Assembly (NCBI GenBank): GCA_030635055.1
Contig: DAOVZN010000003.1
Span: 4,121-68,120, forward strand
Direction of reading: 5' to 3'
DNA length: 64,000 nt
Source: a bacterium
GTDB lineage: Bacteria > Patescibacteriota > Minisyncoccia > Minisyncoccales > JAGLPU01
Part shown: positions 1 to 64,000 of the stretch, in pieces
Numbering within the stretch: position 1 is the first letter of the stretch
How the letters are laid out: every line of letters begins with the position of its first letter
Program-made: the position numbers and the translations under genes
The notes under the pieces: generated by a model
Databases searched by the model: none
Told to the model about the DNA's origin: nothing
What the model saw: only the letters and a program-made list of their open reading frames with translations

Positions 1-14
1 CAGGCGGAATAAAC

Positions 15-626
15 ATGAAAAAGAAACGCATTTCCCAAAATGATTTGGACAACGCGCAAAAGGTTTTAACTGAGAAACTGCTAGAAGAAGTTGAATCCAG
101 CTTAAGAAATAATATTTCTTCTGAGTTCATTTTATTAAAAGACGCTCTTACAAAAGAGATCACTGATAAATCTTCTCTGGCCGCTGCAGGCGCAGAGGTA
201 GAATCTTTTATTTATGAAGCAGAGGCAATGGCTTCGGCATTGATATTCAAAAAGACCGACATAGAGCGGTTTGCTCAAGAACATATTCTTTCTCAAATTC
301 CAAGCATTGAAAACAATGAAATCTTTTTGAAAGAGAAAAAACTGTTGCCCGAAAGTTTGACAATAAGCTATCAAGTTGAATCAATTGACTTGGAAAACGG
401 TCAAATTATCTTAAATCTGGAATTTTCAGGAAAGGTTTATTCTGATGTTGATGAGGTAGTTCTTAAGCGGTCTTTTAGTAGAAAAAGCTTGCTTGAGATC
501 AATACTTTTTTAGAAAATCAGCCGCAAATTATTAGATCAGAAACCAAATTCTGGCCTTTTTGGATCGGAAAAGCGCCTGACGAGCCAAAAAAGATCAAAA
601 TAGAATTAGAACTTGGGGTTGACTAA
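15..626 (+). CDS. hypothetical protein (possibly N-terminally truncated by window edge)
   Basis: 203-aa ORF from ATG 15. The frame stays open back to nt 3, so the true start may lie upstream of the window. No motif recognised. Lies directly upstream of infA. Confidence 0.5.
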   Translation: MKKKRISQNDLDNAQKVLTEKLLEEVESSLRNNISSEFILLKDALTKEITDKSSLAAAGAEVESFIYEAEAMASALIFKKTDIERFAQEHILSQIPSIENNEIFLKEKKLLPESLTISYQVESIDLENGQIILNLEFSGKVYSDVDEVVLKRSFSRKSLLEINTFLENQPQIIRSETKFWPFWIGKAPDEPKKIKIELELGVD

Positions 627-658
627 TTTAATTAAATTTGTTAGCTTAAATACGCTAG

Positions 659-919
659 ATGAGAAAAAACAAAGATAAAAAAAAGAAACAAAATAATGTT
701 CCTCCGGTTGAACCGGCTGAAAGGAAAGAAGGAGTAGTATTAGAGGCTTTACCTGGCGCTCATTTTAAGGTAAAATTAGAAACCGGAGAGGAATTAATGG
801 CTCATCTTGCCGGGAAACTAAGACTTTATAGAATTAAAATTTTGCCAGGGGACAAGGTAACACTAGAATTAAGCCCTTATGATATTGGTAAGGGAAGAAT
901 TGTATATCGGAAAAAATAG
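659..919 (+). CDS. infA: translation initiation factor IF-1
   Basis: S1-like core [49 protein letters not shown]. Lysine-rich N-terminal extension. Conserved position before rpmJ-rpsM. Confidence 0.93.
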
Positions 920-952
920 TTTCTATTGACGATAAGGTTTATATATATTATT

Positions 953-1069
953 ATGAAAGTGCAAGCATCTGTTAAAAAAATTTGTCGAGATTGTAAAAGC
1001 GTCCGCAGAAAAGGACGAGTTTATATAATTTGTAAAAAAAATCCAAAACACAAACAAAGACAAGGATAA
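953..1069 (+). CDS. rpmJ: 50S ribosomal protein L36
   Basis: 38-codon ORF below the ORF-track cutoff: [38 protein letters not shown]. Typical Cys-rich L36, between infA and rpsM. Confidence 0.92.
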
Positions 1070-1127
1070 AGGTTGTTCTTAAACAGCCTGAAATAAAATC
1101 AAATTGTTTTGATTGTGAATTTTAATT

Positions 1128-1517
1128 ATGCCACGTATCGCAGGAGTCAACATACCTGATAACAAACGAATAGAAATTGCTTTAACCTATATCTTCGGAG
1201 TAGGTTGTACTTCAAGCAAGAAAATTTTAGCTGAAGCAAAAATAGATCCTAATGTTCGAGCAATAAAACTGACCTCTGAAGAAATCAACCGATTGAAAGA
1301 AATAATCGTTAAAAATAATACAATTGAGGGAGAACTTAAAAAAGACAGAATGATGGCGGTTAAAAGATTAAAAGACATTAGTTGCTGGAAAGGAATGCGT
1401 CATGCAAAAAAGCTGCCGGTAAGAGGGCAAAGAACTAAAACTAACAGCAGGACTGTGAGAGGGAATATCAGGAGAACGGTAGGCTCAGGCAGAAAAGGCG
1501 CTCCAGCCCCTAAATAA
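1128..1517 (+). CDS. rpsM: 30S ribosomal protein S13
   Basis: MPRIAGVNIPDNKRIEIALTYIFGVG... with a basic C-terminus. Operon order rpmJ-rpsM-rpsK-rpsD. Confidence 0.95.
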   Translation: MPRIAGVNIPDNKRIEIALTYIFGVGCTSSKKILAEAKIDPNVRAIKLTSEEINRLKEIIVKNNTIEGELKKDRMMAVKRLKDISCWKGMRHAKKLPVRGQRTKTNSRTVRGNIRRTVGSGRKGAPAPK

Positions 1518-1535
1518 AATTAATATTACACCAAT

Positions 1536-1988
1536 ATGGGCAAGAAACGTATAATAGCAAAAAGCGAAGAAGAGCTTATAAAGGAGAGAGATGCAGTCGA
1601 TAATATTGTTAAGAAAGACAAGCAAACTAAAGCTAAAATAAGGACTCAAAACGGAAGAGTCTATATTGCTTCTTCTTATAACAATACTCTAATTACCTTA
1701 ACGGATGTTCAGGGAAATGTTTTAGCTTGGAGCAGCGCCGGAACCATTGGATTCAAAGGATCTAAGAAAGCTACTCCTTTCGCCGCTTCCAAGGTGGTTG
1801 AAACTGTGGCTAAAGTTGCCGAGAAAATAGGAATAAAAGAGGTTCATGTATTAGTAAAAGGAATAGGCGGAGGCCGGGAATCAGCCATAAGATCATTAGC
1901 TGCCAAAGGCTTGCAAATTATGTCTATTGAGGATGTCACTCCGATCCCTCATAACGGATGTAGGCCGAAAAAACCAAGAAGAGTATAA
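1536..1988 (+). CDS. rpsK: 30S ribosomal protein S11
   Basis: [30 protein letters not shown]...TPFAA...[20 protein letters not shown], a typical S11. Confidence 0.95.
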
Positions 1989-1992
1989 AATT

Positions 1993-2622
1993 ATGCAAAG
2001 TAATAAATGTAAAATTTGTCGCAGGTTAGGAACTAAACTCTTTTTAAAGGGGGATCGTTGTTTGACGCCTAAATGCGCCATGATAAAAAAACCATATAAA
2101 CCGGGAGAACCAAGCAAAAAAAGAGGTCGCAACATTTCTGAATACGGGAAAGAATTGGCAGAAAAACAAAAACTTAAAAATTGGTATAATTTAAGCGAAA
2201 AACAGTTTTCTAATTATGTAAAAGCTGTTTTAGCTAAAAAGGGCAAATCAAAAAATCCGGTTTTGGTATTGATCCAAAAACTGGAAGGCCGTTTTGATAA
2301 TGTGATCTTCCGCTTAGGATTTGCCTCTTCCCGCACGAAAGCGCGCCAATTGATTTCCCATTATCATTTTTACGTCAATGGAAAAAGAATGAATATTCCT
2401 TCTTGTCAAATAGTAAAAGGCGACAAGATCAGCATCAACCCTTCGTCTATGAAAAAAACAGTCATGATAGAACTGGCAAAAAATATAAAAAAATACGAAA
2501 CTCCTGCTTGGCTTAGACTTGATAAAGAAAAAGTGGAAGCTGAGATGATCGGTCAGGCTTCAATGGAAGAAGCTCTTCCTCCTTCTGAAGTATCAACAAT
2601 TTTTGAATTTTATTCACGATAA
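1993..2622 (+). CDS. rpsD: 30S ribosomal protein S4
   Basis: Start moved to ATG 1993 (MQSNKCKICRRLGTKLFLKGDRC, the S4 zinc-ribbon-like N-terminus). The ORF-track start at 1927 overlaps rpsK. S4 domain RFDNVIFRLGFASSRTKARQLISHYHFYVNGKRMNIPS. Confidence 0.93.
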   Translation: MQSNKCKICRRLGTKLFLKGDRCLTPKCAMIKKPYKPGEPSKKRGRNISEYGKELAEKQKLKNWYNLSEKQFSNYVKAVLAKKGKSKNPVLVLIQKLEGRFDNVIFRLGFASSRTKARQLISHYHFYVNGKRMNIPSCQIVKGDKISINPSSMKKTVMIELAKNIKKYETPAWLRLDKEKVEAEMIGQASMEEALPPSEVSTIFEFYSR

Positions 2623-2676
2623 AATTAAAAGGTTGAAGCGCCAGCTAATTTATTCTGTTGCTTCCAACTTAATATT

Positions 2677-3603
2677 ATGATTCCTTTACCTCTTATCCCA
2701 AAAATAACAGAACAAAAAGACAACCAGGCCACTTTTGAAATTGAAGCCCTGTATCCTGGTTATGGAACAACAATCGGCAATAGCTTGCGTCGAGTTTTGC
2801 TTTCTTCTTTATTGGGAGCGGCAGTGACCGAAGTAAAAATCAAAGGTGTTCAACACGAATTTTCCACAATTCCGGGAGTTTTAGAGGATATGGTTTCCGT
2901 TTTAATGAATCTAAAACAACTAAGATTCAAAATCCACGGTGACGAACCGCAAAAAGCTCAACTATTAATAAAGGGAGAAAAAGAAATAAAAGGTTCAGAT
3001 TTTAAATTGCCAAGCCAAATAGAGCTGATAAATAAAGACGCTCATATTCTTGCGATAACCGACAAAAAGACAGAAATAGATATGGAAATTGTGGTTGAAA
3101 AAGGAATAGGTTACGAATTGGTGGAAAGAAGAAAAAAAGATAAGCTGAAAGTGGGAGTAATCGCTTTAGACGCTATTTTTACTCCAGTTAGGAAAATAAG
3201 CTACAAAGTTGAAAATATGAGAGTGGGAGACAGGATTGACTTTGACCGTTTGATATTAACAATTGAAACTGACGGAACAATTACTCCGACAGAAGCCTTT
3301 GTGCAAGCATCTGAAACCTTAAAAGCAAACTATTCCTTGTTTGCCGACACATTCAAGAAAATTAAAACAGAAAAGAAAACAGAGAAAAAAGCCAAAGAAA
3401 AAAAAGAAACATCAAAAGACGGTTTGGAAGATTTGAAACTCTCCGGAAGAACTTTGAACGCTTTAGTTAACGGCGGCATTAAAACTGCCGAGGCAATAGC
3501 TGAAAAAGAAGAAAAAGAGATTTTAGAATTGGAAGGAATGGGCAAAAAAGGAGTTGAGGAGATAAAGAAAGCTTTAAAAAAAATAGGATTAAGCCTGAAA
3601 TAA
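2677..3603 (+). CDS. rpoA: DNA-directed RNA polymerase subunit alpha
   Basis: N-terminal domain FEIEALYPGYGTTIGNSLRRVLLSSLLGAAVTEVKIKGVQHEFSTIPGV. C-terminal domain LEDLKLSGRTLNALVNGGIKT. K/E-rich linker between the two. Confidence 0.95.
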   Translation: MIPLPLIPKITEQKDNQATFEIEALYPGYGTTIGNSLRRVLLSSLLGAAVTEVKIKGVQHEFSTIPGVLEDMVSVLMNLKQLRFKIHGDEPQKAQLLIKGEKEIKGSDFKLPSQIELINKDAHILAITDKKTEIDMEIVVEKGIGYELVERRKKDKLKVGVIALDAIFTPVRKISYKVENMRVGDRIDFDRLILTIETDGTITPTEAFVQASETLKANYSLFADTFKKIKTEKKTEKKAKEKKETSKDGLEDLKLSGRTLNALVNGGIKTAEAIAEKEEKEILELEGMGKKGVEEIKKALKKIGLSLK

Positions 3604-3609
3604 ACGAAT

Positions 3610-3969
3610 ATGCGTAAACGAACCAAGGGCAAAAAATTTAATAGAAAAAGAGACCAAAGAAAAGCTTTTTTCAAAGCGTTGCTTCGAGGTTTAGCTTTGC
3701 ACGGCAAGATCAAAACTACTGAAAGCCGGGCAAAAGAAATCAGGCCTTTAATGGAAAAGTTCATAACTATTGCGAACAAAAAGGATGGAAACGATTTAGC
3801 TAAGCGCAGAATGCTGGCCCGTTCTTTTTCTCCGGAATTAGTGAAAAAAATAATGGCTGAAATAGCCCCGAAATACAAAGAAGGAAACGGGGGATACACC
3901 AGAATAACCAAACTGGGCCAAAGAACATCAGACGGAGCAAGAATGGCAATAATAGAATTAATCAACTAA
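3610..3969 (+). CDS. rplQ: 50S ribosomal protein L17
   Basis: Follows rpoA. LLRGLALHGKIKTTESRAKEIRPLMEKFIT...GGYTRITKLGQRTSDGARMAIIEL. Confidence 0.93.
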   Translation: MRKRTKGKKFNRKRDQRKAFFKALLRGLALHGKIKTTESRAKEIRPLMEKFITIANKKDGNDLAKRRMLARSFSPELVKKIMAEIAPKYKEGNGGYTRITKLGQRTSDGARMAIIELIN

Positions 3970-3970
3970 T

Positions 3971-4318
3971 ATGGAACGAAAAACACACACAATTGACGCT
4001 TCAGGCAAGATTTTAGGCAGGCTGGCAGTAGACGCCACAAACATACTGCGGGGAAAGAACAGACCCGACTATGTTCCTAATCAGGATATTGGCGATTTTG
4101 TTATTATAAAAAATGTTTCCCAAATGAAATTCAGCGGGAAGAAAGCTGAACAAAAGATTTACTATCATCACTCAGGATATCTTGGCGGAATGAAAAAGAC
4201 TCCGTTAGAAAGACTTTTCAAAAAAAATCCAAAGGAAGTTTTAAAAAAAGCTGTTTACGGGATGTTACAGAAAAACAAACTGCGCGATGAACAAATAAAA
4301 CGTTTAAAATTTGAATAA
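3971..4318 (+). CDS. rplM: 50S ribosomal protein L13
   Basis: THTIDASGKILGRLAVDATNILRGKNRPDYVPNQDIGDFVIIKN...YYHHSGYLGGMK. Short form of 115 aa. Confidence 0.9.
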   Translation: MERKTHTIDASGKILGRLAVDATNILRGKNRPDYVPNQDIGDFVIIKNVSQMKFSGKKAEQKIYYHHSGYLGGMKKTPLERLFKKNPKEVLKKAVYGMLQKNKLRDEQIKRLKFE

Positions 4319-4848
4319 TGGAAAACAAAAAAACCACAACTAAAACAAAAAAGGCAACACCTAAGAAAGAAGTTGAAGAAACAATAGTTGAAGCTGTTGA
4401 GAAGGAAGAAGAAAATATTGAAGAAGAAAGCACGGAATTGGGACTGTCTGATAAGTCAAAAAAGTATATTGAAGCAATCGGCAGGAGAAAAACAGCAACG
4501 GCCAGAGTAAGAATTTGGACCAAAGGGGACAAGGAAATATTGATCAATGACAAACCCTATAAATCATACTTTAGCGTTCCTGAACTGCAGCAGACTATCA
4601 CGGCTTCTTTGGAAAAGATGAAGTGTGTAGATAAATTTAGAGTTTCAATCAAGGTAAAAGGAGGAGGAATCTTTTCTCAAGCAGAAGCGGTCAGACACGC
4701 TATTGCCAGAGCTTTAGTTAAGTTCAATCCGGAGTTTCGTAAAAGGCTTAAAAAGGCCGGGCATTTGACCAGAGACCCTCGGATGAGGGAAAGGAAGAAA
4801 TTCGGCCTCAAAAGAGCTCGTAGAGCCCCACAATGGAAGAAGAGATAG
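4318..4848 (+). CDS. rpsI: 30S ribosomal protein S9 with K/E-rich N-terminal extension
   Basis: C-terminal two thirds are canonical S9 (GRRKTATARVRIW...GGGIFSQAEAVRHAIARAL...LTRDPRMRERKKFGLKRARRAPQWKKR). About 45 extra N-terminal residues. ATG overlaps the rplM stop. Confidence 0.93.
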   Translation: MENKKTTTKTKKATPKKEVEETIVEAVEKEEENIEEESTELGLSDKSKKYIEAIGRRKTATARVRIWTKGDKEILINDKPYKSYFSVPELQQTITASLEKMKCVDKFRVSIKVKGGGIFSQAEAVRHAIARALVKFNPEFRKRLKKAGHLTRDPRMRERKKFGLKRARRAPQWKKR

Positions 4849-4854
4849 AGAAAG

Positions 4855-4877
4855 AGCAGCCGCTAGGCTGCTTTTTG
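4855..4877. terminator. bidirectional hairpin terminator between rpsI and the convergent orphan gene
   Basis: AGCAGCC-GCTA-GGCTGCT followed by TTTTT. The stop of the minus-strand ORF lies in the loop. Confidence 0.7.
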
Positions 4878-5399
4878 TTTTATAAAAAAAGAACAGCCTT
4901 GTGGCTGCTTTTCTAGATGTTCAATTACTTCAGAGGTTCTTCTTTTATCAAGATGGTAGAAATTTATACCACCTTCCGAATATATTATATCTTTGACTTT
5001 TTTCCTGTATGTTCTGACAGCTGCAATGCTGGAATAATTTCCAACTTCTTTGATCGCCTCCAAAAGATCATTTCTTGTTCTCATCGTGTCTGCTGACATA
5101 ACGATATCGTCCCACAAAATCATTTTTTCAAAAAAGCTGACATCTTTTTTCCGTGGGTTTCTAGTTATAATGTCTATAAAAGACCCTGTTATGTATAGCT
5201 TTTGTTTTATTTTTCCGGTCTTTTCTAACATCAACAATTTTTTTATCAGCAAGAATTTGTTCGTTCCCAGTAACTCTCTCTTCAGATTTATAACTGTACA
5301 TGCAGCTAAATCATTTGGCGCATTCAATATCTTTGCAACGACATCTTCTAAATTTTCCATATCTTCAATCTCTTCCAATTTCTCCATAATATTTTCCAC
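4863..5399 (-). CDS. hypothetical protein
   Basis: 178-aa ORF convergent on rpsI. No recognised motif. The antisense ORF 5050..5463 looks like a low-complexity shadow. Confidence 0.55.
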   Translation of the reverse strand: MENIMEKLEEIEDMENLEDVVAKILNAPNDLAACTVINLKRELLGTNKFLLIKKLLMLEKTGKIKQKLYITGSFIDIITRNPRKKDVSFFEKMILWDDIVMSADTMRTRNDLLEAIKEVGNYSSIAAVRTYRKKVKDIIYSEGGINFYHLDKRRTSEVIEHLEKQPQGCSFFIKQKAA

Positions 5400-5476
5400 A
5401 GTATCACCTTTTTCTTATTTTAATGAACTAATCATCATCTCTTCTTATAACACACCCAGATAGTTTGTCAAGGAAA

Positions 5477-6856
5477 TTACTCTATAATTTCTTCTGACTG
5501 ATAAAGAATGCCTTTACTGAGAATATACAATTTTTTGTCATTGGAATTAAAAAGGAATTTCAATTCTTGAAATTTAGCCAAGTCATAGATATTTATCTTG
5601 TCCCTGTCATCAATCTCAGTCACTTTTATATTATCTCCATTATTAAATATTAGATAATGGGAATTAAGCCAGAAAACCTGGCCAATCTTTTCGGAAAAAC
5701 GGGTTAGAAATAGGGATGTTCCTTTTTGTCTAACCGGCTGTTCTTGAATATCCTCCAAGAAAAAAACCCAAAGTTCATGATTTTTTGCATAAACGATCTT
5801 TTTATTGTCAGGAGACAGCTTTAGAAAGTTTACTGATTTTGCCAGTTCAACAAAAGATTTCGAAAAAAAATCAAAATAATAAGTAGTTTCTCCTTCTTCT
5901 AAGAAAATATTATTGTTCAAAATTTCCAAGCTGCGCCCAGTCTCTGTTTCTAAAATAAAAGGAATGCTTGATAATTTCTTTTGAGTATTTAAAGTCAAAT
6001 CGCTGCTAAATAAATGTCCTGTTTGGTCAAAATAATAAATATTTTTGCCTGAAGTTTGATAAATTAATATTTCTTCCGACAACAATGATGTTTGCCGAGT
6101 GGTTAAATCAGCTTGACATAATTTTTCTTTTTCAAGAAAAAACACTTTCAAGGAATTCTGCGGATTAAAAGATACTGCTTCTGCTGTCGGCGGCAAAAAA
6201 TCAAGAGAAATTAAGCTAGTGGTTGGCCTGTTCAGGTCTATAATAAAATGTTTTATCTGTTCTTTCAGACCCAGTTTAAGCAAAATTCTCTTAGAATCAG
6301 GGGACAGCTCTAAATCAAGCAGTTCTGATTCATATCTTGAAATTTCTTCTTCTTTCACTAAATGGCTTTTGACTTCCTTGCCCAGATCAAAAAGCTTCAG
6401 GCTCCAGCCCTGCTCACCGTTTTCTTTTGAGACTATTTTTTTATTATTTGGCAGCAGCCAAATATCTTCAGCGCCCTGGAATAAAACATTAAACTCCGGA
6501 TTTTCAGGAATCAGAGTAATATTTTTAGCTTCAATCACTTGTTGTTTTTCTATGGTCAAATTCTTTTCCCAATTAAAGTAACCGTCCTTTTTAACTTCTA
6601 GCCTATATTCCCGAGGCAAAAGGTTTTGGATTAGTACTGAATTTAAAAGAAAATTAGTCTTTTTAACCATTTTTTGGTCTACGCAAACTTTAACAGAAGA
6701 AGGAGATATGTTCAGAAAAAGCCCTCCTACTTGAACAATCTTTTTATTCTCAAAGTCGTAACGATATCCTTGAGAATAAAAAACCGCTAGGGGAGCCGCC
6801 AGAAGAAATAATAGAATCAAAGCGGAAAATAGAATAATTTTAGTTTTTCTATTCAT
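5477..6856 (-). CDS. membrane-anchored PEGA-domain / TolB-like beta-propeller protein
   Basis: N-terminal TM helix (KIILFSALILLFLLAAPLAVF). PEGA-like segment (LNISPSSVKVCVDQK...REYRLEVKKDGYFNWEKNLTI). PD40-like repeats (SPDSKRILL, SPDNKKIVY). Confidence 0.65.
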   Translation of the reverse strand: MNRKTKIILFSALILLFLLAAPLAVFYSQGYRYDFENKKIVQVGGLFLNISPSSVKVCVDQKMVKKTNFLLNSVLIQNLLPREYRLEVKKDGYFNWEKNLTIEKQQVIEAKNITLIPENPEFNVLFQGAEDIWLLPNNKKIVSKENGEQGWSLKLFDLGKEVKSHLVKEEEISRYESELLDLELSPDSKRILLKLGLKEQIKHFIIDLNRPTTSLISLDFLPPTAEAVSFNPQNSLKVFFLEKEKLCQADLTTRQTSLLSEEILIYQTSGKNIYYFDQTGHLFSSDLTLNTQKKLSSIPFILETETGRSLEILNNNIFLEEGETTYYFDFFSKSFVELAKSVNFLKLSPDNKKIVYAKNHELWVFFLEDIQEQPVRQKGTSLFLTRFSEKIGQVFWLNSHYLIFNNGDNIKVTEIDDRDKINIYDLAKFQELKFLFNSNDKKLYILSKGILYQSEEIIE

Positions 6857-6973
6857 TACCTTATTATACTTATTACCGAACTTAAATCAATTCAAAAGCT
6901 TGACTGACCAGCGGATTTCTGTTCTAATTAAAAAATCAAATGTTCATTGATAATAAAATACGAGGTGGAAAAC

Positions 6974-7930
6974 ATGAGTGAAGAAAAAAGCACTAGGCTG
7001 CAGAAGGGATATTGGTTTGACAATCCCTTTAAAATTGGACAAAAAAGAGCTGAAATATTCTCTGATTTGTATATAAACCGCACAAGGCTGACTTTGGAAA
7101 AAGACAATTTTCATCCTGAGGTTATTGTGGAATTCTATCTCAATCAGCCAAATGCTACTTATAGGATAGATGAAGCACTGGCTCTTCTCAGAATTGGAAC
7201 TGGTTTTTTTAAAGAAGATAAATTTGTTGATAGCTGGGGAAAGCTTATTGTTAAAGCTCTCTATAACGGAGAAAAAGCAAAAATTGGAGAACCAGTGATA
7301 ATTGTTGAAGGAGATTATCAACACTTTTGCCATTTAGTGCCGATCGCTCAAAAAATTTTAGCGGGACGCTTTGAAATAACCGAAGCCATAACCAGAGATG
7401 GCATACAACTCCCCATATATTATTGCCGTGACGATTTGAACAAAAAGTCACTGGAAGAAACAATAAGATGGGGAATAGTGCCTGAAGACCTTATTACTGT
7501 TTATGGAAGCGCGGCAATAGCGGCAAGCAAGTTTATTACATCGTCTAGTGTCAGCATAATCCCTGTTGTTTCTTTAGACAAAAACTGCATTAACGCCGCT
7601 TATAAGATCACTCGAATGACGGCGCAACAGCAATGGGGAGTCTGTTTCAAGAAAATGGATGAAATAGAAATTTCCGACCTGAATTTAATTAAAAAATTCA
7701 GGAAAAAATTGGACAAAAGTAGTTTTGGTTGGGTTAAAATAATGCTTTTGACAGGACTGTCGGGATTAAAAAATCCAAATGTTCTTAAAGCAATAAAAGC
7801 AAAACAATTCCCAATTGATGTCGTCGGTTTAACCGATTATTCTGCATCCTACGAATATAACTCAAGGATAGTCCCTATAAATGGAAAACCTAAATATATA
7901 GAAAACCCACGGTTAAAGATCGTTAAATAA
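6974..7930 (+). CDS. divergent nicotinate phosphoribosyltransferase-like protein (tentative)
   Basis: Start set at ATG 6974 behind AGGTGG. N-terminus AEIFSDLYINRTRLTLEKDNFHPEVIVEFY resembles the archaeal-type NAPRTase opening (tDvYF.RT..iL...g....V..E). C-terminal VKIMLLTGL...IDVVGLTDY resembles kI..SggL...vD.fGVGT. Catalytic residues not verifiable by eye. Confidence 0.35.
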   Translation: MSEEKSTRLQKGYWFDNPFKIGQKRAEIFSDLYINRTRLTLEKDNFHPEVIVEFYLNQPNATYRIDEALALLRIGTGFFKEDKFVDSWGKLIVKALYNGEKAKIGEPVIIVEGDYQHFCHLVPIAQKILAGRFEITEAITRDGIQLPIYYCRDDLNKKSLEETIRWGIVPEDLITVYGSAAIAASKFITSSSVSIIPVVSLDKNCINAAYKITRMTAQQQWGVCFKKMDEIEISDLNLIKKFRKKLDKSSFGWVKIMLLTGLSGLKNPNVLKAIKAKQFPIDVVGLTDYSASYEYNSRIVPINGKPKYIENPRLKIVK

Positions 7931-7936
7931 AACACA

Positions 7937-7962
7937 CCAAGGCAATTGCCTTGGCTTTTTTT
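7937..7962 (+). terminator. intrinsic terminator whose T-run runs into the next -35
   Basis: CCAAGGCAATTGCCTTGG then CTTTTTTT, merging into TTGACA at 7961. Confidence 0.75.
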
Positions 7963-8066
7963 GACAAATCAGGAAAAATATGTTTTAATTAGCGTAATGA
8001 ATAGAGATAAGCTGGAAACTTCAGCTTATCAGTGAAGCTCATTAAAAATCAAAGGTGATGAAGATG
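7956..8066 (+). repeat. promoter + leader module, family 1, copy 1
   Basis: TTGACA (7961), 17-nt spacer with TGT, TTTAAT. Leader hairpin GATAAGCTG-GAAACTT-CAGCTTATC (8006-8030). AAAGGTGATGAAGATG. One visible mismatch to 8723-8833. Confidence 0.85.
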
Positions 8067-8672
8067 AAAACAGATACTATTGCAAGAATGGAAAAAGCGA
8101 TTGCAACAAGAGAGCAAAAAGAGAAAGAATTAAAAGAGAATATAGTAGAACCAGATCAAAAAGCAAAAAAAATGCTACCGTATTTCCAAAAAGAATATGA
8201 TTGTATAAAGAAGTGCCGAGAGAAAGAGTTTCTGTCAGGTTTAGATACAGAAGTCTCTAGGTATTATAAAAATATAAATAGCGTGGTTCTTAAGACAAAA
8301 TACTGTTCTCTGCTCATAAAAATATTGTATGATGTGGGAGCAACGGCAGTGATAAACGGCGTATGCCGTCAAACAGAAGACTTGGCAAAGTCTTTCAGAA
8401 ACCAAGAGGCTTTCTTAGAAATAGTATATGCACACGGGTTTTTATTAATGGAATATAATCCGCCAGCAGCCAAAGATGTTTTTCTAAGAATGAGCGAAGT
8501 AGTCGGGGACATCAAGAAGGCTACTCCAAAAACCTTTCAGCTTATAGGGGATATTTCAAAAAATTTGGCAAAGATATTCTCTAAGGAGGGATCTGATCAA
8601 GCCAGAATGTACCTTAGGATAGCAGAGATATACCACAAGGAAGCCAAAATCCTAAGAACCCAGAAAAAGTAG
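8064..8672 (+). CDS. hypothetical helical protein
   Basis: ORF behind GGTGAT-N4-ATG. Alternative in-frame starts at GTG 8055 and ATG 8058. 202 aa, predicted all-helical by composition. No recognised motif. Confidence 0.6.
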   Translation: MKTDTIARMEKAIATREQKEKELKENIVEPDQKAKKMLPYFQKEYDCIKKCREKEFLSGLDTEVSRYYKNINSVVLKTKYCSLLIKILYDVGATAVINGVCRQTEDLAKSFRNQEAFLEIVYAHGFLLMEYNPPAAKDVFLRMSEVVGDIKKATPKTFQLIGDISKNLAKIFSKEGSDQARMYLRIAEIYHKEAKILRTQKK

Positions 8673-8688
8673 CTTGTCATAAAGATAA

Positions 8689-8729
8689 AAGCATTTAGCT
8701 TGCGTCAAGAATTCTTGGCGTTTTTTTTT
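8689..8729 (+). terminator. terminator module, homologous to 9402-9443
   Basis: AAGCATTTAGCTTGCGTCAAGAATTCTTGGCG plus T9. Hairpin CGTCAAGA/TCTTGGCG. The T-run overlaps the next TTGACA. Confidence 0.75.
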
Positions 8730-8833
8730 GACAAATCAGGAAAAATATGTTTTAATTAGCGTAATGAATAGAGATAAGCTGGAAACTTCAGCTTATCAGT
8801 GAAGCTCATTTAAAATCAAAGGTGATGAAGATG
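8723..8833 (+). repeat. promoter + leader module, family 1, copy 2
   Basis: Same 111 nt as 7956-8066, offset 767 nt. The single difference I can see is CTCATTAAAAATC versus CTCATTTAAAATC. Identity ends at the ATG. Confidence 0.85.
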
Positions 8834-9397
8834 CAAGAAAAAATCAAAACGACAGTTGGAGTAGCAGTAGGAATTTTTAACAATAACGGAGAGTTATTGT
8901 TAAAAAGAAGAAAACAAATCCCGTCAATTACCAAAGAAAGTTACTACGGATGTTGGGAGCTTCCACTGATAGCTGTCCCAGAAACAAAGGAAAAGAAAAT
9001 ACCGTACAACTACTTGGGCTTAGTAGTGAAGAGAGAAATTAAAAAAAGATGGGGAATTGATATCTTTCTAGATCCAATACCGGCCCTTTATCCGACAATG
9101 TTCAAAACTCCGGCCGGAGACTATGATCTGGCGATGATCACTGTTGTCGAAGCAATGATAATGGAGCTGCCAGAATCCATTGAAATAAAATGGGTTTCTC
9201 CCTCTGATCTCAATCTGTTGGCAGTGAAATTTGTTCCCGCAAAAATGGATAAAGGTAAGATCATAAAAAACGGAGAAGGGCTGTTGAGCGGAAAGAAAAG
9301 GCAGTTTCATATGGCTTTGAAAGCGATCAAGGTCGGATCCCCTTTCCCAGAATACAGGAGAACAGCCAACGAATTTCTCATAAGAGAACAAATATAA
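8831..9397 (+). CDS. degenerate NUDIX-fold protein (tentative)
   Basis: VGVAVGIFNNNGELLLKRR...GCWELPLIAV...VVKREIKKRWGIDI follows the Nudix box layout G-x5-E-x7-REUxEExGU, but KK replaces the catalytic EE. Confidence 0.4.
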   Translation: MQEKIKTTVGVAVGIFNNNGELLLKRRKQIPSITKESYYGCWELPLIAVPETKEKKIPYNYLGLVVKREIKKRWGIDIFLDPIPALYPTMFKTPAGDYDLAMITVVEAMIMELPESIEIKWVSPSDLNLLAVKFVPAKMDKGKIIKNGEGLLSGKKRQFHMALKAIKVGSPFPEYRRTANEFLIREQI

Positions 9398-9401
9398 TAA
9401 A

Positions 9402-9443
9402 AAGCAATTAGCTTGCGCTAGGAATTTATTCTTGGCGTTTTTT
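9402..9443 (+). terminator. terminator module, homologous to 8689-8729
   Basis: AAGCAATTAGCTTGCGCTAGGAATTTATTCTTGGCG plus T6. Confidence 0.7.
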
Positions 9444-9467
9444 ATTTAAATAATGTAATATATAATT

Positions 9468-10685
9468 ATGGAATTTACTTTACCTAGAATCCAAAAGATT
9501 ACCAAATATGCGACTGTTTCGCATTTTCTTTTGATGTTTGGCTATAAGTTTTTCTCTCTGTTCTTTCCTTTGTTTTTAATAGCTAAAGGATTTTCTCTGC
9601 CGGAAGTGGGTTATGCTTATCTTTTATTGTATGTGCCGATCGCTCTTTTTTCGCCGGTAGTCGGCTTTTTAAATCACAAAATAAATCCGGCTATTCTGGC
9701 CGCAGCCGGCATTCTCGGTTATGGAGCCTATTCTCTGGGAATGATCTTTATCCAAGAACAATATTTATTCTATTTTCTGCAAATCTTACTGGGAATCTCA
9801 GCCGCATTTTTTATGGTTTCTTTTCGGGCAATTTTAATAGGGCTACCTTTGGAAAACTATAATCGGTCTTTTGGCTGGTTTTACTCAGCTCCATCTTATG
9901 CCGCTGTTTTGGCTCCACTGATAGGCGCTGTAATCATTTGGCAGTTTGGTTTTGTTGGCGTTTTCACGGTAAGCCTATTTTTTCATCTTTTCAATGCTGT
10001 TTTTTGCTTCACTTACTTAAGAAAACCATCGGCAAGCCTAGTTGATAACGGCTTTAGTTTCCTGCAGTTTATGGGAAATTACCAGAAATCAATATTCAAA
10101 ATTTTTAAGAAAGCTATTCTTCCTTTTGTGCTTATTTCTTTCTCCACTTTATTTCTAGCAGGTTTTTACCGAGCATTTTTTCTTTTATTCCTAAAAGATA
10201 TTGGCTGGGAACAAAACCAGGTTATTTTGTTCTGCTCTTTGCTTCCTTTAGTATTTCTGCCGGTGTCTTTGTTGATAATTAAAAGGCTTAAAAAGCGAGA
10301 GGGAAACAGCAATATTATAAAAGGAGGCTTAATTGTTGCCGTATTTTCAATTCTATTCGGACTATTTGGAATGGTTTTAAACGCTCTTGTCTTTTTTAAA
10401 ATATCAATTATAACAGCGGCTGTTATTTTGGCTTTAATGATTGGAAAATCTATTGGCGACTTTATAGCTAATTCCGGACGCAGCAGCCTGCTTTCCAGAA
10501 AACTGAAAGAATACCCTGAAGAAGCCGGAGCCATAGACACAATATTCGCTCCTCTCGGAGCCGGAATAGGCTCTCTTGTCGCCGGCCTAGCTATTGGTTT
10601 TCTGGATTTTAGCCTATTATTTATCCTTGGCGGAGCTATTGTTTTGGCAACAGTTATGCTAGGAAAACGGCTGATTAAGATTTGA
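9468..10685 (+). CDS. MFS-type transporter
   Basis: 405 aa, about 12 hydrophobic segments in a 6+6 arrangement with a central basic loop (LRKPSASLVDNG). Typical major-facilitator topology. Confidence 0.7.
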   Translation: MEFTLPRIQKITKYATVSHFLLMFGYKFFSLFFPLFLIAKGFSLPEVGYAYLLLYVPIALFSPVVGFLNHKINPAILAAAGILGYGAYSLGMIFIQEQYLFYFLQILLGISAAFFMVSFRAILIGLPLENYNRSFGWFYSAPSYAAVLAPLIGAVIIWQFGFVGVFTVSLFFHLFNAVFCFTYLRKPSASLVDNGFSFLQFMGNYQKSIFKIFKKAILPFVLISFSTLFLAGFYRAFFLLFLKDIGWEQNQVILFCSLLPLVFLPVSLLIIKRLKKREGNSNIIKGGLIVAVFSILFGLFGMVLNALVFFKISIITAAVILALMIGKSIGDFIANSGRSSLLSRKLKEYPEEAGAIDTIFAPLGAGIGSLVAGLAIGFLDFSLLFILGGAIVLATVMLGKRLIKI

Positions 10686-10710
10686 CAAATAAAGAAATCT
10701 GTTCTAAAAA
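10682..10710 (+). promoter_or_regulatory. promoter, family 2, copy 1
   Basis: TTGACAAATAAAGAAATCTGTTCTAAAAAGACGGCAA. The core shared with 11221 is AAATCTGTTCTAAAAAGAC(G/A)GCAA. The TTGACA overlaps the MFS stop codon. Confidence 0.6.
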
Positions 10711-10769
10711 GACGGCAAGGCTGAAAACTCAGCTTTTAAACAGGTTCGTTAAAAAAGGGGTGTTGCAAT

Positions 10770-11183
10770 ATGGAAAAAAAAGAAAGAGATGTGGCTGAAT
10801 TAAAGGAATATGCCGAAAAAATAAATAATGTACTGGAAACAGTTTTCAAAACGCTAGAAAGAGATTACATTGGAGAATGGCATATGGAATATAGAGAAAA
10901 GTCTTATCATGCCGGGGAATTATCAGAACATGCTACTATTGGACGGGATACTCCGAAAGAAGTATTAACACCTGTCTCTTCGATATTTCCAGGCAAGGAA
11001 CTAACTTTGATTTTAACAAGAAATACGCGAGACCAAATTGGAAAAGCAGTATGGAAAATTTCTTCCGGATGGCCTTCTGACGATCTGAAAAAAATCATAA
11101 AAGATGCGTTAAAAAGTCAAGGATTGGAACTAGAAGACAATAAAATACTAAGTGTAGAACCAGAAAAGCTTTTGCCCCGATAA
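10770..11183 (+). CDS. hypothetical protein
   Basis: 137-aa ORF behind AAAGGGGTG. Has its own promoter and terminator. No recognised motif. Confidence 0.55.
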   Translation: MEKKERDVAELKEYAEKINNVLETVFKTLERDYIGEWHMEYREKSYHAGELSEHATIGRDTPKEVLTPVSSIFPGKELTLILTRNTRDQIGKAVWKISSGWPSDDLKKIIKDALKSQGLELEDNKILSVEPEKLLPR

Positions 11184-11191
11184 ACTTATTT

Positions 11192-11222
11192 GCCTAACCG
11201 AAACGGTTAGGCGTTATTTTTT
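11192..11222 (+). terminator. intrinsic terminator fused to the next promoter
   Basis: GCCTAACCG-AAA-CGGTTAGGC then GTTATTTTTT, running into TTGACA at 11221. Confidence 0.75.
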
Positions 11223-11249
11223 GACAAAAACACAAATCTGTTCTAAAAA
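11221..11249 (+). promoter_or_regulatory. promoter, family 2, copy 2
   Basis: TTGACAAAAACACAAATCTGTTCTAAAAAGACAGCAA. Same length and layout as 10682. Confidence 0.6.
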
Positions 11250-11292
11250 GACAGCAATCAGTTTTTTTAAAATATATATAAGGGGTGAGTTG

Positions 11293-11799
11293 ATGGAAAG
11301 AACAATGCAGAAAAAAATAGAAATAATCTTTGAAGAAATGAAAAAGAATTTGGACAATACAAGCAAAGCTGGCATCTATCTGGTATTTTATACAAGTCTG
11401 ACAAATAGAATCATGTTTAGAAAAAACTCTTTCGGGCAATGGAGACTTCCTGACACAAAAGCGGTAATTAACAACTTTGAAGATATAGAGCCTGAAACAA
11501 TCATTGATTCTCTGGAAAAAGGATTAGTAAAAGATGTGGGATGGAAGCTGGAAGAGTTGCCTGAGTCAACAAATATCGTAATTGATTCTTCGGAGCCCGT
11601 GGCTGTTATAATTTTAACAGACCTTAAAAACCATATAAATACGGAAGAAAGATTTGCCAACTTCGTTAAAAATAAAAAATTAAAGTTTTTTTCGCGGCAA
11701 AAGATCATTAAAGTGGAAAAAGAGCCGGATGAATTTATCAAAAAAGCTTTTAGAGCAATTATCGCCAGGTCGCCAAAGTCCTGGCTTTTTTTTGCGTAA
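11293..11799 (+). CDS. hypothetical protein, possibly a second degenerate NUDIX-fold protein
   Basis: Start set at ATG 11293 behind AAGGGGTGAG. The ORF-track start at 11221 is the TTG of the -35 hexamer. GIYLVFY...FGQWRLPD...SLEKGLVKDVGW loosely follows a Nudix box. The last 12 codons are encoded by a terminator hairpin (GCCAGG..CCTGGC plus T8). Confidence 0.5.
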   Translation: MERTMQKKIEIIFEEMKKNLDNTSKAGIYLVFYTSLTNRIMFRKNSFGQWRLPDTKAVINNFEDIEPETIIDSLEKGLVKDVGWKLEELPESTNIVIDSSEPVAVIILTDLKNHINTEERFANFVKNKKLKFFSRQKIIKVEKEPDEFIKKAFRAIIARSPKSWLFFA

Positions 11800-11855
11800 A
11801 ATTTATCTTCCTAGAGTTTGACAAGCCTTCTGATTTTTAATAGAATAAACAAACA

Positions 11856-13130
11856 ATGACAGAGAAATTTATTATCCAAGGCGGGGAAAAACTTGAAGGA
11901 ACAATTGACGTTAGAGGATCAAAAAATGTCACCTTTCCGGTTTTAGCCGCCACTCTTTTAAGCAAGGAAGAATGTATAATCAGCAACATACCTTTGATTG
12001 AGGATGTTTTTCGCATGATTGAAATACTGGAAAGCATGCAAGTCAAAATTATATGGAAAGGGAAGCGAACTTTAAAGATTAACGCCAAAGACCTGGATCC
12101 AAGCAAGATCAAAAAAGAAATAGTGCGCAAATTCAGAGGCTCAATTCTGCTTATCGGCCCTTTATTGGCTCGCTTTGGAGAAGTTGAATTTCCACACCCC
12201 GGAGGATGTATCATCGGAGCCAGACCGATTGAAACTCATTTAGACGCTTTTTCCCAACTGGGAGTGGAAATCACTCCGAAAGCCAAAACTTTCAAGTTTA
12301 AATTCAAGAGAGAGAACCTTACGGAAGATAAAGAAGTGGTTTTAAATGAATTCAGCGTGACAGCAACGGAAAACATTATGCTCTTTGCCAGCAATCTCAC
12401 TAAGAAGGTTACCATTAAAATTGCTGACAGTGACTACCAAATTCAGGAATTGGCAAAAGTGTTGAAAAAAATGGGAGCGAAAATCAAAGGAGCGGGCACG
12501 CATACGATAACTATCCAGGGAGCGAAAAAGCTGAAAGGCGTAAAGTATAAGATAATTGGCGACCCTATTGAGGCCGGGACCTTTATCTTAATGGCAGCCG
12601 CTGTTAAAGCGCCGATCACTGTTAGGAACGCAGAACTGGGGTATCTTGAATTCTTTTTAAAAAGATTAAAAGTATTTGGCGTTCCTTATGAAATTATAGA
12701 TAAAAAAACCATTAAAATTAAGCCTTGGGAAACTTTGAAAATAGATAAAATCCAGAGTCTGCCTTATCCGGGAATGCCTTCTGACCTGCAGTCGGCTTTT
12801 GGAGTTTTATCCACCCAGGCAAAAGGCTCAACTTTGATCCATGATCCTTTGTACGAAGGCCGATTGAAATATTTGGAAGGATTGATCAAAATGGGAGCCG
12901 ACATAATTTTTGCCGACCCTCATCGGGCGATCGTTAACGGCCCAAGCCAGCTTTACGGCTCTGATCTAGGAGTTTTTGACCTAAGAGGAGGCGCAGCCCT
13001 AATTGTCGCCGCTTTGATCGCTGAAGGAGAATCAACTATTAACAATGTTTATCAGGTTGATCGGGGATACGAAAGAATAGAAAAAAGGCTGCAAAAACTG
13101 GGAGCAAAGATTAAAAGAGTTAAGAGTTAA
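11856..13130 (+). CDS. murA: UDP-N-acetylglucosamine 1-carboxyvinyltransferase
   Basis: FIIQGGEKLEGTIDVRGSKNVTFPVLAATLL...PGGCIIGARPIETHL...VDRGYERIEKRLQKLGA. Full-length MurA. Confidence 0.93.
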   Translation: MTEKFIIQGGEKLEGTIDVRGSKNVTFPVLAATLLSKEECIISNIPLIEDVFRMIEILESMQVKIIWKGKRTLKINAKDLDPSKIKKEIVRKFRGSILLIGPLLARFGEVEFPHPGGCIIGARPIETHLDAFSQLGVEITPKAKTFKFKFKRENLTEDKEVVLNEFSVTATENIMLFASNLTKKVTIKIADSDYQIQELAKVLKKMGAKIKGAGTHTITIQGAKKLKGVKYKIIGDPIEAGTFILMAAAVKAPITVRNAELGYLEFFLKRLKVFGVPYEIIDKKTIKIKPWETLKIDKIQSLPYPGMPSDLQSAFGVLSTQAKGSTLIHDPLYEGRLKYLEGLIKMGADIIFADPHRAIVNGPSQLYGSDLGVFDLRGGAALIVAALIAEGESTINNVYQVDRGYERIEKRLQKLGAKIKRVKS

Positions 13131-13138
13131 AATAAAAT

Positions 13139-14146
13139 ATGTTTTCAAGAAAAATTGGCATTGATTTGGGAACGGCTAATTCTTTGGTTTTTGTCCCTAA
13201 AAAAGGAATAGTTTTGCAGGAACCATCAGTAGTTTCTGTTTCTTTTGAAGAAAATAGAATTTTGGCGATTGGCACGGACGCAAAAGAAATGATGGGACGC
13301 ACTCCTGACACTATCAGGGTTTACCGACCCTTAAAGGACGGAGTTATCGCTGATTTCAGGGTGACTCAGGCCATGCTTAGGCATTTTATCATAAAAACTG
13401 CCGGGTTTTTCAAATTCATTAAGCCTGAATTAATGGTGGCTGTTCCAGCCGGAATTACTTCCACTGAAAGAAGGGCGGTGATTGAAGCCGGAATTGGCGC
13501 GGGAGCCAAGGCGGTTTATTTGGCTAAAGAGCCAATTTTAGCCGCTATTGGAGCCGGCGTTCCCATAAACGCTTGTTCCGGCAATTTAATCATTGATATT
13601 GGCGGAGGAACTGCTGAAATAGCGGTAATCTCTTTGGGCGGCATCGTTGCTTCCGAGTCAGCCAGGGTTGCCGGGGATAAAATGAATATGGCTATAGAAA
13701 ACTATATCAAGGAAAAATACAATTTGGCCATAGGCACCCAAACAGCGGAAATGATCAAGATAAAGATCGGCACGGCAATACCCTTGAAAGAAGAAAAAAG
13801 CATTGAAATAAGGGGCAGAGATCTAATTTCCGGACTGCCAAAGAACATTAAGATAACTTCCAACGAAACTTGCGAAGCAATCTCTGAGGTTTTAGACGAA
13901 ATTATCCAGACAATCAAGCTGGTATTAAGAAAGACTCCGCCGGAACTCTCGGCAGACATCATGGATAAAGGAATGGTAATCTCAGGAGGCGGAGCCTTAT
14001 TAAGAGGTATTGCCGAGCTTGTTGCCAAGAATACAGGCGTGCCTTGTTTCTTATCTAAGGACCCGTTGCTTTGCGTTGCCAAAGGGACAGGGGCGGTGTT
14101 AGATAATTTAGATATTTATAAGAAAAGCGTAATGAGCAAAAAATGA
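13139..14146 (+). CDS. mreB: rod shape-determining protein MreB, paralog 1
   Basis: IGIDLGTANSLVFVPKKGIVLQEPSVV...DIGGGTAEIAVISLGGIV...ISGGGALLRGI. Actin-fold motifs. Confidence 0.9.
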   Translation: MFSRKIGIDLGTANSLVFVPKKGIVLQEPSVVSVSFEENRILAIGTDAKEMMGRTPDTIRVYRPLKDGVIADFRVTQAMLRHFIIKTAGFFKFIKPELMVAVPAGITSTERRAVIEAGIGAGAKAVYLAKEPILAAIGAGVPINACSGNLIIDIGGGTAEIAVISLGGIVASESARVAGDKMNMAIENYIKEKYNLAIGTQTAEMIKIKIGTAIPLKEEKSIEIRGRDLISGLPKNIKITSNETCEAISEVLDEIIQTIKLVLRKTPPELSADIMDKGMVISGGGALLRGIAELVAKNTGVPCFLSKDPLLCVAKGTGAVLDNLDIYKKSVMSKK

Positions 14147-15102
14147 TCTTAGGCCATAAAAAACAGCAGCAGTTTTTAAAAAAATCAGCCGAATTAGATA
14201 GAATTTCCCATGCTTACTTATTCCACGGCCCCAGCCATTTAGGAAAAAAAACCATAGCTGTTGAGTTTATTAAGCTGATCAACTGCCAGAACCCTAATAA
14301 GCCCTGTGGGAAATGCCGTTCCTGCGAAGACATTCAAAAAAACGCTTATCCTGATTTGACTGTTATAGAGCCCGAAGCAAGGACTGCCTCCAAAGGAGGC
14401 TCGCTCCCCGGAAGGGAGATCAAGATTGGTCAAATTAAAAAACTGCAAAAGGAACTTTCTCTTTGTTCTTATCAAGCTAAAATCAAAGCGGCAATTATTA
14501 ATAAAGCCGAATGCATGAATCAAGAAGCTCAAAATTGCTTTTTGAAAACTTTAGAAGAACCAAAAGGGAAGACTCTTTTAATCTTAATAGCCGAACATCC
14601 CGAAACGCTCTTGCCAACCATTCTTTCGCGAATGGAGAAAATCAAATTTTCCACTCTGTCTTATCAAGAAATTGAAAAACATCTTCTAGCCCTGGGAGCT
14701 GAAGAAAAGTTGGCTCAAGAGATCGCTTTAATCTCTGAAGGAAGGCCGGGAATCGCTATTGAACTTTTTTCCAATCCTCAACGGTTAGCCGAACAAAAAC
14801 AAAGGATAAAAGAAATAATGCGCTTAGTTTCCGCTGATATCTCTTTCCGCTTCCAGTACGCAAAAACTTTAGCCCAAAGCCCCGAAGATCTGCCAAAAGT
14901 TTTGGATATTTGGACCAGATGCTTTAGGAACGCGCTTTTGGCAAAACTGGAAGTAAAAGAATTTTCAACAACCAATTTTAAAAATTATTCCGTGATCAAA
15001 TTAAAAAATATTCTTAAAACTCTTCAGATCATAAGGGATTTAATCGCAAAAACCAATGCCAATCCCAAATTGGCGTTGGAAATGCTGATGATCGAGTTGT
15101 AA
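14143..15102 (+). CDS. holB: DNA polymerase III subunit delta-prime
   Basis: HAYLFHGPSHLGKKT P-loop variant. Zn module CGKCRSCEDI. LKTLEEP and ILSR sensor motifs. 4-nt overlap with mreB. Confidence 0.85.
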   Translation: MILGHKKQQQFLKKSAELDRISHAYLFHGPSHLGKKTIAVEFIKLINCQNPNKPCGKCRSCEDIQKNAYPDLTVIEPEARTASKGGSLPGREIKIGQIKKLQKELSLCSYQAKIKAAIINKAECMNQEAQNCFLKTLEEPKGKTLLILIAEHPETLLPTILSRMEKIKFSTLSYQEIEKHLLALGAEEKLAQEIALISEGRPGIAIELFSNPQRLAEQKQRIKEIMRLVSADISFRFQYAKTLAQSPEDLPKVLDIWTRCFRNALLAKLEVKEFSTTNFKNYSVIKLKNILKTLQIIRDLIAKTNANPKLALEMLMIEL

Positions 15103-15117
15103 TTATATCCAATAATC

Positions 15118-15153
15118 TGCTATATTAAACTATAATATATAAATATTAGTATA
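15118..15153 (+). repeat. direct repeat flanking the pilin gene, left copy
   Basis: TGCTATATTAAACTATAATATATAAATATTAGTA versus 16413 TGCTATATTAAAATATAATATATAAATATAAAGTA. Three mismatches over about 34 nt. Contains TATAAT. Confidence 0.8.
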
Positions 15154-15170
15154 ATATTAATTAAACGATT

Positions 15171-16346
15171 GTGAGAATTTTACAACAGCCAGAAACAATC
15201 TTTCCTAAAAAAAATAGGAAAGTTCTTTCTAAATCTTTTACTTTAATTGAACTTTTAGTAGTTATAGCCCTGATCGGTTTATTGGCTTCTATTGTTTTGG
15301 TTTCCCTTCAGGATGCCACTGCCCATGCCAGAGATAGTAAGAGGGATGCTGAAGCAGGAGAAACAAACAGTACTTTAAGGAAAACCTTGGAAGTGTATCA
15401 CAGTGTTCATGGAACCTATCCCCATAATGAAGATACGGAAGGAGATGTTGGCTGCTGTATAGAAGACAACGATGCTATTAAGCTTGATCTAGCTCCATAT
15501 ATCACTGATATACCAGAGGATCCTAGATATAATCCTAATGACCCTAAAGAAGATCACGATCTAAGCAAGTATTGCTACCGTTACAAGACGGTGAACGGGG
15601 GAGAGGATTATAAGATAAGGGTTAACTATGAAAGAACAGGCACTAAAACAATTGCTTCTTGGGGAGGGGGAGACATAGACTATGATGCGACAGGAGGACC
15701 ATCGGGTCATGCTTTACAATTTGATGGAAATGATCATATTGATTGTGGAGGCCATTTGAGTTTGAACCTCACTAACGAGATGACGGTTGAAGCATGGATC
15801 TATGTTGCAACAATAGATGGTTTTGGTTATTCAATTATGGAAAAAGCTGTCTTTGAGAAAGACAGTAGATTGCAATATAGTTTATATCTCTTATCTGCCT
15901 CCGACGCTAGGTTTACAGTTCACAAAGGTGGTTCTGATTTTTTTGCTTCTTCAGATAGCTATCCCTTAGATACATGGACACATATTGTGGGTAGATATGA
16001 TGGGAGTGAAGTATCTATCTGGCTAAACGGCGTTAAACAACCGATAACCAGTACTGTTGCTCCTCCGCTTGATAGCGGAAATGATGCGCTTCTATTTGGC
16101 AAATCAATTTTATTCAACCTTCCATTCAAGGGAATAGCTGACGAAATCCGAATATATAATAGAGCTTTAAGCCCTGAAGAAATAACAGAACACCATAATG
16201 GCACTTTCTCTAATGAAACAGGATTAGTGGGACTTTGGCATTTTAATGAAGGGGTAGGCGACACAACAGCTGATGATTCTGGCAATGGAAGCAATGGAAA
16301 TTTTTTTCCCGCTTGCCCTGATTGTCCGGGCTGGATTACTCTTTAA
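15171..16346 (+). CDS. type IV pilin-like protein with LamG/concanavalin-type lectin domain
   Basis: Prepilin signal KSFTLIELLVVIALIGLLASIVLV. LamG-like core ALQFDGNDHIDCGG...TVEAWIY...WTHIVGRYDGSEVSIWLNGV...FKGIADEIRIYNRALSPEEI. Ends with the opening of a second LamG unit (GLVGLWHFNEGVGDTTADDSGNGSNGNF) and then stops. Only a GTG start is available and there is no SD. Confidence 0.8.
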   Translation: MRILQQPETIFPKKNRKVLSKSFTLIELLVVIALIGLLASIVLVSLQDATAHARDSKRDAEAGETNSTLRKTLEVYHSVHGTYPHNEDTEGDVGCCIEDNDAIKLDLAPYITDIPEDPRYNPNDPKEDHDLSKYCYRYKTVNGGEDYKIRVNYERTGTKTIASWGGGDIDYDATGGPSGHALQFDGNDHIDCGGHLSLNLTNEMTVEAWIYVATIDGFGYSIMEKAVFEKDSRLQYSLYLLSASDARFTVHKGGSDFFASSDSYPLDTWTHIVGRYDGSEVSIWLNGVKQPITSTVAPPLDSGNDALLFGKSILFNLPFKGIADEIRIYNRALSPEEITEHHNGTFSNETGLVGLWHFNEGVGDTTADDSGNGSNGNFFPACPDCPGWITL

Positions 16347-16412
16347 TTTATTTGGCGTTATGTGGACGCAGAGCATTAGCTCCGATTTTTATTTGTTTTC
16401 TTTAATCTTCTT

Positions 16413-16448
16413 TGCTATATTAAAATATAATATATAAATATAAAGTAA
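16413..16448 (+). repeat. direct repeat flanking the pilin gene, right copy (frr promoter region)
   Basis: See 15118-15153. Confidence 0.8.
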
Positions 16449-16452
16449 AATT

Positions 16453-17010
16453 ATGTCTTATCAAGAAATCATAGATAAAATTAAACCGGAGTGTGATAAA
16501 GTAGTCAGCTTTTTGGAACAGGAAATGAGCAAGATCCGAACCGGCCGGCCTTCTCCTTCTTTAGTGGAAAATATAGTGGTTGAATGCTTTGATCAAAACA
16601 TGCCCTTAAAACAATTAGGAACGATAACTTGTTCCGGAGCAAGAGAACTGGCTATCCAGCCATGGGACAAATCATATGTTGAGGCAATCCAAAAAGCTAT
16701 TTCCCGTTCAAATACCGGAGCTTCTTCTGTTTTAGACCAAGATATTGTCAGAGTGAAATTTCCTCCTTTAACCGAAGATTACCGCAAGAGCTTAATCCGT
16801 GTTTTAGCTGAGAAAAAAGAAGACGCCCGCAACACTATCAGACACCACAGAGAAGAAGCATGGAAGCAAACGCAAACCGGATTTCAGGCCGGAGAGATCA
16901 GGGAAGATGATAAGTTCAAAGCAAAAGACAAGCTGCAAGAATTGGTTGACGAGTATAATAAGAAAGTTGAAGAGATGTTGAAGAAAAAAGAAGAAGAAAT
17001 TCTAGAATAA
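16453..17010 (+). CDS. frr: ribosome recycling factor
   Basis: 185 aa. KIRTGRPSPSLVENIVVECF...LTEDYRKSLIRVLAEKKEDARNTIRHHREEA. Confidence 0.93.
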   Translation: MSYQEIIDKIKPECDKVVSFLEQEMSKIRTGRPSPSLVENIVVECFDQNMPLKQLGTITCSGARELAIQPWDKSYVEAIQKAISRSNTGASSVLDQDIVRVKFPPLTEDYRKSLIRVLAEKKEDARNTIRHHREEAWKQTQTGFQAGEIREDDKFKAKDKLQELVDEYNKKVEEMLKKKEEEILE

Positions 17011-17011
17011 T

Positions 17012-18094
17012 ATGATTTCCATTATTTTTCTAGTTTTTATTTCCATAGTCGGTTTGCTGGCGCTGCACGAATTCGGACATTTCATTACAGCAAAAAAATT
17101 CGGCATAAAAGTTGAAGAGTTCGGCATTGGCTATCCGCCAAGACTCTTTGGCAAAAAATTTGGCGAAACTCTTTATTCGGTAAACTTGCTGCCTTTTGGC
17201 GCTTTTGTCAGTATTCCAAGTATGGAAGGAGGAAAAGGCGATGACCCTAACAGTTTTTGCCAAAAACCCATCTGGCAAAGAGGTTTGGTTCTTTTTGCCG
17301 GCGTAGCCATGTTTTGGTTCATTGCCTGGATTATTTTTTCCGCTATAATGATATTAGGAGTGCCCACGGCCATAGACGATGACGCTCAAGGCAATTTTAG
17401 CAACCCGGAAGTAAAGATCATTGCCGTGGCTCAAGGATCTCCGGCTCAAGAAGCCGGAATCAGTTTGGGCGACACTATTAAAGAGATTTCTGCCGGGGAA
17501 GCGCAATTTTCAATCAATAGAGTTGACGAAGTTCAAGAATTAATTGAAACACATAAGGGAGAAGAAATTACTTTGACTATCCAAAGAGGAGAAGAAATAA
17601 AAGACATCTCTTTGGTTCCCAGAATCCAGCCGCCTGAAGGAGAAGGGGCGATCGGAATATCCCTATCAAGGGTGGCAATGGTAAAGCACTCTTGGTGGAC
17701 AGCTCCTTTCAAGGGAATGGAAGCCACCTATAACACTACTCTGGCGATCATTGACGGTTTTGCCACGGCAATATCAAGAGCTATTGGAGGCCTTCCCAGC
17801 GGAGTCCAGTTTATGGGGCCCATTGGCATTGTTTCCTTAATGGGACAAGTGGCTCAAATAGGCATTATTTACTATTTACAGTTTATCGCCATAATTTCCA
17901 TTCATTTGGCTATTTTCAATTTACTGCCTATCCCGGCGATAGACGGAGGAAGAATTTTCTTCTTGGGCATTGAGAAAATGAAAGGCAGCCCTATCAATCA
18001 AAAGATCGAACAAAAGATCAATAACGGATTCTTTATTCTGCTTATTATCATCATGATTTTAGTAACTTTTAAAGATATTCAAGCATTACTCTGA
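17012..18094 (+). CDS. rseP: RIP metalloprotease RseP (site-2 protease, M50)
   Basis: HEFGHFITAKKFG zinc motif, PDZ segment GSPAQEAGISLGDTI, C-terminal NLLPIPAIDGG. Confidence 0.9.
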   Translation: MISIIFLVFISIVGLLALHEFGHFITAKKFGIKVEEFGIGYPPRLFGKKFGETLYSVNLLPFGAFVSIPSMEGGKGDDPNSFCQKPIWQRGLVLFAGVAMFWFIAWIIFSAIMILGVPTAIDDDAQGNFSNPEVKIIAVAQGSPAQEAGISLGDTIKEISAGEAQFSINRVDEVQELIETHKGEEITLTIQRGEEIKDISLVPRIQPPEGEGAIGISLSRVAMVKHSWWTAPFKGMEATYNTTLAIIDGFATAISRAIGGLPSGVQFMGPIGIVSLMGQVAQIGIIYYLQFIAIISIHLAIFNLLPIPAIDGGRIFFLGIEKMKGSPINQKIEQKINNGFFILLIIIMILVTFKDIQALL

Positions 18095-18095
18095 T

Positions 18096-19148
18096 ATGTT
18101 TAATAAACTTTTTTCATATTTATCACAAGATATTGCCATTGACTTGGGAACAGCCAACTCCCTGGTTTATGTCCGCGGAGAGGGAATTGTTATTGCCGAA
18201 CCTTCAGTTGTGGCTATTAACAAAAAAACAGGCCAGGTTTTGGCCATTGGCAATGAAGCGAAAAAAATGGTTGGCAAAACTCCATCTCATATTGTGGCGA
18301 CCCGGCCATTGGTAAAGGGAGTGATCTCTGATTTTGAAGTCACTGAACAGATGTTGAGGTATTTTATTGAGAAAGCGCAAAAAAAGAGATTTCTTATCGG
18401 GCAGGCTCCAAGAGTGATTATCGGAATTCCTTGCGGCGTGACCGAAGTGGAAAAAAAGGCGGTTCAGGACGCGGCAAAATCAGGCGGAGCCAGAGAAGTT
18501 TTCTTGATTGAACAGCCTATGGCCGCCGCCATCGGCGCGAGGCTGCCGGTTCAGGAAGCAGGAGGCAATTTTATCGTTGACATTGGAGGAGGAACAACGG
18601 AAGTGGCGGTTATTTCTTTGGGAGGCCTGGTATTGGCAAAAAGCCTGAGAATTGCCGGAGACAAGCTTTCCGAAGATATTATTTATTTCGGACAAGAAGA
18701 ATATAAGCTGCTGATAGGTGAAAGAACTGCTGAAAACATAAAAATTAACCTTGGCTCAGCTTATCCGGTAAAACAAAAAAAAGAAATGCCTATGAGAGGC
18801 AGAAATCTAGTTACGGGACTGCCGGAAGAAATCTCAGTTTCTGACGTGGATATCCGCCGAGCCATGGAAAAATCAGTAAAACAGATCGTAAACGCGATAA
18901 AAGCCACTGTAGAAGAAACCCCTCCCGAACTGCTGGCTGACATTATGTCCAGAGGAATACATCTTGCCGGAGGAGGAGCATTATTAAGGGGATTGGATTC
19001 TTTGATCTCCAAAGAAACCAAAATTCCCTGCAAGATCATTGACGACCCTTTGACCGCAGTTGCGAGAGGAGCGGGAATGGTTTTAGAGAACATAGACGAA
19101 CTTCACGATGTATTAGTAGAAATAGGAGAGCTGGAGCCTCCAAAATAA
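18096..19148 (+). CDS. mreB: rod shape-determining protein MreB, paralog 2
   Basis: IAIDLGTANSLVYVRGEGIVIAEPSVVA...VDIGGGTTEVAVISLGG...LAGGGALLRGLD. Closer to canonical MreB than paralog 1. Confidence 0.92.
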   Translation: MFNKLFSYLSQDIAIDLGTANSLVYVRGEGIVIAEPSVVAINKKTGQVLAIGNEAKKMVGKTPSHIVATRPLVKGVISDFEVTEQMLRYFIEKAQKKRFLIGQAPRVIIGIPCGVTEVEKKAVQDAAKSGGAREVFLIEQPMAAAIGARLPVQEAGGNFIVDIGGGTTEVAVISLGGLVLAKSLRIAGDKLSEDIIYFGQEEYKLLIGERTAENIKINLGSAYPVKQKKEMPMRGRNLVTGLPEEISVSDVDIRRAMEKSVKQIVNAIKATVEETPPELLADIMSRGIHLAGGGALLRGLDSLISKETKIPCKIIDDPLTAVARGAGMVLENIDELHDVLVEIGELEPPK

Positions 19149-19152
19149 AAAT

Positions 19153-19434
19153 ATGATCAATAAAGAAGAAGTTAAACATATAGCCGAATTAGCCAGACTG
19201 GGCTTGAATGAAGAAGAAATAAAAACAATGGAAAAAGAACTTTCCTCTATTTTGGATTATATGGAAACACTCAAAAAAGTTGATGCCGAAGACAGCGCTA
19301 TCACCAATTATTCAAAGTTGATTGAAAACACCATGAGAGAAGATAAAATAAAAACAACGGAAAACAACGCTCAATTAATGGGCGCTGTTCCGGAAATGGA
19401 AAAAGGATTTATTAAAGTTAAAACAGTATTATGA
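19153..19434 (+). CDS. gatC: Asp/Glu-tRNA amidotransferase subunit C
   Basis: 93 aa. VKHIAELARLGLNEEEIKTMEKELSSILDYMETL. Overlaps the gatA start. Confidence 0.9.
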   Translation: MINKEEVKHIAELARLGLNEEEIKTMEKELSSILDYMETLKKVDAEDSAITNYSKLIENTMREDKIKTTENNAQLMGAVPEMEKGFIKVKTVL

Positions 19435-20855
19435 AACTGTCTAAACTTGATATCAACCAACTTCATCAGGGATTAGTTAAAAAAGAATTCTCCAGCCAGG
19501 AGATCACTAAAGATTTTTTGGAACAAATTGAGAAAAAGAACAAAGAAATCTTTGCTTATTTAAGCGTGCATAAAGAATCTGCTTTGGCTCAAGCTGAAAA
19601 GGTGGATGCTTTAATCGCTGAGAAAAAAGAAATCCCTTTATTGGCAGGTATCCCGACGGCAATGAAAGACATTATTATGATTGAAGGAGAAAAATGCACT
19701 GCGGCTTCAAAAATATTGGCTGACTATACTGCCTCTTTTGACGCCACTGTTATTAAGAAACTGAAAGAACAAGGCGCAGTAATCTTAGGCAAAACCAATA
19801 TGGATGAATTTGCCATGGGTTCTTCAACTGAAAATTCCGCGTTTGGAATCACTCGCAATCCTTGCGACACTGAAAGAGTCCCGGGAGGCTCGTCCGGAGG
19901 CTCGGCAGCGGCCGTGGCGGCTGACATGTGTGTCTATTCCTTAGGCTCAGACACAGGGGGTTCCATTCGCTTGCCGGCCTCATTTTGCGGAACAGTGGGT
20001 TTAAAGCCCACTTACGGAAGAATTTCCCGTTATGGATTAATGGCTTTTGCTTCTTCTTTGGATCAAATCGGACCTTTAACCAAAACAGTGGCAGACGCTA
20101 AAATCGTTTATGACGCGATCAAAGGAAAAGATCCTTTGGATTCAACTTCAGTGGAAGTAAAAGATGAAGATAAGAAGATAAGCGTTAAAGGATTGAAAAT
20201 AGGAGTGCCTAAAGAATATTTTGTTAAAGGAATGGACCCGGAAGTTGAAAAGGTAATTAGAGAAACAATTAAAAAATATGAACAAGAAGGAGCGATCATT
20301 GAAGAAATAAGCTTACCCAGCACTTCTTACGCTCTGCCGGTTTATTATATTATCGCCACCTCGGAAGCCAGCTCCAATTTAGCCAGATACGACGGTATCA
20401 AATACGGATTTTCTAAAACAAAAGACAGCAAAAGCTTATTGGATGTTTATTTGCAAAGCAGGGAAGAGGGAATGGGCGAAGAGGTCAGGAGAAGAATCAT
20501 GCTGGGAACATATGTTTTGTCAGCCGGCTATTATGACGCTTACTATATTAAAGCTCAAAAATTAAGAAATATCATTAAACGGGACTTTGCCCAAGCTTTT
20601 GAAAAAGTTGATGTTATTTTTACTCCGGTCTCTCCGACAGTCGCTTTTAAGATCGGCGATAAAATCGCTGATCCTTTATCAATGTATTTGGGTGATATTT
20701 ACACCATTTCTGTTAATCTTGCCGGCTTGCCGGCAATGTCTACCCCTTGCGGTAAAGCTCACAACCTTCCGGTGGGACTTCAGATTATCGGTCCGGAATT
20801 TTCGGAAAACAAAATATTTAGCGTTGGACAAATATTAGAAAACTATGGACATTAA
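19431..20855 (+). CDS. gatA: Asp/Glu-tRNA amidotransferase subunit A
   Basis: Amidase signature GGSSGGSAAAVAA...GSDTGGSIRLPASFCG. Confidence 0.94.
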   Translation: MKLSKLDINQLHQGLVKKEFSSQEITKDFLEQIEKKNKEIFAYLSVHKESALAQAEKVDALIAEKKEIPLLAGIPTAMKDIIMIEGEKCTAASKILADYTASFDATVIKKLKEQGAVILGKTNMDEFAMGSSTENSAFGITRNPCDTERVPGGSSGGSAAAVAADMCVYSLGSDTGGSIRLPASFCGTVGLKPTYGRISRYGLMAFASSLDQIGPLTKTVADAKIVYDAIKGKDPLDSTSVEVKDEDKKISVKGLKIGVPKEYFVKGMDPEVEKVIRETIKKYEQEGAIIEEISLPSTSYALPVYYIIATSEASSNLARYDGIKYGFSKTKDSKSLLDVYLQSREEGMGEEVRRRIMLGTYVLSAGYYDAYYIKAQKLRNIIKRDFAQAFEKVDVIFTPVSPTVAFKIGDKIADPLSMYLGDIYTISVNLAGLPAMSTPCGKAHNLPVGLQIIGPEFSENKIFSVGQILENYGH

Positions 20856-21363
20856 TCCTATAATTTCATATATAATTTCGCCTGAGCTGCAGGAAACTCT
20901 ATACCCTCTTAAAGTCGCTTCTTTTATTGTTGTTTTCTTTTTCTTAGGTTTTATCACTTGGGCTGTCTTTAAGACAATGTGGATTAAGTTCCATATACTT
21001 TTTGATCTGGTGGAATTTTTGACTATGCGCCCTTACGGAGTTAAAAAAGTTAATAAAATATGGAATAGAGCGGCTGAAAAAGTTAGAAGAAACGACCAAA
21101 GAGAATACAAGCACGCGTTGGTTGATCTGGATAAAACTTTGGATTCTATTTTAAGAAAATCAGGGAATAAAGGAAAAAATCTGGAAGAAAGATTGAGCCA
21201 GCTCACGGAAGGAGGATTTCCTCCTTTGCTGCGAATATTGGAAGCTCATAAAATCTGTGAAGAAATCAAAACCGACCTTTATTACGATCTTGAGCCGGAA
21301 GAAGCAGAAAAAATGCTCGCTGCTTACAAGGAAGCGTTTTTGTGTTTACACGCTTTTAATTGA
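20845..21363 (+). CDS. hypothetical membrane protein
   Basis: 172 aa with one N-terminal TM (LKVASFIVVFFFLGFITWAVF) and a helical soluble domain. Overlaps the gatA end by 11 nt. Confidence 0.55.
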   Translation: MDINPIISYIISPELQETLYPLKVASFIVVFFFLGFITWAVFKTMWIKFHILFDLVEFLTMRPYGVKKVNKIWNRAAEKVRRNDQREYKHALVDLDKTLDSILRKSGNKGKNLEERLSQLTEGGFPPLLRILEAHKICEEIKTDLYYDLEPEEAEKMLAAYKEAFLCLHAFN

Positions 21364-21435
21364 CATTTTCTCATTATCGTACTAAAATAAAGAATGCTCT
21401 TTAAAAAGAGTTATAAGATTAAGAGGTGATGACCG
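21360..21435 (+). promoter_or_regulatory. promoter + leader with GGTGAT SD
   Basis: TTGACA, 17 nt, TAAAAT (21383). Leader ends AAGAGGTGATGACCGATG. Confidence 0.65.
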
Positions 21436-21858
21436 ATGGTTGGAGAAGATGGCACTTACAAAATAGGAGATTTCGATCCGGACTTAATGAGACTTCTAAA
21501 CAACATAGAACAAGAAATTTCCAAAATGGAAGTGTATGAAGTAAATCCGGAAAGATTAAGAAGCCTATATTCCATATACGGAGAAGGTGGAATAATGCTT
21601 GGCGTACCAATAAGATACATAAGAGACGACATTAATCTGAAAGAGGGTTACGAAATTCTTGACCAAAAACGTAAGCGCGTAGAGGAAAAAATTCCTGAAG
21701 GAATACCATTCCAGGCAAGATTGAAAATAGAAGATGTTACGCAAAGCGCCTACGAAGAAGCTGTCCAAGGATTGGAAGAAATACATAAAGACAAAGAAGC
21801 GGCAAAACAACGGGCTGAAGATATAAATAAAATGGAACAATTCGTGCCCTATGTTTAA
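21436..21858 (+). CDS. hypothetical protein
   Basis: 140-aa ORF. Monocistronic unit with its own promoter, SD and terminator. No recognised motif. Confidence 0.55.
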   Translation: MVGEDGTYKIGDFDPDLMRLLNNIEQEISKMEVYEVNPERLRSLYSIYGEGGIMLGVPIRYIRDDINLKEGYEILDQKRKRVEEKIPEGIPFQARLKIEDVTQSAYEEAVQGLEEIHKDKEAAKQRAEDINKMEQFVPYV

Positions 21859-21865
21859 ATTATAT

Positions 21866-21893
21866 TGACGGAAATTTTCCGTCATTTTTTTTG
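21866..21893 (+). terminator. intrinsic terminator
   Basis: TGACGGAAAATTTTCCGTCA followed by T8. Confidence 0.8.
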
Positions 21894-21933
21894 AAAACTT
21901 GCTTTTATTCTACTTTTAGATTAAAATAATCAC

Positions 21934-22004
21934 AGCGCCGTGGAGGAGTAGTACCTCGTGGGTCTCATAAGCCCAAGGCCCTCGTGCAATTCGGGGCGGC
22001 GCAA
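21934..22004 (+). tRNA. tRNA-Met (CAT), initiator-like, non-canonical elbow
   Basis: Hand-folded cloverleaf laid against E. coli tRNA-fMet. A1.A72 mismatch, A11-U24, anticodon stem TGGGT/GCCCA, loop CTCATAA, discriminator A. D-loop is only AGTAGTA and T-loop is TGCAATT. No encoded CCA. Confidence 0.65.
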
Positions 22005-22019
22005 CAAGCAGTGTTTTTA

Positions 22020-22092
22020 GCCGGTGTAGCTCAGCGGTTAGAGCAGAGTCTTCATAAGGCTAAGGTCGTAGGTTCGACTCCTACCATCGGCA
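22020..22092 (+). tRNA. tRNA with CAT anticodon (elongator Met, or Ile2 if lysidine-modified)
   Basis: GCCGGTG/CATCGGC acceptor, D arm GCTC-AGCGGTTA-GAGC, anticodon loop TTCATAA, T arm GTAGG-TTCGACT-CCTAC. Confidence 0.85.
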
Positions 22093-22107
22093 CAAATCTT
22101 ATATTAT

Positions 22108-22181
22108 GCAGCGGTAGCTTAGTGGTTTAAAGCGCCTCCCTGTCACGGAGGAGATCGTGGGTTCAAATCCCATTCGCTGCG
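22108..22181 (+). tRNA. tRNA-Asp (GTC)
   Basis: GCAGCGG/TCGCTGC acceptor, anticodon stem CCTCC/GGAGG with loop CTGTCAC, T arm GTGGG-TTCAAAT-CCCAT, discriminator G. Confidence 0.9.
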
Positions 22182-22187
22182 CAAAAT

Positions 22188-22218
22188 AAAAACTAGCGTC
22201 ATTTAGACGCTAGTTTTT
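22188..22218 (+). terminator. intrinsic terminator after the tRNA cluster
   Basis: ACTAGCGTC-ATTTA-GACGCTAGT then TTTT. Confidence 0.8.
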
Positions 22219-22252
22219 AATCTTTTACCTGTCTATAAAAATACCTGAATTT

Positions 22253-23662
22253 ATGTTAAAATATTCTATAAGCATGAAAAAATTCGGAATTGTTTTTACA
22301 TTATCAATCTTTTTTATTTCAGCCTGTTTTTATTTGGCTTCTTTTTTTATCCCCAGAACGGCTATGGTTGAAACTATTCCGGATATTTATGCCGGTGATT
22401 TGGTAAATTTAACAGTAAACCAAGAAGAACCTGAGCGAAACTCCGTTTACCTGAAAACCATTCCTGACTTAAAAAAAGACTTTATTCTGGAGAAAAAAGA
22501 CTTTTTGGAAATAAACCTGGACAAAATGGAGGTGCGAGTGTATCAAAAAGGGGAAATCATTAAACAGGTGGAGATTTACAAGAAAGGTAATGTCGACAGC
22601 TGGGGAGGAACAGCCTCGGGACACTATGAAGTGCTGAGAAAGATTAGAACAGCTTGGTCAGCTGTTTCAGAAGTGTATATGCCTTATGCTCTTCATTTTT
22701 ACGGCAAATACTATATTCATGGCGAATCTTACTACCCGAATGGCAGTAAGCTTATTTCTTCGGTGTCAGGAGGCTGTATCAGGCTTTTGGACAAAGATGC
22801 CAAGGAAATATATGGACTGGTTGACAAAGGAATGGCCGTTTTGGTCATAGACAAAGAAAACAGCAAATACGAACACCAGCCCTCAGAAGAGCTTCCGAGT
22901 ATAATGGCTAAGAGCTGGCTTGCGGCTGATTTAGGTTCCGGTTTCGTTTTTGGCTCCGCAAGTTCGACTGAACAATATTCAATCGCTTCTTTGACTAAGT
23001 TGATGACCGCCATAACAGTGGTTGAAAAGATAAGCTTAGATAAAACCATTTGGGCAAGCAAGCAAATGTTGGAAGCTTATGGCTCCACTGAAAAACTGAC
23101 TGCCGGAAGCAGATACGGAGTAGTTGAGCTGCTTTATCCCTTTTTAATAGAATCCAGCAATGATGCCGGAGAAATTTTAGCCGGCTATTTGGGAAGAGAA
23201 AATACTATCGCGTTAATGAATGAAAAAGCAGAAGCAATTTTGATGGAAAAAACTGATTTTGCCTGTCCCAGCGGCTTTGATTTGAACAATATCTCCACTT
23301 CTCAAGACCTTTTCCAATTAGCCAGATACATATTTAACAACCGTCCTCCTCTTTTAGCGATCAGCAAAGGAGAATCCGTTCCCATTTTTGGCTCCAACCG
23401 CTTTAAAAACGAAGGATTATGGAATAAAAATCTTTTTACTTCCGACCCTAATTTTGTCGGCGGGAAAACAGGCTACTTGCCGGAGATAAAAAACAACGGG
23501 CTTTTCATTTTTCGTTTCCTTGACGAAAATGAAGAAGAAAAAAACATAGTAATTGTTGTTTTAAACTCAAAAGACAGCAAAGGAGACACTCAAAAAATTT
23601 ATCGCTGGCTAATGGAAAATTATTCATTATCGCCGGCAGTCCCAATCAATGAACAAGAATAA
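22253..23662 (+). CDS. L,D-transpeptidase (YkuD) fused to D-alanyl-D-alanine carboxypeptidase (S11, PBP5-like)
   Basis: N-terminal TM. YkuD catalytic stretch YIHGESYYPNGSKLISSVSGGCIRL. Then SxxK (SIASLTK), SxN (ESSNDAG) and KTG (GGKTGY) motifs. Confidence 0.8.
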   Translation: MLKYSISMKKFGIVFTLSIFFISACFYLASFFIPRTAMVETIPDIYAGDLVNLTVNQEEPERNSVYLKTIPDLKKDFILEKKDFLEINLDKMEVRVYQKGEIIKQVEIYKKGNVDSWGGTASGHYEVLRKIRTAWSAVSEVYMPYALHFYGKYYIHGESYYPNGSKLISSVSGGCIRLLDKDAKEIYGLVDKGMAVLVIDKENSKYEHQPSEELPSIMAKSWLAADLGSGFVFGSASSTEQYSIASLTKLMTAITVVEKISLDKTIWASKQMLEAYGSTEKLTAGSRYGVVELLYPFLIESSNDAGEILAGYLGRENTIALMNEKAEAILMEKTDFACPSGFDLNNISTSQDLFQLARYIFNNRPPLLAISKGESVPIFGSNRFKNEGLWNKNLFTSDPNFVGGKTGYLPEIKNNGLFIFRFLDENEEEKNIVIVVLNSKDSKGDTQKIYRWLMENYSLSPAVPINEQE

Positions 23663-24692
23663 CGTTGTAACAATCTGTCTGCTGATAATGGCGATAGCTT
23701 TTGTTTCTTACCTTATTATTTCTTTAGATGAAATAATAGCCATTCCAACTCAATCTCCACCAATAATTTCAGTGGGAAACATCCATCCGAAAACAATCGC
23801 TTTCGTTGGTGATATTATGCTGGACAGGGGAGTGGAATACTTGATTGGAAAAAATGATGTTTTTTATCCTTTTGAAAAAATCAGCCCGTTTTTAAATGAA
23901 TTTGATTTTGCTTTTGGAAATCTGGAAGGGCCAATAGTGAGAAAAACAAAAGCCTTTCCTGATGAAAGCCTGATGTTTTGCTTTGAAAAAGAAACAATTA
24001 ATGGTCTTATTTCAGCCAATTTCAGCGTTGTTTCGCTGGCAAACAACCACACCCTAGGCATGGGAAAAGAAGGATTGAATGAGACCAAAGAATTATTAAC
24101 AGAAAATAAGATAGGGTTTGTTGGCGATCCTTTATCTTGTTCCGAAGATTTCATTCTTGAAAAAGACGATCTGGTTTTCTTGGCTTTTGACCGCACGCTG
24201 CGCGGCTGCGAAGATAAAGAGCTTATTAATACCATAAAATCAATCAGAATTAAAAATCCGGACAAATTCTTAATCACCAACCTGCATTGGGGAGTGGAAT
24301 ACGAATTGAAAAGCAACGCTTCTCTGCAGCAAGAACTGGCCCATCAAATAATTGATGCCGGAGCTGATCTAATAATCGGCAGCCATCCTCATGTGGTCCA
24401 GGAAATAGAAAAATACCAAGATAGGCTCATATTCTATTCTTTGGGCAACTTCATCTTTGACCAGTATTTTTCAACAAACACCCAACAAAGCTTAGCTGTA
24501 GGATTGGAAATTTACCCTAACGAATTAGTTTACAAGATATATCCTTTACAAAGCCATTTGGCACAGCCTGCTTTGATGGAACAAACTGAAGCCAAAAAAT
24601 TTCTGGAAGAGCTGTCTGAAAGGTCTGCCAAGGATTTGTCTTCTGAGATAAAAACTGGTATAATAAGAATAGAAAAACAGCTTGATTCATAA
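23649..24692 (+). CDS. CapA-family metallophosphoesterase (poly-gamma-glutamate synthesis-type)
   Basis: FVGDIMLDRGV, SLANNHTLGMGKEGL, NLHWGVEY, GADLIIGSHPHVVQ, YSLGNFIFDQ. Confidence 0.8.
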   Translation: MNKNNVVTICLLIMAIAFVSYLIISLDEIIAIPTQSPPIISVGNIHPKTIAFVGDIMLDRGVEYLIGKNDVFYPFEKISPFLNEFDFAFGNLEGPIVRKTKAFPDESLMFCFEKETINGLISANFSVVSLANNHTLGMGKEGLNETKELLTENKIGFVGDPLSCSEDFILEKDDLVFLAFDRTLRGCEDKELINTIKSIRIKNPDKFLITNLHWGVEYELKSNASLQQELAHQIIDAGADLIIGSHPHVVQEIEKYQDRLIFYSLGNFIFDQYFSTNTQQSLAVGLEIYPNELVYKIYPLQSHLAQPALMEQTEAKKFLEELSERSAKDLSSEIKTGIIRIEKQLDS

Positions 24693-24703
24693 TATAAATT
24701 AGT

Positions 24704-25726
24704 ATGCTTAAAGACCTTAAAGAGCTAAAAGACAAAGCTCAAGAAGAAGTAAAAACAGCCAATAGCTCAAGAGAATTGGAAAGAATATCCAAAGAATATC
24801 TGGGTAAAAAAGGAGAACTTACCCAGATTTTGCATTCTTTGAAAGATTTGCCCAAAACAAGCCGAGCAGAAGTGGGAAAAGAAACAAATGAGATTATAGA
24901 ATTCTTAAAAACTGAAATTGAGAAAAAACTGTCAGAGATGGAAGAAGTGGATAAAAAAGAAGAAGAGCAAAAAGAATGGATTGATGTTAGCGCTCCGGCT
25001 CCAAAGCCCAATTTGGGTCATTTGCATCCTTTGACCATACTTAAAAGAAAAATTGAGAATATTTTCAACACTATGGGATTTACCATAGTTGAGGGTCGGG
25101 AGGTGGAAAATGAATGGTATAATTTTGACGCTTTAAATATTCCAAAGAACCATCCGGCCAGAGACGCTTGGGACACCTCATGGCTCAAAGATGGCAACTT
25201 GCTTCTGCGCACCCATACTTCGCCAGTGCAAATACATTATATGGAAGAGCATCAGCCGCCTTTGCGCATTGTTGTTCCGGGCAAGGTTTTTCGGCACGAG
25301 GCCACTGACGCTTCTCATGATTTCCAATTTTATCAAATAGAAGGATTGATGGTGGATAAAGAAATCTCAGCCGCCAATTTTAAGGCTGTTATTGAAGAAT
25401 TTTTCCGCCAATTCTTTGACAAGCCGGTTAAAGTCCGGCTTCGCCCAGGTTTTTTTCCTTTTGTTGAACCCGGTTTTGAAATAGATATGAGCTGTATGGT
25501 CTGCGGAGGGAAAGGTTGCAGCACCTGCCAAAAAACAGGCTGGATAGAAATGATGGGAGCGGGAATGGTTCATCCCAATGTTTTAAAAGCTGCCGGCCTG
25601 AATCCCAAAAACTGGCAAGGATTTGCTTTTGGCATGGGTTTAGATAGACTGGTAATGATGAAGTATAAGATAAATGATATTCGCTTATTCCATGGCAACG
25701 ATTTAAGATTTTTAAAACAGTTTTAG
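24704..25726 (+). CDS. pheS: phenylalanine--tRNA ligase alpha subunit
   Basis: LRTHTSPVQIHYM...FRHEATDASHDFQFYQIEGL...GFAFGMGLDRLVM. Class II motifs. Confidence 0.94.
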   Translation: MLKDLKELKDKAQEEVKTANSSRELERISKEYLGKKGELTQILHSLKDLPKTSRAEVGKETNEIIEFLKTEIEKKLSEMEEVDKKEEEQKEWIDVSAPAPKPNLGHLHPLTILKRKIENIFNTMGFTIVEGREVENEWYNFDALNIPKNHPARDAWDTSWLKDGNLLLRTHTSPVQIHYMEEHQPPLRIVVPGKVFRHEATDASHDFQFYQIEGLMVDKEISAANFKAVIEEFFRQFFDKPVKVRLRPGFFPFVEPGFEIDMSCMVCGGKGCSTCQKTGWIEMMGAGMVHPNVLKAAGLNPKNWQGFAFGMGLDRLVMMKYKINDIRLFHGNDLRFLKQF

Positions 25727-25729
25727 ATT

Positions 25730-27772
25730 ATGATATTTTCATATAACTTCCTGCAATCTTTTTTCAAAGAAAAACTGCCCCAGCCGCAAAAACTGGCCGA
25801 CCTTTTAATAAGGTATAGTTTTGAAGTGGAAAAGATGGAAAAAAGAGGCAATGACTGGCTTCTGGATATTGATGTTCTCTCCAATAGGGCAGCTGACTGT
25901 TTTTCCTATCTAGGAATAGCCAGAGAATGCGCCGCCATTACAGGAATTAAATTGACAATTAAGAAATATAATCTAGTTGAAGATAAAACGATAAAAATCA
26001 AGGATCTGATTACCGTAGAAGTAGAAGACAAGAAAATCTGTTCCCGCTATACGGCCAAGGTTATTAAAGGAATTAAGGTAAAACCTTCTCCTAAATGGCT
26101 CCAACAGAGACTAGAGTCCTGCGGTCTAAGACCTATCAACAATATTGTGGACGCGGCAAACTATATAATGCTGGAGACGGGACAGCCCTTGCATACTTTT
26201 GACCTCGATAAGATAGAATCAATTGCTGTCCGCCAAGCTGTTAAAGGAGAAAAAATCGTTTCTTTGGATAATGAAAAATATGATTTAGACGAAAGTATTT
26301 TGATTATCGCGGATAAGGAGAACCCTTTGGCTATCGCCGGGATCAAGGGAGGAAAAAGCGCGGAGATCAATTCCGAGACTAAAACTATAATTTTAGAAGC
26401 TGCCAACTTTGATTATCAAAGTATCCGAGCAGCTTCCCGCAAATTAAAGCTGAAAACTGACGCTTCTTTGCGTTTTGAGCATGGCTTAGACCCAAACTTA
26501 ACTGAGTTCGCCTTAAAAAGACTTGCCGGCCTGCTTCAAGAGATAGCAGGAGGAAAAGCGGCTAAAGGCATGATCGATCTTTATCCTCAAAAAACTCTGC
26601 CCAAAAGAATTAAATTAGATCTAAGCTACACTCAAAAACTCATAGGGATTGACATAACAGTCAAAGAAATAATTAAAATCTTAAAATCTTTAGAGTTTAA
26701 AGTCATTTCTCAAAATCAAAACAAGGAATTATTAGTGGAAGTTCCCACCTATCGTTTAGATGTTTCTCTTCCCGAGGATCTAATAGAAGAGATTGGACGG
26801 CTTTATGGCTATGAAAACATTGAAGCTGTTCTTCCAACCACTGTTTTGATCCCGCCGAAAAGGAATGAAGAGCTCTTCTGGGAAAATAATATCAAGGATA
26901 TATTAAAAGAGGCCGGATTCAGCGAAGCATATAATTATTCCTTTAATTCCGCTGAACAACTTAGAAATTTTCAATTTCCTCTGGCAAAAAGACCGGAAGT
27001 GAAAAACCCGATGAGCGCTGAACAAAAATATTTAACGCCGAGCTTAATCCCTAATTTATTAAAAAACATAGAAAAAAATCTAGACTATTTTAACGAAATT
27101 AAAATATTTGAACTGGGAAAAACTTTCTCTAAAACAGCGGCTGCTGTGGCAGAGAAGAAAATGCTTACTGCCGTTATCTCCCAAAAAGGCTCTAAGCCCG
27201 AACTGTTTTATGAATTAAAGGGGATAGCTGATTTGTTGCTAAATAATCTGGGAATCACTGATGTTTGGTATGATGAACATCAGCCAACCCCGGAAGAATC
27301 AAAATCTAACATCTGGCATAGCAGAAAATGCGCTGAAATCAAAATAGGCAATAAAGAGATTGGGTTTTTAGGAGAAATATCTCCTGTCTTCTTGGATATT
27401 TTAAAAATAAAGGCAAAGGTAGCTGTTTTTGATCTTGATTTCCAAGCGCTGAAAGAAGCAGCCTTGGAAGAATGCGAATACCGGCCAATTTCCCGTTTTC
27501 CCGCCACAATAAGAGATATAGCCATCTTAGTGCCGAAAACCGCAAAGATCATTGACGTTTTAAATAAAATTAACATTGCCGGAGGAGAGCTGGTGCGCGA
27601 TGTGGATGTCTTTGATGTTTATGAAGGAATCTCCGAGACAAAAAAGAACCTGGCTTTTCATATTGTCTATCAGGCCGATGACAGAACATTGACGGCCAAA
27701 GAAGTGGACCAAATTCAAAATAATATTATAACAGCATTAGAAAAAACCCCGGAATGGGAAGTGCGAAAATAA
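25730..27772 (+). CDS. pheT: phenylalanine--tRNA ligase beta subunit (short form, no N-terminal tRNA-binding domain)
   Basis: B3/4 domain (NNIVDAANYIMLETGQPLHTFD), B5 domain, and C-terminal FDX-ACB-like end (FPATIRDIAILV...FDVYEG...LAFHIVYQADDRTLT). Confidence 0.92.
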   Translation: MIFSYNFLQSFFKEKLPQPQKLADLLIRYSFEVEKMEKRGNDWLLDIDVLSNRAADCFSYLGIARECAAITGIKLTIKKYNLVEDKTIKIKDLITVEVEDKKICSRYTAKVIKGIKVKPSPKWLQQRLESCGLRPINNIVDAANYIMLETGQPLHTFDLDKIESIAVRQAVKGEKIVSLDNEKYDLDESILIIADKENPLAIAGIKGGKSAEINSETKTIILEAANFDYQSIRAASRKLKLKTDASLRFEHGLDPNLTEFALKRLAGLLQEIAGGKAAKGMIDLYPQKTLPKRIKLDLSYTQKLIGIDITVKEIIKILKSLEFKVISQNQNKELLVEVPTYRLDVSLPEDLIEEIGRLYGYENIEAVLPTTVLIPPKRNEELFWENNIKDILKEAGFSEAYNYSFNSAEQLRNFQFPLAKRPEVKNPMSAEQKYLTPSLIPNLLKNIEKNLDYFNEIKIFELGKTFSKTAAAVAEKKMLTAVISQKGSKPELFYELKGIADLLLNNLGITDVWYDEHQPTPEESKSNIWHSRKCAEIKIGNKEIGFLGEISPVFLDILKIKAKVAVFDLDFQALKEAALEECEYRPISRFPATIRDIAILVPKTAKIIDVLNKINIAGGELVRDVDVFDVYEGISETKKNLAFHIVYQADDRTLTAKEVDQIQNNIITALEKTPEWEVRK

Positions 27773-27783
27773 TAAATAAAATT

Positions 27784-28695
27784 ATGGTAAAAGAAAAAAA
27801 AGAATCTTACGGCGCTAAAGATATTCATGTTCTTGAAGGTTTGGAACCGGTCAGAAAAAGACCGGGAATGTATATTGGCTCAACAGGACCCGACGGATTG
27901 CATCATTTAATTTGGGAATGCGCGGATAACTGTTTGGATGAATTCATGGCCGGATACGGCAGCAAAATGGGAATAACTCTGTTTCCCGGTAATAGAGTTA
28001 AAGTAACGGATGATGGCCGCGGAATTCCGGTTGACAAACATCCTCAAACTAAAAAATCCGCTTTGGAGACAGTGATGACAACTCTGCATGCCGGAGCAAA
28101 ATTCGGCAGCAAGGCATACCAAGTTTCCGGAGGGCTTCACGGAGTGGGAGTTTCCGTGGTTTGCGCTTTGTCTAATTACCTCAAAGCTGAAATTTGTAGG
28201 GATGGATTTATACACGCCCAAGAGTATAAAAAAGGAAAACCGGTCGCAAACGTGAAAAAAGGAGAAAAATGCCGCGGGACAGGAACAACGATAATCTTTG
28301 AACCGGATGATGGAATTTTTCAGGAAACAAATTTCAATTATAAGAAGATAGTCAATCACTTGAGACAGCAAGCCTATTTAACCAAGGGGATAAGAATAAA
28401 AATAGACGATAAAAGAAATCCTGAAAAGGAAGAAAGCTATACTTTCTATTTTGAAGGCGGGATAAAATCGTATGTAACTTTTCTGACCAAAGGCTCTATC
28501 CCAAGCCAAGAAAATGTTTTTTACGCCAGTGGTAAAAGCAACGGAGTGTTGGTTGAATGCGCTTTCCAATATACGCAGGAAAGAGAATGCTATGAAGAAA
28601 GTTTTGCTAATAATATCTATACCGGAGAGGGAGGGACCCATCTTACCGGAATGCGCGCCGCTTTAACCAGAACCCTGAACGAATACGCAAAAAAA
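27784..28695 (+). CDS. gyrB: DNA gyrase subunit B, segment 1 (up to the A8 frameshift site)
   Basis: Start at ATG 27784 ([32 protein letters not shown]). GHKL ATPase motifs ([28 protein letters not shown]). The annotated frame stops at 28705-28707 only because of a frame change. Confidence 0.9.
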
Positions 28696-28696
28696 A
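28689..28696 (+). other. A8 homopolymer where the gyrB reading frame shifts by -1
   Basis: GCAAAAAAAATAAC. In the incoming frame it reads A K K I T F stop. After re-reading one A it reads [45 protein letters not shown], which is canonical GyrB. Confidence 0.9.
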
Positions 28697-31040
28697 TAAC
28701 TTTCTAAAAGAAACTGACGAAAACTTAACCGGAGAAGATACCAAAGAAGGACTGACTGTTGTTGTTTCTGTAAAAATAAGAGAGCCTCAATTTGAAGGCC
28801 AGACAAAAGCCAAACTGGGAAACCCGGAAGCCAAAGGAGCAGTGGAACAAATAGTGGCTGAAGGCTTGACTGACTTTTTGGAAAGAAATCCTCAAGACGC
28901 CAAAGCTATTATTAATAGCTGTTTTCTGGCTGCCAAGGCTAGAAAAGCGGCTAAGGCGGCACGGCAAACAGTTTTGAGAAAAGGAGCTTTGGAAGGATTG
29001 ACTCTGCCCGGCAAGCTGTCTGACTGCTCTTCCCGCAACCCGGAAGAATCAGAAATATATCTTGTTGAGGGCGATAGTGCCGGAGGATGTTTTAGCGGAG
29101 AAACAAAAGTTGCTTTAACTGACAACCGCAATTTAACCTTTAAAGAGTTGATTAAAGAAGATGAACAAGGCAAAAAAAACTATTGTTATACTATTAAAAA
29201 TGATGGTTCTGTTGGCATTGAATTGATTAAAAATCCTAGAAAAACAAAAAACAACGTAGAAGTTATCAAAGTGGTATTAGATAATAAAGAAGAGATAATC
29301 TGCACTCCAGACCATAAATTTATGTTAAGAGGAGGGGGTTATAAAATGGCAAAAGACTTAACCGTGGATGATTCTTTGATGCCCTTATACAGAAAACACT
29401 CAAAAATAGGAGGCAAAATAACTATCAAAGGATATGAAATGACTTTTGACCCTTCAAAACATTACTATGTATTCACTCATCTTTTGACAGACCAATATAA
29501 TTTGAAAAAAGAAAAATACAGTAAGAAAGAACAGCAAGCAATCCATCATATTGACTTCAATAAACTCAATAACAAACCGGAAAATATAGTAAGAATGGAT
29601 TCTAAAAAACATAGAAAATTCCATAGCAAATTAATTCAGAAATTAATGTCTAATCCGGCTGTTCAGGAAAAATTAAGAAAAATTCGTCAATCCGAAGAAT
29701 ATAGAGCAAAAGTAAGAGCCACCATGCTTAAGCCGGAAATGCGAAAAATGCTGAGCGATAGAGCCAAAAAACAATGGAAGAGTAAAGAATACAAGGAATA
29801 TATGACTAAAAAATTCCTTGAATTTTATAGAACAAACAAAAAATACAGAGAGAAAAATAATCAGATGCTCAACGAAAGCCAAAAAAAATATTGGAGCATG
29901 GCAGAAAATAGAACAGAACAAGCCAAAAAAGTAAAAAAATATTTTGAGAAAAATCCTGAGAAGAAAAAAGAACTTGCTGAAAAAGCAAAAACACAATGGC
30001 AAAACAAAGAACTGATAATGTGGCGCAGTAAAAAAACTGCAGCGCAATGGACAGCAGAATTCAGAGAAAAAAGAAAAATAGCTTACAATAAAACTTACAA
30101 AGAAAAGGCTTTGAAGTTGATGAAAGAAGTCTCAGAAAGAGAAGGACTTAACGAAAAAGAATATAATAAAGTAAGAATAGAAAAAAACGACAAAACTTTA
30201 TTAAAATACGAGACAATCTGCCAGCGTTTTTTTGGCAATAACGAGAGTAAGTTGAAAGAAGCTGTCTTAAATTACAATCATAAAATAAAGAAAATAGTGA
30301 GAATGAAGGAAAACAGAGATGTTTATGATATTGAGGTTGAAAAAACTCACAATTTTGCCTTGGCTTCTGGACTTTTTGTCCACAATAGTGCTAAGCAAGC
30401 CAGAGACAGAAGATTTCAGGCAATTCTGCCTTTGCGCGGAAAAATATTAAATGTAGAAAAAGCCCGGCTTGACAAAATATTAGGATTTAAAGAAATAAAA
30501 AATCTGGTTATTGCTTTGGGCGCTTCTATCGGCCAAGATTTTAATTTGGAAAAATTAAGATACCACCGCATAGTTATTATGACTGATGCTGATGTTGACG
30601 GAGCCCATATCAGAACTTTATTACTGACTCTTTTCTACCGCTATTTCCAACCGATTGTTGAAAACGGTTATTTATATATCGCTCAACCTCCTTTGTATCG
30701 AATTCAATACGGAAAAAAGGCGCAATATGCTTATACTGACGAAGACAAGGAAGAAATTTTGGGACAAATAGCTAAAACAAAAAAAGAAACTTCTAAAAAA
30801 GATGATGAGGGAAAAATGAGCGGAGTTACTATCCAGCGCTACAAGGGTTTGGGAGAAATGAATCCTGACCAGCTCTGGGAAACCACTATGGACCCTGAAA
30901 ACAGGGTATTCCTGCAGGTTACCGTTGAGAATGCTCAAGAAGCAGATAAAATGTTTGACACTTTAATGGGGGAGGAAGTATTTATGAGAAAGCGCTTTAT
31001 CCAAACCCACGCCAAAACAGTCAAGAACCTTGATATTTAA
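28695..31040 (+). CDS. gyrB: DNA gyrase subunit B, segment 2 (transducer end + Toprim + tail), carrying an intein
   Basis: The frame is open from 28695. [26 protein letters not shown] then the intein then [63 protein letters not shown]. Confidence 0.9.
29088..30386 (+). mobile_element. GyrB intein (433 aa) with HNH endonuclease and repeat-rich DNA-binding region
   Basis: Starts with Cys after EGDSAGG ([12 protein letters not shown]). Block B is CTPDHKF. Ends [13 protein letters not shown] followed by Ser+1. HNH motif [29 protein letters not shown]. Splicing blocks are strikingly like my recollection of the Synechocystis GyrB intein at the same site. Confidence 0.88.
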
Positions 31041-31116
31041 GGCGTGTGCTATAATCTAATATTTTAGAATTTTATAAAAGACTTACATTCTATAGAATTT
31101 TATTTCTAAAAAAATT

Positions 31117-33183
31117 ATGAGTTATAAAAAGATCTTTCTTGCTATCGTTATCTGTTTATTTACTTTTAGCGCGCCGTCCGTTGGAGCGATGACATCTGCT
31201 GAAATTCAATCTTTGATTCAGCAGCTGCAAGCTCAAATTGCTCAACTTCAACAGCAACTAGCTGGAGTTTCAGATCAACCGGCAGCTTGGTGCCACGATT
31301 TTAATAAAAATTTAAGAATCGGTGATAGTGGCAATGATGTGCAGGCGCTAGAAAATGCGCTGGCAAAAGAAGGATTTTCTTTGACTGAACATAGTAGCAA
31401 TTTTTCTGCTGTATTTGATGAAAGAATGGCTTCATCCGTAGTCGGGTTTCAAGAAAAATACGCTTCTGAAATTTTATCTTCCTGGGGTTTAAAGCACGGA
31501 ACCGGATATGTTGGAGGCACTACTAGAGACAAACTAAACAAAATTTACGGCTGTGGAGCGGTAGTACCTTTGCCTCCCGTAACGCCAATAACGCCAACTT
31601 GCCACACCACTCCTTTGTGGAATTGGGAGTATTGTTCTCCTGGCTGTCAGTGCATCGCTGGCGAAGGAGATTGCGATACTAACTCTGACTGTATCACTGG
31701 TTATTGCGCCCATGATGTAGGCGCAAAATACGGACAGATTGCCAGAATGGATGTTTGTGAAGAAAAACAGGAAAAATCTCTTACTGTTCTTTCTCCTAAT
31801 GGAGGAGAAAAGTGGATAGCAGGACAGACATATGATATTACTTGGAGTGCACCCGAGGTGGATAAAATCAATATTTTTCTTGTAGATGATAGAGCTGGTC
31901 GCAGCTATCAAGAAATAGCTCTTGAAGTTTCTGCCTCTTTTGGTAAATATTCTTGGGTCATACCTGACGAAATTGGATTAAGCAGCACTCATTCCCCTTG
32001 TTTTAAAATCTGGATTCACGAAATGGCAGGAAAAGCCGGAACTGGGGGGATTACTGACGAATCCAATGACTATTTCAATATTGTTGAGCATGCTGCTCCA
32101 AGCGAAAATCTACCAACATCCAATCTGAATGCTTGGCTTTTGACACATTCTAATATTGCGAACTCAATTAAATGGCAAAATCAGCCTGCCGACAGGACTA
32201 ATGTCTATGTCGCACCTACAGAAAGTGATAAGGTTGCTTGGATAGACTGGACTCAAAGCCAAAAGAACGACCTAGAACAGGCGTATGTTGCCGCCTACGA
32301 CTGGTTGACTAACGGAGCACCAGCTGTACCTGTTGATTATAATGGCCTAACGGATCAGCCCACAAATTTACAAGCCAACATCAATAATGATTCAGTTTCA
32401 GTGTCACAACATGTCAGTTCTGCCTATATGTGGAAGCTTTACATTGATAACATTGGATTTTCTTTAGCTATTGAAATCGCCGAACAAGTGCCCTGGACTA
32501 TAACAACTTATTCTGACGAAGCTTTACGATACTTGTTTGACAGTTCAACAATGGCTTGGAACATATATAACGGAGATCAATATACTATGGGCACCTATTA
32601 TAATAGAGTTCCTCTTCTGCGCTCCAGCAATCTGCCAGAAACTGCATTTGCTCCGGCAATGTGGACCTATGGCTTCATGGAGTCTGCTCATCTGACCAAT
32701 TTAAGTAAGTTGGATACGATTGGCAGTGTTCTTGATTGGATGAGATTGAATATGTCGCACTTTTTTGGCAACCAGAGTTACGGCAATTATGATGCTGTCT
32801 GGCAATACCGCGGTTTTTCGCCACTTTCGAAAATCGTAAATGGCACTGTTGATCGCAATAATCCCGAATATGGCACACAGCATTGGACTGCTGGGTGTCA
32901 TGGAAGTGTCGGTTTTTTAAGCGCTACATTGCGATCGGTTAATATTCCGGTTCAACCAGTTTGGATCTGCGGACATGAGCTTGCTTACTTTATCACAGAA
33001 AATAGATATCTTTCCCATGGCGATGATCCCTACAATCAAAATACCAAAGATGCCCAGACTGCTGGCATATCTCTGCTTATAGATGAGACTACATATAAGA
33101 ATTGGTTTACAAGTGATTCATCGGTGAACATCACGGATTATCAAAGTCCAGCCTGCGCAAATATCGGGCGTGCTTGCGAATAG
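31117..33183 (+). CDS. secreted peptidoglycan-binding / Cys-rich / transglutaminase-like protein
   Basis: Signal peptide. Q-rich coil. PG_binding_1-like GDSGNDVQALENALAKEGF...VVGFQEKY. Cys-rich module CQCIAGEGDCDTNSDCITGYC. Ig-like GGEKWIAGQTYDITW. C-terminal Cys-His-Asp core AGCHGSVGFLSATLRSVNIPV...CGHELAYF...HGDDP. Confidence 0.6.
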   Translation: MSYKKIFLAIVICLFTFSAPSVGAMTSAEIQSLIQQLQAQIAQLQQQLAGVSDQPAAWCHDFNKNLRIGDSGNDVQALENALAKEGFSLTEHSSNFSAVFDERMASSVVGFQEKYASEILSSWGLKHGTGYVGGTTRDKLNKIYGCGAVVPLPPVTPITPTCHTTPLWNWEYCSPGCQCIAGEGDCDTNSDCITGYCAHDVGAKYGQIARMDVCEEKQEKSLTVLSPNGGEKWIAGQTYDITWSAPEVDKINIFLVDDRAGRSYQEIALEVSASFGKYSWVIPDEIGLSSTHSPCFKIWIHEMAGKAGTGGITDESNDYFNIVEHAAPSENLPTSNLNAWLLTHSNIANSIKWQNQPADRTNVYVAPTESDKVAWIDWTQSQKNDLEQAYVAAYDWLTNGAPAVPVDYNGLTDQPTNLQANINNDSVSVSQHVSSAYMWKLYIDNIGFSLAIEIAEQVPWTITTYSDEALRYLFDSSTMAWNIYNGDQYTMGTYYNRVPLLRSSNLPETAFAPAMWTYGFMESAHLTNLSKLDTIGSVLDWMRLNMSHFFGNQSYGNYDAVWQYRGFSPLSKIVNGTVDRNNPEYGTQHWTAGCHGSVGFLSATLRSVNIPVQPVWICGHELAYFITENRYLSHGDDPYNQNTKDAQTAGISLLIDETTYKNWFTSDSSVNITDYQSPACANIGRACE

Positions 33184-33306
33184 AAATAAACAATATCAAG
33201 AATAAAAAAACTAATTTGGCTCGTAAAAAATATGAGCCAAATTTATTGTTGACACCATAGCTCTATTTTGATAGCATAAAACTATATTATTCTAGCTTTT
33301 ACTAGT

Positions 33307-33495
33307 ATGAATTTTCTAAACAAAACTACTGCTTTTTTGAAAGAAGTAAGATTAGAAATGAAAAAAGTTAATTGGCCTACCAAAGATGAAACAATTAAGT
33401 ACACTTTAATTGTGGTAGGAATGTCAACGGCGGTAGCCGCGCTTTTGGGTACGCTTGATTATCTATTTTCAAACATTGTTAAAAAATTACTATAA
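33307..33495 (+). CDS. secE: preprotein translocase subunit SecE
   Basis: 62 aa. FLKEVRLEMKKVNWPTKDETIKYTLIVVGMSTAVAALLG. Precedes nusG. Confidence 0.9.
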   Translation: MNFLNKTTAFLKEVRLEMKKVNWPTKDETIKYTLIVVGMSTAVAALLGTLDYLFSNIVKKLL

Positions 33496-33496
33496 T

Positions 33497-34042
33497 ATGC
33501 CCAAACAACAAATCCAACAAGAAAAAAGGTGGTATGTTCTGCACACTTACTCAGGGTATGAGGAAGCGGTTGCCAAGAATCTTAAACAGCGGATTGAATC
33601 TTTAAGCATGGAAGACAAGATATTTGATGTTATCGTTCCCAAAGAAAAAAAGATTAAAATTAAAAACGGCAAAAGGAAAACCGTTGAAGAAAAGATTTAT
33701 CCCGGATATGTTCTGGTAGAAATGATCGTAACAGACGATTCTTGGTATGTGGTTCGCAATACTCCTAATGTAACCGGATTTGTCGGCGCCGGCATCACGC
33801 CAGTGCCAGTCTCTTCTAATGAAATTGCGACTTTAAAGAAAAGAATGAACATAGAAGAGCCTCAGTACAAGATTGATGTTGACATAGATGACGCAATAAA
33901 AATTATTGACGGTACTTTTAAGGATTATTCCGGCAAGGTTTCCGAAATAGACAGAGACACGGGAAGAATAAAAGTTTTAATTAATATGTTTGGCAGAGAT
34001 ACTCCGGTTGAGTTAGATTCTCTACAAATAAAAAAGATATAA
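33497..34042 (+). CDS. nusG: transcription termination/antitermination factor NusG
   Basis: Start at ATG 33497 ([23 protein letters not shown]). KOW region at the C-terminus. The ORF-track start at 33455 overlaps secE. Confidence 0.93.
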
Positions 34043-34044
34043 GT

Positions 34045-34470
34045 ATGCCTAAGAAGATCAAAGCTATTGTTAAACTACAAATTCCGGCTGGAAAAGCTAA
34101 CCCGGCTCCTCCTGTAGGACCGGCTTTGGCTCAACATGGCTTGAATATTGCCGAATTTTGCCAAAAATTCAATGACGCCACCAAAGAAAAGATGGGATTT
34201 AAAATTCCTGCTGAAATTACTATCTATGAAGACAGAAGTTATGACTTTATAGTAAAACAGCCCTTAGTGTCCCAGCTTTTAAAAAAGGCTGTTGGTATTG
34301 AAAAAGGCTCTGGAAAGCCAAATAAGACTAAAGTTGGCAAGATCAGCAAAAGCCAGCTTAAAGAAGTTGCTGAAAAGAAAATGCCCGACCTTAACACTGA
34401 TGACATTGAGCAAGCAATGAAAACAGTCGGGGGAACCGCTAAAAACATGGGACTGGAAATTGAAAAATAA
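34045..34470 (+). CDS. rplK: 50S ribosomal protein L11
   Basis: [35 protein letters not shown]. Confidence 0.95.
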
Positions 34471-34986
34471 ATGAGACCCTCAAAAGACCAATACTATTTA
34501 AACATCACTAAAGAAGTTGCCCAAAGGGCAACTTGTTTCAGAATCAAAATCGGAGCCATTATTGTTTGCGGTGATCAAATTATCGCTACAGGCTATAATG
34601 GAGCTCCACGCAAGACCAAGGATTGCCTGGAAAGAGGAGCTTGTTTGCGAGACCAGTTGAAAATCCCTCATGGAGAGAAATATGAAATTTGCCGAAGCTG
34701 TCACGCAGAACAGAATGCCATTATCAATTCAGCCCGCGCCGGAGTGAGTTTATTGGGAGGAGATATGTATATCTGCGGAGAAAAGGAAGAAGGAGAAGCA
34801 GCTAATTCTTTTCCTTGCTATATCTGTAAGAAAATGATTATCAACGCCGGATTGAACAGAGTTATTTGTTCAACTAAGGACGGGGATTATAAGATATTTA
34901 ATGTTGAGGATTGGGTGAAAGACTGGCAGGAAAAAGATGTTTTGGACGATAAATACCAATACGGAAAAGACCAAAATAAAGAATAA
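34471..34986 (+). CDS. dCMP deaminase
   Basis: CMP/dCMP deaminase zinc motifs HAEQNAI and PCYICKKMI. 171 aa. Confidence 0.85.
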   Translation: MRPSKDQYYLNITKEVAQRATCFRIKIGAIIVCGDQIIATGYNGAPRKTKDCLERGACLRDQLKIPHGEKYEICRSCHAEQNAIINSARAGVSLLGGDMYICGEKEEGEAANSFPCYICKKMIINAGLNRVICSTKDGDYKIFNVEDWVKDWQEKDVLDDKYQYGKDQNKE

Positions 34987-35054
34987 ATATTGTTTGACAA
35001 TTGAATCATAAAAGGGGAGGATTAACTTGCCTCTTTTTTTGTCTAAAAATAATT

Positions 35055-35915
35055 ATGAAAGTAATAATAGTAAAACCAAAAATTTGGAACTTCGAAGTGA
35101 TCAAAGGGAAAGACGCTTGGAAAGAAGTAGTTTATTCAGGAAGAGTGAGCGGCATTCCTCCGCAAGTGCCCGATGATTTTATTTTCCAAATGATAGTTGA
35201 TAATGATTATGGCTCGACTTTAGAGCATATCTCTATTAAATTTGACCTTAAAATGACTAAGGGCAATGCGCCTGAGCTACTGGAACACAGAATGATGAGC
35301 CATACCGGATATTCAACCAGATATATTAAAGCTGATCAAGGAATGGATAAAGAAGAAGCGTCTTATGAAATAATTATGCCCTGGCATTTGTTGAAATTAA
35401 ACAAAGACCATCCGCAAAGGCAAGAGTTCAGAAAAGGAGTTTTACAAACAATCGAATCTTATGAAAAATTGATAGAAGCGAAAATTCCTCGAGAATCAGC
35501 GCGCTATACTCTGCCTTTTTGCCAAGCAGTCGGCATTTATCATATTACTATAAACTTAAGGTCTCTGTTGAATCTTCTTTCTTTGCGCCTTTGTGTTAGA
35601 ACCAGCCCGGAATTCCGCTGTCTGACTGCCCAACTCTATTTCTTATTAAACCAACATTTCCCGGCCATGGCCGGACACATTGGCTGCCGTGGCTTTATCA
35701 GAGGAACTTGTCCGGAAAGCGGAGTAACCGGAGTAAGAGCCGGAGAACAAAGCCGCATTTATCCTCCCTGCTTATTTAAAAACAACCAATCCGAAATTTT
35801 TATTCCAACAACCAAAGAACTGAGAAAAGGAATAAATATTTCAGAATTTAATAAAGAAAAAGCCATTCAAGCCCAAGAAGCATATTGTGCTCATTGGGCA
35901 AAGTGGGAAGGATAA
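35055..35915 (+). CDS. thyX: divergent flavin-dependent thymidylate synthase (ThyX-like)
   Basis: Start at ATG 35055. YGSTLEHISIKFDL, then LEHRMMSHTGYSTRY where ThyX has RHRxxSxxxxSxR, then ARYTLPF...NLRSLLNLLSLRLC...EFRCLTAQL. About 70-aa Cys-rich C-terminal extension. Confidence 0.65.
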   Translation: MKVIIVKPKIWNFEVIKGKDAWKEVVYSGRVSGIPPQVPDDFIFQMIVDNDYGSTLEHISIKFDLKMTKGNAPELLEHRMMSHTGYSTRYIKADQGMDKEEASYEIIMPWHLLKLNKDHPQRQEFRKGVLQTIESYEKLIEAKIPRESARYTLPFCQAVGIYHITINLRSLLNLLSLRLCVRTSPEFRCLTAQLYFLLNQHFPAMAGHIGCRGFIRGTCPESGVTGVRAGEQSRIYPPCLFKNNQSEIFIPTTKELRKGINISEFNKEKAIQAQEAYCAHWAKWEG

Positions 35916-35919
35916 ATTT

Positions 35920-37146
35920 ATGGAAAACGTATTAACTCTGCTTAAGAAACATCAAGATTGGCGCAAAAACTGCCTGAACTTGATCGCTTCTGAAAACGCA
36001 ATGTCAGACTTTGCCCAAAAGCTATATGTGACTGACTTAATGCATCGCTATGCTGAAGGATTGCCTTTTAAAAGATATTATCAAGGGCTGAAGTATGTTG
36101 ATTTGATTGAAGATGAAGTGAGCAAATCTTTTGCCAGCCATTTTCAGGCAAACTTTGTGGACATCCGTCCTATTTCCGGGACATCGGCCAACTTGGCTGT
36201 TTTCGCGGCTTTAAGCGATAGAGGAGATAAGATCTTAACTCTGGGAATTCAGGGAGGCTCGCATGTATCACATGAAGAACCGGGAGCGGCCGGACTTTTG
36301 GGCTTGCAAGTTTTCCATCTAGCCTTTGACCAGCAAGAGCTGGCTCTTGATTTAAACAAAGTAGAACAGCAAATAATGGAAATAAGGCCCAAGTTTGTGG
36401 TTTTAGGCGGTTCAGTTATTCTATTTCCCCAGCCAGTAAGAGAAATAAAAGAGATGTGCCAAAGAGTGGGAGCCCTCCTTATATACGATGCCGCTCATGT
36501 TTTTGGCTTGATTACAGCCGGCTTTTTCCAAAACCCTTTGGCAGAAGGAGCGGATATCATCACATCTTCCAGCCATAAAACTTTTCCCGGACCGCAAGGA
36601 GGAATAATTTTGGGTAATATTGACGAAGAACTGCAAAAGAAGATCCGTTGGAAAGTTTTTCCCGGGGTATTGTCCAACCACCATCTCCACAGAATTCCCG
36701 CCCTTTATTTAACTTTGTTGGAAATGCAAAAATTCGGCAAAGATTATGTCGCGCAAATTCTAAAAAACGCAAAGAAATTAGCCGAAGAGCTATATGATTA
36801 CGGCTTTGATGTTTTAGGCAAGAGAAAGGGATTTACCGCAAGCCACCAGATAGCAGTTGATGTCAGCAAACAAGGAGGAGGAGACATAGTAGCCAAGGAA
36901 CTGGAAAACGTAAATATTATTCTCAATAAAAACATTCTTCCTTGGGACGGAGCCAATCCAAAAGATCCCAGCGGCATCCGCATTGGAGTGCAAGAAATGA
37001 CACGCTACGGGATGAAAGAAAACGAGATGAAACAAATCGCCAAGCTAATGAAAGAAACGCTATTAGATAAGAAGAATCCTGATAAAATGAGAAAGAAGGC
37101 AACCTGGCTGCGAAGAAACTTCCAAAAAATAAAATACTGTTTTTAA
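35920..37146 (+). CDS. glyA: serine hydroxymethyltransferase
   Basis: Start at ATG 35920. LIASENAMSDFAQ, YYQGLKYVD, SSSHKTFPGPQGG (PLP lysine). Confidence 0.9.
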   Translation: MENVLTLLKKHQDWRKNCLNLIASENAMSDFAQKLYVTDLMHRYAEGLPFKRYYQGLKYVDLIEDEVSKSFASHFQANFVDIRPISGTSANLAVFAALSDRGDKILTLGIQGGSHVSHEEPGAAGLLGLQVFHLAFDQQELALDLNKVEQQIMEIRPKFVVLGGSVILFPQPVREIKEMCQRVGALLIYDAAHVFGLITAGFFQNPLAEGADIITSSSHKTFPGPQGGIILGNIDEELQKKIRWKVFPGVLSNHHLHRIPALYLTLLEMQKFGKDYVAQILKNAKKLAEELYDYGFDVLGKRKGFTASHQIAVDVSKQGGGDIVAKELENVNIILNKNILPWDGANPKDPSGIRIGVQEMTRYGMKENEMKQIAKLMKETLLDKKNPDKMRKKATWLRRNFQKIKYCF

Positions 37147-37174
37147 TTTTTTGCTAATGTGATAGTATTAAATA

Positions 37175-38434
37175 ATGGAAGATAATTTTTATCCGGGAAA
37201 GTTTATAGTGATTGACGGTCTGAACGGTTGCGGGAAAACCACTCAAATTGAATTGTTAAAGAATTTTCTAATAAAAAAAGGGGTAACCGTCACAACGACT
37301 AAGGAACCGACCCTCAACTCTGCGGCCGGAAGGGAAGCCAGAGATATTTTAAGCAAAAAACGCCATACTTCTCCGGGAAAACTGCAAAAGCTTTTTTGTG
37401 AGGACCGCAAAGCTAATTTGGAAAACTTAGTAATCCCGGCTTTAAAAGAAGGAAAAATAGTAATTTCCGACCGCTATTTTTTTTCCACTTTCGCGTTTGG
37501 CGGACTTGATCTAAGCATGGATTGGCTTATAAAATTGAATGATAAATTTTTGTTCCCGGATTTGGTTTTTTTCTTGAAAACAAAACCAAGCGTATGTCTG
37601 AAAAGAATTGACTGCAGGGGAACAAAGAAAAGAATCTTTGAAAAAGAGAAAAAAATGGAAAAAGTTTGGCAAAATTATGCTATCTTGACCAATAGGTTTA
37701 AAAATATCTATATTATAAACGGAGAACAGTCAATAAAAAAAATCTCCACGGAAATAATTAAAATTATAAATAAAAAAATTATGAATATCGCCACAATTAT
37801 AGACCACACTAATATAGAACCGAAGGCCACTGCCAAAGATATCAAAAAAACCTGCGATGAGGCAAAAAAACATAGTTTTCGCAGCGTTTGTATTAATCCT
37901 CAATGGGTAAAAACAGCAAAGAAAGAACTGAGAGAAACTGATGTTAAGATCGTAGTTTTGATTGATCCTCCCATGGGATTAAGCTCTTCCGGTGAAAGAA
38001 TAAGGGCTTGCAAAAAAGCTAAGAATGACGGGGCGAGTGAATTGGATATTGTAATGAATATTATTGATTTAAAATACGAAAGATACAGCAAGGTTTTAAA
38101 AGACTTAAAACAAATTTGCAAAATTCTTCCCACTAAAGTAATAATTGGCAGCGGGTTTTTAACTGATAATGAAATTAAAAAAGCTTCTGAGCTTGTCAAA
38201 GCTGCCAAGGCAATCTGCGTTAAGACCGCTACTGTCAAAGATCCTTTGGAACATCGGCAATTGGAAGAAAAAGCCTATCATTTAAAACTAATGAAGAAAT
38301 CAGCTCCGGGACTTTTAATTAAAGCTTCAGGAAAAGTTAAAACTTTAGATGATGTAAAAATGATGGTCAAAGCCGGAGCCAATATTATCGGAACAAGTTC
38401 CGGAGTAGAAATTATCAAAGAAATAAAAAAATAA
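37175..38434 (+). CDS. thymidylate kinase fused to deoxyribose-phosphate aldolase-like domain
   Basis: N-terminal half FIVIDGLNGCGKTTQ...ISDRYFFSTFAFGG is Tmk. From about residue 203, IIDHTNIEPKATAKDIKKTCDEAKKHSFRSVCINPQWV...GASELDIVMNI...CVKTAT...IKASGKVKT...GTSSG follows the DeoC layout. There is no stop between the halves. Confidence 0.75.
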   Translation: MEDNFYPGKFIVIDGLNGCGKTTQIELLKNFLIKKGVTVTTTKEPTLNSAAGREARDILSKKRHTSPGKLQKLFCEDRKANLENLVIPALKEGKIVISDRYFFSTFAFGGLDLSMDWLIKLNDKFLFPDLVFFLKTKPSVCLKRIDCRGTKKRIFEKEKKMEKVWQNYAILTNRFKNIYIINGEQSIKKISTEIIKIINKKIMNIATIIDHTNIEPKATAKDIKKTCDEAKKHSFRSVCINPQWVKTAKKELRETDVKIVVLIDPPMGLSSSGERIRACKKAKNDGASELDIVMNIIDLKYERYSKVLKDLKQICKILPTKVIIGSGFLTDNEIKKASELVKAAKAICVKTATVKDPLEHRQLEEKAYHLKLMKKSAPGLLIKASGKVKTLDDVKMMVKAGANIIGTSSGVEIIKEIKK

Positions 38435-38438
38435 CACT

Positions 38439-39956
38439 ATGTTCTATAAACCGACAATTGGCCTGGAAATACATGTTGAGTTGAAAACAAAAAGCAAGAT
38501 GTTTTGTTCTTGCCCGAATAATTTTGAAGAACAGCAGCCGAATATCAATGTTTGCCCAATTTGCTTGGGCCATCCCGGAACTCTGCCGGTAATAAACAAA
38601 GAAGCTATTCATAAACTGTTAAAAATAGGATTGGCATTACATTGCCATGTTCCAAAACATTCTAAATTTGACAGAAAACACTATTTTTATCCAGACCTTC
38701 CCAAAGGATACCAAATATCGCAATACGATCTGCCCTTATGCAAAAATGGCTATTTGGAAATCTTCGGCAAAAAAGAAAACGACCCGAAAAGACATCTGGA
38801 AAAGAAAGTCAGAATAAATAGAGTCCATATGGAAGAAGACACCGGCCGGCTGATCCACAGCAAGGGAACAGATTATTCTTTGGTTGATTGCAACCGCGCC
38901 GGAATTCCTTTAATGGAATTAGTCACTGAGCCGGATATAGATACTGCCAAGCAAGCGCAAAAATTCGCCAAAGAATTACAGCTTATTTTAAGATACCTTG
39001 ATATTTCCAGCGCGGACATGGAAAAAGGACAGATGAGAGTTGAAGTGAATATTAGCCTAAGCGAGGAGGGCAAACCATTGGGAACCAAGGTGGAAGTTAA
39101 AAATCTAAATTCATTTAAAGCTGTTGAAGGAGCGATAGCCTACGAAATCAAAAGACAAACAAATGTTTTAGAAGCGGGGGAGAAAGTAATTCAAGAAACC
39201 CGCGGCTGGGTAGACGATAAAAAAATAACAGTTTCCCAACGGATAAAGGAAGAAAGCCATGACTACCGGTATTTTCCTGAACCTGATCTGCCAGCGCTGC
39301 ATTTTACCAAAGAGGAAATAGACAATATCCGCAACGAAATTTCCGAACTCCCACAGGAAAAACACCGTCGGTTTCTCCTTGAATATGACTTAGGGAACAA
39401 AGAAGCAGAGATCTTTGTGACTAATAGAGAACTGGGAAATTACTTTGAAAAAACCATGTCGGAACTGCTCAATTGGATAAACCTGGAAGAAATGAAAGCA
39501 AAGATTGATACCGAAGACAAACTAAAGCTGGCCAAGCTTTGTTCAAATTATATGCTTAGCGATTTGCAAAATTTAATTAAAAATTCTTCTCTTAGCGCCG
39601 ATAAACTGCTTATCACTCCGGAAAATTTCGCAGAATTTACCATTCTCATTTACGAAGGAAAAATTTCCAGCAAAATAGCCAAGGTCTTGCTGCAGGAAAT
39701 GTTTAAAACCGGAGCTGACCCTTCCCATATAATCAAAGAAAAAGAATTGATTCAAGTAACCGATGAGTCTGAGATAGAAAAAATAATCCAAGCTGTTATA
39801 GCCAAAAATCCTAAGCCGGTGGCTGATTTTCAAGCAGGAAAGGAAAACGCTCTGAAATTTTTAACAGGACAAGTAATGGCGCAATCAAAAGGCAAAGCCG
39901 CGCCTGATATTGTCGCGAAAATACTAAAACAAACTCTGGAAAAAAACAGCGACTAG
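38439..39956 (+). CDS. gatB: Asp/Glu-tRNA amidotransferase subunit B
   Basis: IGLEIHVELKTKSKMFCSCPN...CPICLGHPGTLP...MEEDTGRL...MRVEVNIS. GatB/YqeY tail. Confidence 0.94.
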   Translation: MFYKPTIGLEIHVELKTKSKMFCSCPNNFEEQQPNINVCPICLGHPGTLPVINKEAIHKLLKIGLALHCHVPKHSKFDRKHYFYPDLPKGYQISQYDLPLCKNGYLEIFGKKENDPKRHLEKKVRINRVHMEEDTGRLIHSKGTDYSLVDCNRAGIPLMELVTEPDIDTAKQAQKFAKELQLILRYLDISSADMEKGQMRVEVNISLSEEGKPLGTKVEVKNLNSFKAVEGAIAYEIKRQTNVLEAGEKVIQETRGWVDDKKITVSQRIKEESHDYRYFPEPDLPALHFTKEEIDNIRNEISELPQEKHRRFLLEYDLGNKEAEIFVTNRELGNYFEKTMSELLNWINLEEMKAKIDTEDKLKLAKLCSNYMLSDLQNLIKNSSLSADKLLITPENFAEFTILIYEGKISSKIAKVLLQEMFKTGADPSHIIKEKELIQVTDESEIEKIIQAVIAKNPKPVADFQAGKENALKFLTGQVMAQSKGKAAPDIVAKILKQTLEKNSD

Positions 39957-40043
39957 CCGCTTCTTGAATTGCGGTTCTAACCCCAGTAGTAGAAACTTTG
40001 TTTCACTACGGGGCAGGTGTTGGGTACGGTCCGGAACCAAATT

Positions 40044-40070
40044 AACCCAAAATCTCTTTCTTGGGTTTTT
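40044..40070 (+). terminator. intrinsic terminator after gatB
   Basis: AACCCAA-N10-TTGGGTT followed by TTT. Confidence 0.7.
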
Positions 40071-40121
40071 ATCTCCTTCACTTGTTATTAAAGTCATTTT
40101 AATATTTACTATTCCGATATA

Positions 40122-40146
40122 ATCTGATATAGTTAATATATCAGAT
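40122..40146 (+). promoter_or_regulatory. perfect palindrome (candidate operator) overlapping the fic promoter
   Basis: ATCTGATATA-GTTAA-TATATCAGAT. It starts inside a TATAAT (40118-40123) and ends 6 nt before the fic ATG. Confidence 0.55.
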
Positions 40147-40152
40147 AAGAAT

Positions 40153-41217
40153 ATGAGTAAAAATAAGAAATTTGACCAGAGATTACAAGATGCTCCTGAT
40201 AAAATTTGGTCTATCATAACACAAATAGACAGATTACAGGGTCAATGGATTGCTGGGGCAAAATTAAGTCCCCAAGTTTTAGGTCGTCTCAAACGATCTG
40301 TTTTGGTTACTTCTACAGGCGCCTCTACTCGTATTGAGGGCGCTCGGCTTTCGGATGAAGATATTGAGAAAATGATGAGGGGGATTGATATTCAGAGATT
40401 TACTAATAGAGATAAACAAGAGGTTAAAGGATATTATGAGTTGCTCGAGAATGTATTTAATTCTTGGAAAACGATTAGTTTTAATGAAGGCGTTATTAAA
40501 CATTTTCATCAAGAGCTTCTTAAATATGTTGAAAAAGATAAAGAACATAGAGGTGAGTATAAAAGGCGGGAGAATAAAGTAAATATGATTGACGCAGCCG
40601 GCAATTCAGTCGGAGTGCTTTTTGATACTACGTCGTCTTACTTAACTCCCAAAGAAATGCAGGAATTAATTGAATGGACTCAAGAAGCGCTAAAAGAGAA
40701 AAGATTCCATCCCTTGCTTATTGTCGGTAATTTTTTAGTTGAATTTTTGAACATTCATCCATTTCAAGATGGCAACGGCCGACTTAGTCGTGTTTTAACT
40801 AATTTATTGCTTTTAAAAGAAAGTTATGAGTATATGCCTTATATATCTCATGAAAAATTAGTTGAGGATAATAAACCAGAATATTATGTTGCGCTTCGCA
40901 GAAGCCAAAAAACTATCAAGACCAATAAGGAAAATATCACCCCTTGGCTTGAATTCTTTTTAGTGATGTTCTTAGAACAGTCAAAGATGGCCGTTCAATT
41001 GTTGTCTAAAGAAAACATAGAAAAACTTTTAACTCCAAAACAAATGGCTGTTTGGCAGTATTTGCAAGAAATTAACGAAGCGGCCACCCCTATGGAAATT
41101 GCTAAAAAGACAAAAGTTGCTCAACCAACCGTTAGGCAATCACTTGATAAGCTGATGCGTCTTAAAAAAATTGAACGCGTCGGTCAGGGTCGAAGTACTA
41201 GTTATAGAAAACTATAA
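40153..41217 (+). CDS. Fic-family protein with N-terminal inhibitory motif and C-terminal winged HTH
   Basis: Fic motif HPFQDGNGRLSR. (S/T)xxxE(G/N) inhibitory motif in STRIEG. C-terminal PMEIAKKTKVAQPTVRQSLDKLMRLKKIERVGQGRSTSY. Confidence 0.88.
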   Translation: MSKNKKFDQRLQDAPDKIWSIITQIDRLQGQWIAGAKLSPQVLGRLKRSVLVTSTGASTRIEGARLSDEDIEKMMRGIDIQRFTNRDKQEVKGYYELLENVFNSWKTISFNEGVIKHFHQELLKYVEKDKEHRGEYKRRENKVNMIDAAGNSVGVLFDTTSSYLTPKEMQELIEWTQEALKEKRFHPLLIVGNFLVEFLNIHPFQDGNGRLSRVLTNLLLLKESYEYMPYISHEKLVEDNKPEYYVALRRSQKTIKTNKENITPWLEFFLVMFLEQSKMAVQLLSKENIEKLLTPKQMAVWQYLQEINEAATPMEIAKKTKVAQPTVRQSLDKLMRLKKIERVGQGRSTSYRKL

Positions 41218-41320
41218 AAATGGATCGGCTTCTTTTTATTTCAATTCTGGTATGTAAATATGCCCATCTATTTCCATAATCTTAGTTCTAACGTCGTCCA
41301 CGGCGCGGAGCCAAGCAGCG

Positions 41321-41345
41321 AAAACAGCGCCTAGGCGCTGTTTTT
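41321..41345. terminator. bidirectional terminator
   Basis: AAAA-CAGCGCCTAGGCGCTG-TTTTT. Perfect 16-nt palindrome. The coaW stop lies in it. Confidence 0.75.
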
Positions 41346-42134
41346 AATTTGCCAAAATTGTTTCGCCGCTCCAACAGCAGAAGCATATTCTGCTCGGAGG
41401 GGAATTATTGCTTTTCCGCCCCACATTCTGACTGTCTCTTGAAGCCTCTTTTTTATTACTTTGTTTTGAGCCACCTTGCCGCAGAAAACAATATCTTGTT
41501 CCAGCCCATGGTTTTTAGCGATAAAAAAAGCTAAAGTGGCTATTGATTCAGATAACATATTAAACAACCCGGCCGCCAAATCTTTTGTATTGCTTGAGGC
41601 TAGCTTGCCAAGATTACTGGCCGTAGCATTAGCGGGAATACTGCCAATACCGGAACCCACTATGTCTTTCACTGTCAAATCAACTTTTTCCCTGCTTCCT
41701 GTTTGAGCCAGCTTTTCCAGCTTATCAAGCTCTCTGTCTTTAAAAATCAACTGGCTAAAGCCTCCTAAAGTTCCTCCTCCCATGCCTGTTCCGCCCAAAT
41801 GGACCACTTCATTTTTATTAACAGCGACAATTGCCGTTCCTGTTCCGATATTAACAATTAATACTTTTTTCTTGCCGGTCAAAAGTGTTCCGCCAATGCC
41901 TATTGATTCTATTTCACTTATAATTTTTGTTTCTGCTTTTTCAAATAATTTTTCTATCTTTTTTGCCTCTCCGCCGGTAATGGCTATTGGATAGGAAGCA
42001 AATTCCAAAACCCTTTTTTTAATTAGTTCAAACGCCTTAGAATTCTTTTCCGAAATCAAATACTTAGTCTTTTCAGGAGAGTATAAGACTACTTGGGTAT
42101 TGGTTCCTCCGCCGTCTATGCCTATTATTTTCAT
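41331..42134 (-). CDS. coaW: type II pantothenate kinase (Staphylococcus CoaA/CoaW-like)
   Basis: 267 aa. MKIIGIDGGGT, IVNIGTGTAIVAV, GGTGMGGGTLGGFSQLI, DLTVKDIVG...ANATASNLG. Mirrors my recollection of the S. aureus enzyme. Confidence 0.7.
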   Translation of the reverse strand: MKIIGIDGGGTNTQVVLYSPEKTKYLISEKNSKAFELIKKRVLEFASYPIAITGGEAKKIEKLFEKAETKIISEIESIGIGGTLLTGKKKVLIVNIGTGTAIVAVNKNEVVHLGGTGMGGGTLGGFSQLIFKDRELDKLEKLAQTGSREKVDLTVKDIVGSGIGSIPANATASNLGKLASSNTKDLAAGLFNMLSESIATLAFFIAKNHGLEQDIVFCGKVAQNKVIKKRLQETVRMWGGKAIIPLRAEYASAVGAAKQFWQIKNSA

Positions 42135-43870
42135 ATTTCCTGTTTGCTGCTAGCTAATCTCAGATGGATTGCCACCAGCAAAAGCAAGACAAAAGCAATC
42201 CCTAAATATATGGCCGCGTTCATGCCAGCCACATAAAAAGCAGCTAAACTAAAACCGGCTATGCCTTCTCCGCCGATAATTCCGGCAGCTACAAGCATTA
42301 CGGAATAGCAAAGAGTGGAAAATTTTCTGTCAACAAAGTATTTTATTATTCCGCCAACAGCTAAAAGTAATCCCAAGGTTAATCCTAAAAACATGCCTAT
42401 GCCGGCAACCATTGGCAAAATAAACATTGCTTTTTTAAATATCTTTTGTCCAACTACTACTAAAAAAGCGATTGCCAATCCCAGAAAAAATGCTTGGGGA
42501 TAGGCAAATCCGAAAATAGAATTAGCCACCAGTTGAGCTTGAGGGGCCGGCATTAGCTCGGTGAACATAACGCTGCCATAACCTTTCTGGATTATCTCTA
42601 AAACAAAAGGGCCGGCAATACCGGCACAAACAACGGCTATTAAATCAACTTTTATTATATCTTTTGCTTTAGTGCCAATAATTTTAGCCGACTTATAGTC
42701 ATGTCCAATATCGCCGGCCAAGGCGCAGGCAATGGAAACAAAACAAACGATTATAAAAGCCGGGAGATAGTCTAATTCCAAACGCAGTAAGGCATAAAGG
42801 CCTAAGACAGCCAGGCCGACTATTATACCAAATTGCTCTAAGGGATCTATGTCAGTCTCTCCGGTCATCCGCGCCGCGACTGTCGCCATAATCCAGACTC
42901 CGAATATTGTTAAAACAGCTGCGAAAAGAGGAACGCCGACAGCATAAAGAATTAATAAAGCAAAGAGGCTGGCCGGAATGGTAAATCTTGTATACCAAGC
43001 TCCTCGAAAATCAAATAAAGGAGAAAAAAGCTTTTTGGCTTTGGGAATAATCGTGGCGATGAAAAAACCAATACCTGACCCCAAAACCATGCCCATTCCC
43101 AAATTTTGCACTAAGCTGGTGGCATTAGCCCGTTCCCATCCGGAATTTATTAAATAAGGAATAATCAATACCCAGCCCACAACCGCTCCCAGAAACCAAT
43201 TAAAGCTGGCTCTCTTGCCAAGAATATAGCCAATTCCTATTGCCAAGGGCATGGGGTATAACAGTAATGTCAATCCGGTTGCAGAGAAAAGTATCCAGCC
43301 GCCCGGAAAATACATTTCTCTGAGAATAACGAATAAGCCGGTTAACAAAAGAGCAATCACTATTATAAAAGCGTTTCTGCCACCGAAAACCTCCGCTTTC
43401 ACCACTTCCGCTCCGGCAGCGCCGGAAGGATAGGGCAAGTTTTCTTCATCCACCAACACTCTTTTAATGGGAACTGAAAGCAGTATTCCTAAAATTCCCG
43501 CGGCCAAACAAACCAATATTAAAGAAAATACATCTATGCTGGAAACATCAATGCCTTTTTGCTGAAGATAGAGAATACCAGGAATAGTAAAAGTAATGCC
43601 TGCGGCCATTAGGCCTCCGATAGTGCCTCCTGCCTGAGCAACATTTATTTCATGAACATTCGTTTTTTTCCCAATCCGACCAACAAAATTTAAAACGGCT
43701 CCGGCAATAATAGCTGAAAAAATAATCGGCCCGGGCAAAGCGCCTAATTTTAAAGTGATATATGAAGATGTAACCAGTAAAAACAGAGTTAAGGATATGG
43801 CAACAACTACCGCCCTTAAAGAAAAACCAGTTTCTCCGACTTCTTCTAAATTATTGGTTGTATTATTCAT
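42131..43870 (-). CDS. OPT-family oligopeptide transporter
   Basis: 579 aa with about 15-16 TM segments. N-terminus GFSLRAVVVAISLTLFLLVTSSYITLKLG matches the OPT opening (FTLRA...Y..LK.G). 4-nt stop/start overlap with coaW. Confidence 0.65.
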   Translation of the reverse strand: MNNTTNNLEEVGETGFSLRAVVVAISLTLFLLVTSSYITLKLGALPGPIIFSAIIAGAVLNFVGRIGKKTNVHEINVAQAGGTIGGLMAAGITFTIPGILYLQQKGIDVSSIDVFSLILVCLAAGILGILLSVPIKRVLVDEENLPYPSGAAGAEVVKAEVFGGRNAFIIVIALLLTGLFVILREMYFPGGWILFSATGLTLLLYPMPLAIGIGYILGKRASFNWFLGAVVGWVLIIPYLINSGWERANATSLVQNLGMGMVLGSGIGFFIATIIPKAKKLFSPLFDFRGAWYTRFTIPASLFALLILYAVGVPLFAAVLTIFGVWIMATVAARMTGETDIDPLEQFGIIVGLAVLGLYALLRLELDYLPAFIIVCFVSIACALAGDIGHDYKSAKIIGTKAKDIIKVDLIAVVCAGIAGPFVLEIIQKGYGSVMFTELMPAPQAQLVANSIFGFAYPQAFFLGLAIAFLVVVGQKIFKKAMFILPMVAGIGMFLGLTLGLLLAVGGIIKYFVDRKFSTLCYSVMLVAAGIIGGEGIAGFSLAAFYVAGMNAAIYLGIAFVLLLLVAIHLRLASSKQEI

Positions 43871-43953
43871 ATTTATTTGATATTAATTATAATCACGGTT
43901 ATAATTATAGCATAGCCATTTAAAAATTAAATAAAGAAAAGGAGGATGAGAGG

Positions 43954-44490
43954 ATGGGTTTAGAAATAAAAGCTTTGTTCCAAATCGTTAAAGGATTTCT
44001 TTTCGGGAAAAAAGAAAAGACGCCATTGGAAAAAGTAGTTAAAAAACCGCCAGTTGGCGGAAAAAGAAAGAAAAAACAAACGCAGCCGGAGATAAGAGAA
44101 AGAGAAACTTTACCGCCTATCAAGCCGATGTCAGGACGAGCATTTCTTAAACAAATGAATGCTCCTCCGGCAAAAGAAAAAAGGAGAAACAGATGTAGCG
44201 TAGAAGAAATTGCAATTTCAGAAAAAAAAGAAGACAGAAAGAGAAATAGCAGACTTACTTCAATGAAGAAAAATGCCAAAATTTTTTCGGCTTTAGCTAA
44301 AAATGGAATTGCAAGAGTTGATAGAAACACGCATCTAGGACCTCTTCGAGGAAAACACATACCCAGGGTTATTGTTAGGGAGCTTAAAAGAATGGGAATA
44401 AATGGAGCAAGAGCTAATATAAATAACCTTGAAGTAACTATTTCTCCGGCAGAACAGAAACAACTCCAAGAAATACAAAGGTCCCTTTAG
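43954..44490 (+). CDS. hypothetical highly basic protein
   Basis: 178 aa behind AAAGGAGGA. K/R-rich (KKPPVGGKRKKKQTQPEIRERE). Followed by the hairpin GGTCCCTTTAGGACC plus T-run. Confidence 0.55.
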   Translation: MGLEIKALFQIVKGFLFGKKEKTPLEKVVKKPPVGGKRKKKQTQPEIRERETLPPIKPMSGRAFLKQMNAPPAKEKRRNRCSVEEIAISEKKEDRKRNSRLTSMKKNAKIFSALAKNGIARVDRNTHLGPLRGKHIPRVIVRELKRMGINGARANINNLEVTISPAEQKQLQEIQRSL

Positions 44491-44499
44491 GACCTTTTT

Positions 44500-45381
44500 T
44501 TATAAAAAATCTTTTATCAATGCTTTTACTTCCTGATAATTTTTATTCCAAATAATCCTTTTATCTCTCTTAAACCAAGTCATTTGCCGATTAGCAAACT
44601 GCAAGGTGTGTGTCTTTATATCCTCCATGACTTCCTGCTTCTTTATTTCTCCTTTAAAATAGGAAAGCCACTCTTGATAACCAATAGTTCTCATAGCTGA
44701 AATTTCCCAGCCGTAATTTTCAGCTAAACTCTCTGCTTCATCAGACAAGCCGAACCTGAACATTTTTTTCACTCTGGCTTCATTGTTCTTCTTTAATGTT
44801 TCTTCAGACAAGCTTATTCCAATCTGCAAAGCTTTAAAAAGGGGACTGCCTTGTTTTCTTTGTTCCCAATACGGCTTTTTAGTAACAACGCAAACCTCTA
44901 TCGCCCTAATCAGTCTTCTTTTATTTTCTTTATCTATCAATTTAGATCCTTTAGGGTCTAATTTTTTATAAATATCAAAGAGTTTTTTGGTTGTTTCTTT
45001 TTCCAAATTGTTCCTTAATCTTTTATTCGCCGAGGCTTGCAAAAAAGAGAGATTGTCAACAACGGCCTGGATATAAAGACCGGTTCCTCCTACAAGAAAA
45101 GGAACTTTGCCACGCTTCTGAATATCTTTAATCGCTTTAACAGCCATCTTCTTATAAACAGCCGCATTAAAAGCCTTGTTTGGCTTAATAATATCTATTA
45201 AATGATGGGGGACTTGGGATAATTGCTTCTTGCTTGGTTTAGCCGTGCCAATATCCATTCCTTGGTATATTTGTCTAGAATCAGCCGAAACAATTTCTCC
45301 GTTAAACTGCTTAGCTAATTTAATGGCTAAGTCGGTTTTCCCGGAAGCTGTCGGGCCTAAGATGACTATTAAATTTGACAT
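44500..45381 (-). CDS. miaA: tRNA dimethylallyltransferase
   Basis: IVILGPTASGKTDLAIKLA...SADSRQIYQGMDIGTAKP. Confidence 0.92.
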   Translation of the reverse strand: MSNLIVILGPTASGKTDLAIKLAKQFNGEIVSADSRQIYQGMDIGTAKPSKKQLSQVPHHLIDIIKPNKAFNAAVYKKMAVKAIKDIQKRGKVPFLVGGTGLYIQAVVDNLSFLQASANKRLRNNLEKETTKKLFDIYKKLDPKGSKLIDKENKRRLIRAIEVCVVTKKPYWEQRKQGSPLFKALQIGISLSEETLKKNNEARVKKMFRFGLSDEAESLAENYGWEISAMRTIGYQEWLSYFKGEIKKQEVMEDIKTHTLQFANRQMTWFKRDKRIIWNKNYQEVKALIKDFL

Positions 45382-45439
45382 ATTATTAGTTTATGTTATA
45401 CTTTATTTATCAAGAACACAAGCTTTTTAACAAAGACTC

Positions 45440-45805
45440 TTGAATAAAGACAAAGGTGATAATTTGGCAAGTGAAGACTTAAGAACGATTTTTTCGGAGA
45501 ACAATTGTGACTATGCAACAATGGTCCTGAAAGAAGCAAAGAAAATTCTGAACCAGAAGAAAATTAATTGGAAACAAGGCCTCCAGTGCTTAAAAGAACA
45601 AATTCAAGAAATAAGGCAGGAATTAAGTCAGCCGGCGAATAAAGGAAAACCACAAGAAAATTACGAAATGGCCTGCGAGTTAATTGAGTTCTTAACAAGT
45701 TTAATTCCCCGAAGCAGAAAAAAGACCCCTGACAAAGTCAGGGCCTCTTTCTTGTCAATTCTCCTTTTAATCCCCATGGAGAAGCGTCCAAAACTTTCAC
45801 TTTAA
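45440..45805 (+). CDS. questionable small ORF
   Basis: Only TTG starts are available (45440, or 45464 behind GGTGAT). The 3' part reads through a hairpin (CCCTGAC-AAA-GTCAGGG) and overlaps the miaB 3' end by 68 nt. Confidence 0.25.
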   Translation: MNKDKGDNLASEDLRTIFSENNCDYATMVLKEAKKILNQKKINWKQGLQCLKEQIQEIRQELSQPANKGKPQENYEMACELIEFLTSLIPRSRKKTPDKVRASFLSILLLIPMEKRPKLSL

Positions 45806-46982
45806 CGAAAGTTCCTATCTGACACTTCTTTCCCGGAAACTTAATTGTTTTAAAATGGCTGGTTTTGCCGATAGAAAAACCTTTAATATTATCTTGCACC
45901 AATACTTCAACTTCTTTATCAATAAACTCCTTATTTTTCTCTAAGGCAGTAATTTTTAAAATATCATTTAATATTTCTTCACGATTCTTTTTTTCCTTAT
46001 CGGAAACAGTGTCTTCCATTTTAGCGGCCGCGGTTTGGGAACGGGCAGAATAGCGGTTGATATAGGCCATATCAAATTTAATCTTTTTGAATAAATCACA
46101 AGTATCAGAAAACTGTTTTTTTGTTTCTCCGGGAAAACCGACGATAACATCGGTGGAAATGGCTATCTTTTGCTTAAAAGCCTGGCGAATCTTTTTTACC
46201 AGCCTTTTGTATTTCTCTATTGTATATGGTCGGTTCATTCTTTTAAGAACCGTATTGTTGCCGGCCTGAACCGGCAGATTTAAATAAGGGGTCACTTTTT
46301 TTGACTTAGCCATAGTTTCAATCAACTCAGCAGAAAAATCTTTGGGATGGGGAGAAGTAAACCTAATCCAAAACTTTCCCGGAATATTATTTACCATTTC
46401 TAATAATTTGGCAAAACTTATCTTGTCTTTTGTTTTATAGGAATTGACATTTTGTCCCAAAAGCCAAATTTCTTTATAGCCGCTCTTGATTAGTCCCTTT
46501 ATCTCCCTTAAAATTTCTTCAGCCGGACGGGAAACCTCCCTGCCCCTAGTATAGGGAACAACGCAATAAGAACAGAAGTTATTGCAGCCGGTCATTATGG
46601 GGATACAAGCTGAAAAAGCGCTGGAATATCCGGGAGATAATTCTAAATAGTGATTCTTGGCAATAGTTTTATGCCCCAGCATTTCCGGAAGCAGGAGCAA
46701 GTCTTCTATCCCTAATAAGAAATCAAACTTCGTCTGAAATTTCTTTTTATCTTTATCTAAAATACACCCGGTCAGAACGGTTTTCTTTCCCCTTAGTTTT
46801 TTCGCCAGCCCATCAATTCTGTCCATGGCTGACTGTCTGATCGAGCAAGCGTTAACCACCACTAAATCCGCCTGAAGGATCTTGTCAGCAGCTTTGTAAC
46901 CAATGTTCTCCAGCACGCCGGCAATCCTTTCCGAATCACTCCTGTTCATTTGGCAGCCATAGGTGACTATATGATATTTCAT
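45738..46982 (-). CDS. miaB: tRNA-i6A37 methylthiotransferase
   Basis: YGCQMNRSDSE. Radical-SAM CNNFCSYCVVPYTRGRE. TRAM domain at the C-terminus. Confidence 0.92.
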   Translation of the reverse strand: MKYHIVTYGCQMNRSDSERIAGVLENIGYKAADKILQADLVVVNACSIRQSAMDRIDGLAKKLRGKKTVLTGCILDKDKKKFQTKFDFLLGIEDLLLLPEMLGHKTIAKNHYLELSPGYSSAFSACIPIMTGCNNFCSYCVVPYTRGREVSRPAEEILREIKGLIKSGYKEIWLLGQNVNSYKTKDKISFAKLLEMVNNIPGKFWIRFTSPHPKDFSAELIETMAKSKKVTPYLNLPVQAGNNTVLKRMNRPYTIEKYKRLVKKIRQAFKQKIAISTDVIVGFPGETKKQFSDTCDLFKKIKFDMAYINRYSARSQTAAAKMEDTVSDKEKKNREEILNDILKITALEKNKEFIDKEVEVLVQDNIKGFSIGKTSHFKTIKFPGKKCQIGTFVKVKVLDASPWGLKGELTRKRP

Positions 46983-47062
46983 AACTATTAATTAGCACAA
47001 TTAGGAATTTAATAAAACGGCTTAAGATTTTCTTAAGCCGTTTCAACCTCTGTCAGTATTTT

Positions 47063-49063
47063 TTAGAATCCGACATCTTCCACGGGGAGAATTTCCACCG
47101 TACCAATATTGTCTTTTATTTGAACCTCTATCTCCAGAGACGGAGTTTTAACAGCTTCATCTGTCTTATATTGAGCTCCACATTCTCCTCGGTAAAACTC
47201 CCATGCGTCACAAACATCTCCGTTACTGAAAATGCACATGCCTCTCACTGCTCCTGTTGAATCAGTTTTCGTCTTATAGTTATAACCTAACTTTTGGCAA
47301 TAAACGGCAGAAGGACTAGCTAAACCAACTTCCGGTTTTACTGACGGTTCTTCCATAATCGGCTTATTGATTGTCGGCTTTTCTACTGGCATTTCTCCTT
47401 GCTCACAAGCCCCTCTGTAACGAATCTTTATTCCTGCCGCCCTAGCGTGGCAGTCGTTAGAATAGGTTTTTCCATTTTCACCGCAGACAGGAGCCCATAT
47501 TTCTATACAGCCAGTTTCCGGAGAGGGGTTAACTTCATTTAAGAGCTCAGGCCGATATCTCCTTAATTCCGATGCCACATCCTCTCCTTGAATTTTATCT
47601 ATAATAACTCTTAATCTTGTTTCGTCTGTTATATTTCCGATCTTCCTTTCCAGCTTCTCGGCATGAACTTCTAGAAATTGACCTGTCATTTGCGGAGACA
47701 AACTAATGCCTTGTATGATAGTCATTCCTTCCGGAGTATCTCCTGTCAGCATATCAATCTTCAAACGCAATTCTTTCTCATTAGTAATCCCTTCTATTTC
47801 ATTCTTCATTCCGTCTATTACTTTGTATTTCAACTCCTTTAAAAATTCAACGTTACTAACGCTTTGGATCTCTTCCAAAGCTCTCATTTGTTTAACATCG
47901 TAATATTTTTCCGCTTCTTTCAAAATCACTTCTCTTCTTTCCAGAGTATCGGCCGAATCAATTTTTATCTTTATTTTTTCTATTAATCCTTCTTTTACCA
48001 TCAAAACTCCTCCTATCACTTCTGGAGAGAGGTTGCTTTCCAACTCGTTAACAATCCTTAAATTTTCCAATTTGTCTTTACCAAGATGTTCTAAGAAAAC
48101 TTCCTGGTTCTCTTTTGTTCCAAGCTCTTTCATTTTCTTTTCAATTTTAGAAAAGGTTTCTTCTTTGACCGCCTCTAGTTGAATCCTGACTTCTTCGGGC
48201 ATTTCTTTCGCTTCAAATTTATGGATAATTTCCAAATGGCGGACTTCGTTTCCACCAATGTTTCCTACATAATCCTTAAATTTTTCTCTGTCTTCCGGAG
48301 ACATTAGTTCCAAATCTCCGTGTAGTCTTTTTAAAGAATTTTCCTGAGCTAACTGAATAGCTTCCTTGGCCTGCTCCGGGACCTTGTCTTCCAGGGCTTG
48401 CAAAACCTCCAAGTTTTTAAAATGCTTAAATTGACTGCCGGACTGTTCATCGGTAATTTCAATAATTTTATCTTTTAAAACTTCCGGGGAAACAAGTTCT
48501 GAGCTTACAGATGAAAGAACATCCATATTCCTTTTTCTTATTCTTTCCATCGCATCTAAAGCTTCTTCAGGAAGTTCTTTTTCCAGCTGGCCGAATAGTT
48601 TTTGATGCCTAAAATTATGGTCAATGAACTTGTCCACAAATTTGTCCGCTTTTGCTTCATCCGTGATCCCATCAACGGCTCCCTCTAAACGGGTTAGTTC
48701 ATCTTGATAATTATTAAAGGCTTTATCAAGGGACTCAGTGTCATTGGGTTTGATCTCAGCAAGTTTTTTCAGTTCAACTAATTTTTGATCAGCGAATTTT
48801 TGCTTCAATTCAGCCTTTTTAACCGGATCAAAAGTAAAAAATGACTCTATCCCACGGATAGCGCTTTTCAAAAAATAAAAAGGATTGTCAGCTAGAATTG
48901 TTGGTTCGCCAACTCCCAAATCACTCGCGCTTATATCTTCGTCAAGATTCACGGCTGCGATTACATCCGCAGAAACAGATGTGTCTTGAGCAAAAACGCT
49001 TGCTCCAGTGAATATCGCTCCAAAAGCGATCAATATTATGAGAAACTTGTTTACAAAAGACAT
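47063..49063 (-). CDS. secreted protein: long helical region + Kazal-type inhibitor domain + DUF333-like domain
   Basis: Signal peptide. About 480-aa K/E-rich helical region. Kazal pattern CIEIWAPVCGENGKTYSNDCHARAAGIKIRYRGAC. Then SAVYCQKLGYNY...GMCIFSNGDVCDAWEFYRGECG. Confidence 0.65.
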   Translation of the reverse strand: MSFVNKFLIILIAFGAIFTGASVFAQDTSVSADVIAAVNLDEDISASDLGVGEPTILADNPFYFLKSAIRGIESFFTFDPVKKAELKQKFADQKLVELKKLAEIKPNDTESLDKAFNNYQDELTRLEGAVDGITDEAKADKFVDKFIDHNFRHQKLFGQLEKELPEEALDAMERIRKRNMDVLSSVSSELVSPEVLKDKIIEITDEQSGSQFKHFKNLEVLQALEDKVPEQAKEAIQLAQENSLKRLHGDLELMSPEDREKFKDYVGNIGGNEVRHLEIIHKFEAKEMPEEVRIQLEAVKEETFSKIEKKMKELGTKENQEVFLEHLGKDKLENLRIVNELESNLSPEVIGGVLMVKEGLIEKIKIKIDSADTLERREVILKEAEKYYDVKQMRALEEIQSVSNVEFLKELKYKVIDGMKNEIEGITNEKELRLKIDMLTGDTPEGMTIIQGISLSPQMTGQFLEVHAEKLERKIGNITDETRLRVIIDKIQGEDVASELRRYRPELLNEVNPSPETGCIEIWAPVCGENGKTYSNDCHARAAGIKIRYRGACEQGEMPVEKPTINKPIMEEPSVKPEVGLASPSAVYCQKLGYNYKTKTDSTGAVRGMCIFSNGDVCDAWEFYRGECGAQYKTDEAVKTPSLEIEVQIKDNIGTVEILPVEDVGF

Positions 49064-49184
49064 GGATAAAATTTCGAATTTCTAATTTAGACTTGTGCTA
49101 AACTTGGTTTAGCACAGCTATTAAAAATTAAGAATTATTAATTATTACTTTATTTTACTTCTTTTTTTTAAAAAAAACAATAAA

Positions 49185-49213
49185 TTGACAAAGGTTTCAG
49201 GGGTGCTATATAT
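49185..49213 (+). promoter_or_regulatory. promoter of a non-coding unit
   Basis: TTGACA (49185), 16-18 nt, TATATA/TATATT. Confidence 0.6.
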
Positions 49214-49219
49214 TAGATG

Positions 49220-49359
49220 AAGAACATTTTTGTTCTTTGAAAACTTTTTCTGTAAGAACTGGAGAAATGCCTGATGGTCATGGGAAGCCGGACGCCGCAT
49301 CTATTTCTCTTCCCCTGACCTTACTTTATATGGACAGCTATGCTGTCCTCTTTTTTTTT
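49220..49359 (+). ncRNA. candidate small RNA (about 140 nt), class unknown
   Basis: Bounded by a consensus promoter and the terminator GGACAGC-TAT-GCTGTCC plus T9. No ORF with a usable SD. Nested helices GUAAG/CUUAC, GGAGAAAU/AUUUCUCU, GAUG/CAUC and GUC/GAC, plus a 5' hairpin AAGAACA/UGUUCUU. Confidence 0.45.
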
Positions 49360-49425
49360 GACAAAACTATTAGAATTATGTAAAAACAACCCAGTTAGTA
49401 TTTTAAAAAAATAAAGGTGATGCAG
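49358..49425 (+). promoter_or_regulatory. promoter + leader with GGTGAT SD
   Basis: TTGACA shares the terminator T-run. The leader ends AAAGGTGATGCAGATG. Confidence 0.6.
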
Positions 49426-49692
49426 ATGGGTAAAAAAGATAAAGTAGATGATGTGATAAGGCTAATAAGAATCAATGAAGAGTTAGAAGCAAAAGAAGTG
49501 GGGCTGGCAATCCATAAACGGAAAGGTTCTTCAATAGGGGGATTTTCCGCAAACCTTTCCGACCTTATGGCTAAAAAAATAGGGATATTAACAGATATGA
49601 TAAAATACTCTACCCGTCGCCCTCTTAGCGATGAAGCTGCGGCAAGCCTAGTTGAGGCTTTTAAAGAAGAATTAATGGCGAAAATAAAATAG
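49426..49692 (+). CDS. hypothetical small protein
   Basis: 88 aa from the ATG four nt after GGTGAT. Followed by AGCGGC-AATA-GCCGCT plus T8. No recognised motif. Confidence 0.55.
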   Translation: MGKKDKVDDVIRLIRINEELEAKEVGLAIHKRKGSSIGGFSANLSDLMAKKIGILTDMIKYSTRRPLSDEAAASLVEAFKEELMAKIK

Positions 49693-49711
49693 CGGCAATA
49701 GCCGCTTTTTT

Positions 49712-52700
49712 TTATACTTCTTTTATTAATTCCTGAATATCATTGCAAATAACCTTTGGCTCTCCTGAACGGTTGTCCACCCGGCCTTTGACTATCACCA
49801 CTTTATTTTCCTGAAATGTCTCCTGGTTTTGAGCCGTTACTGTGGGAAAAACCACCAGTTCCACTTTGTCTGTGTAATCTTCCAATTTAACAAAAAGCAT
49901 TGGCTGGCCTTTTTTAGTGATCACTTTCTTAATGCCGGAAATAATGCCCCCGACTTTTACTGTCCGTCCGCTAACGCTTAGGGCAACCCTGTTTAAAGAC
50001 AAGGTTTTTTTTGTTAAAATTGTTTTGAATTCTTCCAAAGGATGGCTGCTGATATACAAACCGAGCAATTCCTTTTCCCAAATTAGTTTTTCGCCTTTAG
50101 AGGCTGGGGGAGCGTCTTCCAAAGTAAGCGGGCTTTCTTTAGTTTGGACACTGTCAAAAAGGCCCTTTTGACCACTCTCTTTGTTTTTCTGCTGTTCTCG
50201 GCTCCATTCCAAGAGCCTTTCCATATTAGATAGCAACTTGTTTCTTTCCTCAAATTCATCAAAAGCTCCTGTCTTGATCAAACTTTCCAATGACCTTTTA
50301 TTTAAATTTTTAGAGCCAACGCGGCCAATAAAATCAGTTATGGATTGATAAGGCCCGTTTGCTTTTCTTTCTTTAACTATTGCTTCCACTACATTCTGAC
50401 CGACATTCTTAATAGCCAGCAACCCGAAACGGATTTTGTGCTCATCGGGCACTACGGAAAAATATTTGAAACTTTCATTGATGTCCGGAGGCAGAACCGG
50501 AATCTTCATTTTTTTACATTCACTGATCAAATTGGCTATTTTTTCGGTATCGTTTTTTTCAGAGGTCAAAACCGCAGCCATAAATTCCACTGAATAATGA
50601 ACTTTTAAATAAGCGGTCCAATAGGCAATCATGGCATAGCAAGTGCTATGGCTTTTATTAAAACCATAGCGGGCAAAAGGCAAAATCCATTCCCAAAGCC
50701 GCTGGGCAACCTCTTTGCTTGTTCCTTTATTTATCGCTCCGTTGATAAACTTTTCTTTTTGCTCCAGCAGCAGTTCTATAATCTTCTTTCCAACCGCTTT
50801 TCTTAAAATATCAGCTTCAGACAAAGAAAATCCGGCTACCTTTTGGGCGATCTTCATTAACTGTTCCTGATAAACCATAATTCCGTAAGTGTTCTCTAAA
50901 ATCGGCTTTAATTCCGGGTGTATATACCTTATTGTCGTTGGATTGGCCTTTCCTTTAATGTATTGGGGCAGAAACTCCATTGGGCCGGGGCGGTAAAGAG
51001 CCACCATTGCAATAACGTCCTCAAACTTTGTCGGCTTCAATTGTTTTAAATATCTTTTCATGCCGTCGGATTCCAATTGAAAAACCGAAGTTGTCATTCC
51101 TTCTTGAAACAACCTATATGTTTTTTTATCATCCAAAGGAATATCTTCTATTTTCAATGACTTATTCCGCACTTTATAAATCCTGGTCAGAGTATCTTCA
51201 ATAATGGTTAAGTTCTTTAATCCCAACAGATCCATTTTCAATAGCCCCAGGTCTTCAATTGAGTGCATCTCATATTGAGTGACAATACTGCCGTCGTCCT
51301 GTGTGGGATGCTGCAATGGCACGGATTCAGTCAGAGGATCTTGGGAGATCACCAAGCCGCAAGCATGAGTTGAAGCATGACGCACCACGCCTTCCAATTT
51401 TTTTCCCAAATCAATAAGTCTCTTTGCCTGGTCGTCCATTTTGTAAAGCTGGCTAAATTCAGGCACCTCTTTAATGGTCTGATCCAGATTAAAACCAAAT
51501 GGAACCATTTTGGCGATTTGGTCGCAATATTGGTAAGAATAGCCCAAAGCCCGGCCCACATCCCTAATTACCGCTCTCGCTGCCATGGTTCCGAAAGTAA
51601 TAATCTGAGCTACTTTGTCGTGTCCGTATTTGTCCCTGATATAGTTGATAACCTCATCCCTTCTCCAGTCAGTGAAATCAAGATCAATATCAGGCATGGA
51701 AATTCTTTCCGGATTCAAAAATCTTTCAAACAGCAAATCATATTTTATCGGATCAACATCTGTAATGTTTAAAAGATAAGAAACTAAAGACCCGGCAGCC
51801 GAACCCCTTCCAGGACCCACAACAATACGATTCTCTTTTGACCAATTAACAAAATCCTGCACAATAAGGAAGTACGAAGCAAAACCTGTTTTTTGAATGA
51901 TTGAAAGTTCGTATTCCAACCGTTCAATAGCTTGGATGTCCTTTTTGGGATAGCGTTTTTTTAATCCCTGCTCACATAATTTTTTTAAATATTTTTCCGG
52001 AGTGGTTTTGTCCGGAACAGTAAAAAAGGGAAGTTTGGTCTTTCCCAGTTGAAATTCAACATTGCAGGCAGCCGCTATTTTCTGGGTATTTTCTATCGCT
52101 TGAGGAACATCTTTAAAAAGCTTGACCATTTTTTCCGGGCTTTTCACAGAAAAATCTTCATTTATCATCGTCAGCCTTTGCGGATTATTAATATCAGCTC
52201 CTGTGTTAATAAGCATTAAAATATCTTGAGCTTCAGCATCATCAGAGTTTAAATAATGGGCATCACAAGTGGCCACCAAAGGAATATTCAATTCCTTGGA
52301 AAAACTTATCAAAGCTTTATTCACCTTGTCTTGTTCCGGTATATTTGGATGGTTCTGTATTTCCAAATAAAAGTTGTCCGGGCCGAAAATCTTTTGAAAT
52401 TCCAAAGCTTCTTTCTTTGCTTCGTCTATTTTGCCGGAGAGAATCAGCTTAGGAATCTTTCCCTGAACACAGGCTGTCAGCCCGATAAGCCCGGCTGAAT
52501 GCTTGGCCAGCAACTCTTTGTCAATTCTGGGCTTGTAATAAAAGCCTTCCAAATTGGCCTTGGTCACCAATTTCACCAAATTCTTGTATCCCTCTTGATT
52601 TTTTGCCAACAAAACGAAATGATAACTCTTGTTATCAACATTAGGCCTTTTCTGGTCCATTCTTTCCAAAGCCAAATAGACTTCACAGCCGATAATCGGC

Positions 52701-52882
52701 TTTATTCCCTGAGCCTTGGCTGCTTTATAGAACTCAATTGCGCCGTATAAATTGCCATGATCGGTCAAGGCCACGGAATCCATACCAAGCTTTTTAACAT
52801 GGTCTATAAGGAGATTTATTTTAGGCAGGCCATCAAGCAGAGAGTAGTGGCTATGCACATGAAGGTGTGTAAATTTTGCCAT
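49712..52882 (-). CDS. dnaE: DNA polymerase III alpha subunit
   Basis: PHP domain HLHVHSHYSLLDG. Polymerase core PDIDLDF...GLLKMDLLGL. OB fold at the C-terminus. 1056 aa. Confidence 0.95.
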   Translation of the reverse strand: MAKFTHLHVHSHYSLLDGLPKINLLIDHVKKLGMDSVALTDHGNLYGAIEFYKAAKAQGIKPIIGCEVYLALERMDQKRPNVDNKSYHFVLLAKNQEGYKNLVKLVTKANLEGFYYKPRIDKELLAKHSAGLIGLTACVQGKIPKLILSGKIDEAKKEALEFQKIFGPDNFYLEIQNHPNIPEQDKVNKALISFSKELNIPLVATCDAHYLNSDDAEAQDILMLINTGADINNPQRLTMINEDFSVKSPEKMVKLFKDVPQAIENTQKIAAACNVEFQLGKTKLPFFTVPDKTTPEKYLKKLCEQGLKKRYPKKDIQAIERLEYELSIIQKTGFASYFLIVQDFVNWSKENRIVVGPGRGSAAGSLVSYLLNITDVDPIKYDLLFERFLNPERISMPDIDLDFTDWRRDEVINYIRDKYGHDKVAQIITFGTMAARAVIRDVGRALGYSYQYCDQIAKMVPFGFNLDQTIKEVPEFSQLYKMDDQAKRLIDLGKKLEGVVRHASTHACGLVISQDPLTESVPLQHPTQDDGSIVTQYEMHSIEDLGLLKMDLLGLKNLTIIEDTLTRIYKVRNKSLKIEDIPLDDKKTYRLFQEGMTTSVFQLESDGMKRYLKQLKPTKFEDVIAMVALYRPGPMEFLPQYIKGKANPTTIRYIHPELKPILENTYGIMVYQEQLMKIAQKVAGFSLSEADILRKAVGKKIIELLLEQKEKFINGAINKGTSKEVAQRLWEWILPFARYGFNKSHSTCYAMIAYWTAYLKVHYSVEFMAAVLTSEKNDTEKIANLISECKKMKIPVLPPDINESFKYFSVVPDEHKIRFGLLAIKNVGQNVVEAIVKERKANGPYQSITDFIGRVGSKNLNKRSLESLIKTGAFDEFEERNKLLSNMERLLEWSREQQKNKESGQKGLFDSVQTKESPLTLEDAPPASKGEKLIWEKELLGLYISSHPLEEFKTILTKKTLSLNRVALSVSGRTVKVGGIISGIKKVITKKGQPMLFVKLEDYTDKVELVVFPTVTAQNQETFQENKVVIVKGRVDNRSGEPKVICNDIQELIKEV

Positions 52883-52925
52883 ATATTGTGTTATTATACT
52901 TTTAGCAGCTTTTTTTTACAAGCGC

Positions 52926-53534
52926 ATGATAAATTTTAAAGAAGAAAAAAAATTAAGAAAGAAGCATAAACATATTGCCGGACTGGATGAAGCAGGCCGG
53001 GGACCAATCGCGGGCCCGGTTGTTGCGGCAGCGGTTGTTGTCCAGAATTATCCGCCGGCTGATTTTCCATGGAAGGAGATCAGAGATTCCAAGAAACTGT
53101 CAGCGAAAAGAAGAGAAGTGCTTTGCCAGCTTCTTACTCATCATCCGGAAATAGAATGGGGGATAGGCAAGGTGTCAGAAAAGATAATAGACAAGATCAA
53201 TATCCTTCAGGCCTCTAAACTGGCCATGGAGAAAGCGATAAAGAACCTGAAAAAAGTTGACTTCCTGCTCTTGGATGGAAACTTTAAAATAAACTCAAAA
53301 ATTCCCCAAAAATCAATAATCAAAGGAGATGACAAAGTTTTTTCCATTGCCGCGGCTTCCATAATCGCCAAAGTAAAACGGGACGCAATAATGAAAAAAA
53401 TGGATAAGAAATATCCCGGATACGGACTTAGTAAGCATAAAGGCTATCCCACCAAGCACCATAAAAAAATGCTTAAAAAACACGGTTCTTGCAAAATCCA
53501 CCGCCAAAGCTTCAAACCGGTTAAACAAGATTAA
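52926..53534 (+). CDS. rnhB: ribonuclease HII
   Basis: IAGLDEAGRGPIAGPVVAAAV...DSKKLS...ASIIAKVKRD. Confidence 0.92.
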   Translation: MINFKEEKKLRKKHKHIAGLDEAGRGPIAGPVVAAAVVVQNYPPADFPWKEIRDSKKLSAKRREVLCQLLTHHPEIEWGIGKVSEKIIDKINILQASKLAMEKAIKNLKKVDFLLLDGNFKINSKIPQKSIIKGDDKVFSIAAASIIAKVKRDAIMKKMDKKYPGYGLSKHKGYPTKHHKKMLKKHGSCKIHRQSFKPVKQD

Positions 53535-53636
53535 CCCTTGACAAATCAATATAGTTTGTTATAATACTAATAGTTCTTTGACATACAATTCAATACAGAA
53601 ATCAAAGAAGCTAAATAATGATTGGTGATAGAAATG
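53535..53636 (+). repeat. promoter + hairpin-leader module, family 3, copy A
   Basis: CCCTTGACA (53538), 16 nt with TGT, TATAAT (53560). Leader hairpin TTCTTTGA (53574) - 20 nt - TCAAAGAA (53602). TTGGTGAT-AGAA-ATGG. Confidence 0.85.
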
Positions 53637-53939
53637 GCAGGAGAAGAACAAAGCAATAAAGAAATTAAAGATGAAGTAAGAAATTTCTTTAAGTTAAAAG
53701 ATGAGAAAAGAAAGAAGAAAAAAATAAAAAGAGAAAAGGCACTCGACTCTTTAAGAATAGCTTGCGCGAAGAAAGGAGATATCGCTGCCACAATTGAAAA
53801 TGCAAAGATTGGAGCTCCGGAGACAACAGTCAAACTCTTAAAAATAGTTGACTTGGAGAAAAACATTGATGGCTATACGTTGGGAGGAAAGAAGTTGACA
53901 GTAGCTGAGATAAAAGAGCTTACCGAGGCAATAAAATAA
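53634..53939 (+). CDS. hypothetical small protein (cassette A)
   Basis: 101 aa, K/E-rich. MAGEEQSNKEIKDE... No recognised motif. Confidence 0.55.
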   Translation: MAGEEQSNKEIKDEVRNFFKLKDEKRKKKKIKREKALDSLRIACAKKGDIAATIENAKIGAPETTVKLLKIVDLEKNIDGYTLGGKKLTVAEIKELTEAIK

Positions 53940-53950
53940 AAAAATGATTC

Positions 53951-53996
53951 CGAGTGGCGATGATAAGATATTTATCTTTCGTCGCTCGTTTTTTTT
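53951..53996 (+). terminator. terminator of cassette A
   Basis: Imperfect long hairpin CGAGTGGCGA..AAGATA-TT-TATCTT..CGTCGCTCG plus T8. Confidence 0.7.
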
Positions 53997-54077
53997 ATCC
54001 CCTAAAAAAACACGATCATTCGTGTTTTAAACTTTGTTCGCCGGCTTTATAATAAAACCCAAATTCACACTCTCACC

Positions 54078-54177
54078 CCCTTGACAAATCTATATAGTCT
54101 GCTATAATACTAATAGTTCTTTGACATACAATTCAATACAGAAATCAAAGAAACTAAATATTTTGGTGATAGATATG
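54078..54177 (+). repeat. promoter + hairpin-leader module, family 3, copy B
   Basis: Roughly nine differences from copy A over about 100 nt. Same -35, TGnTATAAT, hairpin and GGTGAT-N4-ATGG. Confidence 0.85.
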
Positions 54178-54414
54178 GTTAAAGAAATAGGAGAAAAAGA
54201 TGCTCGGAAATTATTGGATCAAAAACCAACTAACTCTGACCTGCGCCGTATAATTCAATACGTAGAACCACTCAGAGAAGAAGCTGGAAAGAAATTATGG
54301 AATCAAGAAGGGCCAATAAGCGATAGGGATCTACATTGTATTATTGAATATGTAGATTCTCTCAGAGATATGGCAAAAAACCATTCCTGGTATAAAAAAA
54401 GAGAAAGGGTGTAA
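54175..54414 (+). CDS. hypothetical small protein with internal duplication (cassette B)
   Basis: 79 aa from ATG 54175. The track start at 54121 is a TTG inside the leader hairpin. Internal repeat SDLRRIIQYVEPLREEAGKKLW / RDLHCIIEYVDSLRDMAKNHSW. Confidence 0.55.
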   Translation: MVKEIGEKDARKLLDQKPTNSDLRRIIQYVEPLREEAGKKLWNQEGPISDRDLHCIIEYVDSLRDMAKNHSWYKKRERV

Positions 54415-54488
54415 ATTGCACTGATTTCTCTTCATACACAAGCGGAAACAATGGTGAAAAAACGAGAAGGGAAATAACTTCTCAAAAT

Positions 54489-54520
54489 AGCGGTAAAAGA
54501 AATTTATTTCTTTTACCGCT
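54489..54520 (+). terminator. hairpin of cassette B
   Basis: Perfect 15-bp stem AGCGGTAAAAGAAAT-TT-ATTTCTTTTACCGCT. The T-run starts 5 nt downstream. Confidence 0.6.
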
Positions 54521-54620
54521 CACACTTTTTTACACACGCTCAATTGCGTGCTTAAACTTTGTCTACCGCAGATATTGCAAATTAAACCGCGAAAGTTTTA
54601 ACCGGTTAAATCAAATAAAG

Positions 54621-54652
54621 AACGCATATGACACGGGCGTGTCATATGCGTT
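54621..54652. repeat. perfect palindrome 1
   Basis: AACGCATATGACACG-GG-CGTGTCATATGCGTT. Confidence 0.85.
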
Positions 54653-54688
54653 ACTTGACTTTTCTTGCGGTCGCAAGAAAAGTCAAGT
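54653..54688. repeat. perfect palindrome 2, abutting palindrome 1
   Basis: ACTTGACTTTTCTTGCG-GT-CGCAAGAAAAGTCAAGT. Confidence 0.85.
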
Positions 54689-54765
54689 TCTATTTCAGAC
54701 TAATTAAAATTCTAGAAAAGGACGAGACCCGACCTCCTTCATTCTTTTGCATTAGACAATCCCAA

Positions 54766-54866
54766 CCCTTGACAAATTGATATCGTTTGTTATAATATCA
54801 ATAGTTCTTTGACATACAACTTAATACAGAAATCAAAGAAACTAACTATGCTTGGTGATGAAAGTG
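54766..54866 (+). repeat. promoter + hairpin-leader module, family 3, copy C
   Basis: Same layout as A and B. Loop variant CATACAACTTAATACAGAAA. Ends TTGGTGAT-GAAA-GTGG. Confidence 0.85.
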
Positions 54867-55070
54867 GCAGGAAATGAAAATAAAGACGAAAAGATAGAAG
54901 TTGAAGCGCCGATACCTCAACAAATCAGAGTACTGAAAGATAAATTGGCCAGACTAGGATTTAAAAGATCCGCTAAAATAGGAGAAAAATTAAGGGAAGC
55001 GAGTATAAGTCTAAAAGTTCTCCGTATGTTGGTGGTAGAAGCTGAAATTGAACTAGAATCCAGGAAATAA
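54864..55070 (+). CDS. hypothetical small protein (cassette C)
   Basis: 68 aa from GTG 54864, the position equivalent to the ATG of copies A and B. GTGGCAGGAAAT parallels ATGGCAGGAGAA of copy A. Confidence 0.5.
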   Translation: MAGNENKDEKIEVEAPIPQQIRVLKDKLARLGFKRSAKIGEKLREASISLKVLRMLVVEAEIELESRK

Positions 55071-55078
55071 AAAAAAAT

Positions 55079-55106
55079 GGGAAGATTTATTTCTTCCATA
55101 ATTTTT
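55079..55106 (+). terminator. terminator of cassette C
   Basis: GGAAGA-TTTATT-TCTTCC then ATAATTTTTT. Confidence 0.6.
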
Positions 55107-55225
55107 TATCTCATTTTAAAAAAGACACTTAACTGTGTCTTTAATTTTTACTCAGAGATATTGCAAATTAAACCGCAATATGTTATTAAAAAAACAATTA
55201 TAAATTACTATAAAGATATTTTATT

Positions 55226-55510
55226 ATGGCAGTTCCAAAACAACGACACACTAAATCCAGGAGAAATAAACGCCGGATGCATCTTTTTATAGAGCCGGCT
55301 GCTTTGATTTCCTGTCCTAAATGCGGAAAACCGGTTTTACCTCATACTGCTTGCAAAAACTGCGGCTATTACAAAAGCAGAGAAATAATTGATGTTATGA
55401 AAAAGCTGAATAAGAAGGAGAAGAAGCTTAAAGAAAAAGAAATGGCCAACCAGGAAAAAGAGCAAGAAGAAAAGAAACCGTTAACTGCGGAAAGACTATC
55501 ACAAAAATAA
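55226..55510 (+). CDS. rpmF: 50S ribosomal protein L32 with K/E-rich C-terminal extension
   Basis: [19 protein letters not shown]...[20 protein letters not shown], then about 35 extra residues. Confidence 0.92.
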
Positions 55511-55511
55511 T

Positions 55512-55937
55512 ATGGCATCAAGACATTTATCGCGCTCTATAGTTATGCAAAGCCTATATGAATGGGATTTCTCCGGCAAAGCGCCGGAAAGCTTAGAGCC
55601 AATTGTCACTAAAAACATTAAAGAATTCGGACCGGGGCTGGAAAATACTGATTTTGTTTGGCAATTGGTAAAAGGCACAGTAGAGCATCTTGAACAAATT
55701 GATAAAATCATCACTAAAGCCGCTCCTCAGTGGCCGGTTGACCAAATAACCATAGTTGACCGCAACATTCTCAGAATGGGGCTTTATGAATTGCTTTATG
55801 AAGATAAGGCGGAAGTTCCTCCCAAAGTGGCCATTAATGAATCTATTGAACTCGCCAAAACTTTTGGAGGAGAATCTTCCGGAAAATTCATAAACGGAGT
55901 TTTAGGAACAGTGTATAAAGAGATAGAAGAAAAATAA
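55512..55937 (+). CDS. nusB: transcription antitermination factor NusB
   Basis: [14 protein letters not shown]...[15 protein letters not shown]...[17 protein letters not shown]. Confidence 0.9.
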
Positions 55938-56010
55938 CAACTGTAGGTTATAATTTGCAACACAAGACAATTCTTGAGTTGTAGATTATAAATTGCAGAC
56001 TAACAGACAA

Positions 56011-56700
56011 ATGAAAGATTTTGCACTTTTGGAAAAAAAACTGGATGTTAATTTTATCAATAAAGATTTATTAACCCAAGCTTTCATCCATCGTTCTTAC
56101 TTAAACGAAAACCCGAATGCCGGTCTTTGCCATAATGAAAGACTGGAATTTCTCGGCGATGCGGTTCTAGAGCTGGTTGTAACCGACTATCTTTATCAAG
56201 AATATCCTGACAAGGCGGAAGGAGAATTGACTAATTTGAGAGCGGCATTAGTAAACACAAAAATGCTTACTAAAACTTCTCAAAAATTGGGTTTTAATGA
56301 TTTTTTATTGCTTTCACGAGGAGAAGCCAAAGAAACAGGCAAAGCCAGGCAGTATATTTTAGCCAATACTTTCGAAGCTTTTATCGGCGCTGCTTTTCTT
56401 GACCAAGGATATAAGTTATGCGAAAGTTTCATTAGAAAACATATAATAGAAGAGTTGCCCGAAATTATAGCCAGCGGCCTGTATAAAGACAATAAAAGTA
56501 AGTTTCAGGAAAAAGCGCAAGAAATAACCGGAATCACTCCCGCCTATAATGTGCAAAAAGAATCCGGGCCCGACCACGCCAAACAGTTCATAACCGGCGT
56601 TTTCCTTGGTAAAGAGTTAATAGCTGAAGGCGAAGGCTCTTCTAAACAGGAAGCAGAAGAAGAAGCGGCCAAGCACGCTTTGGAAACAAAAAAATGGTAA
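56011..56700 (+). CDS. rnc: ribonuclease III
   Basis: Start at ATG 56011 (MKDFALLEKKLDVNF). Signature HNERLEFLGDAVLELVV. dsRBD at the C-terminus. Confidence 0.92.
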   Translation: MKDFALLEKKLDVNFINKDLLTQAFIHRSYLNENPNAGLCHNERLEFLGDAVLELVVTDYLYQEYPDKAEGELTNLRAALVNTKMLTKTSQKLGFNDFLLLSRGEAKETGKARQYILANTFEAFIGAAFLDQGYKLCESFIRKHIIEELPEIIASGLYKDNKSKFQEKAQEITGITPAYNVQKESGPDHAKQFITGVFLGKELIAEGEGSSKQEAEEEAAKHALETKKW

Positions 56701-56743
56701 TCAGCCCTTGCTGATTTTATTAATCTATGTTATCTTGCTAAAT

Positions 56744-57232
56744 ATGTTAGTTATTAGACTTTTAAGAACTGGGAAAAAACACCAACCATTTTTTAGAATA
56801 GTGGTTTGTGATAAAAAAAATCCTCCTCAAGGCGGCAGAGCCCTTGAGATTTTAGGTTTTTTTAATCCATTAACTAAAGAAAAGAGTTTTAAAGCAGAAA
56901 GAATAAAATACTGGCTGTCAGTAGGCGCTCAGCCTTCTGACACTGTCCATAACTTTTTAATCGTAGAAAAGATTATTGAAGGGGACAAAGCTAATAAATT
57001 TAAGCTTTCTAAAAAGAAGAAAGAAGAAATTAAAAATAAAGAAGAAGCCGGTAAGGAAGAAGTAAAGACTGAAGAAACAAAAGAAGATTCAAAGGAGGAA
57101 GCTCCAGCTAAAACAACTCCTGAAGAAAAGAAAGAGCCTGAATCTAAACCTGAAGATAAAAAAGAAGAGCCAACTGAAGAAGCTCCAGCTGAAGAAAAAC
57201 CCAAAGAAAAGGGAGAAGAAGTGGAAAAATAA
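56744..57232 (+). CDS. rpsP: 30S ribosomal protein S16 with about 85-aa K/E/P-rich C-terminal tail
   Basis: Start at ATG 56744 (MLVIRLLRTGKKHQPFFRIVV). The tail is KKKKEEIKNKEEAGKEEVKTEETKEDSKEEAPAKTTPEEKKEPESKPEDKKEEPTEEAPAEEKPKEKGEEVEK. Confidence 0.9.
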   Translation: MLVIRLLRTGKKHQPFFRIVVCDKKNPPQGGRALEILGFFNPLTKEKSFKAERIKYWLSVGAQPSDTVHNFLIVEKIIEGDKANKFKLSKKKKEEIKNKEEAGKEEVKTEETKEDSKEEAPAKTTPEEKKEPESKPEDKKEEPTEEAPAEEKPKEKGEEVEK

Positions 57233-57236
57233 AGGA

Positions 57237-57265
57237 TTGACAGCTCTATTGCATAAGCGTATACT
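57237..57265 (+). promoter_or_regulatory. promoter upstream of the KH-domain gene
   Basis: TTGACA, 17 nt, TATACT. Confidence 0.6.
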
Positions 57266-57359
57266 ATATATCGGTAGCATCTCTAGTCTTTCTAAAAAGC
57301 AAAGGGACACGATAAAGTCGAAGCTACTACAATGAAAATAATTAAATATCCGAAAGAAT

Positions 57360-57683
57360 ATGGCAAATAATTCAGATAAAGAATTTCTTGAGACTATAGT
57401 CAAAGCTTTAGTTGACAACCCGGATGATGTAAAAATTGACAGATCAGTGGATGAAATGGGAGTTTTACTTAATTTAAAAGTAAACCCCGAAGACATGGGA
57501 CAAATTATCGGGAAAAGCGGTTCAACCGCTAGAGCTATCAGAAGCTTGGTTAGAATTATCGGTCTTAAAAATCATGCTCGCGTGAATTTAAAGATTGAAG
57601 AACCAGAAGGAGGCAGAGCCCCTAGAAGCAGTGAAACTGCAGAAACAAAACCTTCTGAAAGTTTAGAAGATTTAAAACTGTAA
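57360..57683 (+). CDS. KH-domain RNA-binding protein (YlqC/UPF0109-like)
   Basis: LVDNPDDVKIDRSVDEMGVLLNLKVNPEDMGQIIGKSGSTARAIRSLV. Usual position between rpsP and trmD. Confidence 0.85.
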   Translation: MANNSDKEFLETIVKALVDNPDDVKIDRSVDEMGVLLNLKVNPEDMGQIIGKSGSTARAIRSLVRIIGLKNHARVNLKIEEPEGGRAPRSSETAETKPSESLEDLKL

Positions 57684-57709
57684 GTTTATTGCATTATTTT
57701 ACAAATAGA

Positions 57710-57741
57710 AACTGCGCTGCCAATGATGGCAGCGCAGTTTT
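57710..57741 (+). terminator. strong GC-rich hairpin + T4 between the KH gene and trmD (terminator or attenuator)
   Basis: AACTGCGCTGCC-AATGAT-GGCAGCGCAGTT then TT. 12-bp stem. Confidence 0.6.
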
Positions 57742-57752
57742 GCTTCAATAAC

Positions 57753-58430
57753 ATGATAAAATTTGATATCATCACTATTTTCCCTGACATTTTTAACTCC
57801 TACTTTGAGGAGAGCATAATCAAACGAGCTCAAGGGAAAAAGTTAATAAAAATCAATACTCACAATTTGCGTGATTGGACTTCAGACAAACATAAAACTC
57901 TTGACGATAAACCGTTTGGCGGGGGAGCCGGAATGGTCTTAAAAGTTGAGCCTATTTATAGGGCGGTTGAAAAGTTAAAAAAGAAAAAGAACAGCAAGAT
58001 TGTTTTATTAAGCGCCAAAGGAAAGAAGTTTGACCAAGAGATGGCAAGAAAATTCTCTAAATTGGAACAGATCATTTTAATCTGCGGCCGCTATGAAGGA
58101 GTTGACGAAAGAGTGGCTAAACATATTGCCGATGAAGAAATCTCCATTGGTGATTATGTTTTAACCGGAGGAGAACTGCCAGCCATGGCAATCGTGGACG
58201 CGGTATCCAGATTAGTTCCGGGCGTGATAAAAGAAAAATCGCTAAGTGAAGAATCTTTTGAGACAGCCGGTTCTTTGGAGTATCCTCAATACACCAGACC
58301 GGAAATATTTTTACCCAAAGGAAGCAAGAGAGCTTGGAAAGCTCCCAAAGTGCTGCTTTCAGGAAATCATAAAGAAATAGGAGAATGGCAAGCAAAACAC
58401 AAAAAAACAGCAAAAAGAATTGAAAAATAA
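57753..58430 (+). CDS. trmD: tRNA (guanine37-N1)-methyltransferase
   Basis: Start at ATG 57753 (MIKFDIITIFPDIF). GRYEGVDERV...SIGDYVLTGGELPAMAIVDAVSRLVPGV. Confidence 0.93.
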   Translation: MIKFDIITIFPDIFNSYFEESIIKRAQGKKLIKINTHNLRDWTSDKHKTLDDKPFGGGAGMVLKVEPIYRAVEKLKKKKNSKIVLLSAKGKKFDQEMARKFSKLEQIILICGRYEGVDERVAKHIADEEISIGDYVLTGGELPAMAIVDAVSRLVPGVIKEKSLSEESFETAGSLEYPQYTRPEIFLPKGSKRAWKAPKVLLSGNHKEIGEWQAKHKKTAKRIEK

Positions 58431-58456
58431 ATATTTTTGTGATAGCATTGCAACAT

Positions 58457-58540
58457 GGGTAGGTGGCGGAGTGGTCAAACGCACGAGTCTGTAAAACTCG
58501 CGGCTTTATGCCTACGGGGGTTCAAGTCCCTCCCTGCCCG
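58457..58540 (+). tRNA. tRNA-Tyr (GTA)
   Basis: GGGTAGG/CCTGCCC acceptor, anticodon stem CGAGT/ACTCG with loop CTGTAAA, long variable arm, T arm GGGGG-TTCAAGT-CCCTC. Confidence 0.88.
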
Positions 58541-58548
58541 CACAATGC

Positions 58549-58621
58549 GCCAGGGTAGCTCAGTTGGTAGAGCATTCCCATGGTAAGGGAAAGGTCGCGA
58601 GTTCGAATCTCGCCTCTGGCT
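58549..58621 (+). tRNA. tRNA-Thr (GGT)
   Basis: GCCAGGG/CTCTGGC acceptor, D arm GCTC-AGTTGGTA-GAGC, anticodon stem TTCCC/GGGAA with loop ATGGTAA, T arm GCGAG-TTCGAAT-CTCGC. Confidence 0.9.
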
Positions 58622-58655
58622 CAGAACCAACACTATATTATTAAACAAAAGAAAT

Positions 58656-58817
58656 ATGGCAACTAAAAAACCTTTTACAAAGCTACGCTGCCAGGATTGT
58701 AAGGAAATAAATTACTTTACACATAAAACCAAACAAGTAGCTGACACAAAACTGGAAATGAAAAAATTCTGCAACACTTGCAGAAAACATACTGTCCATA
58801 AGGAAATGAAAAAATAG
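58656..58817 (+). CDS. rpmG: 50S ribosomal protein L33
   Basis: 53-codon ORF below the track cutoff: MATKKPFTKLRCQDCKEINYFTHKTKQVADTKLEMKKFCNTCRKHTVHKEMKK. Two CxxC pairs. Embedded in the tRNA cluster. Confidence 0.9.
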   Translation: MATKKPFTKLRCQDCKEINYFTHKTKQVADTKLEMKKFCNTCRKHTVHKEMKK

Positions 58818-58822
58818 TTCAG

Positions 58823-58893
58823 GGGGGTTTAGTTTAATGGCAGAATAATGGTCTCCAAAACCATTGATGGGGGTTCGACTCCCTCAACCCCTG
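58823..58893 (+). tRNA. tRNA-Trp (CCA)
   Basis: Acceptor GGGGGTT/AACCCCT (G1.U72), anticodon stem ATGGT/ACCAT with loop CTCCAAA, T arm GGGGG-TTCGACT-CCCTC, discriminator G, weak AT-rich D stem. Confidence 0.82.
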
Positions 58894-58927
58894 CAAGCTA
58901 AACATCCTCTTGTTTTCTAAATAAAAG

Positions 58928-58948
58928 TCCCCTTAACAGGGGATTTTT
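58928..58948 (+). terminator. intrinsic terminator after tRNA-Trp
   Basis: TCCCCT-TAAC-AGGGGA then TTTTT. Confidence 0.75.
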
Positions 58949-59000
58949 ATTTTTAGTTTGTAGTAAAATATAGTGTTAAAAAAAGAATAAAATATCCACA

Positions 59001-59030
59001 CTTGACAAACCTTTTTGATTTGGAATATAA
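59001..59030 (+). promoter_or_regulatory. consensus promoter of the 59.0-kb non-coding unit
   Basis: TTGACA, 18 nt, TATAAT. Confidence 0.65.
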
Positions 59031-59046
59031 TTACTAGTAGAAATTT

Positions 59047-59305
59047 AAAAAGAAGCAATATAGAGTGAGTTGTGGACAATTTTTGTAGTTTGAATTGCAA
59101 AGCAGTTTAGATTATGGAAACTAAGGGATCCCCCTCATGTATTTGGATTCTTCCTTTTTTTGAAACCTAGGTTTTAAGGAGTTTGAGAACGCCGGAAAAG
59201 GAGTGGCCAATGCAAGAGAAAGCTTTTTCTCTTTTCTTGCAAAAGACAAGAGAAGCATTCTTCATAGAATGCTATGTTTTACAACTCACTCTATATCGCT
59301 TTTTT
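59047..59305 (+). ncRNA. about 260-nt structured transcript or MITE-like element closed by a 26-bp terminal inverted repeat
   Basis: AAAAAGAAGCAATATAGAGTGAGTTGT (59047-59072) pairs with ACAACTCACTCTATATCGCTTTTTTT (59280-59305) with one mismatch and one G.U. Internal local hairpins GCATTCT/AGAATGC and GCAAGAGAAAG/CTCTTTTCTTGC. Has its own promoter and is followed by a second terminator. Confidence 0.45.
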
Positions 59306-59307
59306 TA
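59209..59307 (+). CDS. candidate 32-codon micro-ORF inside the structured unit
   Basis: AAGGAG, 6 nt, ATG. MQEKAFSLFLQKTREAFFIECYVLQLTLYRFF. Its last 9 codons form the 3' arm of the terminal inverted repeat. Confidence 0.3.
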
Positions 59308-59309
59308 AA

Positions 59310-59342
59310 GCAAGGTTCTGCCTAAACAGAACCTTGTTTTTT
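59310..59342 (+). terminator. intrinsic terminator
   Basis: CAAGGTTCTG-CCTAAA-CAGAACCTTG followed by T7. Confidence 0.8.
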
Positions 59343-59389
59343 TGTTGGAAAATTGCTAAAATATATTACTAATATCTAATCTAAAAACT

Positions 59390-61000
59390 ATGAACAAAAA
59401 AATCATCATTGTCTTAGTTCTCATTGTTTCAGCTATTCTTCTCTACCAAGTTATTTTCAAGGAAAGCGAGCCTGAATACACTTTGACTGAAGTAAAAAGA
59501 GATACTGTTGTCCAAGAAATCTCTGAGACAGGTATGGTCAAAAGGGGAGAAAAAATAGGACTCAGTTTTGAAAACACCGGACGAATTGCCGCGGTGAATA
59601 TCAGTGTTGGAGATATAGTAAAGGCGGGACAAGCTTTAGCCAGCCTGGAAACCAGCCAATTGCAAATCCAGCTTCAAGAAGCATCTGCCGCTTTGGAATT
59701 ATCTCAGGCCGAACTTAATAAACTACTGTCCGGAGCCAGCGCAGAAACAATACGAGTCGCTCAAACAGCAGTTGATAATGCTGAAATAAGCCTGGAAAAC
59801 GCGCAACAAAACGAACAAAATGTAAAAGTCATTGCTCAAGAGGATATAGAGCAGGACTATGAAGATGGTTTAAATTCTTTAGACGACGCTTATCTAAAAA
59901 TATATAACGCATATAATGCAATAGATTCTTTACAAAGAACCTATTTTAGCGGCAACGACCAAGAAAGCATTACAGTTAAGGGGAGCAAAACAACCATAGA
60001 AAATGCTATGCTCCAAACAGAGCCATATATCGCCGACGCTAAAAGTTCAGGAGAGAACGAAAGCATTGATATGGCTTTAATTGAAGTAAAAGACGCTTTA
60101 AATAAAATCTATAACGCTCTGGAAATAACCAGGGAGACATGCGAAGCAATAACTTATCGCGACACAGTTTCCTCAACCGACAAAACAACGATAGACACTC
60201 AAAAAACAAATATCAACACCAGTTTGACCAGTATTATCAGCGCTCAGCAAGCCATAGCTTCAACTAAGCTGACTAATGCCTCTAATATCAATACTGCTGA
60301 ATCTTCAACAGCCACGGCCGAAGGAGTTTTAAAAACAGCTCAAGACAACCTGGCTTTAACCACAGCCGACCCGCGTCAAGAAGATATTGTTTTATATCAA
60401 GCCAAAGTTCAACGGGCCCAATCTAATCTAGCCTTGCTTAAGAATCAAATCGCCAAAGCCACTTTGTTCTGCCCGACAAACGGACAGGTTATAGGAGTGG
60501 ATAAAAAAGTTGGAGAGATGGTTCAACCAACAGGTATTATTATCACGCTTCTGCCTTCAATCCCATTTCAAATAGAAACAGATATTTACGAAGAAGATAT
60601 CGTAAAGATAAATATTGGAAATCCGGTAGATATTTTTTTAATCGCCTTTCCCGACCAAATTTTTAAAGGCAAGGTTATGTTCGTTGATCCGGCTGAAAAA
60701 CTGATGGATGGAGTAGTTTATTACAAAATAATTATTGATTTTTCCGATGGAATTGAAGAATCACTGGAGGGAGTCAAACAGGGGATGACAGCTGATTTAA
60801 TCATTAAAACAGCTCAAAAAGAAAATGTTTTAGTCATTGATGAAGATGCAGTTCAGGAAAAAGACGATAAAGTTTTTGTTGAAGTTTTAACAGATGGGAA
60901 AATTGAAGAGAGAGAAATAGAAACAGGTCTTTTGGGCAGTAATGATATGATGGAAATTATCTCAGGACTAGAAGCCGGAGAAAAAGTAATTTTAAGATAA
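59390..61000 (+). CDS. efflux periplasmic adaptor (HlyD/MacA-like)
   Basis: N-terminal TM. Barrel-sandwich GRIAAVNISVGDIVKAGQALASLE. Long coiled-coil hairpin. C-terminal beta domains. Precedes the MacB-type ABC pair. Confidence 0.8.
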   Translation: MNKKIIIVLVLIVSAILLYQVIFKESEPEYTLTEVKRDTVVQEISETGMVKRGEKIGLSFENTGRIAAVNISVGDIVKAGQALASLETSQLQIQLQEASAALELSQAELNKLLSGASAETIRVAQTAVDNAEISLENAQQNEQNVKVIAQEDIEQDYEDGLNSLDDAYLKIYNAYNAIDSLQRTYFSGNDQESITVKGSKTTIENAMLQTEPYIADAKSSGENESIDMALIEVKDALNKIYNALEITRETCEAITYRDTVSSTDKTTIDTQKTNINTSLTSIISAQQAIASTKLTNASNINTAESSTATAEGVLKTAQDNLALTTADPRQEDIVLYQAKVQRAQSNLALLKNQIAKATLFCPTNGQVIGVDKKVGEMVQPTGIIITLLPSIPFQIETDIYEEDIVKINIGNPVDIFLIAFPDQIFKGKVMFVDPAEKLMDGVVYYKIIIDFSDGIEESLEGVKQGMTADLIIKTAQKENVLVIDEDAVQEKDDKVFVEVLTDGKIEEREIETGLLGSNDMMEIISGLEAGEKVILR

Positions 61001-61008
61001 ACTTTAAG

Positions 61009-61725
61009 ATGAACATAGAGCCAATTATTAAACTAGAGAATGTCTGGAAGATTTATCAACTAGGCAAAACAGAATTGGCCGCTTTGAGAGGATTGAGCCT
61101 GGAAATTAATCCAGGCGATTTTGTCGCTATTATGGGAGCTTCCGGGTCTGGAAAATCCACTCTTTTAAATATGATTGGATGCCTGGATTCTCCAAGCAGG
61201 GGGGAAATTTATCTAAAAGGAAAAAATATCGCAAAGATGCCGGAAAGCGAACTTTCTCAGTTTAGAGGAAAAGTGTTGGGATTTGTTTTTCAAGAATTTA
61301 ATTTAATCCCAAACATCAACTGTCTAGAAAATGTAATGCTTCCTATGATATTTCAAAGAGTCCCGTTTTTAAAAAGAAAAGCAAAAGCAGAAGAGATTTT
61401 AAAAATGGTTGGATTGGAAAAAAGGATGGTTCATCAACCGGCAGAACTTTCCGGAGGAGAAAGGCAGAGAGTGGCGCTGGCAAGAGCTTTTGCCAATGAC
61501 CCGGAAGTGATCATAGCCGATGAACCAACCGGAAATCTTGATTCAACCACCGGAAAGATGATAATGGAATTTTTGAAAACTTTTCATGAAAAACGGGGAA
61601 AGACAATGATTATTGTGACCCATGATCCAAAAATCGCAAATTATGCCGAAAAAATAATAAACATTAAAGACGGACAAATAGTTAAAAATGGCTTAACAGC
61701 TAAGGAATCTTTATGGAAGAACTAA
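61009..61725 (+). CDS. ABC transporter ATP-binding protein (MacB/LolD type)
   Basis: Walker A GASGSGKST, signature LSGGERQRVALARA, Walker B VIIADEPTGNLD. Confidence 0.92.
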   Translation: MNIEPIIKLENVWKIYQLGKTELAALRGLSLEINPGDFVAIMGASGSGKSTLLNMIGCLDSPSRGEIYLKGKNIAKMPESELSQFRGKVLGFVFQEFNLIPNINCLENVMLPMIFQRVPFLKRKAKAEEILKMVGLEKRMVHQPAELSGGERQRVALARAFANDPEVIIADEPTGNLDSTTGKMIMEFLKTFHEKRGKTMIIVTHDPKIANYAEKIINIKDGQIVKNGLTAKESLWKN

Positions 61726-62942
61726 AAGAATATTTTAGGATCGCATTTAGAAATATAAAGACCAGACGCCTAAGAAGCTTCTTGACTGTTTTAGGTATTG
61801 TTATCGGCGTGTTTTTAATAGTTTCCTTGCTTTCTTTGAGCGAAGGATTAAAAACAACCATTAACCAGCAATTACAGGCAATGGGCGGAGAAATGGTTAT
61901 GGTGATGCCCGGCGGTGAGGAAGACATTTTAACGAGCATGATGTTCGGCGGCGCCAAATTAGAAAAAGAAGATATTGAGGCAATTAAAAAAGCAAAAGGC
62001 GTAGATGAGGTTTTGGGAATTTCCTACACCGGAACAGTAGCCAGATACAAAGACGAATCAAAACAAATTGCCATGTGCGGTTATGAACCATGGAAAGAAG
62101 GTTTGGATATTTTAAGTATTTTTCAGGGTTGGAGTTTGACTGAAGGAAGATGGCCCAGCAAGGGAAATCAGCTTTTAATCGGCCAATATGTAGCCAATGA
62201 AACTTTCTCAAAAAAGGTAAAAGCAGGCTCGGAAATGACGATAAAAGGGAAAAAATTTGAGGTGGCGGGAATATTGGATTCTTTAGGAAGTCGACAAGAT
62301 GACAGTATGGTTTATATGGATATGAAGGTATATCAAGAGCTGACAGGAGAGAAACGCGGCAGTGCCGCGTACGCCATGGTTAAACTTGAAGAAGGAGCAG
62401 ATGAAAACATCGTGAAAACAGAAATTGAAAGCAGCCTTGAAGAAACAAGAAAAAGAAGGGCTGACACCGATGTGGCTGATTTTTCTGTTATTACCTCAGA
62501 AAAGATGTCAGAGATAACCGGCACTATTTTAGGAATAATTGAGGTTGTTATTATTGGATTTGCCAGCATTGCCATTCTCGTGGGAGGTATTGGAATCACA
62601 AACAGCATGTTCACTTCAATCAGAGAAAGGACCAAAGAAATTGGAATTATGAAAGCAATTGGGGCTAAAAATTCAGCAATTCTGTCAATTTTCTTGATTG
62701 AAGCGGGAATAGTAGGAATTTTGGGAGGTCTGGGCGGAGTATTGCTGGGAAGTATTCTTGCCAAAGCAATTGATTATTATGGCCAGGCAAACCCAACCTT
62801 TTATTTCACAACAACTATTTCTCCTTGGATGATCATTTTCGCTATCATTTTTTCATTTTCCATAGGATGTTTGGCGGGATTTTTTCCAGCCAGAGCGGCT
62901 GCCAAACTCAAGCCGGTTGAGGCTTTAAGAAAATATGAGTGA
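61713..62942 (+). CDS. ABC transporter permease (FtsX/MacB type)
   Basis: TM1, large periplasmic domain, then three C-terminal TMs with the FtsX motif RTKEIGIMKAIGA. Overlaps the ATPase gene. Confidence 0.88.
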   Translation: MEELKEYFRIAFRNIKTRRLRSFLTVLGIVIGVFLIVSLLSLSEGLKTTINQQLQAMGGEMVMVMPGGEEDILTSMMFGGAKLEKEDIEAIKKAKGVDEVLGISYTGTVARYKDESKQIAMCGYEPWKEGLDILSIFQGWSLTEGRWPSKGNQLLIGQYVANETFSKKVKAGSEMTIKGKKFEVAGILDSLGSRQDDSMVYMDMKVYQELTGEKRGSAAYAMVKLEEGADENIVKTEIESSLEETRKRRADTDVADFSVITSEKMSEITGTILGIIEVVIIGFASIAILVGGIGITNSMFTSIRERTKEIGIMKAIGAKNSAILSIFLIEAGIVGILGGLGGVLLGSILAKAIDYYGQANPTFYFTTTISPWMIIFAIIFSFSIGCLAGFFPARAAAKLKPVEALRKYE

Positions 62943-63543
62943 TTTGATCAATTCCTTAATCGAAAAAGGCTGGTTGAAAACTCCACGGATTATTAAGGCT
63001 TTCCAGAAAATCAGCAGAAACGACTTTATCCCTGAAGGCATGAAGCATTTCTCTGAATTTGACGAACCAATGCCTATTGGCTGGGATCAAACAATATCCC
63101 AACCTTTAGTGGCTGCTTTTATGCTGGAACAGCTTAAACCCATGCTAGGAGACAAAATTTTGGATATTGGTTCCGGCTCCGGATGGACTACTGCTTTACT
63201 GGCTGAGATCGTCGGGCCTAAAGGAAAAGTTATTGCTCTGGAAATAATTCCTGAATTAAAAGAATTTGGCGAAAAAAATGCAGCCAAGTACAATGGTATC
63301 ACAGAATTTATTTGCGCTGACGGTTCAAAGGGATATAATAAAGAAGCTCCATTTGATAAAATATTGGTCTCGGCGGCAGTTCAAACTAAACAAATCCCTG
63401 TGGCATGGCAAGAACAACTTAAAACAGGAGGGAAAATAGTCGCTCCTATTGGTTCTTCCATTTGGCTATTTGAAAAAACAGAAACCGAAATAAAAAAAAC
63501 CGAACACACCGGTTTTGCTTTCGTTCCTTTGGTGGAAAAATAA
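62935..63543 (+). CDS. pcm: protein-L-isoaspartate O-methyltransferase
   Basis: DEPMPIGWDQTISQPLVAAFMLEQL and SAM motif ILDIGSGSGWTTALLAEIVG. Confidence 0.88.
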   Translation: MSDLINSLIEKGWLKTPRIIKAFQKISRNDFIPEGMKHFSEFDEPMPIGWDQTISQPLVAAFMLEQLKPMLGDKILDIGSGSGWTTALLAEIVGPKGKVIALEIIPELKEFGEKNAAKYNGITEFICADGSKGYNKEAPFDKILVSAAVQTKQIPVAWQEQLKTGGKIVAPIGSSIWLFEKTETEIKKTEHTGFAFVPLVEK

Positions 63544-63544
63544 T

Positions 63545-64000
63545 ATGAAAACATACGCAAAAATCATAATTGGTTTTCTTCTGGTGGCAGCTTGCCTTTT
63601 GTTTTTTGCGTGGCAGGGTATTTATCTCGCTAAAAGCACGGAAACTCAATATAAGGTCTTTGTCGTGGAAAAAGGACAGGGGCTTTTCCAAATTGCATCC
63701 AATTTGGAAGAACAAGATTTAATTAAAAACAAAATCTTTTTTGAGATTTATTTAACATGGCAACAAAAGAGCCGCCTGTTGCAGGCGGGAAAATATTTGC
63801 TTTCCGCTTCCATGAGTGTTCCTGAAATTGCCGCGGAAATTCTCAGAGGGAAAAGCAACCAAGAAAAAATCACTATTATTGAAGGCTGGGATTCAAGAGA
63901 TATCGCGCAGTATTTGGAAAACAAAGAAATGTTTCAATATTATGAATTGTTTGAATTTACAGGCTTTCCGATGAGAGATTATACGGAGTATAAAGAAGAC
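63545..64000 (+). CDS. mltG: endolytic murein transglycosylase MltG/YceG-like, 3'-truncated by window end
   Basis: Open frame from ATG 63545 to the window end, not in the ORF track. N-terminal TM, then the YceG opening FVVEKGQGLFQIASNLEEQDLIKN...LQAGKYLLSASMSVPEIAAEILRGK...ITIIEGW. Confidence 0.75.
   Translation, partial: MKTYAKIIIGFLLVAACLLFFAWQGIYLAKSTETQYKVFVVEKGQGLFQIASNLEEQDLIKNKIFFEIYLTWQQKSRLLQAGKYLLSASMSVPEIAAEILRGKSNQEKITIIEGWDSRDIAQYLENKEMFQYYELFEFTGFPMRDYTEYKED

Follow-up and report, generated by a model that had tools for sequence, protein, structure and literature searches.

Promoter-early stem-loop (PeSL) cassettes of T4-type phages are the closest described parallel to the locus analysed here (Arbiol et al. 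2010, PMC2839356; Comeau et al. 2014, PMC4122927). In such a cassette, the upstream stop codon and a terminator stem-loop are combined with a strong sigma-70-type promoter as well as with a ribosome-binding site and start codon; the cassette occurs in about 50 copies per genome, 5' of small, poorly conserved genes, and the gene content between copies varies among close relatives, as if the repeats served as recombination homology. For the RNA part of the locus, the nearest counterparts are the 5'-terminal stabiliser stem-loops of the ompA and papA leaders (Emory et al. 1992, pmid 1370426) and the STAB-SD element of cryIIIA (Agaisse and Lereclus 1996, pmid 8736542), both as recounted in PMC3997798.

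We analysed a 64,000-nt stretch (the window) of a Patescibacteria chromosome (genome G000), in which the PeSL components recur in the same combination, likewise 5' of small, poorly conserved genes whose content between copies varies among close relatives. Our preferred reading, held at a probability of roughly 60%, is that the 114-nt repeat at this locus belongs to a portable promoter-leader-terminator expression module of the PeSL kind, with a stabiliser-type stem-loop in its transcript and with copies homogenised within the genome. The locus sits between ribosomal-protein genes and murA/mreB in the bacterial chromosome, and its conserved gene order is rpsI, PEGA-like gene, TPR-like genes, Nudix, MFS, murA. 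The features are as follows.

7937..7960, + strand: T0, terminator of the upstream 327-aa gene, with the hairpin CCAAGGCAATTGCCTTGG and a T run into the -35 box (terminator scan and sequence)
7961..7989, + strand: promoter copy 1, -35 TTGACA at 7961-7966, 17-nt spacer, TG at 7981-7982, -10 TTTAAT at 7984-7989 (sequence)
7995..8044, + strand: structured leader copy 1, in which the probable helix P1 (7995-8000 with 8039-8044) surrounds helix P2 (folds and pair counts)
8006-8014 with 8022-8030, + strand: P2 of copy 1, with two more possible pairs (folding and covariation)
8001-8005 and 8031-8038, + strand: purine-rich internal loop of copy 1, between P1 and P2
8045..8066, + strand: A-rich spacer, ribosome-binding site AGGTGA (8053-8058) and ATG (8064-8066) (sequence)
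8064..8672, + strand: ORF A, 202 aa, predicted all-helical TPR-like repeat protein (AlphaFold and PDB fold matches)
8687..8729, + strand: 3' module T1, hairpin 8702-8721 and a T run overlapping the -35 box of copy 2 (repeat search and terminator scan)
8723..8836, + strand: promoter and leader copy 2 (112/114 identical to 7956-8069)
8728-8733, 8748-8756, 8820-8825 and 8831, + strand: -35 box, TG-n-TTTAAT (-10 at 8751-8756), ribosome-binding site and ATG of copy 2
8762-8767 with 8806-8811, and 8773-8781 with 8789-8797, + strand: P1 and P2 of copy 2
8831..9397, + strand: ORF B, 188 aa, predicted Nudix-fold protein with a degenerate Nudix box (AlphaFold and PDB fold matches)
9400..9446, + strand: 3' module T1', hairpin 9415-9438 and a T run, then the MFS promoter region (repeat search and terminator scan)
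9468..10685, + strand: MFS transporter gene, the conserved right-hand anchor (Pfam MFS_1, 2e-17; syntenic in relatives)
10682..10772, + strand: older leader paralogue 5' of a 137-aa ORF (10770-11183) (65.5 bits with model R2)

A repeat search returned 7956-8069 and 8723-8836 as a 114-nt repeat at 98%, the two copies being separated by 767 bp. The earlier note had described a near-identical 111-nt promoter/leader at two genes, and the alignment bears this out: only one mismatch (A8044 vs T8811) falls within the 111 nt 5' of the ATG, and the other lies directly 3' of it. TTGACA, an extended -10, a 9-bp hairpin and AAAGGTGATGAAGATG, which that note had listed for each copy, were all found in both, the hairpin GATAAGCTG/CAGCTTATC lying at 8006-8030 and 8773-8797. 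Comparison of the locus with itself and with the whole 768-kb genome gave these two close copies and none further, and the wider sequence family has one older member, the paralogue at 10682..10772, which shows the same promoter type, the hairpin AAGGCTGA/TCAGCTTT and a GTTCGTT box and has orthologous copies in the sister genome G001 and in the relatives L032 and L033. Considered as a possible second Nudix-like protein, the 168-aa ORF at 11293 gave 4.3% in hhalign. Other repeated promoter-leader sets occur in the window at 10681/11220 and 53521/54064/54752. A transposable element or MITE was rejected, as the repeat search found no flanking inverted repeats and the copies are two in tandem rather than many and dispersed. 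Searches with the exact 25-mer of the hairpin gave no match in metagenome contigs and, among genome contigs, matched the sister genome only; a degenerate leader pattern also gave no match in metagenome contigs.

We then compared the locus with Logan contigs (31-mer assemblies) from four separate cold-seep runs. Positions 7700-7985 and 8014-8156 were covered in 4/4 runs, the junction of A, terminator and leader 2 (8532-8752 or 8590-8752) in three, and 8781-9532 or parts thereof in 4/4, all pieces with 0 mismatches and at similar depth across A, B and the flank. Breaks were confined to the interior of the repeat, because a 31-mer assembly cannot cross it. It is hardly credible that a strain with leader and A and another with leader and B were joined at a collapsed repeat: the repeat is indeed longer than the Logan 31-mers, and several related, variant strains co-occur in the samples, but the junction of the 3' end of A, T1 and leader 2 (8532-8752), which exists only in the tandem arrangement, was recovered in three separate runs, A, B and flank have equal depth, and the relative L036 has three units of this design in tandem on a single contig. 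Unique junctions in separately assembled contigs thus show that the second copy is not an assembly artefact.

We next consider the promoter and the leader RNA. The promoter is predicted to be of the sigma-70 type and strong, with an extended -10 element (TTGACA-17 nt-TG-n-TTTAAT); in six leader copies the -35 and -10 boxes are invariant while the spacer varies, which is sequence evidence for the predicted promoter. Its geometry suggests transcription start near 7995-7997, so that the leader would measure ~68 nt and the stem-loop would stand at the very 5' end of the mRNA; P1 begins 6 nt 3' of the -10 hexamer (7995 vs 7989). The A-rich spacer, the ribosome-binding site and the ATG are conserved across all leader copies.

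The inner helix P2 is well supported. In 12 model-aligned copies, 98% of its cells are paired and four pairs have changed on both sides, values reached in 0/500 shuffles, and RNAalifold returned P2 with six covarying pairs from a structure-blind MAFFT alignment; these covariation statistics stand on ~12-22 related sequences from few lineages, with part of the alignments fitted to the model. P1 and P2 jointly are 91% paired, compared with 83% in shuffles and at most 52% with the partners slid. The outer helix P1 is probable: it is 88% paired by itself, with UA replaced by CG at two pairs, and appears in most single-sequence folds, as a weak, AU-rich helix whose register varies among copies. It remains tentative, because RNAalifold did not return it in the consensus fold. 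The hairpin noted earlier is therefore real, but it is probably only the inner part of a two-helix 5' element.

The same inverted repeat could be read at the DNA level, as an operator for a dimeric repressor acting as a roadblock just 3' of the promoter, with the RNA hairpin incidental. Such an operator would be suited by the palindrome, which is perfect over 9 bp, lies at about +10 to +35 relative to both promoters and is unchanged in the sister genome. We regard it as unlikely: changes in relatives keep pairing of the sense-strand RNA through G-U, with 13 G-U pairs against 2 A-C mismatches in P2, which favours an RNA structure over a DNA palindrome. In addition, whole arms have been replaced with pairing kept (AAAUUG/CAAUUU in L032; GUUUGGUU or GAUUAGUC in analogous leaders), and P1, a second helix, covaries around the palindrome.

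Coding and attenuation were also considered for the leader and rejected. An upstream ORF from ATG 7997 forms a 12-codon frame across P2 in G000, G001 and L036 unit 2, but L036 units 3 and 1 have ATA or ATC in place of that start, it is absent in the second family carrying this leader (f16), and changes in the frame are non-synonymous while the RNA pairing is kept. A second frame after P2 (GTG 8032) has neither a conserved frame nor a conserved stop. An attenuator was rejected, since no U run follows P2 in G000 and there is no conserved alternative pairing with the ribosome-binding site.

The two genes served by the repeat share no sequence similarity by BLASTP (E 8.9) and differ in predicted fold. 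The AlphaFold model of A (pLDDT 90.5, nine helices) has TPR proteins (KLC, PlcR, RapF) as top PDB matches at TM 0.5-0.62, with weak Foldseek E-values of at least 4e-3. A itself has no Pfam match, A and its L036 paralogues X and Y have no TPR match in Pfam, and hhalign aligned A with TPR_12 proteins of L039 and G016 in the last repeat only, at 6.7% probability. Besides X and Y, L036 holds an 83% orthologue of A, and on such comparisons A is a member of a tandemly amplified TPR-like family. For B, AlphaFold gave pLDDT 79 and 163 PDB matches at E <=0.001, all 50 of the 50 listed being Nudix-fold; measured against GX5EX7REUXEEXGU, its Nudix box reads REIKKRWGI in place of REUxEE, with the catalytic EE changed to KR, and its Pfam NUDIX score (E 0.06, 13.8 bits) lies below the cut-off of 21.1. 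Its homologues in G016 and G089 score above that cut-off and keep the EE pair (RELKEE, REVKEE). The earlier description of A and B as unrelated thus stands as regards sequence homology, but the genes are not arbitrary, being long-standing neighbours in a conserved locus. B lies in the same PEGA-like/MFS neighbourhood in most of the families in which a strong homologue was found, and in one relative A and B are arranged like an operon. The notion of arbitrary cargo was rejected, as the small ORF of the sister genome aligns as a truncated A-family member and not as a third unrelated gene.

Both units close with related 3' modules, as had also been claimed: 8687-8713 and 9400-9426 are 85% alike, 8711-8729 and 9428-9446 are 95% alike, and both carry terminator-like hairpins and T runs. 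The T0 hairpin (7937-7954) has the CCAAG...CTTGG core common to T1 and T1'. T1 matches the module that follows the L036 orthologue of A at 93% identity, and T1' is conserved upstream of the MFS gene in G001, L032, L035 and L036. The predicted terminator-like hairpins with their T runs (7937-7954, 8702-8721 and 9415-9438) abut a -35 box.

We then examined the locus in relatives, where the leader is conserved and the number of units varies. Against G001 and L036 the leader is 89-94% identical, whereas neighbouring genes are 58-88% identical overall and the third codon positions of the PEGA-like and MFS genes 58-65%; third codon positions of A reach 80% between G000 and L036, compared with those 58-65% in the flanking genes. 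The leader is thus conserved above the surrounding coding sequence, as the earlier note had proposed, and its suggestion of recent copying or strong selection on the RNA agrees with copies that are 98% alike and with pairing kept by compensatory and G-U changes. A recent neutral segmental duplication, by which the promoter-leader was copied 5' of B and its structure does nothing, seems quite improbable. It would accommodate the near-identity of copies only 767 bp apart, the paralogous terminators and the whole-unit tandem amplification in L036; however, the leader has stayed at 89-94% in relatives whose third codon positions have fallen to 58-65%, it covaries, and a second family also has it on Nudix and TPR genes.

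That the two copies are 98% alike and orthologous leaders only 89-94% speaks for a recent duplication or gene conversion. Nudix/TPR leader pairs within a genome are 99% (G000), 85% (G016) and 77% (G089) identical, whereas orthologous copies of G016 and G089 are 61-70% identical; this greater likeness within than between genomes points to gene conversion. Gene conversion is here read from patterns of similarity only, and independent duplications, if repeated, would leave the same picture. A familiar bacterial case of concerted evolution through gene conversion is the tufA/tufB pair, where nearby direct repeats likewise resemble each other within a genome more than orthologues from different genomes do. 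Unlike that pair, the putative converted tract here is a non-coding promoter-leader before non-homologous genes and ends at the start codon; in G016, the repeat extends into the first 10 codons of both ORFs.

The same type of leader stands 5' of TPR-like and Nudix genes in f16, so that the leader family spans at least f1 and f16, two families in a single Patescibacteria order. In a third family (f50), the Nudix gene of G143 is preceded by a leader with this design. In G089 it is also found 5' of HbpS-like and orphan ORFs. L078, L079 and L080 are the same genomes as G016 and G089 and do not count as independent data. The family is narrow, since only 7/151 genomes of the order match under strict filters. 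From its gene contexts, the leader family is predicted to serve TPR-like, Nudix-like and a few other small genes beside the MFS gene.

Among close relatives the number of TPR-like units ranges from one to three, B being present in some and missing in others, and every unit has this leader and a related terminator. The slot holds A and B in G000, one truncated A-family member in G001, and X, Y and A in L036, each with leader and terminator in a three-unit tandem on one contig; L035 has B under another, long leader, which gave no Rfam match, L033 has a PIG-L gene, and L034 is empty.

These variable units resemble PeSL cassettes, with four differences besides the setting in a cellular (CPR) chromosome instead of a T4-type phage genome: a locus has two to three copies, whereas a phage genome has about 50; a structured, covarying leader of ~68 nt, which is transcribed, forms part of what is conserved; the genes are mostly TPR-like paralogues together with a resident Nudix gene, where the phage cassettes carry freely assorted orphan genes; and recombination between copies is putative here. 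Phage morons and integron cassettes are likewise small, self-contained gene units that occupy a variable slot flanked by conserved genes. Here, however, each unit has its own promoter, unlike an integron cassette, no integrase was found among the ORFs scanned around the locus, no attC-like recombination site was seen, and there is no prophage context.

As in ompA, papA and STAB-SD, a stem-loop at or near the predicted mRNA 5' end is followed by an A-rich spacer and the ribosome-binding site, and f16 copies with GGAGG in the 5' part of the leader add a likeness to STAB-SD. Searches of the genome detected RNase J at 545 bits and RNase Y at 618 bits but no RNase E/G; it is against the RNase J/RNase Y decay set that such elements act in Bacillus. 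Conserved internal-loop bases and concerted evolution set the present leader apart from the known stabilisers.

The conserved internal-loop bases, UGA(A/G)G 3' of P2 and GGAGGAU or AUAGAG 5' of it, are not needed by a plain stabiliser, and a specific binding partner is therefore possible. The leader RNA might thus be a specific regulatory element, either a protein site (the TPR-like or Nudix-like product being possible binders) or a small ligand-sensing switch for A, B and others, whose copies would co-evolve because they must fit the same partner. We consider this possible but doubtful. The loop bases are conserved across families while the helices vary, derived states are common to copies within a genome, the leader is found on functionally linked genes adjoining a transporter gene, and its conservation lies well over that of near-neutral sites; but no terminator follows the structure, which is small (~50 nt), the MFS gene itself lacks the leader, and no candidate regulator was found. 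No alternative pairing that would sequester the ribosome-binding site was found in the folds, which thus give no indication of a translational switch. In an Rfam 15 scan of 7000-10500, the best matches reached 19-22 bits (E at least 2), where the gathering scores are 40-51. We hold it equally doubtful, though conceivable, that the leader is an undescribed Patescibacteria cis-regulatory RNA whose conserved internal loop is bound by a factor or ligand, which switches a set of TPR-like, Nudix and small genes around the MFS transporter gene and which, with the terminator, forms a PeSL-like recombination module in a cellular genome.

In the preferred reading, of a portable expression module with a stabilising 5' structure, the repeat would hold promoter, ~68-nt leader, A-rich spacer, ribosome-binding site and start codon, and every gene unit would end in a related intrinsic terminator, with its T run directly adjoining the -35 box that comes next. 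The leader RNA would fold into a stem-loop from about its first nucleotide and would most likely shield the mRNA from 5'-end-dependent decay; it may additionally bind a shared factor. As both genes would share one kind of transcription start and 5' RNA structure, A and B would be expressed together. Neighbouring copies would be homogenised by gene conversion or re-duplication, recently so in G000, over a tract that begins at the terminator T run and stops at the start codon; for this reason identity would end at the ATG. The terminator-promoter-leader blocks may at the same time provide recombination homology through which unit number and order shift between close relatives.

Almost nothing is known of gene control in CPR/Patescibacteria, which cannot be grown alone, and the locus offers a compact promoter-leader-terminator unit open to direct testing. 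Its leader is a candidate structured 5' element that covaries and has no Rfam match, and it clearly exemplifies a regulatory sequence kept identical before non-homologous genes within each genome. The locus also connects an MFS transporter with a TPR-like family and a Nudix family that is partly degenerate, a functional set that merits study. Should the leader prove to be a cis-regulatory RNA, ultra-small bacteria would amplify, swap and co-regulate small accessory genes by means of such a module. If the repeated blocks mediate gain and loss of units, this would explain how small accessory genes vary at fixed spots in tiny genomes, by the same logic as in the PeSL cassettes of T4-type phages and in the rnhB-rpmF array of the window.

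The repeat search returned a direct repeat of 114 nt at 98% identity (7956-8069 against 8723-8836), and in our own alignment 112/114 positions were identical. As the earlier note had claimed for this promoter/leader pair, a single mismatch lies ahead of the ATG; a second falls directly past it. A genome-wide check found only these two close copies in the genome of this organism (G000; 768 kb, 25 contigs, 89.6% complete), and the repeat region had no Rfam match. The 3' ends of both genes, also claimed to be homologous, carry terminator modules that are 81-95% alike, varying with the stretch compared. In window coordinates, the features are:

7937-7954, terminator T0
7956-8069, leader 1 (L1), direct-repeat copy
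8064-8672, ORF A
8687-8729, terminator module T1
8723-8836, leader 2 (L2), direct-repeat copy
8831-9397, ORF B
9400-9446, terminator module T1'
9468-10685, MFS gene, 3' of T1'

We then checked the assembly against the four cold-seep metagenome runs that contain the stretch, for each of which Logan contigs were built separately. Pieces 7700-7985 and 8014-8156 were present in 4/4 runs, 8532-8752 or 8590-8752 in three of the four, and 8781-9532, whole or in parts, in 4/4, all with 0 mismatches and at similar depth; the contigs ended about 30 nt inside the repeat, as expected of 31-mer graphs. Since a piece joining the 3' end of A, T1 and leader 2 is possible only in the tandem layout, this unique junction in three separately assembled runs excluded an artefact. 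Variant strains with other unit ends and with leaders like those of L036, a contig from a relative, were present in the same four runs.

ORF A had no Pfam match, and its predicted structure comprises nine helices (pLDDT 90.5), for which the nearest solved structures are the TPR proteins KLC, PlcR and RapF, matched at weak E-values and a TM of no more than 0.62. ORF B is predicted to adopt a Nudix fold, with a degenerate Nudix box (REIKKR in place of the expected REUxEE). Protein sequence comparison found no homology between the all-helical A and B, in agreement with the claim that the downstream ORFs differ.

The sister genome (G001, L016) has the same flanking genes around one leader copy (94% identical in our alignment, with an identical hairpin), a 67-aa ORF, a terminator module and the MFS gene. 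By alignment, the 67-aa ORF belongs to the A family and is truncated. In L036, three units (X, Y and A) lie in tandem, and every unit has its own leader copy and terminator module. The A gene of L036 is an orthologue of ORF A (83% by protein sequence), to which X and Y are paralogous. An X-like gene adjoins the MFS gene in L032, and the slot is filled by a PIG-L gene in L033 and empty in L034. In the more distant L038 and L039, B homologues lie immediately 5' of the MFS gene; a TPR_12 protein gene 6 nt ahead of the B homologue in L039 looks like its operon partner. When 151 genomes of the order were searched with a profile, strong B homologues turned up in several families, and most of those inspected adjoin at least one of the PEGA-like and MFS genes. 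The wider synteny comprises rpsI, the PEGA-like gene, small/TPR-like genes, Nudix, MFS, TPR/small genes, murA and mreB. A and B, unrelated by sequence, are thus nevertheless old neighbours within one conserved locus; the claim of unrelated genes behind a shared leader stands as to homology, but the genes are not arbitrary.

Three further observations concern this locus. A close relative (L035:166-354, MFS 84% identical) has a B homologue with the same promoter type and a different leader of ~150 nt, for which Rfam gave no match. Between the PEGA-like gene and the array lies a 327-aa ORF (6947-7930) without a Pfam match; no gene of the locus evolves faster (58-62% nucleotide identity to relatives), and it was seen solely where the MFS protein of the relative is at least 68% identical (G001, L033, L034 and L036). 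In one genome of another family, two B-family matches with identical scores, 6.5 kb apart (G140:C5:29277-29831 and 35738-36292), suggest a recent duplication of the B-family locus.

We next turned to the leader itself. The -35 and TG-n-TTTAAT elements do not vary among six close copies, unlike the spacer. A covariance model built from these copies found older relatives 5' of the 137-aa ORF beyond the MFS gene of G000 and at the equivalent site in G001, L032 and L033, and others in family f16 (G016 and G089) ahead of Nudix, TPR_12, 78-aa ORF, 132-aa ORF and HbpS-like genes. Under strict filters, 7/151 genomes of the order had a match, and L1, L2 and the post-MFS copy were the only well-scoring leaders in G000.

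On 12 model-aligned copies, the inner hairpin P2, which is the hairpin of the earlier note, was 98% paired, with changes on both sides at four pairs, and 0/500 shuffles matched the observed values; RNAalifold also returned it from a structure-blind MAFFT alignment, with six covarying pairs. On the sense strand, G-U pairs are far more frequent than A-C mismatches, and in L032 and analogous leaders the arms are replaced by entirely different sequences that still pair, which argues for an RNA element rather than a DNA operator. The outer helix P1 pairs the first nucleotides past the predicted start (7995-8000) with the conserved GTTC(A/G)TT box (8039-8044); it appears in most single-sequence folds, and pairing reaches 88%, against at most 51% when slid, two pairs having changed from UA to CG. 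Because the RNAalifold consensus did not predict it, we consider P1 only probable. The internal loop keeps its purine-rich bases. On these comparative grounds, we regard the leader as a conserved, structured RNA.

Other promoter-leader modules were also noted. Two same-design leaders with an unrelated hairpin sequence (GTTTGGTT...) lie on other contigs (G000:C11:46813-46903 and G000:C24:42763-42857). Each comprises a promoter, a hairpin with a short outer helix, either UGAUG or UAGUG, and an A-rich spacer with a ribosome-binding site, and both precede small membrane proteins. Another promoter block (38 nt, 89%) is also repeated: it lies at 10681-10718, ahead of the 137-aa ORF (10770), where it holds an old leader paralogue with hairpin, and at 11220-11257, ahead of a 168-aa ORF (11293), as a promoter without hairpin; orthologous pairs occur in G001 (L053) and L032. 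Between rnhB and rpmF (53521-54848), small unrelated ORFs are preceded by three copies of a 97-nt promoter-leader (85-86%).

Identity to G001 and L036 is 89-94% for the leader, 85-93% for the terminator modules and 58-88% for the neighbouring genes, bearing out the claim that the leader is conserved above the surrounding coding sequence; at third codon positions, the PEGA-like and MFS genes reach only 58-65%. For ORF A (8064-8672 against L036:6001-6609), third-position identity is 80%, well above these flanks, a hint that the whole A unit was exchanged after the flanks of the two lineages diverged. Inside one genome, the Nudix and TPR-like leaders are 99% (G000), 85% (G016) and 77% (G089) identical; compared across G016 and G089, identity is 61-70%. 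Derived, compensated P2 states are common to both leaders of each genome's pair, but for the post-MFS copy, grouping follows position and not genome. The G016 repeat (~215 nt) takes in the first 10 codons of both ORFs, so that the Nudix and TPR_12 proteins flanking its MFS gene (L042:786-1538 and L046:711-1493) share the ten N-terminal residues MGETVGDEIK. Such similarities are consistent with gene conversion, or with repeated re-duplication, between direct repeats that lie close together; the near-identity in G000 is the youngest case.

In this locus, a promoter-leader-start module is repeated and the terminators are related; the hairpin is conserved, the number of units varies, and copies are homogenised within genomes. 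These results confirmed the observation of the earlier note and partly supported its interpretation: recent copying and selection on the RNA, proposed as alternatives, both hold, but the genes are not arbitrary. The terminator-promoter design resembles the PeSLs of T4-type phages, composites that drive modular shuffling (PMC2839356, PMC4122927). In contrast to PeSLs, the present module resides in a cellular chromosome, is few in copies, carries a structured transcribed leader, and serves mainly one paralogous family plus the resident Nudix gene.

With a predicted transcription start near 7996, the leader structure would lie at the 5' end of the transcript. It may stabilise the mRNA, as stem-loops of this kind do in E. 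coli and Bacillus (PMC3997798, its references 95 and 106). G000 encodes RNase J and RNase Y, both scoring above curated cut-offs (G000:C21:15428-17071 and G000:C18:113643-115148), and RNase E/G was not found; this mRNA decay set is Bacillus-like. The conserved loop bases would also leave room for a specific binding partner of the leader.

Follow-up and report, generated by a model that had tools for sequence, protein, structure and literature searches.

Gene order and transcription signals

The window, a 64,000-nt stretch of a metagenome-assembled bacterial genome (768 kb in 25 contigs, 89.6% complete), carries a short transcription unit directly upstream of an efflux operon encoding an HlyD-type adaptor, an ABC ATPase and a MacB/FtsX permease, which is followed by a PCMT gene. 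On the other side of the unit lie tRNA-Tyr, tRNA-Thr, rpmG and tRNA-Trp, the last with a terminator of its own at 58919–58952. The original prediction, made from the sequence of the window, had placed the unit next to a tRNA cluster. This holds loosely here, where the slot from the tRNA-Trp terminator to the promoter of the unit is empty (58953–58990); in relatives, unrelated small genes part the RNA from tRNA-Trp. The downstream neighbor is constant: in all copies that we recovered, the RNA stands directly upstream of the same MacB-type efflux operon, on the same strand and 45–75 nt away.

A consensus sigma-70-type promoter (TTGACA, 18 nt, TATAAT) had been proposed at the head of the unit, and a promoter scan recovered it at 59002–59031 with 12 of 12 matches. 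The promoter block of about 42 nt is nearly invariant across all six full-length copies in our alignment, in contrast to the 5′ tail that follows it (59038–59047), which varies more than any other part of the unit. The proposed second terminator is present as well, at 59307–59340 plus a T-run in a terminator scan; it is kept in all copies, with a stem sequence that is altered between them. These signals delimit a predicted primary transcript of ~300 nt, and the whole RNA measures about 260–300 nt. The ORF list bears out that no ORF of at least 60 aa lies inside the unit, and the promoter scan found no promoter-like site on its minus strand (Table 1).

Table 1. Features of the structured RNA unit and its downstream neighbors, in positions of the window
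Feature	Position	Strand	Basis or detail
Promoter block	58990–59031	+	−35 TTGACA 59002–59007, 18-nt spacer, −10 TATAAT 59026–59031
Predicted transcription start (~59038–59040) and short unpaired 5′ tail	59038–59047	+	Inferred from the −10 position
P1, 5′ strand of the 31-bp closing helix	59048–59078	+	Helix 1, 98.9% paired
P2, 18–19-bp hairpin, G.U-rich, AAA loop	59081–59120	+	Helix 2, 99.1% paired
Invariant junction AAGGGAUCCCCC, holding the 8-nt palindrome GGGAUCCC	59123–59134	+	Invariant in six copies
Branched domain P4–P8	59134–59218	+	Consensus fold
P4, encloses P5–P8	59134–59141 with 59211–59218	+	Two pairs changed on both sides
P6	59154–59160 with 59195–59201	+	One pair changed on both sides
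P7 hairpin, CUAG loop	59161–59176	+	Consensus fold
P8 hairpin	59178–59193	+	Two pairs changed on both sides
32-codon ORF of the original prediction, no conserved coding frame	59210–59308	+	Six-copy alignment
P9, 12-bp hairpin	59227–59254	+	Helix 9, 98.6% paired; one pair changed on both sides
P10, 7-bp hairpin GCAUUCU/AGAAUGC	59255–59272	+	C-G to U-A in L062; A-U to G.U in three copies
P1, 3′ strand, ends in a U7 run pairing with the 5′ A-run	59275–59306	+	Inverted-repeat search and consensus
Intrinsic terminator, 14-pair stem, 6-nt loop, T-run	59307–59346	+	Terminator scan; helix 11 of the consensus
Spacer before the HlyD-type adaptor gene, weak promoter-like elements (TGnTAAAAT 59354–59362)	59347–59389	+	Read from the sequence
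Downstream operon: HlyD-type adaptor, ABC ATPase, MacB/FtsX permease	59390–62942	+	Pfam, gene order

Two genes for RNA-handling proteins lie further upstream. The rnc gene, encoding an RNase III with a dsRBD, is located at 55993–56700, 2.3 kb upstream of the RNA, and a KhpA-type KH-domain RNA-binding protein is encoded at 57360–57683, between rpsP and trmD. Since a search for CsrA gave nothing, the KhpA-type protein is a candidate general sRNA-binding protein. Of the Hfq-independent alternatives, neither CsrA nor Ro was found in this genome, and SRP was not found either.

Fold and covariation of the RNA

The 306-nt stretch folds with a minimum free energy of −117.9 kcal/mol, against −68.4 ± 5.1 kcal/mol for dinucleotide shuffles (z = −9.69), and none of 100 shuffles was as good. 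On a composition-corrected, genome-wide scale the unit reaches a z score of about −6.4 to −6.8, level with the strongest intergenic segment and well past the RNase P RNA (−2.2) and tmRNA (−2.7) of the same genome; by folding strength it ranks in the top two of the genome's non-coding stretches. The genome folding scan covered intergenic regions in 250-nt windows, too short for the closing helix P1, and the unit was therefore scored separately. The strongest-folding intergenic 250-nt segment of the genome lies at 54455–54704 (58575–58824 of contig C19 of this genome, G000), has a composition-corrected z of −6.85, and coincides with abutting palindromes in a cassette array.

An inverted repeat joining the two ends of the unit had been pointed out previously. 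We found its arms at 59045–59073 and 59281–59309, each of 29 nt, 90% complementary and 207 nt apart, and with G.U pairs the repeat grows to 31 RNA pairs (59048–59078 with 59275–59306). The two local hairpins named in the same prediction are also present, at 59255–59272 (GCAUUCU/AGAAUGC) and 59227–59254. RNAalifold analysis of a six-sequence alignment (A6) of full-length copies resulted in a consensus of 110 pairs in 11 helices. In this model, P1 closes a four-way junction of P2, the branched domain P4–P8, and the hairpins P9 and P10. Five pairs of P2 vary on one side, and the 5′ strand of P9 has an alternative partner at 59215–59225. Three unpaired segments are invariant, namely AAGGGAUCCCCC at the junction, CCGGAAAAG at 59193–59201 and AAAGCUUU at 59220–59227; the junction sequence occurs once in the genome.

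A covariation check with homologs, suggested at the outset, supports these helices. Across the six full-length sequences, 98.3% of cells are paired and eight pairs are changed on both sides, compared with 1.5 ± 1.1 both-side changes in 500 shuffles, none of which reached 8. Slid controls were 43–54% paired and had at most 2 both-side-changed pairs. Among the changes that keep pairing, P4 shows C-G to U-A and U.G to C-G or U-A. In P1, the pair 59061/59293 is U-A, G.U or A-U depending on the copy, and the A.C mismatch 59057/59297 becomes A-U in relatives. The many G.U pairs, together with the U-A to G.U change in P1, indicate an RNA read from the + strand only; with the covariance model R1, the reverse strand scores 64 bits vs. 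297. All copies are close kin (five of the six full-length ones are 86–99% alike) and most of the double changes split the window’s copy from the other five, so that the eight changed pairs stand for few independent covariation events.

Distribution and the neighboring gene slot

Five further full-length copies were found, all in the same genus: one in a species genome (G001, a MAG record) and four on metagenome contigs (L062, L061, L060, and L059). A sixth further copy is partial: it lacks its 5′ part and sits at a contig end in both L063 and L064. Identity among the six full-length sequences is 74–99%, with the window’s copy as the outlier. R1 matches all copies, the partial one included, at 96–299 bits, with those of L062, L061, L060, and L059 at 260–270 bits. 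The further contigs, which come from one cold-seep study, were reached via the downstream HlyD-type protein as an anchor, through four protein clusters of 80–81% identity. The assembled genome of the window has a single copy.

Searches of wider scope gave nothing credible outside the genus. A BLAST search with the unit, begun on 61 genomes of the order and widened to 401, revealed only the same-genus G001, all other matches being of 18–40 nt, of low complexity and inside coding regions. R1, run over 151 genomes of the order, gave other matches of at most 18.5 bits that were hairpin-only, and a pattern scan of genome contigs returned G001 alone. With the HlyD protein as anchor, a scan of metagenomes yielded seven loci, none of them with the RNA, and short contigs searched for N-terminal fragments of HlyD had none. 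Phage and plasmid collections contained no match to the RNA; viral contigs gave one 17-mer chance match in GC-rich DNA, and nothing with a two-motif pattern. The public runs in which the stretch is found are DNA runs of cold-seep and sediment metagenomes only, with no RNA run listed, and they contain at least one further variant besides the recovered copies. A third, more divergent RNA lineage is present in the cold-seep run X2, at the equivalent of 59078–59135 of the window, with a 5′ arm reading ...AAAAAGCAGTAAAGAGTGAGTTGCGGACA. As sampled here, the RNA appears to be a genus-level innovation of one ultra-small Parcubacteria genus from cold-seep sediment.

Equivalent places were compared in L004, L059, L060, L062, L066, and L067. 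Between the tRNA-Trp terminator and the RNA promoter, the slot carries genes for small membrane proteins, of 117 aa in G001, 116 aa in L059 and L060, and 73 aa in L062, all mutually unrelated. In sister genera, in which the adaptor is 55–57% identical, the order is trmD, tRNAs, rpmG, tRNA-Trp, variable small genes, HlyD. The slot genes there are MazG, a phage holin, DUF5674 with a conserved ~110-aa gene, and others; only 133–270 nt lie ahead of the operon, and R1 had no match in them beyond hairpin noise. From these gene orders, the slot between tRNA-Trp and the efflux operon is hypervariable and the RNA is its constant border, a position that informs on how these genomes swap accessory cassettes.

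Interpretation and comparison with known systems

We interpret the flagged stretch as a gene for a stand-alone, highly structured, predicted non-coding RNA that acts in trans, with P1 probably serving RNase III processing or end protection, and assign this reading a probability of roughly 0.6. Three options had originally been left open for the unit, and the one supported by our sequence comparisons is a novel structured sRNA: it has no Rfam match, shows compensatory changes across six copies, and has its own promoter and terminator. The RNA family is new, unusual in size and stability and narrow in distribution, but its kind, the “orphan structured sRNA gene”, is already familiar. Counting against the reading, helices of this length and perfection would be unusual in a catalytic or protein-scaffold RNA. 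To our knowledge, almost nothing is known of RNA-based regulation in candidate-phyla-radiation (CPR) bacteria. As CPR genomes are tiny, each strongly promoted non-coding gene that they retain is likely used. The reach of the finding is limited, the family being known from one genus only; with its clear limits, covariation support and 11 helices, the RNA lends itself to synthesis and direct probing.

The main rival, which we regard as unlikely, makes the RNA a cis-acting leader of the MacB-type efflux operon, acting by conditional read-through of P1/U7 and the terminator or by cis modulation. Its support comes from position: every copy, the six full-length ones as well as the partial one, has the HlyD-type gene as its immediate downstream neighbor on the same strand, the sequence on the upstream side of the RNA varies, and only about 45–75 nt separate the RNA from the operon ATG. 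The scan also finds no promoter at its threshold in the spacer (59347–59389) of this genome; however, three relatives (L061, L060, and L059) have TTGAAG, 18 nt, TATAAT at the equivalent place, with 9–10 of 12 matches. By inspection, the terminator stem has no alternative pairing partner, both ends are tied up in P1 irrespective of the terminator, and the stem differs between copies without matching upstream changes. Two termination signals in tandem point to insulation more than to control, and the orthologous operons of sister genera (55–57% protein identity) lack such a leader. Riboswitch-type leaders normally have a far wider distribution.

A doubtful alternative treats the RNA as non-coding cargo of a mobile or defense island beside tRNA-Trp, for example a decoy, an antitoxin RNA or an sRNA of phage origin, with its partner gene lost or located elsewhere. 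The changing occupants of the slot, unrelated small genes in close relatives and MazG, phage holin and DUF5674 in sister genera, would suit an island, as would the confinement to one genus. Among this variable cargo, however, the RNA is the constant element; phage, plasmid and viral collections hold no match to it, and it has no repeats, partner gene or adjoining reverse transcriptase.

Far less probable is the second of the original options, in which the unit would encode a type I toxin-like peptide or another micro-protein on an mRNA silenced by 5′–3′ end pairing in the manner of hok. The proposed translation signal, AAGGAG, 6 nt, ATG ahead of a 32-codon frame, does exist, but in this genome only and with the ATG at 59210 rather than 59209, and its AUG (59210–59212) is sequestered within or next to the 3′ strand of P4, a covarying helix. 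In four of the six copies (L062, L061, L060, and L059) the ATG has become ATA, and AAGGAG is absent from five of six, that is, from all five relatives. G001 keeps the ATG, but a 1-nt indel shifts its frame after seven codons. The 32-aa peptide is charged throughout rather than hydrophobic and has no membrane helix, and no antisense promoter is evident. No ORF on either strand of the unit is conserved across the six copies, and the other recurrent short frame (59115–59171) falls in different reading frames in different copies. The lost start, lost Shine–Dalgarno motif, frame shift and non-hydrophobic peptide refute a type I toxin or micro-protein mRNA as the conserved function, and the unit is non-coding. 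Compared with hok-type mRNAs, the RNA has a similar long-range 5′/3′ end pairing and, in this genome, a buried start codon, but it lacks a conserved ORF and a hydrophobic peptide, and the scan gave no promoter for an antisense RNA.

The Shine–Dalgarno argument is itself weak in this organism, because the 16S rRNA gene ends without CCTCC and SD-like motifs are rare. The gene (G000 contig C24, minus strand, just 3′ of 23227) ends ...GGATCATTACATTT where CCTCC is expected, and a crude count places SD-like motifs ahead of only about 4% each of 517 long ORFs, with some genes carrying GGAGG. The missing anti-Shine–Dalgarno may reflect a true loss or else an artifact, of assembly or of an intron, at the rRNA end; the 3′ ends of rRNA genes in a MAG need care.

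The third original option, a MITE or MITE remnant with 26–29-bp terminal inverted repeats, has in its favor the 29-nt repeat of 90% complementarity and is rejected as very improbable: a genome copy search found one copy in 768 kb (assembly 89.6% complete), all relatives have the element at one and the same locus, no direct repeat marking a target-site duplication is common to its flanks (...GAAATTT and AAAGCAAGG...), the interior helices covary, and the arm changes at 59061/59293 give G.U or A-U, preserving the RNA helix on the + strand and not the DNA repeat.

For the preferred reading, a trans-acting structured RNA, the sequences establish the transcription signals, the fold and its conservation, the lack of coding, the single copy and the narrow distribution, and we infer expression, processing and action in trans, as in the following model. 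Transcription would start at the consensus promoter and stop at the intrinsic terminator, giving the ~300-nt primary transcript. The near-perfect P1 duplex would then be an RNase III substrate, a means of end protection, or both. RNase III would remove the variable 5′ tail and the terminator to leave a stable RNA of ~240–260 nt. Cleavage is predicted on the grounds that P1, with 31 bp, exceeds the minimum of about 20 bp of duplex that we took to mark an RNase III-processed RNA, and that the genome encodes RNase III. The processed RNA would act in trans via its conserved junction sequences, of which the invariant unpaired segments AAGGGAUCCCCC, CCGGAAAAG, and AAAGCUUU may be the likeliest functional surfaces. 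A protein or a second copy of the RNA would be a likelier partner than a single mRNA bound by antisense pairing. A short-word BLAST search of the assembled genome for antisense targets gave chance matches of at most 16 nt, equal on both strands. The 8-nt palindromes GGGAUCCC and AAAGCUUU, together with a self-duplex energy of about −15 kcal/mol for GGGAUCCC in a homodimer calculation, which shows feasibility and not dimer formation, make a symmetric dimer possible. A more ambitious and speculative proposal would have the RNA as the founding member of a new complex-RNA class in SRP-less, SD-poor ultra-small bacteria, a self-associating particle or protein scaffold in which the palindromes GGGAUCCC and AAAGCUUU dimerize and RNase III trims P1; we hold this to be improbable.

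The unit belongs to no Rfam family: in a cmscan search with Rfam 15, only tRNAs pass the gathering thresholds in the whole window. At E ≤ 10 over 58300–59500, again only tRNAs are credible, and the best match within the unit is to L20_leader, at 32 bits vs. a threshold of 58.7 and covering the terminator only. RNase P RNA and tmRNA were found elsewhere in the genome, and covariance models for SRP RNA (RF00169 and RF01854) and 6S RNA (RF00013) had no match in it. A second orphan RNA unit occurs in the spacer between a pilB-type ATPase and ruvB (L065:1815–2005, minus strand; G000 contig C18), with a TTGACA promoter, ~135 nt of structured RNA, a closing helix, a U-tail, and z = −6.4.

SRP RNA was rejected as an identity for the unit, as there is no RF00169, RF01854 or domain IV match and the partner Ffh is absent. 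No SRP_SPB/Ffh M domain, no SRP54-type GTPase domain (Ffh or FtsY) and no DTAGR motif was found in the genome, and searches of 26 genomes of the order and 121 of the phylum did not turn up the Ffh M domain in any of them. That Parcubacteria lack ffh and ffs has already been published (PMC4508563). In a genome without Ffh, the missing SRP RNA leaves no gap for the orphan RNA to fill. A CsrB/RsmZ-type sponge was likewise rejected, since the genome has no CsrA, although a count by eye gave five conserved GGA motifs in the alignment, and so was a bacterial Y RNA, the Ro/Rsr (TROVE) partner of which is absent.

The orphan RNA shares with 6S RNA an abundant-type promoter, the pairing of its 5′ and 3′ ends, and a gene that stands alone in a compact genome. 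Bulges interrupt the stems of known 6S RNAs; P1 of the orphan RNA, unlike these, is an uninterrupted 31-bp duplex. A 6S identity was rejected on the lack of an RF00013 match even at E ≤ 10 and on the fold, which is a four-way junction and not a rod with a central bubble. A weak 6S-like match in another genome, G018, is not syntenic.

The large structured bacterial RNAs raiA, ROOL, GOLLD, and OLE, discovered through comparative genomics and all of them in Rfam, did not match the unit. The orphan RNA differs from them in its much narrower distribution, its longer and more regular helices, and its fewer evident conserved unpaired nucleotides, and resembles them in exceeding 200 nt, in its multi-helix junction, and in having no ORF. 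The RNase III stalks of the 16S and 23S rRNA precursors enclose rRNA, whereas the RNA enclosed here is neither rRNA nor any known stable RNA and its cleavage is predicted only; in both cases a long, near-perfect duplex is formed from the flanks of a structured RNA, and the genome studied here encodes RNase III.
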